Shown here: positions 1 through 22,448 of the stretch, in pieces
Layout of the letters: every line of letters begins with the position of its first letter
Position numbering within the stretch: the stretch's first letter is position 1
DNA from: Candidatus Sysuiplasma jiujiangense
Lineage (GTDB): Archaea > Thermoplasmatota > Thermoplasmata > Sysuiplasmatales > Sysuiplasmataceae
Direction: 5' to 3'
Length of the DNA: 22,448 bases
NCBI GenBank assembly: GCA_019721075.1
Contig: JAHEAD010000001.1
Span: 310,001-332,448 of the forward strand
Made by a program: the position numbers and the translations under genes
Notes under the pieces: model-generated
Database searches by the model: none
Seen by the model: the letters and a program-made list of their open reading frames with translations, nothing else
Told to the model about the DNA's origin: nothing

Positions 1-787
1 CAGCATTTCTGCAGTTAGCGCAAATACTCTTCGTATCCCATCTCATCAGAGATTTTTCTGCCAAATCAACGTATGCCCATGCATCTTTCAGCGTTCTTTC
101 TCCCTTTGGAATCTCCACCACGAAGAATTCCCCGAGACCCAACACAGGAGCAATATCATTTATCCAGTCAGATGAAGCAATCTTGGCCTCGAATTTTGTC
201 TCAAAATGCTCAACGCTAAGATAGCCAGCACCTTGTGTGTTTTGAGACGTATTGGACGAAAGTAGAACCAGATTGCCGCGAGGCTGCAGATATCTATCAT
301 TTAGGTACGCGTAGAGCAAAAGACTGATGTTGTTTACGTCTGTGCCAAATGTTTTCGACACCTGGCTCTTGAACTGTTCGGATAGAGGCACGCTATCAAA
401 AGGAAATTCAACAACGTACGACATTTGAGTTTTATTCAAAACATAATCAACCAAGACTTTAATATCAATCTTTACGTCGCCTTTTCTGTCGAGTCTCCTA
501 CTTTCCTCGATGAAACTTAGCGATTGTCGGTCGAAAATAGCAACGGCGGAAATAACTTGCTCAACCTCTTCGAATTGTTCACCTATGTACCTTATCGCCT
601 GAAGGGATGCGCCGCTGAATGAGACCTCGGGCATGAGCATCGCGATTGTTTTGTCTTGAATTGTAATCGACCCGCTCAGACTCAGAAGCGCTTCTTGGCT
701 TCTGCGGTACCTCACACCAAAAGTGAAGCGTAATGCGGGTTTGAAATAATCGGTAGCCGCCAGTACGGATATGTGTTTTACATTCAT
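1..787 (-). CDS. Cargo protein (3'-partial, >=262 aa), beta-rich N-terminus plus start of a HEPN-like helical domain; distant paralog of 1381..2364
   Basis: Not in the ORF track because it runs off the edge. Manual translation from ATG 787 is open to base 1 (MNVKHISVLAATDYFKPALRF...FDRQSLSFIEESRR...SSDWINDIAPVLGLGEFFVVEIPKG...LKDAWAYVDLAEKSL...ICANCRNA). GGAG about 8 nt upstream. Confidence 0.8.
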   Translation of the reverse strand, partial: MNVKHISVLAATDYFKPALRFTFGVRYRRSQEALLSLSGSITIQDKTIAMLMPEVSFSGASLQAIRYIGEQFEEVEQVISAVAIFDRQSLSFIEESRRLDRKGDVKIDIKVLVDYVLNKTQMSYVVEFPFDSVPLSEQFKSQVSKTFGTDVNNISLLLYAYLNDRYLQPRGNLVLLSSNTSQNTQGAGYLSVEHFETKFEAKIASSDWINDIAPVLGLGEFFVVEIPKGERTLKDAWAYVDLAEKSLMRWDTKSICANCRNA

Positions 788-830
788 CTTAGCACTCCCA
801 TAACTCTCTTCCACAATCGGCTTCCATCCA

Positions 831-881
831 TCACTCCTCCAGCACCTCCTCAATCTTCTTCAGTAGCTCTGCCACCTTCTT
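831..881 (-). repeat. Direct repeat copy 3 of the repressor 3' end (KKVAELLKKIEEVLEE*)
   Basis: 46/51 nt identical to 2421..2471 by manual alignment. Confidence 0.95.
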
Positions 882-920
882 CTTGGCATTGATTAACTCG
901 ACGTTGTGTTGCTTGTTCAT
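831..920 (-). CDS. Mini-ORF, 29 aa (MNKQHNVELINAKKKVAELLKKIEEVLEE), ending in the repressor C-terminal repeat
   Basis: ATG 13 nt after the stop of 934..1221, GAGGA upstream, open through the repeat in the repressor's frame. Confidence 0.45.
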   Translation of the reverse strand: MNKQHNVELINAKKKVAELLKKIEEVLEE

Positions 921-933
921 GGCGTTGCCATCC

Positions 934-1221
934 TCATTGTTTTTTACGCTCTTTCCGTTTCTTAAGGATGTCACATAGTGTTGAATCCACACTTCTTGCG
1001 ATTAAAGCTGAGCCCCAGAGCATAAGAAATGCAGAGGCAACCACTACCGTCATCGCCGATAATGCTGCAACACAGTATGAGTTGAAGTGTGAGTTCTTGA
1101 CAAAGCCTATTGCGCTGTTGGCAAAATAATTGAAACTGAAGACGACTCCCGCGACTACAAGCCCTACGCCAAAGGAGTACTTGATTTTCGGAAGTCCACC
1201 GTTTTCGTCTTTACTCGTCAC
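934..1221 (-). CDS. Small membrane protein with two predicted TM helices and a basic C-tail (cargo)
   Basis: Hydrophobic stretches FGVGLVVAGVVFSFNYF and CVAALSAMTVVVASAFLMLWGSALIA; GTG start overlaps the repeat TGA (GTGA) and follows GGAGG SD-like sequence. Confidence 0.7.
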   Translation of the reverse strand: MTSKDENGGLPKIKYSFGVGLVVAGVVFSFNYFANSAIGFVKNSHFNSYCVAALSAMTVVVASAFLMLWGSALIARSVDSTLCDILKKRKERKKQ

Positions 1222-1267
1222 CCCTCCAGCACCTCCTCAATCTTGCTCAGCAGTTCCGCAACCTTCT
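1215..1267 (-). repeat. Direct repeat copy 2 of the repressor 3' end (QKVAELLSKIEEVLEG*)
   Basis: 1215..1244 is identical over 30 nt to 2418..2447; upstream codons for V, A, E, L are synonymous variants. Confidence 0.95.
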
Positions 1268-1370
1268 GCACATACAGCGTTACGATTACAGAGTCAGTTA
1301 ACGTAATCTTCTGGAACCTGCAGGTGTTCTTTGTAGCACGGTTGAATGCAAGGCCGAGTTGCCAATTCAT
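1218..1370 (-). CDS. Mini-ORF, 50 aa (64 aa from alternative ATG 1412), ending in the repressor C-terminal repeat
   Basis: ORF track 1218..1412; internal ATG at 1370 lies 10 nt after the stop of 1381..2364. Confidence 0.4.
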   Translation of the reverse strand: MNWQLGLAFNRATKNTCRFQKITLTDSVIVTLYVQKVAELLSKIEEVLEG

Positions 1371-1380
1371 AGTTTTACTC

Positions 1381-2364
1381 CTATCTGGTCTTCCCTTCCT
1401 TTGTGGCTTCATCGTTGATTACAACCTGTGAAAGAATCTTAGATAGATACTCCATCAGGGAGACCGTCATTCTGAAACCGAGCAATGCGTCCTGATATGT
1501 CGACAAATAAATTTCTCTATGGGCACCTATCTGTAGGAATTGATCAACCTTCTTCTGAAGATTCCCAATGCTCTCGATCAGATTCTTCTGTGCGCCTACG
1601 ATCTCGAAAATCCGCTCATCCTTTGAGGGTCTACCCTTCTCTGAATCCGACTTCTCGTTGATTGCTTTCTTTAGTTCATTCAGTTTGTTATTTAGATAGG
1701 GGTCAAACCTATCCCAGGAGGCTCTGAGGTCGGTAAGTATGTCTGAGGCGTCTGATTGCGGCCCGAGCAATAGTTTTTCATTGGCACTCTGAACCTTCTC
1801 AAAAACAGTGCTAAATCCTTCTAACTTAGGTCTCTCAATTTCCACAATCCATTTTTCTCCATAGCCAATATCAGCCAGAAATTTTGTCCATTTAGTTTGC
1901 GAAAATGACCACAAACCACCGAGTTGCAACGTTCCTGATGGATTTGGAGAGCCTGATCCTTGCCTTGTGTTGTCTGCACGAACTTCCTCATAGAAGCCCG
2001 TCAATTGTAGGTAGATGTCTATATCATCTGTCCTCTTTGACTCAATAAAATTAATAGCCTCCTGATTCAAGTAAAGATAGTAGCGCACTTGAGCTGACAT
2101 TGTTGGTGTAATTTCTTGAAAACACAAAGATGAACTGCTTATAGTTACGCCACCAAAGCTGATTTCTAGGATGGAAGGTTTGATCCTATATGTGGTTCTT
2201 ATTTGCATATTTGGTTGTTGTTGGAAAGTTCCATAATCGACCGAAATATTCAATTCCAACTCGACAACACAAAATGGAAGTCGGCTCCTAACTATCAGTT
2301 TTGGGTCGCCCTGTATCAATATCTTTCCATTATTTCCCACACCCTGCTCTGAATGAAATGGCAT
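1381..2364 (-). CDS. 327-aa cargo protein: beta-rich N-terminal domain plus C-terminal helical HEPN-like domain (possible defence effector)
   Basis: Long ORF with GGAGG SD. The C-terminal pattern (VQSANEKL...ILTDLRASWD...GAH...DALLGF) resembles HEPN/DUF4145-type helices but lacks the canonical Arg of RxxxxH. Function is inferred. Confidence 0.8.
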   Translation of the reverse strand: MPFHSEQGVGNNGKILIQGDPKLIVRSRLPFCVVELELNISVDYGTFQQQPNMQIRTTYRIKPSILEISFGGVTISSSSLCFQEITPTMSAQVRYYLYLNQEAINFIESKRTDDIDIYLQLTGFYEEVRADNTRQGSGSPNPSGTLQLGGLWSFSQTKWTKFLADIGYGEKWIVEIERPKLEGFSTVFEKVQSANEKLLLGPQSDASDILTDLRASWDRFDPYLNNKLNELKKAINEKSDSEKGRPSKDERIFEIVGAQKNLIESIGNLQKKVDQFLQIGAHREIYLSTYQDALLGFRMTVSLMEYLSKILSQVVINDEATKEGKTR

Positions 2365-2420
2365 TTATTGTATGCCTCCACGTCTTGTCTGCTTAATGTC
2401 ACTGATGTAGTTATCTTTCG

Positions 2421-2708
2421 TCACCCCTCCAGCACCTCCTCAATCTTCTTCAGGAGCTCAGCGACCCTCTTGCCCTTGGGGGTGAGCGAAATCATGTTGC
2501 GGGCAGGATAGGAGGAATTGTCGATGCGTTGGGTTATCAAACCAAGTTCCTTTAATTCTGAGATTGAACGTACTAGCTGATTGTTTGGAATGTCATAATC
2601 ACCCAATATCTTTGTGAAATATGACTCCCCTTCAAGAAGATGATAAAGTAGTCTCAAAATTCCCGACTGCCGTTCGAGTTTCTTCAAACCTGACGCCCCG
2701 GCTTTCAT
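2421..2708 (-). CDS. Winged helix-turn-helix regulator (HxlR/MarR-like), probable element repressor
   Basis: ILRLLYHL...LVRSISELKELGLI...ISLTPKGKRVAELL matches the wHTH pattern (L.ELGLI...LT.KG); divergent from the viral operon. Confidence 0.85.
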   Translation of the reverse strand: MKAGASGLKKLERQSGILRLLYHLLEGESYFTKILGDYDIPNNQLVRSISELKELGLITQRIDNSSYPARNMISLTPKGKRVAELLKKIEEVLEG

Positions 2709-2725
2709 CAGACCAACATCGGGTA

Positions 2726-2802
2726 GCTATCGGATAAGTTATAAGATTGTAATCGCTATTCGATACTGATATATACTTCGTCTATTATTATCTGATAGCG
2801 AT
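2726..2802. promoter_or_regulatory. Divergent promoter region with two TATA-like boxes and three TATC-N-GATA palindromic operator candidates
   Basis: TATCgGATA 2728-2736, TATtcGATA 2757-2765, TATCtGATA 2789-2797. 2752-2765 and 2789-2802 form a 12/14 inverted repeat. TTATAA at 2739-2744 (for the minus gene) and ATATATA at 2769-2775 (for the plus gene). Confidence 0.6.
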
Positions 2803-2807
2803 GGAAT

Positions 2808-3002
2808 ATGAACCCTTCTGAGAGTATGTATGTCAGGATAGGTGCCTCAATACGAAGAGACCAAAAAGAATGGCTTGACGAGCACGCTGAGTATAGCATT
2901 TCCGGCATACTTCAGAAGGGAATAGACGAATTGATGGATGTTGAGAGGCTGCTTAAGGAAGGCAGAATCGTCCCAAAAGAAGAGCAGGAGGCCTCCCAAT
3001 GA
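2808..3002 (+). CDS. Ribbon-helix-helix (CopG/Arc-like) DNA-binding protein
   Basis: Beta strand YVRIGASI followed by helices RRDQKEWLDEH and SISGILQKGIDELM; first gene of the rightward operon. Confidence 0.7.
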   Translation: MNPSESMYVRIGASIRRDQKEWLDEHAEYSISGILQKGIDELMDVERLLKEGRIVPKEEQEASQ

Positions 3003-3556
3003 CCGACCCCGGGCACTATCTGTGCTGCCTCTGCGGCGACAGGATAGAAACCCTTGAATCTCCCTTTGTTTTCACTTCGGAACGGCTGGGTAACGTGGAT
3101 GCAGGCAGCGACGGAGTGCTGTGGCTGCCTGGCGCGAAGGCCCACAAGCTCTGCCACCAGAGGCTGGTTGAGAACGGGAACCGTTACCCTTCGAGTATCA
3201 ATCGGCGCGTAAACATCCCTTTCCGTGTGAATATGTTAAGGGCGCTCTTTGAAGGGAGGAAGACCGCAACATCGAGGACAAAACGCTATGGTGTTCCCGG
3301 GGACACTTTTTCTGTTTCGGGACAGCTTTTCCGGATTCTCAAGGTCAGGACAGAGAAGCTCTCCATTGTCGCAAGGGAATATTGGGCAAAGGAGGGATGC
3401 GCGTCACCATCCGAATTCATCGCAACATGGGAGTGGATACATCCGCGCAAAGGATGGGATCCTGAGCAGTTCGTTTTCGTGCACGAGTTCGAGATGGTGA
3501 AAACTGACCGTGGCATCTGCCTGACTGACCAGAGAACTGTGGAGGTGGAGGCATGA
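2999..3556 (+). CDS. ASCH-domain protein with N-terminal CxxC...HxxC zinc finger
   Basis: ASCH signature IPF...LFEGRKTATSR...PGD...AKEG...EF...W...VFVHEF; N-terminal CCLC...HKLC; ATGA overlaps. Confidence 0.8.
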   Translation: MTDPGHYLCCLCGDRIETLESPFVFTSERLGNVDAGSDGVLWLPGAKAHKLCHQRLVENGNRYPSSINRRVNIPFRVNMLRALFEGRKTATSRTKRYGVPGDTFSVSGQLFRILKVRTEKLSIVAREYWAKEGCASPSEFIATWEWIHPRKGWDPEQFVFVHEFEMVKTDRGICLTDQRTVEVEA

Positions 3557-3771
3557 CCGATTTTGTGTGCCCTCGCTGCAGGTCGCCCGCTGAGATAAAG
3601 GACTACTTCTCCCTCGGCGGAGGAGAGAGCACCTACGTCATCGAGTGCACTTCCGATTCCTGCGCAGTATCCAGACCCATGAGGATAAGTTTGTCCGGTA
3701 ACCGTTCTGCCGCGCGTGCTGCTACACTGGCTGAAATTTTTCTTCATCTCAAGGAGGGCGTAATGATATGA
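3553..3771 (+). CDS. Zinc-ribbon protein (Lar/restriction-alleviation-like pattern)
   Basis: CPRC...YVIECTSDSC; GGAGG SD; ATGA overlap with previous gene. Confidence 0.65.
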   Translation: MTDFVCPRCRSPAEIKDYFSLGGGESTYVIECTSDSCAVSRPMRISLSGNRSAARAATLAEIFLHLKEGVMI

Positions 3772-3998
3772 ATCCGGAAACTGCCACTGTCACGCTGCAA
3801 CCACAGAATCCTGGTAATCTGAGGACTTTCATCGCAATTTCCGAGGTGAAGAAAGACATGGAAACTCTCGCAACTCTGCTGGTTACTCCGAAGAGGCACT
3901 GGTCGCTCGAGGAGATTGCCGAGTGCCTGCAGAGCGATGCAAAGAGGCTGAGCGACCTCGAGAACAAGTTCAATTTTGAGAAGGAGGTGTTCGAGTAA
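3768..3998 (+). CDS. Hypothetical viral protein
   Basis: Overlapping start/stop with neighbours, SD-like GGAGG. Confidence 0.65.
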   Translation: MNPETATVTLQPQNPGNLRTFIAISEVKKDMETLATLLVTPKRHWSLEEIAECLQSDAKRLSDLENKFNFEKEVFE

Positions 3999-4228
3999 TG
4001 TGTAAATCCTGCAGCAGGCAGTGCGGGTGCCCTTGCGAACCCGAGGATATCATCCTTTCCGCGATAGGATTCCCATTCTGCATGCGATGCGAGCACCCCC
4101 TGGCTCTTCATGATTACAAGACATCCGGTGAGCATCCCATCCCCGAGCACCGGATGAAGGCTGCGGCTGTTCCGGCCTCAGAACCGATTCCCGGAATGCC
4201 GCAACCGGTTTACATGGAGATGAGGTGA
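3998..4228 (+). CDS. Cys-rich putative zinc-binding protein
   Basis: CKSC..CGCPC...CMRCEH...H; GGAGGTG SD; TAATG overlap. Confidence 0.65.
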   Translation: MCKSCSRQCGCPCEPEDIILSAIGFPFCMRCEHPLALHDYKTSGEHPIPEHRMKAAAVPASEPIPGMPQPVYMEMR

Positions 4229-4588
4229 ATGGAACAGTTGGAAAAAGAGTATGTGATGGAAGCAAAGCAGAAGTGGAAGGAACTCACTGAAATGATGTCG
4301 TTCGAGCCTGAGGAAGTCAAACTCGCGACATTTCAGGGCCTTCTCAGACCCTTCGTTTACTGGTCGGAGAGCAGGCAGGGGAAGAAGCCCCCTGCTGCCG
4401 AGTTTTCCCCATGGTATGTGAAATACCATGAACTGAAACCGTCGAACGACAGGAGATATCTGTCAATCGAGACGAAGATTCCCGAAGACAGGTTCCGCGA
4501 AGTGCTCAAGGATGCCAAGATGCACGGCTATGCCTATGACCCCGACGGAAGGGGATTCCTGAAGGTTGGGGAGGGGGCGACAGCATGA
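4229..4588 (+). CDS. Hypothetical viral protein
   Basis: GAGGTG SD, abuts the previous stop, ATGA overlap with the next gene. Confidence 0.7.
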   Translation: MEQLEKEYVMEAKQKWKELTEMMSFEPEEVKLATFQGLLRPFVYWSESRQGKKPPAAEFSPWYVKYHELKPSNDRRYLSIETKIPEDRFREVLKDAKMHGYAYDPDGRGFLKVGEGATA

Positions 4589-4719
4589 ACACAGTCCAAA
4601 AGCAGCCCGAGAAGGTGGCAGTGTGTGTCTCCTGCCTCGGTGACATACTCAAGGGTGAGGCTCTCGTCCGCGATAGAAAGGGAAACCCGTTACACGCATG
4701 GTGCAAGGGAGAGGATTGA
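4585..4719 (+). CDS. 44-aa CxxC...HxxC zinc-finger protein (MNTVQKQPEKVAVCVSCLGDILKGEALVRDRKGNPLHAWCKGED)
   Basis: Below ORF-track cutoff; exactly fills the gap (ATGA overlap upstream, stop abutting ATG 4720); GGAGG SD. Confidence 0.7.
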   Translation: MNTVQKQPEKVAVCVSCLGDILKGEALVRDRKGNPLHAWCKGED

Positions 4720-4986
4720 ATGGACATATTGAGGGGATGGATAGGCAGCGAAGTCTGCGCAACACGGCTCAGCGATAAGAAGGATGTGTGCGGAGTGCTC
4801 GAAGCAGTGGATGAGGATGGGATAATCATCCATGTGCAGGCATTCGAGCGGGAGGAGTTCGTCCCGAAGCACAACCTCAAGTGTGTTGAAAGGCAGGTTC
4901 AGGGAGAAAGGGAGGCGGCAGTGTCAGAAGGGATTGGGATGCAGTCCAGGGCGACAGACAAACTAAGGGAGGCGCTTCTCGCTTGA
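4720..4986 (+). CDS. Sm/LSm-like fold protein
   Basis: LRGWIGSEVCA...VCGVLEAVDEDGIII...FVPKHNLKCVE fits Sm1/Sm2 spacing; GAGGA SD. Confidence 0.6.
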   Translation: MDILRGWIGSEVCATRLSDKKDVCGVLEAVDEDGIIIHVQAFEREEFVPKHNLKCVERQVQGEREAAVSEGIGMQSRATDKLREALLA

Positions 4987-5309
4987 GAATAGAGAGGGTG
5001 GGATTCAGGCGGTTGCGCAGCTTCGGCGAATACGAGAACATGGGAATTGAGGTTGAGGCTTCGGTCGCGGAGGGCGAGACACCCGAACAGGTGTTTGAGG
5101 AGCTGCAGAAGTGGGGCGCAGACAGGCTCGCAGAGGCGATTGAAATGCCGAAGGTGTCCGAACTCCAAAAGGAGAAGAGGGAACTCGAGGAAAGCGTCTC
5201 GAACCTCAGAAGAGAGTGCTGGAACAGGAGCCGTGAGCTTGAGGACATTGCGCTGAGAATACGCAACCTGAAGCAACTCAGACTTGAAGAGGAGAGTGAC
5301 GCGCAATGA
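4983..5309 (+). CDS. Hypothetical viral protein with C-terminal coiled coil
   Basis: TTG start overlapping the previous stop, GGAGG SD, heptad-like E/K/L-rich C-terminus. Confidence 0.7.
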   Translation: MRIERVGFRRLRSFGEYENMGIEVEASVAEGETPEQVFEELQKWGADRLAEAIEMPKVSELQKEKRELEESVSNLRRECWNRSRELEDIALRIRNLKQLRLEEESDAQ

Positions 5310-5428
5310 CATGGAAGTGCGAGATTTGCGGCGAGAAATTCGACGGGCATCTAATCAGACACACATTGGTGTGTTTAGTCCTGTCGACTGTCGAACTGAT
5401 CAGACTGAGGAGGGCGGTGGCGAAATGA
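5306..5428 (+). CDS. 40-aa C2H2/C2HC-type zinc-finger protein (MTWKCEICGEKFDGHLIRHTLVC...)
   Basis: Below ORF-track cutoff; ATGA overlaps at both ends; CxxCG.KF...HLIRH motif. Confidence 0.7.
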   Translation: MTWKCEICGEKFDGHLIRHTLVCLVLSTVELIRLRRAVAK

Positions 5429-5892
5429 AAGACTCGCTTACTCTCGATGAGTATCAGCTTCTCGCTTCGCGTACGGCCAACGGCATCGATAACCAGACTG
5501 ACCGAAGATTCAACGCGCTGCTCGGCCTGATTGGCGAAACCGGTGAATTTGTGGAGAATGCCTTCAGGCGGCCTGTGGTCACAGGCAGTTTCATGAGGCA
5601 ATATTCTGAGTTTGTGGATATAGTGGTTGAGTTCGGTCGCGAATCCGAACGAATCAAGCATGAACTCTTCCACAAACATCCGAAGGGGCACAAAATCGAG
5701 GAGCCGAAACTGACAATGGAGAACTGCAGGGAAGAGCTCGGCGATATTCTCTGGTATCTGACATGGCTCTGCTCAGAGTTTGGATTCAGCCTCGAAGAAG
5801 TAGCGCAGGCGAATATCGACAAACTCCGGGAACGCTACCCGGAAGGTTTCAGCGTCGAACGGAGCATCAACAGGAAGGAGGCAGGAAAATGA
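5425..5892 (+). CDS. MazG-like nucleoside triphosphate pyrophosphohydrolase
   Basis: EYQ..A.RTA, LGLIGETGEF, EELGDILWYL, NIDKLRERYPEGF motifs; likely start is ATG 5425 (ATGA overlap) rather than 5284. Confidence 0.85.
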   Translation: MKDSLTLDEYQLLASRTANGIDNQTDRRFNALLGLIGETGEFVENAFRRPVVTGSFMRQYSEFVDIVVEFGRESERIKHELFHKHPKGHKIEEPKLTMENCREELGDILWYLTWLCSEFGFSLEEVAQANIDKLRERYPEGFSVERSINRKEAGK

Positions 5893-6371
5893 CATTGGCA
5901 GGCAACGCACCATACTCTGACACGGAAGTTCCGGCAGACAAGTCGAAGTTCCAGATAGAGCAACTGTTGAAGAAGTACGGCGTGTCTGGGTCGCAGTGGA
6001 CAACCGACTGGGAAAACAACAGAGTCATGTTGCGTTTCGTGTTGACCAACAGGGAGGGGAGAAGGATCGGCATTCAGCTGGAACCCCCGATGTTCATGTC
6101 GAAGCACAGGACATGGGACAAGACAAGGGGCAGGCACGTTATTGAGGAATCGCCCAATTGGGCTCAGTCCATGAGGCTCTTCTACTACTACATCAAGAGC
6201 AAGCTCGAGGCAGTCTCCTGGGGACTGAGGGAAGTCGAGCAGGAGTTCCTCAACGACATCATTGTAAGGGACAGCGCAGGAAGAGAAACAACGGTGGGCA
6301 GACTTGTAAGCCGCAATGCGCTTGCGGATCAGAAGCTGGAGTATGAGAAACTTCGGGAGGCTCAGGAATGA
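5889..6371 (+). CDS. Phage-type hypothetical protein (160 aa)
   Basis: Start ATG 5889 overlaps the MazG stop, AGGAGG SD; N-terminal Y..T.V....S...I..LL.KYG pattern I associate with phage proteins. Confidence 0.7.
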   Translation: MTLAGNAPYSDTEVPADKSKFQIEQLLKKYGVSGSQWTTDWENNRVMLRFVLTNREGRRIGIQLEPPMFMSKHRTWDKTRGRHVIEESPNWAQSMRLFYYYIKSKLEAVSWGLREVEQEFLNDIIVRDSAGRETTVGRLVSRNALADQKLEYEKLREAQE

Positions 6372-7315
6372 ATCCGTCACAAGGCAGGACTCTTTCTCCC
6401 GATGAAAAGGCTGGATTCAGGACTTGGGCAGTGGGAACGGGGAAGTACTCGGTGGCAACCGCAAAGAGGATGGCCGGCAGGGTGGCGAGGCTGTCTCTGA
6501 TTCTTGATGTTTTCAATCCCGTTGCAGAGGAATACTGGAAATGGGTGGAGAAGGAGCTGTCCCGCGGGAAGAAGGAGAAATCCGTGGCCAATGACATCTG
6601 CGACCTGAACGCATGGTTCGAGTACAAGCACATTTCTGTGAACCTGCCAAAATTGAGGCAGAGAAGGTCGCCGGAACCATGGGTTCCCGACGACAATATT
6701 GTGCTTGCGATGATATCGAGGCAGGACAGGAGGCCTGACAGGTCAGCTGCTGCCAGGGACAAGGTGATTATCGAGATTTTTGCCTTCGGAGGCATCCGCG
6801 TGGGGGAACTCGTCCAGCTCAACCTGGACGATCTGCGGGACGGTCTGCTGCATGTGCGGAGCGAGAAAAGGGAAAAGGAGCGTATGATAGGCCTTCCGGA
6901 CTTTGTGATGAACGACATCAGTCGCTACATTACCACCTACAGGATAGAAACATCAAACGCGCTTTTCACCACGAAGAAGGGAAGAGTGACATACGATTAC
7001 ATCAGGAAAATCATAAAGCAGGAAGGAGCGAGAGTCGGCGCGCCGGGAATGCACCCTCACGCCCTCCGGCATTTCTGCGGGACGGCGCTGGTGAACGCCG
7101 GCGTGAACCTGAGGGCGGTCCAAATGCACCTGGGCCATGCCTCCATCAGCACGACACAAATATACACGCACCTGAAGGAGACAAAGGTGGCGGAGGTCGT
7201 GGCCAGCGCTTTTGAAAACTGCTTTCGGAAAGAGGTGGGAAAAACGGAATTTGGGAAAGAAGTCGTGAATGCATGTGAAGGTGGGAATGTACCAAGTGCA
7301 GGTGTCGGGATTTGA
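6368..7315 (+). CDS. int: Tyrosine recombinase/integrase (XerC/D-like catalytic domain)
   Basis: Catalytic residues present: GIRVGEL (R), SEKREKER (K), HALRH (HxxR), LGH (H), TTQIYTH (Y). Confidence 0.95.
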   Translation: MNPSQGRTLSPDEKAGFRTWAVGTGKYSVATAKRMAGRVARLSLILDVFNPVAEEYWKWVEKELSRGKKEKSVANDICDLNAWFEYKHISVNLPKLRQRRSPEPWVPDDNIVLAMISRQDRRPDRSAAARDKVIIEIFAFGGIRVGELVQLNLDDLRDGLLHVRSEKREKERMIGLPDFVMNDISRYITTYRIETSNALFTTKKGRVTYDYIRKIIKQEGARVGAPGMHPHALRHFCGTALVNAGVNLRAVQMHLGHASISTTQIYTHLKETKVAEVVASAFENCFRKEVGKTEFGKEVVNACEGGNVPSAGVGI

Positions 7316-7383
7316 ACCCGACTTGTTGGCTTTCATCCTTACGATGGAAGGCCAAAATCCTAACCAGACTAGATTACACCTGC
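7297..7383 (-). tRNA. tRNA-Gly(TCC) with a 13-nt intron at position 37/38 (7332..7344)
   Basis: Acceptor GCAGGTG/CACCTGC-A; anticodon stem TTGGC/GCCAA with CT-TCC-A; T-arm TCGGG-TTCAAAT-CCCGA; 74 nt after removing TCGTAAGGATGAA; CCA not encoded. Confidence 0.93.
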
Positions 7384-7601
7384 AACCGGTGAGAGCAGAA
7401 AAGCGCCGCCATATTATCTTTTTTGGTCTCTCTTCTATCTGTGTGCATTAGCTCTCCTCCGATGGACTAGCAGAAGATTGCAGCATATTGGATTGAATAT
7501 GAATTTGCGGAAGGAGTCTTTCATTTCATTTCACTTCATTTTCGTGCTCTGGATTCAGACTAAAGCTTAATATTCAGGTTACCAATGCATTTTCGAAATC
7601 T

Positions 7602-7877
7602 ATGGAACTCAAGGTAATCAGGGAAAAGGACAGGGAGATAGAAATAGGAGCTATTGGGGCAGATGATTCTCTAATGTACCCTCTACTTATGGAGATGTTA
7701 AAAAACGAGAAGGTCGCAGAAGCGAAATACATCAAAGGACATCCTGATCTTGATGTTCCTTCATTGTATGTAAGGATGAGTTCGGGCGATCCTAAAACAG
7801 CATTGAAGAAGGCGGCAGAATCTCTCAACGAAGATTTTTCCTCTTTAAAGAAGAAGGTTGAGAAGAAGCTGAAATAA
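7602..7877 (+). CDS. rpoL: DNA-directed RNA polymerase subunit L (Rpo11)
   Basis: MELKVI...EIEI...V..AKY..GHP......LYVR....DPK.ALKKAA; 91 aa; TTAATA box about 30 nt upstream. Confidence 0.9.
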   Translation: MELKVIREKDREIEIGAIGADDSLMYPLLMEMLKNEKVAEAKYIKGHPDLDVPSLYVRMSSGDPKTALKKAAESLNEDFSSLKKKVEKKLK

Positions 7878-7882
7878 TTCCT

Positions 7883-9172
7883 ATGTCAGGTCCAACGTCT
7901 TCCCAATCTGATATTGCAATAGGAATGAGAGTTTATCTCACCCATTCTGAAGGCATTGGAGGCGCAATAAAGAACGAAGCTGATGATTTCATCGTTGATG
8001 AAATACCTATACTTCCTCAGCAGAAGGAAGGTGGACGCTACTCGATATGCAAGGTCACCGTCAGGAACTGGGAAACAAACAGACTTATTAGGGAAATTTC
8101 CCGGAGGCTGCATATCAGCAGGAAGAGGATCGGTTTTGCCGGAACCAAAGACAAGAAAGGAATTACTTCACAGTTCATGAGCTTCGAGGATGTTGATGAG
8201 AATGCTCTTCGTTCCCTGGATATCTCCGATGTCGACATACAGTTCATCCAGAGATCAGGCAGAAAACTCAATATCGGCGATCTCTGGGGGAACAGATTTT
8301 CTATCAGAATCAGAGACTGCGATTATTCGGGTGCTTCTCTCATTGACCGCGCAGAAGCAGTGGTTTCAGAACTTCGGGCCAACGGCGGCTTCGCGAATTT
8401 TTTTGGTGTCCAGCGTTTCGGAAGCATAAGGCCAAACACGCATATTGTTGGTTATCGGATAGCGAAGAGGGATTTCAAAGGGGCAGTTCATGCGTATGCG
8501 GGCAATCCTTCAGGAAATGAGAGTGAAGCTGTAAGACATGCAAGAACCTTGTTTGACGAAGGAGGGAATCCGGCAGACATACTACATTCGATGCCTGATG
8601 TAATGGTTTTCGAGAAAATGCTGATCGGGCATCTGTCTACACATCCAGACGATTACATTGGAGCGTTAAGGCTTTTACCGTCGAACCTGCTCATGATGTT
8701 TATACACGCACTTCAGGCAAAACTCTTCAACGATATCATCAGCATGCGAATTGAACAGCATCTGCCATTGAACTCAGCTATTGAAGGTGACATTGTTCTT
8801 CCGGCAGACGCCAGACATCTTCCTGACAGGGACAGACTGATAACCGTTAATCCTACAAATATATCGGCTGTCAATAATCAGATTTCCATTGGAAACGGTT
8901 TTGTGTCCGGCCTCCTTTTCGGGTACAAGTCTGTTTTCGCAACCGGGCCGCATGGTATTATTGAAAGGGAAGTCGTACGCATAAATGGTCTGAATGAGGA
9001 AGATTTTATTGTCCCCGAAATATCTGAATGCACTTCCTCCGGCAGCAGACGAGAAATACTTTCTCCGCTGACTCATGTGGAGATATCCGCTGATGGAAAC
9101 AGTCTTTTGCTAAAGTTCGATCTTGTGCGCGGCAGCTATGCCACATCTCTCCTCAGGGAAATTATGAAATAA
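7883..9172 (+). CDS. truD: tRNA pseudouridine(13) synthase TruD
   Basis: DFIVDEI, FAGTKDKKGITSQ, GNRFSI, NFFGVQRFG, GSYATSLLREIMK motifs. Confidence 0.95.
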   Translation: MSGPTSSQSDIAIGMRVYLTHSEGIGGAIKNEADDFIVDEIPILPQQKEGGRYSICKVTVRNWETNRLIREISRRLHISRKRIGFAGTKDKKGITSQFMSFEDVDENALRSLDISDVDIQFIQRSGRKLNIGDLWGNRFSIRIRDCDYSGASLIDRAEAVVSELRANGGFANFFGVQRFGSIRPNTHIVGYRIAKRDFKGAVHAYAGNPSGNESEAVRHARTLFDEGGNPADILHSMPDVMVFEKMLIGHLSTHPDDYIGALRLLPSNLLMMFIHALQAKLFNDIISMRIEQHLPLNSAIEGDIVLPADARHLPDRDRLITVNPTNISAVNNQISIGNGFVSGLLFGYKSVFATGPHGIIEREVVRINGLNEEDFIVPEISECTSSGSRREILSPLTHVEISADGNSLLLKFDLVRGSYATSLLREIMK

Positions 9173-9179
9173 TACACTC

Positions 9180-12100
9180 TCAAAGCCCGCCGCCTGCACT
9201 TCCTTCCTCCTCGTTCATCAATATTATGCCGCAGTTAGGACAGCTCCCTCCTGTTGCGGTAAGGCATTCGTCACATATGTTTGTCTGGCACGCTCCACAT
9301 TCACCTATTGCATCCTTTCCATGATAGAGGCATTTTTCATCCTCCTGCTGAATTTCAACACGTTCTTCAGGCATACTTTCTTTTTTGCCATAATACTGTT
9401 CCATGAGCTCCTGTCTTGACTCGTAGTCGTTATAGATGCTGCTTTCCTGTGCCATAACCGGGGGAGAGACTACAACATAGTCAGAACGGTAACCGCTTTT
9501 TCCCATGGCAGCAAGACTTCCCATTATGAGTCTACCGGTGTAAATGCCAACATTCAGATTCCTGACAATCCCTATTGTATTCCTATCCTCGGGTCTCAGT
9601 TTTGTTGCCTTCTTCATAAGTTTTTCGAACCTGCTATCTTCAACACCTTCGATTATGTTCATCTGCTGCACTTTTCTTATGTATTCCAGTGACTGCTTGC
9701 ACTCGTCGAGAGAATAAGATGTGAAGTTTGCAACTATGTCGCATAGTCTCAGACCGAGTGAAGCCGTCTTTTCATTTTTGAAGCATTTGAGCATTACTTC
9801 AGCTGACCTGTTTTCTATCGCCTCCCAGCCAGGATCACCTGCCGAAGGCACGGTAAGTGTTGTCGGCTCCTGAACAGCCTCGAATGCGTCATCTATTTCA
9901 TCTATTGGTATTTTGCAAACTGAAAAAGCTTCCTCCCTTGTCGGTATCCTGTTCATTTCATATTCCAGCTTCAGGAGGGACTTTGCATTTTCCTCCGACT
10001 TCCGCTTCCTTTCCTTCAATACGCACAATTCGAGTTTCTCCTTTGCGTCTTCGTTACCTGGTTCGAGTTCCAGTGCCTTTGTAAGGAGTTCTTTTGCTTT
10101 ACTGTAAAGGAAATCGTCGATATTCAGCGTTGCAAGCTCCAGGAGTGCCGATGGGAATTCTGGCTCAATACGTAAAGCTTCCTCAAGTGCCTTTCTTCCT
10201 TCAGAAACGAGCCCCTGTCTGCTAAGCGAGAGACCCAGATAACACCAGGCCTCTGCGTTCTCATGTTCCTTTCTTGTTAATTCATTTAACGTCATTGCTG
10301 CCGAAGAATATTTTCCGGTGCTGTACTCGCATATGCCCTTACCGAGAAGTATGTCGGTTCTCCCCGGTTCCATCTTCATTGCCTTTCCATACGAGTCAAG
10401 TGCTTCCTGGAACTTTTCAATATGCATCAGACAGTCTCCTCTGAACCTGTATATGTTGCCCGTGCATATTCCGGCTGCAAGAGCTCCGTTGAACACTTCA
10501 AGCGCGCTCGAAAAATTGCCTTCAACCATGAGAAGTTCGCCCTTCAGCTCAAGTGCAATGGAATCTTTCGGGTTGAGGGTGAGTGCCACATCAACAGAAC
10601 GCTCAGCTTCAATGTACTGCTGAGTCGCCATAAGTATTCTGCTTCTGAGCGTCATGTGGCTGCTGGAGCCGGGATCCGACTGCATTGCCCTGTCAGCGTA
10701 TTCAAGTGCATCAGAGTATCTCTTCATAGAAAGGTAGGCCTCTGCAACTCTGCCCGACAGCAATGGATTGTTTCCGTCAGTCTTCAATAACTCTAGAAGC
10801 AATGCGACTTCATCCGCAAATTTTCCCCGTTTGTGCAAGATACCCGCTTTTCGTAGAACAGCGGTTGTATCCGCTCCAAACTCGTCGATCGCCGAATCGT
10901 ATATCGACAATGCGACATCATATTTTCCTTCACTTTCAAGAATGCTTCCCTTTTCCAGTAGAAGATCCCTGTCCCGGCCATGCTTCTCAATAATCATGTC
11001 GATAGTTTTGACTGCTGATGCGATGTTGTTTGTAGCGGCATATGCTGTCTTCAATGCGCTGAGAACATGTTGGTCCTTTGACTCACAGGCATTCAGAGAC
11101 GCTATTGCCTCATCATATCTCTTCAATGCCAGCATCGTGAGACCTCTAATTCTCCAGGCGTTGACATTTTTCCTGTCGCTCCTTATGAGATTTTCGGCAC
11201 TCTCCAAACACTTCTGGAACAGTTTTGCCTCATAGTAAAATGTCAGGCACTCCTCCTGCGCCCTGATTGAAGCTGCGAACATCTTTTCAATGGCACCAAA
11301 TTCAGATATGGCTTCTTCCGTCCTGCCCATTGAATTAAGGAGTTTTGCCCTCCTCACGTAAACGAGCGGATCAACCGAACCGCACTTTATTGCTGCGCTG
11401 TAATGTTCCAACGCTTCTTCGCTTCTGTTCAATGAAATGAGTGCATCAGCGACCATTGCCTCGGCAAACTTCGCAGGGTATCCGAGTTTCATCGCGAGTC
11501 GTGCCGCGCTAATGGCTTCATCATACCTTCCTGCTCTGTTCAGCGCATCAGACTGCAGATAGAATCCTTCCGGTGTTTCCTTCTTTCTGATGTGTTCTTC
11601 CAGAACTTGAAGTGAACCGGCGGAATCTCCCTTTTCTAGCTTTATTTTAGCTAGCCTGTAAACGAGTCCAGAAGGTATTTTGTCGTTTGCCTTAATCGCA
11701 TCAGTGAGAAGCCTCTCCTCTTTCTCAGCCATACCATGTCTTGCATAGAATGAACTCAGCAGTTCGACAGCGTCTATTGTGCTCCCGCTGGCATATAGTT
11801 TTTTAAAGCTGCGTTCGCTTTCTCTTGTCCGGCCCAATCTTTCAAGCGCGGTTGCCTTATTGTTGTAAACAGCCGCTGTCCTCTCGCCGACGGATAACAT
11901 TGCATTGGCGCTTCTGAGCACCGTAAGATCATCTCTGGCGGCTTTCGCTATTTCGCATAAAACTTTAAGTGCATCTGCACTGCCAACCCTCAGAACGGTC
12001 TCTGAAAACGCCTCCGTCGCCTCTTTCTCTTTTCCTCCTTTTGCCATCACTGTGAGTTTCGTAATCAGCGCCTGAGTATTATCTCTGTGCTTCAGGAGAA

Positions 12101-13316
12101 CACTGTCAGCTATCGACGATGCCTCCTCCAGTCTTCCCAGACCAAGAAGCACAGCCATTCTTTCCTCTTTCACGTCCTCGGTGCCAGGGAAATTTTCCTT
12201 TATGAACCTCAAAGCTTCTTCGAATCTGTTCAATGCTATCAGGGTTTCGAGTTTTATTTTTTTCAGCGATTTGCCTTCATAACCCATCTGGTTTGCAATT
12301 TCAGTTGATTTCAGTGAAAAATCATACATCCCTCTGTCGAAACTGGCAACTGCCAGATCTGCGAATATGGCACCCGTTGCAGTTCTGTCCCGTTCGTTCG
12401 AATCATCTGGATAAAACCGCAGCAGCTTGTTAGCTTCGTCTCTCCGACCGGTGCAGATGCAGGACTGGCAGAAATATCCGATGATATCCCTTTGCGTGAT
12501 GCGTTTCTTTTCATTCGCCGACGATAATTCGTTATATGCATTTCTGTATTTTCCGAGTCTGGTCTGTACGACCCCAAGGGCAATCTGGCAATCATAATCA
12601 TATTCGATACCCAGCGATGATGCAAGAAATTTTTCTGCCATCGCATTGTCTCCCGCATCTGCGAGGGCTATTCCTGCCGATTTCAATATTCCTGCAGAGC
12701 TACCGCCTTTTCTGAGCAGCAGCTTATAGAGCCTGAATGCTTCCCTTGCATTCCCTTTTTTCACAAGGGCATCTGCCTTGAGCCTGAATAATTCCCTCTT
12801 TTCCTTTTCCGATGAAGGTAGGCTGAGAAGCCTGTCAATGATTTCCATATTGTGCTCTTCTATGGAAAGTGCCTCTCTGTATGATTTCTTCGCTTCCGGA
12901 ATGTTCCCTTTAACTTCATTTAGTTTACCCATGAGTATGAGGAAAACTGACCCGGATCCGGACCAGTCCCACGTCTTCAGGAAGTTTGCAGCCTCGCTCG
13001 CCTTTCGTTCGGAAAGAAGTGAATCCACAATAATTCTCTTGTCATTTAACTTCATTGATCGTTCTGGGATGAGCTTGAGGAATCTCGTTGCGAGATCCGA
13101 GTAACCCGAGCCGAAACTTGAGTAGCCCAGAACCCTCGCATACTGGCTGAACCTGTCCTCATCAATCGACATTCTGCCCCCTGACAACAGGTCAAACAGT
13201 TTCCTGAGACGCCGTTTCTTCAGGTGTGAGGTCGCCTCTATTCTCGACGACGCAATGGCTCTCTCCAATTCCTTTGCCGATCTCTCGGCCGCCCGGTACA
13301 TCTGGTCTGAACGCAT
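9180..13316 (-). CDS. Large tetratricopeptide-repeat protein with C-terminal Cys/His zinc-binding domain
   Basis: Many TPR-like units (e.g. AWCYLGLSLSRQG..EG..ALEEALRIEP); C-terminal CLYH...CGAC...ICDEC...CPNC. Confidence 0.9.
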   Translation of the reverse strand: MRSDQMYRAAERSAKELERAIASSRIEATSHLKKRRLRKLFDLLSGGRMSIDEDRFSQYARVLGYSSFGSGYSDLATRFLKLIPERSMKLNDKRIIVDSLLSERKASEAANFLKTWDWSGSGSVFLILMGKLNEVKGNIPEAKKSYREALSIEEHNMEIIDRLLSLPSSEKEKRELFRLKADALVKKGNAREAFRLYKLLLRKGGSSAGILKSAGIALADAGDNAMAEKFLASSLGIEYDYDCQIALGVVQTRLGKYRNAYNELSSANEKKRITQRDIIGYFCQSCICTGRRDEANKLLRFYPDDSNERDRTATGAIFADLAVASFDRGMYDFSLKSTEIANQMGYEGKSLKKIKLETLIALNRFEEALRFIKENFPGTEDVKEERMAVLLGLGRLEEASSIADSVLLKHRDNTQALITKLTVMAKGGKEKEATEAFSETVLRVGSADALKVLCEIAKAARDDLTVLRSANAMLSVGERTAAVYNNKATALERLGRTRESERSFKKLYASGSTIDAVELLSSFYARHGMAEKEERLLTDAIKANDKIPSGLVYRLAKIKLEKGDSAGSLQVLEEHIRKKETPEGFYLQSDALNRAGRYDEAISAARLAMKLGYPAKFAEAMVADALISLNRSEEALEHYSAAIKCGSVDPLVYVRRAKLLNSMGRTEEAISEFGAIEKMFAASIRAQEECLTFYYEAKLFQKCLESAENLIRSDRKNVNAWRIRGLTMLALKRYDEAIASLNACESKDQHVLSALKTAYAATNNIASAVKTIDMIIEKHGRDRDLLLEKGSILESEGKYDVALSIYDSAIDEFGADTTAVLRKAGILHKRGKFADEVALLLELLKTDGNNPLLSGRVAEAYLSMKRYSDALEYADRAMQSDPGSSSHMTLRSRILMATQQYIEAERSVDVALTLNPKDSIALELKGELLMVEGNFSSALEVFNGALAAGICTGNIYRFRGDCLMHIEKFQEALDSYGKAMKMEPGRTDILLGKGICEYSTGKYSSAAMTLNELTRKEHENAEAWCYLGLSLSRQGLVSEGRKALEEALRIEPEFPSALLELATLNIDDFLYSKAKELLTKALELEPGNEDAKEKLELCVLKERKRKSEENAKSLLKLEYEMNRIPTREEAFSVCKIPIDEIDDAFEAVQEPTTLTVPSAGDPGWEAIENRSAEVMLKCFKNEKTASLGLRLCDIVANFTSYSLDECKQSLEYIRKVQQMNIIEGVEDSRFEKLMKKATKLRPEDRNTIGIVRNLNVGIYTGRLIMGSLAAMGKSGYRSDYVVVSPPVMAQESSIYNDYESRQELMEQYYGKKESMPEERVEIQQEDEKCLYHGKDAIGECGACQTNICDECLTATGGSCPNCGIILMNEEEGSAGGGL

Positions 13317-13432
13317 TTTCCCATCCCACTCTCGGATATTGTCTGACAGTTGTCAGCTCATATGTTATATTAGGTAGTAATAAATTTCTATGCATTACAG
13401 GCTGTAACTTCACTTCAAGGCTATTCGAAGAA

Positions 13433-14731
13433 TCATTTGTAGTCTGTTCTGCTTACTATTCTCCTGTAGAATATTGCCAATGTCCAATCGAGGAGAATGC
13501 CCATTTTGTTTCTTATGGTGCTTATGTAGGCAAGGTGCACGAAACGCCAGCTGAGCCATCCTGGCAGTCCCTTTATAAGCACACCATTGCCGAACACGGA
13601 TACCCCCTCAAATCTTCCGAGAGACAGCATTACACCTTTGTCTCTGTAGGTGAAGTTCATTACTGCCGTCTTCTCCGGCTGTTCGATTGTGTAAGCGAGA
13701 TGGGTTCCGGCAAATTGGCCTTCCTGAACGGCAGCGGATGCAGTGGCAGGAACTGCTCCACCTTCCATCGTGGAAACATAGGCACAGTCTCCCAGTGCAT
13801 AAACTTCACGAAACCTTGGCAATCTGAGTTGTTTGTCCACTACAATTCTCCCATTCTTTTTTTGCACTATAGCATCGTTCAAATCTGAAACTAGGGAATT
13901 AGGTCTAATTCCTGCAGTCCATATTGTCGTCTCGGATTGTATTTTGGAGCCATCAGAGAGCTCAATTTCCCTTCTTCCGACCGATTTCACTTTTTTCCCC
14001 AATACTACAGTAATGCCTTTTTCAGTCAGAACGGTCGTGCATAAGCGTGACACCCTTTCATCCAATTCAGGCATCAATCTCTTTTCTGCCTCTATAAGAT
14101 AAATTCTTGCGTTATTTTTCAAATTCAGATCGGAATAGTATTTATGCAGTATCTTCAGATAGTCAGAAAGCGTTCCTGCAAGTTCTACTCCTGAAGATCC
14201 CCCGCCTACAACTACAAACGAAAGCAGTCTTCTTCTTTCATCTGCCTCTGTTTCTGGTGACGAGGCTATTTCGAGACACTTCAGGAGTTGGTTCCTGATG
14301 GCTTCTCCATCCTTCAATTTCTTAAGAAAAAAGGCGTTATCCTTTACACCCCGAATACCAAAATCATTGGGTTCAGAGCCAGGAGCCAATATAAGAAAAT
14401 CGTAAGGAATCGTGGTCTTCTCCGTTTCCACCAGCTTATTCTCAATATCGACTCTCTTGACTTCCGCTTCGTAGAATTGAGCACCCAGACTTGCCGCGAT
14501 GCTCCTGACGGGCTGAATAACATGATAAGGATTGGCGAGGCCAGAAGCTATCTGATATAACAATGGAGTGAAGAGGTGATAGTTTCTGTCGCTCACAATT
14601 GTAATGTCTACGGTGTCGACCGAGAGATCGCTTAACTTATCCGAAAGCGCCTTAGCAGCAGTAATTCCGGCGAATCCGGCTCCAACAACAAGAACTCTAA
14701 TTTTTTCGCCCTTGTTTTCACTTTTTATCAA
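13433..14731 (-). CDS. ndh: Type II NADH dehydrogenase-like FAD-dependent oxidoreductase
   Basis: VVGAGFAG and VVGGGSSGVELAG Rossmann motifs, FTPLLYQ, IWTAG, YALGD, A.A.A.QEG, Y.DKG.M.SLG. Confidence 0.9.
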   Translation of the reverse strand: MIKSENKGEKIRVLVVGAGFAGITAAKALSDKLSDLSVDTVDITIVSDRNYHLFTPLLYQIASGLANPYHVIQPVRSIAASLGAQFYEAEVKRVDIENKLVETEKTTIPYDFLILAPGSEPNDFGIRGVKDNAFFLKKLKDGEAIRNQLLKCLEIASSPETEADERRRLLSFVVVGGGSSGVELAGTLSDYLKILHKYYSDLNLKNNARIYLIEAEKRLMPELDERVSRLCTTVLTEKGITVVLGKKVKSVGRREIELSDGSKIQSETTIWTAGIRPNSLVSDLNDAIVQKKNGRIVVDKQLRLPRFREVYALGDCAYVSTMEGGAVPATASAAVQEGQFAGTHLAYTIEQPEKTAVMNFTYRDKGVMLSLGRFEGVSVFGNGVLIKGLPGWLSWRFVHLAYISTIRNKMGILLDWTLAIFYRRIVSRTDYK

Positions 14732-14755
14732 ACTCTTGCCCCCTTCTTCGAATTT

Positions 14756-15163
14756 TCAATCATCCGTTACAGGAACATCAGAATTCAAAATTTTCTCAGA
14801 AAGGTTCGGATGTTCGACGAAATGCCTGAGTAATTTCATCTTCGTACAGCACTGCTTTTCTGTTTGTGGTAGCATGGTCAGAGTGGGAGGGTGTAGGTGA
14901 ATGTCACGCTGAGGATTTGGCCTTAAATTGTGCTCAAATTCAGTCATTCCGTGTTCATCGTTGTTTACAGTCACACATCCTATCCGATTGTCGTACTTTG
15001 CATGTGAACTTAGGAGTCCCCTCAACCTCGTGAAATTTCCGTTACCTGCAATCATGGCTCTTGCCTTATTCATGAAGCGCGCAGATCGCTCTTTTGCAAT
15101 GAAATGGAGTTTAGCGGAGAGATGAAGAACTTCTATGGACCTGCCTTCTTTTCTGCTTGTCAT
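14756..15163 (-). CDS. Possible hypothetical protein (dubious)
   Basis: 135-codon ORF co-oriented with and just upstream of ndh, GAGGGG upstream; no recognisable motif. Confidence 0.25.
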   Translation of the reverse strand: MTSRKEGRSIEVLHLSAKLHFIAKERSARFMNKARAMIAGNGNFTRLRGLLSSHAKYDNRIGCVTVNNDEHGMTEFEHNLRPNPQRDIHLHPPTLTMLPQTEKQCCTKMKLLRHFVEHPNLSEKILNSDVPVTDD

Positions 15164-16459
15164 TGCATTGCCGCCCTCTTTTCCTTAACAGGTTTTAAGC
15201 AGATTTTCTGCATTCAAACGGCTTAAGATATCCAAGTGAAGAGTGTCATCTCTTCCCGCTGTAATGCCTGAGTGCACCGGAAGGCATCATCCCGCTCTCT
15301 ACGAAGTTCATTGGCCGCGGATAAGATATAGTTGTTATTGAAATGACAGTACAGAGACACTGTCAGTCCATTGCCCCATTTTTCTTATTGTATCAAGTGT
15401 TATTACAGGCAAGGGTACACCCTCATATGAATGTTGTTGATGTGAGCTAGCGCTTTCCGTTGGACATGCCTGAATGGAATGTGCACATTACGTATTCCAA
15501 CTACCGTATGGACTTCTGATGTACCTACATCAACATGATGCTGGAAATCCCACAGGCTGATGCATCTGCTACATGCACCCTTAATCTAAGTGTATGAACA
15601 GTGTCTGAAATCATTTGTATCCACACGTATGCAACGTCAACGTCAACGTATCATCATGTATCTGGACTGTCTGAGATGAGATCGCCCGTCCAAGGTAGTT
15701 CAGCCCGGGAAATTGCATCTTACCATGTTTTTACCATTGAGCACACCCCATCTTCCCATGGTTTCCAAGGTGGCTATAACCGTATGCGATGCTCTCTCCG
15801 GCGATCCACACAGAGATATCCTATTTCTCTGATTCGTCTGTCCAGAGACGATTTACAGGCTACTCTACCAAAGGTAGTAGGCCTGCGGTCTGATACGCAG
15901 AGGTCTTCCTGCAGTTCAAGGCAGGATTTCATCTGCGACAATAATCGCTCCGACCACCTTCTTATTGTCTTTCCCGGAAAGAGTGTTTTGTTAAGATCCC
16001 TGGCGGTCGATGGACATTGCTTCTTCTGAAAAAAGAGCTTCCTGAGTATTGCGCTTTCCTGTTTGGGCGAAATCACATTCCTGTCGTGACCGGCAAACCA
16101 CATCAGAGTCGATAGATTGCCGAAACAGAAGCACCTAAGACTTGATCAACACTTTATTTTGACACTGAAATTGCAGTAATGAATAAACAGTCCGGCATTC
16201 ACTGGCCCCTTGTTTTAAATCGGCATGAGATATTTTGGTAATAAGCATGGAGTCCGTTGTTCACTTTGCTTCCCGGCTTAAAAGTGTGAATCGCAGAAGA
16301 GTGCTCAAACCGGACTGCGAGAACATAAAGCAATTTATTCTCGATTAACCGAAGCATGTTTTCTGTACGTTCTAAATTCACTTACTATCGATATTTAAAC
16401 GGTTACCCTTACCTGTAAGTTCTAATCTATTTATTTGAGATTAGTGAAAACCATAAATC

Positions 16460-17128
16460 ATGTCCGAAGTAAAAAGTAAACAAATAACTATTGCTATAAT
16501 TTCCTCAATCCTGTTTGCTTCAGGTATTTTCGGAGGTTTTCTCATTGCAAACGGACCACTTTCAGGGATCAGGGCAGCATCACCCCAAGCATCCGGCGCC
16601 TATCAGCTCGATCTCGTGATAACCACCAACAATTGGTATAATAATTCGATTGGTTATCAGCCATCTTACTTTGTTGTTCAAAATGGTAAACTGGTTTCTG
16701 CCGCAAACATATCCCTTCCAGGCAACGTGCCTATCCAAGTCACCATAGTGGATTATGATAATGGAAGTGCGATTGTCCCTTCCGAATTCGGCAACGTCAC
16801 TGGCGTGTCCGGCAATAGTGTATTCCTAATAAATAATACAAATGTCAATTCAACCAACAGCCAAAATGGGCATCTCATGGTAAATGGTGGTTACTCTGCA
16901 AGCCATTTTGTTCCCGACAGTATTGCCCACACTTTTACTATCTTCAGGAATGGCAAAGTGGTCGTAAACATACCTGTGATGCCTTCCTCTACTGAATATG
17001 CGACATTCACCCTGTCTCCGGGTTCTTATGAATGGCACTGCGAAGCGCTCTGTGGAAGCGGTCCATATGGTGCAGCCGGTGCAATGCTTACGCCTGGATG
17101 GATGGATGGAACGATTTCAGTCAGCTGA
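16460..17128 (+). CDS. Membrane-anchored cupredoxin-fold protein (sulfocyanin/CoxII-like)
   Basis: N-terminal TM/signal helix; HTFTI...PGSYEWHCEALCG...AM..PGWMDGTISV; several N-x-S/T sequons. Confidence 0.75.
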   Translation: MSEVKSKQITIAIISSILFASGIFGGFLIANGPLSGIRAASPQASGAYQLDLVITTNNWYNNSIGYQPSYFVVQNGKLVSAANISLPGNVPIQVTIVDYDNGSAIVPSEFGNVTGVSGNSVFLINNTNVNSTNSQNGHLMVNGGYSASHFVPDSIAHTFTIFRNGKVVVNIPVMPSSTEYATFTLSPGSYEWHCEALCGSGPYGAAGAMLTPGWMDGTISVS

Positions 17129-17327
17129 TTAAAACAGTATCAGCCATATTTAGGTACTAAACGTCTTCATTTTTATTCTATCACTCTGAACGAATTAAAT
17201 TTAATATTTTCATCATCCCGATATGTTATGAGTAATGGAAGCCAGCTATTCAATTATGGAAAACACAATTGTTAATATCTGGTTCAGTTTTCACATGTGT
17301 GACAATAATATTCCAGTGTGAATTAAT

Positions 17328-18317
17328 TTGATTTCAATATTCGTAATTCTGCGCAAAAGGTTCAAAAGTCTCTTTAACAGAAGGAGAGCACTTGCAATCA
17401 TTCTTTTTAGCCTGTGTGTGATTATATTCGGCACTGTGGCATTCTATCTTGCTGAACCTGTTCTGCCGTCCGGCCAGAAGAATACGTTGTTCCTGTCATT
17501 TTACTGGGTGATGGAAACCATAACGACTGTGGGCTACGGGGACATTTATCCGGACAGCGTATCTGCCAAAATTGTATTCTTTGCTGTAATAATTCTTGGT
17601 ATTGGTGCATTTGCAATGCTTGCAACCGAGGCTTCAGCATACATTATAGACGCAAAATTTTTAGAGTTCAGGGGATTACATCGTACCGCTTTGAAAAAAC
17701 ATGTTATCGTCGTCGGCTATAATGACTCGACTCAGGAGTTGATCAATCAGCTTTCCAGTCATAGCATTGATGCCCTTGTTATAGAATCGGGTTCAGATGC
17801 CTCCGCCATAAAATCGAGGGGAATTAATGTCATCGCCGGCGATCCTTTGTTGAGCGAAACTCTCGAAAGGGCGGGTATAGCGGATGCATACGCACTTGTC
17901 ATTTCGGAAAAGCAGGATGAGCTTGCGGTCATGGTTGCTTTGAAGGCAAGAGAGATAAATCCGTCTGTAAAGGTCGTTTCCACATGTGCCAAATTCGAAG
18001 ATTATGATATAATGAATGATGCGAAGATTGACACCGTAATACCGATATCCAGGATGCACGGCGGTATGCTTGCAAATGCCGTGACAGATTCAAATGGTAT
18101 GTCCTTTCTCCTGGATATAATTACTGAGGAGAATGGCATTGCTCTGGACGAATTTGACATAACGGAGGAAACAGTGCTTTCCTCACTCCCCTTGAAACCA
18201 AATGAAAAACCGATCGCTATATGGCGCGACGGCAAGGCTACCACGATATTTGAGCCAGCGACTAAATTGAAAAAGGGAGACTCTGTCATAATTCTCAGTG
18301 CGCTTCCATCAAAATAG
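17328..18317 (+). CDS. Potassium channel, MthK-like (2TM pore + RCK/TrkA domains)
   Basis: TTVGYGD selectivity filter, two TM helices, HVIVVGY...GDP...LERAGI..A RCK domain. Confidence 0.92.
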   Translation: MISIFVILRKRFKSLFNRRRALAIILFSLCVIIFGTVAFYLAEPVLPSGQKNTLFLSFYWVMETITTVGYGDIYPDSVSAKIVFFAVIILGIGAFAMLATEASAYIIDAKFLEFRGLHRTALKKHVIVVGYNDSTQELINQLSSHSIDALVIESGSDASAIKSRGINVIAGDPLLSETLERAGIADAYALVISEKQDELAVMVALKAREINPSVKVVSTCAKFEDYDIMNDAKIDTVIPISRMHGGMLANAVTDSNGMSFLLDIITEENGIALDEFDITEETVLSSLPLKPNEKPIAIWRDGKATTIFEPATKLKKGDSVIILSALPSK

Positions 18318-18389
18318 AAATTCATTTAGTGCATGGTGAAATTGCCGGAAGCGACACGTATGTTGTGAAGGTCTTTACCTAATAGGATC

Positions 18390-19100
18390 TATCCCGCTAC
18401 GGATCTTCGCCACCTTGTCAAGTTTTTGCTGGTGTCCTTTAACATGCTAGGTTCTGCCCCGCCTCTTTTCGCCAGAGCAAAATCATACTTTGCCTTCAAG
18501 GAAAGCCCACGGTAAGCATCCTCGCGACAGCACTTTGTTCTCTGGTTGCAATAAGGAAGTCACACCACCTTCCTTACCACTTGTCAGATAGTATGTAACG
18601 GAAGTGTACGCCGCTGGGCCACCATAGCCGTCCCGCGATCACTTCCTCCTTTCTGCACTAGGCTTGTCCATGACGACTTGAAGTAGCACATCCTGTTCGG
18701 CTCTGGATATCGCGCTATTATCAGGCGCGCCTTGCAGTCATGTTACTGACGCCGAGGTAACGCCCCAGCAGGCGTGCTTACCAATGGTTAGCATTCGAAG
18801 AGTTCTAATGCAGCATTGCCTGACTAAGCACTTTACGGACTCCTGAGGAAGGCCTGAAGCTCTATTCGCACATGTTGCATCCATTATTATGTCGTCGAGA
18901 CGCAGCAGTACGAAATGTTTCCTAGCCAAACCAACCGTATTTGGTCACGTGATGAGTTTCCAGATAATGTCGTCGTTCCTTATCCCATCGGCGGTCTTCG
19001 GCGCGATGCATGTGCTCAAAACGAGCAGTGAGGAGTGGAACTGCCACGAGATCAACTTTCAAATTCTTCTTTCTATACAGTCGCCAGAAAACTAAGTGAG
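18390..19100 (-). pseudogene. Heavily degraded DDE transposase remnant (IS5/IS4-superfamily-like)
   Basis: Fragments in shifting frames: DRRWDKE...KYGWFG / KHFVL and EEVIA/DGYGG, resembling the D.DA.W...FGYK.H and V.AD.GY motifs; boundaries approximate. Confidence 0.35.
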
Positions 19101-19244
19101 GATACACATCTCGCATTACACTGTGTGCAAGTCCCAGGCATACTTTGGTATCGCTCAACTTCAGTTACACTGAGATAGTCTGAACTCGATATAACAGCTT
19201 CTGGTAATGTATATAAGCTGAGGCAACCTTCTCTCTTCTGTGAG

Positions 19245-20039
19245 ATGATTGTGTCTTACTGTCCCAATTGTGGCAATCAGACAAATGTGGGGGCAAAATT
19301 CTGTGAGAATTGTGGTTATGCCCTCCAGAGTGCCACGGTTCAGACCATACAGACGCAGTCGCAGCGGGCTCCGGAACCCGTGTCAAAACTGGATTTTCTT
19401 AACGATGCCGTCATAAGAAATTATCCTCCCATCGCCCCAGCCACGAATCTGCCCTTCCGGCTGCAGGATGGAGAAATAATACTAAAGGAGTTCAGGCCGA
19501 AACGAAAGGTTATCGTCAAGTTCGCTTTTGGTGGGATAATAACTACCCTTTTTCTGTTACTTTTCCTGATCCTGCCACTCTCCTCGTTGTTACTTACTAC
19601 CAGCGCTTCAGGTGGCAAGGCACCTGCCGCGCTGATCGTGATCGTCGGCGTCTTTGGCGTCCTTGTGGCACTCATCCTGATATTGAGCATCGTTTCTGGT
19701 TTTCTGGGTTATAAGAAGTACAGCTACTGGATTACCAACCATAGGACAATAGGCAGGCGCGGAATAATCGGATACACAATGGATTCCATGCCGCTGGAAA
19801 ACGTCGCGGATGTTATAATCTCCAGAGGGATAATAGACAGAATACTTGGCCTTTCGACCGTGTATATTCAACCCATAGGAGGATCTGGTTTCATGGTGCC
19901 TGTCAGGGGAATGGGTTTAAATAGATTTGGAGGTACTAATAATTTCCAGGGACTGACCCCTAGCGAAGCCCCTGACATACAACAATTAATTTTTCATCTT
20001 CGGGATTTAAGGAAGAGGGAAACGGGTAGAATACTCTGA
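19245..20039 (+). CDS. Zinc-ribbon plus bacterial-PH-domain (bPH_2-like) membrane protein
   Basis: CPNCG...AKFCENCG, two TM helices, YWITNHR....RGIIG.....PLENVADV.ISRGIIDRILGL.TVYI. Confidence 0.85.
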   Translation: MIVSYCPNCGNQTNVGAKFCENCGYALQSATVQTIQTQSQRAPEPVSKLDFLNDAVIRNYPPIAPATNLPFRLQDGEIILKEFRPKRKVIVKFAFGGIITTLFLLLFLILPLSSLLLTTSASGGKAPAALIVIVGVFGVLVALILILSIVSGFLGYKKYSYWITNHRTIGRRGIIGYTMDSMPLENVADVIISRGIIDRILGLSTVYIQPIGGSGFMVPVRGMGLNRFGGTNNFQGLTPSEAPDIQQLIFHLRDLRKRETGRIL

Positions 20040-20285
20040 GTGATTCTTCATCCAAAATGTAATGTATCGGTTCAACTGCGAATCTGCATGCACTATGTAT
20101 CTGTGAACACTTTCGCTTTCCTTGGTACAGAGCAGGGAAGTGGAACGCAGGAACATAAAACACGATGTCGAAACACTGAGACTGATATGGGATGAGATCG
20201 GTGCCCAGTTCTCCGAACCTGACACCGAACAGAGGAGAGGATGTGTGCCTTCTTCCTGACCGCCGCTCAGATGTTCAGTATCGTT

Positions 20286-21401
20286 TCACAAAGATCCGAC
20301 GACGGATAAGGATGGGTGATGGAGGAAAGGGAAGGAAAGTGGAGGTGGCGCGGCTGACTGTCCCGAAGCATAGACAGCATTGTGAGAGTTCAGGAATGCG
20401 CTTCCCATCTCCCTCAGCTCATCCCTGTTATAGTGGCATCAGTGGCTCTGAAGGAACGATGTCATCCTGCGGCTGACGGGAAGCTCGACGGGATGCACAC
20501 TGGGATCCTTCTTCGGATGGGATTTCACCACCATCTACGGATGCCTCCCAAGGAATCTACACACCTCGTCCGTGCCGTGGCAGGATGCCCCGTCGATGAA
20601 CAGTATTGCCTTCTTCAGCTTCTTCCTTTTGCAGTATGCAGCGACGGTAGACAGGTGTCTCCTGAACTTCACGTTCCTCCGCCGTGGGAAGGAATTTCAG
20701 ACAATGCTGCCTGTAGCGTAATCCAGCGTGATAAGGAAGTTACACCTGGTGGCATATCCGGACGTGGGCACGAACATCTCCGTTCCCTTCCTCACCCAGA
20801 CGGATTCAAGTCTGGCAAGCAGCTCCATTCATTTCTCATGCTCGAAGAAGACGCCGACGCCTCTGCTCCTGAGTGCGGGGACTACGCTATTGTAGTTATC
20901 GACGATCTTCCTTTTCCTGTAGTCCCTGTGTATCGACCCGGATGCCCTCAGCTTCGGTCTCCCCCAGGCGCACTTCTTCTCTATGAGTGCCCTCCTGACA
21001 GTCGATGCGCTCACATGCATGCCCTCCTTCTCAAGCTGCATGGCCATGTCGTCAATGGTCCATCTGCCCCTCCAGATGAAGAATTCGACAGGCTCATGGC
21101 ACAGCAGCTGCGGAATGCGTTTACTTGCCGCACTGCCATTTGAACTCAGCGCACGTTTCCTCTTCCTGTTCTTCAGCTCGGCGATGCCCTTCCTCATATA
21201 TCCGGCAGTTCAGACCGAAACAGTCTTTTCACTGACGCCGTGTATGGCAGCCACATCCCTGACGCTCGAACTGCCGCCCCTCATGACGATATCCGAGCCC
21301 CTCCTGTATTCGCATTTCGATTTCGCATGGCACTCCTTCATGAATGAGCTCAGCTCATTCACTCTCTCTGACGATAAAGTAATTCCAGACTCTGGAGGCA
21401 T
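20286..21401 (-). pseudogene. IS630-family transposase pseudogene
   Basis: One frame with internal stops at 21210, 20829, 20697, 20535 and 20439. HTH (VRDVAAIHGVSEKTV), winged HTH (WTIDDM...VSASTVRRAL), DDE motifs FFE(H)EK, LFIDGASCH, PKKDPSVHPVE. Confidence 0.85.
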
Positions 21402-21835
21402 CCCATCTCTCCAGACACCGGATGACACCGGGTAGATCACCTTTAACAAGAAGAATCGCTGAGAATATGGAATGAACATTTGAACGCGCAGCACCAGCAT
21501 GCGGCGGACACATTTCAGCCGGGTAGTCCTCAAATCATACGCAGGAATGCTAAGTGTGTTACCGAAAGGTAGCTGCAGCCTGTATTGCATGGAGTTGTGT
21601 AAGCGTTGTGTTTCAGCCTCTGACCTGATAAAATTCGTGTCCAATCACAGACACAGGGACTGCCGGTCTTAAACTGTTTCTTCATACGATATGTACGCTA
21701 AGTGTCAGAACCTCCGAACAGGATCGTAATCTTCGTACGAAGATCGAGTGAAATATGCCTGTATTCCTGCTTTCCGGTCCTTTTGCCGCCTGCCCGCCGA
21801 TCCTGTTATAACGTTCCGCCGCGAATCCACCCCTG

Positions 21836-22448
21836 ATGCAGGGTGTGCTGAACAGGGAGCGACTCTACAGGTCGCTCACAACACTCGACATATTCGTGGA
21901 CAGGGCACTGCACCTCACACCGAAGTCGACGACGCTGTCAGGCTTCAACTACAACAGAGACCTGCTGAAAGCGTCAATGGCTAACACTTACCTGGAGACT
22001 GTAGGCAGCAGGGCAGACAGCATTCATCTTGCTGTCAAGTCTGTGAATCCTTCAGACATATACTGGGCCTATCTCGGGACACTCCATGCCATGCTGCCCA
22101 GGACCGGCTTCACGGAGCATGATGCCGTCCTGGCCTTCGACCATACAGACGAGGAGTTCTACGGCAGCGTGGAAACTGCATGGATACACAACTGGACAGG
22201 GGAGCATGCGGTGACGGGCAGATTCAAATTCCTCACATGCGCACTCGTCGGCAGGGATGTGCCGGAGAAGGTGCCCCTCCTCTCCATCCCGGTGCACATA
22301 GGGTACAGCAACCCGGCCGATGTGTCGTTCATGCTGGAGCTTGTCCGCCCTCTGTTCCGCTCTATAAGGCTTGCCCTGTTCGACAGGGGGTTCTACAACA
22401 ACGAGCTCATGCTCACGCTCTCCAGTTCGAATGTGCCGTATCTCATAT
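21836..22448 (+). CDS. ISH3/IS4-like DDE transposase, 3'-partial
   Basis: Not in ORF track (runs off the edge). Manual translation is open from ATG 21836 (MQGVLNRERL...VLAFDHTDEEFYG...KFLTCALV...LALFDRGFY...VPYLI). TTATAA box 25-30 nt upstream. Confidence 0.85.
   Translation, partial: MQGVLNRERLYRSLTTLDIFVDRALHLTPKSTTLSGFNYNRDLLKASMANTYLETVGSRADSIHLAVKSVNPSDIYWAYLGTLHAMLPRTGFTEHDAVLAFDHTDEEFYGSVETAWIHNWTGEHAVTGRFKFLTCALVGRDVPEKVPLLSIPVHIGYSNPADVSFMLELVRPLFRSIRLALFDRGFYNNELMLTLSSSNVPYLI

Follow-up and report, generated by a model that had tools for sequence, protein, structure and literature searches.

The left end of the window (the whole stretch of 22,448 nucleotides analysed here) is best read as a cargo hotspot of an integrative-element family, shuffled at conserved linkers, a reading to which we assign a probability of about 65%. 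Most likely, genes are gained, lost and swapped there by ordinary recombination and not by an integron-type enzyme. On the minus strand the array runs regulator-R1-cargo1-X'::R2-cargo2-X''::R3-cargo3-X, in which R1 to R3 are copies of the regulator's 3' end and X is a small gene, whose long copy ends the array. Its features are:

2421..2708, minus strand: winged-helix regulator (HxlR-like; Pfam HxlR, E 1.5e-6), 95 aa, putative repressor
2421..2471, minus strand: R1, 51 nt, the regulator's last 17 codons
2365..2424, minus strand: mini-ORF of 19 aa, read from the sequence, from the regulator stop to the cargo 1 start
1381..2364, minus strand: cargo 1, 327 aa, beta-sandwich and HEPN-like bundle with an invariant His
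1218..1370, minus strand: X'::R2, in-frame fusion ORF of 50 aa
1218..1268, minus strand: R2, 51 nt, its last 27 nt identical to R1
934..1221, minus strand: cargo 2, hydrophobic protein of 95 aa, its GTG overlapping the R2 TGA
831..920, minus strand: X''::R3, in-frame fusion of 29 aa with an X-type start (joint 10708>11898, loose ends at 10712)
831..881, minus strand: R3, 51 nt
784..831, minus strand: mini-ORF of 15 aa, read from the sequence, beginning in the R3 stop and ending on the cargo 3 start
1..787, continuing to C1:309,735, minus strand: cargo 3, 350 aa, beta-sandwich and HEPN-like helical bundle

A preliminary description of this DNA had given the gene order and coordinates correctly (winged-helix gene 2421-2708, 327-aa ORF 1381-2364, 95-aa ORF 934-1221, cargo 3 leftwards from 787), and its view of the repeats as copies of the regulator's 3' end holds for three 51-nt copies that are 84-90% alike. 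R3 was placed at 831-881, as here, but R2 moves from 1215-1267 to 1218-1268, and R1 spans 17 codons instead of about 16; the third cargo gene is present and has a full length of 350 aa. Likeness to R3 is 90% for R1 and 84% for R2, and the last 27 nt of the copies agree at 26-27 of 27 positions. The copies are not due to chance, since the 27-nt end is found in the 2.29-Mb genome with 0, 0 and 1 mismatches and next best with 8, and the 51-mer with 0, 5 and 8 and next best with 17. Further copies, to be counted by leftward extension, were not found there, the whole genome holding three matches at up to 2 mismatches. Pairwise differences among R1-R3 fall mainly on third codon positions (5/8, 3/5 and 5/8), as expected if the tails came from different alleles. 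The cargo had also been thought AT-rich: its GC3 (0.43-0.47) is indeed below that of the rightward operon (0.61-0.71 in six of seven genes measured, 0.51 in the first, a 64-aa ORF), but neighbouring host genes lie at 0.44-0.49, so that the cargo is host-like and not AT-rich in the manner of foreign DNA.

R2 and R3 each make up the 3' half of an ORF that begins with the 5' part of gene X, fused in frame; the X' arm (1262-1345) and gene X (C1:309,629-309,712) share 81% identity over 84 bp. The regulator-tail copy, first taken for the whole joint, is thus half of it, and the repeating unit is not repeat plus gene but R-cargo-X', the layout giving each unit two homology arms. X::R fusions were found in six protein clusters, with the same fusion point in 6/6 and 70-76% identity for five. 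A search of 10 genomes from the order found gene X in 3, which belong to a single genus. Scans for the X-joint pattern (290 loci) returned almost only chance matches, with a distant X-like ORF (L236) as the sole exception outside known elements; in one further scan, 1 of 12 loci was relevant.

The proposed route starts from a basic unit regulator-R-cargo-X. GAAGG occurs both in X and in the regulator tail, and a rare short-homology crossover at this sequence, joining X from one unit to the tail from a second, would create an X'::R joint with two homology arms: X' of about 85-105 bp, and R of 51 bp with a 27-bp core. With two arms, R-cargo-X' units could enter, leave or replace one another by homology-dependent recombination between sister elements or by way of circles, and after each exchange an intact regulator would stay in front. 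In other lineages the joint is a tail of 26-41 nt only; tracts of 26-51 bp are short for RecA/RadA-type recombination. Each cargo gene would be translated from the regulator's transcript, since a Shine-Dalgarno match and a stop/start overlap are present in R and the frame is kept in the fusions. In R1 this match (the host 16S 3' end was located) lies 8 nt upstream of the start that overlaps the regulator stop. The R linker is, by its sequence, a stop/Shine-Dalgarno/start module, which should bring any captured gene to expression without delay. The 15-aa mini-ORF would act as a translational bridge, and a 21-aa counterpart of the 19-aa mini-ORF precedes a cargo 1 homologue at L076. A start overlaps the stop in 45/52 loci, a figure discarded as evidence because NTG arises by chance at most TGA stops; an ORF of at least 45 aa begins at the overlap in 29/52 loci, many of them kin. 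The regulator would act as a repressor, placing the cargo under the promoter active in lysogeny, and the cargo would be mostly defensive or accessory.

The proposal that the regulator's 3' end is a joint for gene capture is borne out by variable cargo in relatives and by repeat-bounded gain and loss. Among loci with homologous regulators (several of them near-identical kin), cargo content and order differ and shared cassettes are rearranged. L078, L079 and L083 have a cassette of 399-402 bp, with a 26-bp tail copy as its boundary, that is absent from L076, L084 and L086; the 402-bp case is a clean indel, which may represent gain or loss, the sequence pair being compatible with either direction. 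The cassette's protein shares 51% identity with one encoded behind a tail copy in another genome (G003). Neither a fixed gene order nor a single repeat without gain or loss, named beforehand as speaking against capture, was found, and the same holds for an assembly artefact. Additional same-strand tail copies occur in 6/50 loci (1 match in reversed controls); stacking appears to be only occasional, because 44/50 loci, of which 17/50 have less than 1 kb downstream, have no second long copy, and no array exceeds three tail copies. Short-core matches numbered 9, against 0.35 expected, in 52 loci that are not independent. All counts leave out L096 (match cut by the contig end), L107 and L113 (3' end not alignable), and the 50-locus count also L092 and L100. 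The regulator family itself has a conserved tail and a variable head, and the regulator at L004 is a mosaic, its middle resembling L042 (77/87 nt) and its last 31 codons the window regulator (83/93). Viral-contig searches with the regulator returned no relative.

In contigs from four studies the sequence breaks off and diverges at two places, the R1 stop (8 contigs in X3) and the X edge (7 in X3, 2 in X5). Joints in register, also found in these contigs, leave out cassette 2 (net 387 bp, X7) or both cassettes 2 and 3 (net 1633 bp, X5 and X6). In register by homology, they would fit cassette-less alleles without proving them, since the joint table does not show the contigs continuing into the next gene. 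Among the contig joints listed, none leads back to close a cassette, and no circle was seen.

The array belongs to a virus-like element of 31.4 kb, integrated at a tRNA-Gly of an acid-loving archaeon whose metagenome-assembled genome (G000) has 2.29 Mb in 55 contigs and is 97% complete. The element's features in the window include:

2808..3002, plus strand: ORF of 64 aa, divergent from the regulator
6368..7315, plus strand: tyrosine integrase (XerA/XerC-like), its 3' end overlapping the attachment site
7297..7312, no strand: att core, 16 bp; the sole other genome copy, at C1:285,894, gives the 31.4-kb element
7296..7383, minus strand: tRNA-Gly(TCC), the integration target

The 64-aa ORF, probably a ribbon-helix-helix or Cro-type partner, had no fitting match in a family search. 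Also present are a membrane-protein block and a P-loop ATPase, features compared with pleolipovirus-like proviruses, where membrane proteins including a spike form a block ahead of an ATPase; the ATPase has a single weak match, in a haloarchaeal virus, and a 701-aa protein has none in phages. An Rfam scan of 19 kb detected tRNA and no other family. A likeness of R to the att core (8/13, by eye) was discarded as chance.

The suggestion that the array is integron-like is not supported in the strict sense: no IntI exceeds the cut-off, the repeat has no hairpin and there are no long arrays. The IntI profile TIGR02249 scored 55.4 bits, against a cut-off of 265, over residues 228-278 only, and 0 of 10 IntI matches in the genome (97% complete) exceeded the cut-off. 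For attC-like single-strand hairpins, all nine folds of R1-R3, with and without flanks, gave z between -0.88 and +0.49. No attI beside an intI was found: the array starts at the 3' end of the regulator, and the integrase gene lies about 3.9 kb away. What the array does share with integrons is a set of cassettes in one orientation, separated by repeats and differing among relatives.

It is doubtful that the locus captures genes by an archaeal route of its own, unrelated to integrons, in which an element recombinase would circularise units of regulator tail, cargo and X' and build them into the lysogeny repressor's 3' end, any captured defence gene being expressed in dormancy and the X'::R joint being kept on purpose as a cassette site shared across a population. 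Unlikely, too, is an integron analogue without IntI or attC, in which the integrase or a 204-aa tyrosine recombinase (C1:301,896-302,510) moves cassettes at the regulator tail. In its favour, the element encodes a serine recombinase-like ORF besides these two tyrosine recombinases; the codon at which the tail is joined is the same in R2, R3 and the six fusion clusters; and homology-type activity, on segments of about 100 bp, is described for an archaeal integrase (PMC5495485). The common left edge of R2 and R3 is real, but instead of a fixed crossover site, one founder fusion joint followed by an in-frame 63-nt deletion explains it best. Moreover, tail copies in relatives measure 20-51 nt with differing left edges, a 93-nt tract has been exchanged inside the regulator, R has no dyad or hairpin, and relatives with other nearby integrases, or none, use the same joint.

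The repeats might instead be inert scars of sister elements inserted one after another and decayed, with no mobile cassette, which we consider quite improbable. A second winged-helix paralogue (46%) and other truncated gene copies in the element, a single tail relic near another tRNA-Gly, decayed X copies and the frameshift in the element's own X would fit such accretion; the clean 402-bp indel with its direct repeat, the recurrence of the same cargo families behind each host element's own tail and the many alternative joints at the same bases would not. There is a slim chance, compatible with cargo shuffling at linkers, that the X::R ORFs are kept as small decoy proteins in which the regulator's C-terminal helix tunes the regulator, the DNA role being secondary. 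The frame is kept in all six clusters and in both copies of the window, each of which terminates in that helix, and the tail differences are mainly synonymous, but synonymous differences may derive from regulator alleles, an open frame could be selected by translational coupling alone, and the window's X part differs from X by 8 amino-acid-changing and 7 silent codon differences at otherwise conserved sites. An assembly artefact is extremely improbable. The assembly is in 55 contigs and none of the contigs compared spans the whole array, but the repeat copies are non-identical, share only 27 bp exactly, and the cluster to which the fusion ORF belongs comprises 3 members from several contigs; furthermore, the cargo2-R2, R2-X'-cargo1 and cargo1-R1 pieces are letter-identical in X5, X6 and X7 (three other studies).

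Cargo 1 and 3 are distant paralogues (profile comparison, 97.9%) and possibly defensive, and homologues of cargo 1 elsewhere are also located behind the same regulator family. The best HEPN matches (2hsb; cargo 1: Z 8.6, rmsd 3.5, 106 aligned; cargo 3: Z 9.9, rmsd 3.6, 107 aligned) are tied with unrelated helical bundles, and a Foldseek search with cargo 1 returned nothing beyond weak beta-sandwich matches. HEPN RNases have the catalytic motif Rx4-6H. A His is invariant in both families (H282 in 12 rows for cargo 1, H307 in 71 rows for cargo 3), with no invariant Arg 4-6 residues upstream. The beta-sandwich/HEPN-like family has at least 187 representatives at E <=0.001; the matches from an atlas search were clusters without names. 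Cargo 1-3 belong to no family in Pfam, NCBIfam, PHROG or PADLOC, one ANTH match (E 0.034) having been discarded, and family matches thus give a defence role of the window's cargo no backing. Cargo 2 and 3 had no match in 5 related genomes in a search run without a positive control.

Integrons, including archaeal ones, likewise hold tandem promoterless genes in one orientation, with related repeats and a fixed head, as far as the source describes (bioRxiv 10.1101/2022.02.06.479319), whereas the window array has at most three units, no IntI or folding attC, linkers derived from coding sequence and crossover tracts of varying length. A closer parallel is the PeSL cassettes of the T4-like phages RB49 and phi1, where the single accessory genes of a variable region lie between short repeated linkers with expression signals; genes are inserted, deleted or swapped when linkers recombine, and the authors, in the parts available, draw a comparison with integrons and mention no dedicated recombinase (PMC2839356). 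Both have a repeated short linker bounding single accessory genes and indels among relatives. As described there, however, the PeSL linker is an intergenic promoter with a terminator hairpin, and mini-circles were shown; the window linker is an unstructured coding 3' end of a regulator, fused to a second gene's 5' end, in an archaeon, with cargo presumably on the regulator's transcript. A promoter with a stem-loop terminator was not found in R, which does not fold; promoter- and terminator-like counts were near those of shuffles, with none inside R, in a sigma-70 scan that does not cover archaeal promoters. The array probably works like the linker-mediated modular shuffling of phage PeSL cassettes and not like an integron, and PeSLs have already made the principle known.

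In the Botstein-Campbell view of lambdoid phages, as summarised in the same source, conserved linkers position exchanged modules correctly (PMC2839356); the regulator family, with its variable heads, conserved tail and mosaic allele, resembles this, but the window's duplicated linkers also permit stacking. For naming the regulator a repressor, SNJ2 Orf4, a winged-helix lysogeny repressor of a temperate archaeal virus, offers a precedent by type and role, on the account available (PMC10123103). The open-access literature searched held no description of regulator-tail linkers that stack cargo. On insertion, integrative elements can reconstitute the target gene's 3' end. As with such elements, here represented by the 16-bp tRNA-Gly att pair, the duplicated 3' end keeps the front gene intact, but the stacked units contain no integrase and the duplicated end is that of the element's own regulator.

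Altogether, the array would show, at base resolution, how small integrative elements of archaea can assemble and rearrange islands of cargo, probably for defence, without an integron, the regulator tail serving at once as recombination arm and ribosome-loading signal. With a fixed anchor, the regulator stop, and variable cargo behind it, these loci lend themselves to the search for candidate defence genes of archaea, among them the uncharacterised beta-sandwich/HEPN-like family.

The preliminary description's claim of three repeats sharing an end was borne out in the 3' end ("tail") of the winged-helix (wHTH) regulator gene and the array behind it; all three terminate on the same TGA.

Copies of the regulator tail (window coordinates)
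831-881, minus strand: R3, 51-nt direct repeat
1218-1268, minus strand: R2, 51-nt direct repeat
2421-2471, minus strand: R1, 51-nt direct repeat

Their last 27 nt hold 0, 0 and 1 mismatches (8 at the next-best site in the genome). R1, R2 and R3 differ mainly at third codon positions, a pattern of alleles of one gene. Leftward extension of the contig, where further copies had been proposed, yielded no fourth copy, and short tail copies (18 or more matching) were not found elsewhere in the genome. An isolated 60-nt remnant of the tail (83%) lies at C1:201,787-201,846, ~270 bp behind tRNA-Gly(GCC) and adjoining transposase-like remnants. The cargo had looked more AT-rich than the rightward operon; its GC3 is indeed lower, but resembles that of neighbouring host genes.

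A small gene, X (~53 aa), for which protein family searches found no family match, is present beyond cargo 3 as a frameshifted copy (C1:309,575-309,737). X shares 81% identity with the 84 bp just upstream of R2, and R2 itself closes a 50-aa ORF, the in-frame fusion X'::R. R3 ends a 29-aa ORF that begins with the X start, as indicated by loose contig ends and one contig joint. This ORF lacks 21 codons relative to X'::R2, which would most simply reflect loss of an in-frame segment between two short homologies of GAAG type. Altogether, the array therefore reads regulator-R1-cargo1-X'::R2-cargo2-X''::R3-cargo3-X. In a protein search with the fusion, all six candidates proved to be X::R fusions joined at the same point, one being the window's own cluster and five 70-76% identical. 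X-family genes also occur among the cargo behind a regulator or tail remnant in two related genomes (G002, G003) and locus L004.

Loci with a regulator homologue were gathered (55, with 50-52 used in counts), leaving out L096 (match cut by contig end), L107 and L113 (3' end not alignable), and from the tail-copy count also L092 and L100. As had been anticipated, cargo content differs widely among them, and shared families recur in altered order; cargo 1 homologues, for example, are found in L076, L078, L079, L084, L086 and L105. Additional same-strand copies of a locus's own tail were detected in 6/50 loci: the window, L078, L079, L083, L105 (41 nt at +997, with a weaker copy at +3261) and L108. 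One match came from the reversed controls; the three on the opposite strand are probably chance. Shorter copies occur in L041 (21/23) and L042 (19/23). A second long copy is absent from 44/50 loci and no locus exceeds three, which argues against the array idea. Repeat-bounded gene gain or loss is observed in one clean indel: L076, L084 and L086 have the order regulator-R-mini-ORF-cargo1 homologue, whereas L078, L079 and L083 carry 399-402 bp more, consisting of a 128-aa membrane gene and a closing 26-bp tail copy. A homologue of this gene (51% over 95 aa) stands behind a tail copy in G003. The first cargo gene of L066 and L085 ends in a degenerate in-frame tail copy (19/27, at +368 from the regulator stop), as does a 297-aa cargo of L042.

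Contigs from four metagenome runs of four studies (X3, X5, X6, X7; among 23 runs, likeness 85), none of them marked as the source, have loose ends accumulating at the regulator stop and the X edge. Summed depth, which is not copy number, generally lies in the tens to hundreds along the backbone in three runs, and on cargo is usually <20, with cargo 3 in X6 as the exception. Cargo 1 is joined straight to X in X5 and X6 (net 1633 bp, equal to the spacing of X' and X), and an X remnant straight onto R3 in X7 (net 387 bp, equal to the spacing of R2 and R3; 26/37 letters like X'). R2-to-X joints occur in X3 and X7, and X3 also contains a regulator-to-X joint with other sequence in between and a further in-frame X::R variant. 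These joints, tabulated without how far the contigs continue, fit cassette-less alleles. Were the array an assembly artefact, it would have to account for the exact junction pieces recovered in X5, X6 and X7, so this explanation is unlikely.

The window covers C1:310,001-332,448. The array is carried by a 31.4-kb element bordered by two copies of a 16-bp sequence from the 3' end of tRNA-Gly, the only ones in the genome (C1:285,894 and 317,297; genome-wide search), the right one overlapped by a XerA/XerC-like integrase gene. A helicase, a membrane-protein block and an ATPase encoded in its left part suggest a putative enveloped-virus-type provirus. The regulator's close relatives are from Thermoplasmata, one cluster member being named from Ca. 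Sysuiplasma acidicola, and the runs best matching the element are mine drainage and tailings metagenomes. One X6 contig crosses the att core (window 7312, L115:18312) into 10 letters found after the left att copy, which hints at an excised circular element; if real, this form would give the integrase a longer C-terminus.

Within the element, a 168-bp direct repeat (89%; C1:300,099-300,266 and 305,930-306,097; loci L007 and L115), its copies being the 5' part of a 69-aa gene and that gene entire, brackets a second cargo block: a zinc-ribbon membrane gene, a 204-aa tyrosine recombinase additional to the integrase, a 307-aa ORF, an Mrr-type nuclease and an N4/N6 methylase. Different cargo occupies this place in G002 and G003, and contig loose ends cluster at the block edge. 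A second wHTH paralogue (46%; C1:306,760-307,050) lacks the conserved tail; its block includes a D12-class methylase and shares 90% identity with G003 across 3.8 kb. The ORF at C1:298,860-299,470 resembles a serine recombinase (resolvase), judging by its motifs. The rightward operon includes a MazG-family gene (window 5428-5892), and two stretches in the ORF list at the right end (window 20382-22448) are taken to be transposase-like. Further integrase-bearing elements lie on C37 (1-5138; distant wHTH homologue at the contig edge) and C14.

By profile comparison (probability 97.9%; pairwise BLAST not significant), cargo 1 and cargo 3 are distant paralogues. Their models (pLDDT 80 and 90) combine a beta-sandwich with a helical bundle, and HEPN proteins (Z 8.6-9.9) are among the best structural matches of this bundle, level with unrelated bundles; that the two act as defensive RNases is a conjecture, roughly as likely as not. 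Weak PADLOC matches (5/13 scanned proteins of relatives) suggest that some relatives' cargo resembles defence proteins; PADLOC gave none for the window's three cargoes.

The linker core is purine-rich and unstructured in fold tests. Its motif GAGGAGGTG is complementary to the end of the host's 16S and is placed 8 nt ahead of a GTG/ATG overlapping the TGA. Cargo 2 starts at this overlapping codon in its repeat, while mini-ORFs of 19 and 15 aa, with stops touching the cargo starts, lead to cargo 1 and cargo 3. In L078 and L041 the upstream cargo terminates within the core, at a TGA that is out of frame. Cargo would thus be co-translated from the transcript of the regulator, a putative repressor.

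The likeliest account is that a single short-homology crossover created the two-armed X'::R joint. Recombination that depends on homology, at either R or X', would then stack, remove and swap units, the regulator remaining whole throughout. Regulator tails are mosaic: the middle of the L004 regulator resembles L042 (77/87 nt, vs 46/87 to the window) and its last 31 codons the window (83/93, vs 71/93 to L042). Together with the allele-type differences of R1-R3, this may be read as signs of homologous exchange. The protein family has highly variable heads and a nearly fixed tail, part of which may reflect constraint on a dimerisation helix, as we presume from Sso10a-type proteins alongside a weak profile match. 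That a dedicated recombinase and circles drive the array seems improbable, even with the 204-aa enzyme in the element and with the pTN3 integrase described as an archaeal integrase able to mimic homologous recombination (PMC5495485).

The array had been called integron-like, a term given up in its strict sense after IntI profile searches of the genome and folding of the repeats proved negative: integrons, by criteria outlined in 10.1101/2022.02.06.479319, combine IntI with folding attC sites, and neither was found here. The array works like the linker-based gene shuffling of PeSL cassettes in phages RB49 and phi1, whose linker, as presented in PMC2839356, is a promoter-terminator, whereas the linker here is coding and translational. 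The array is real and more sharply defined than at first, and adds a new archaeal variant to linker-mediated modular shuffling.
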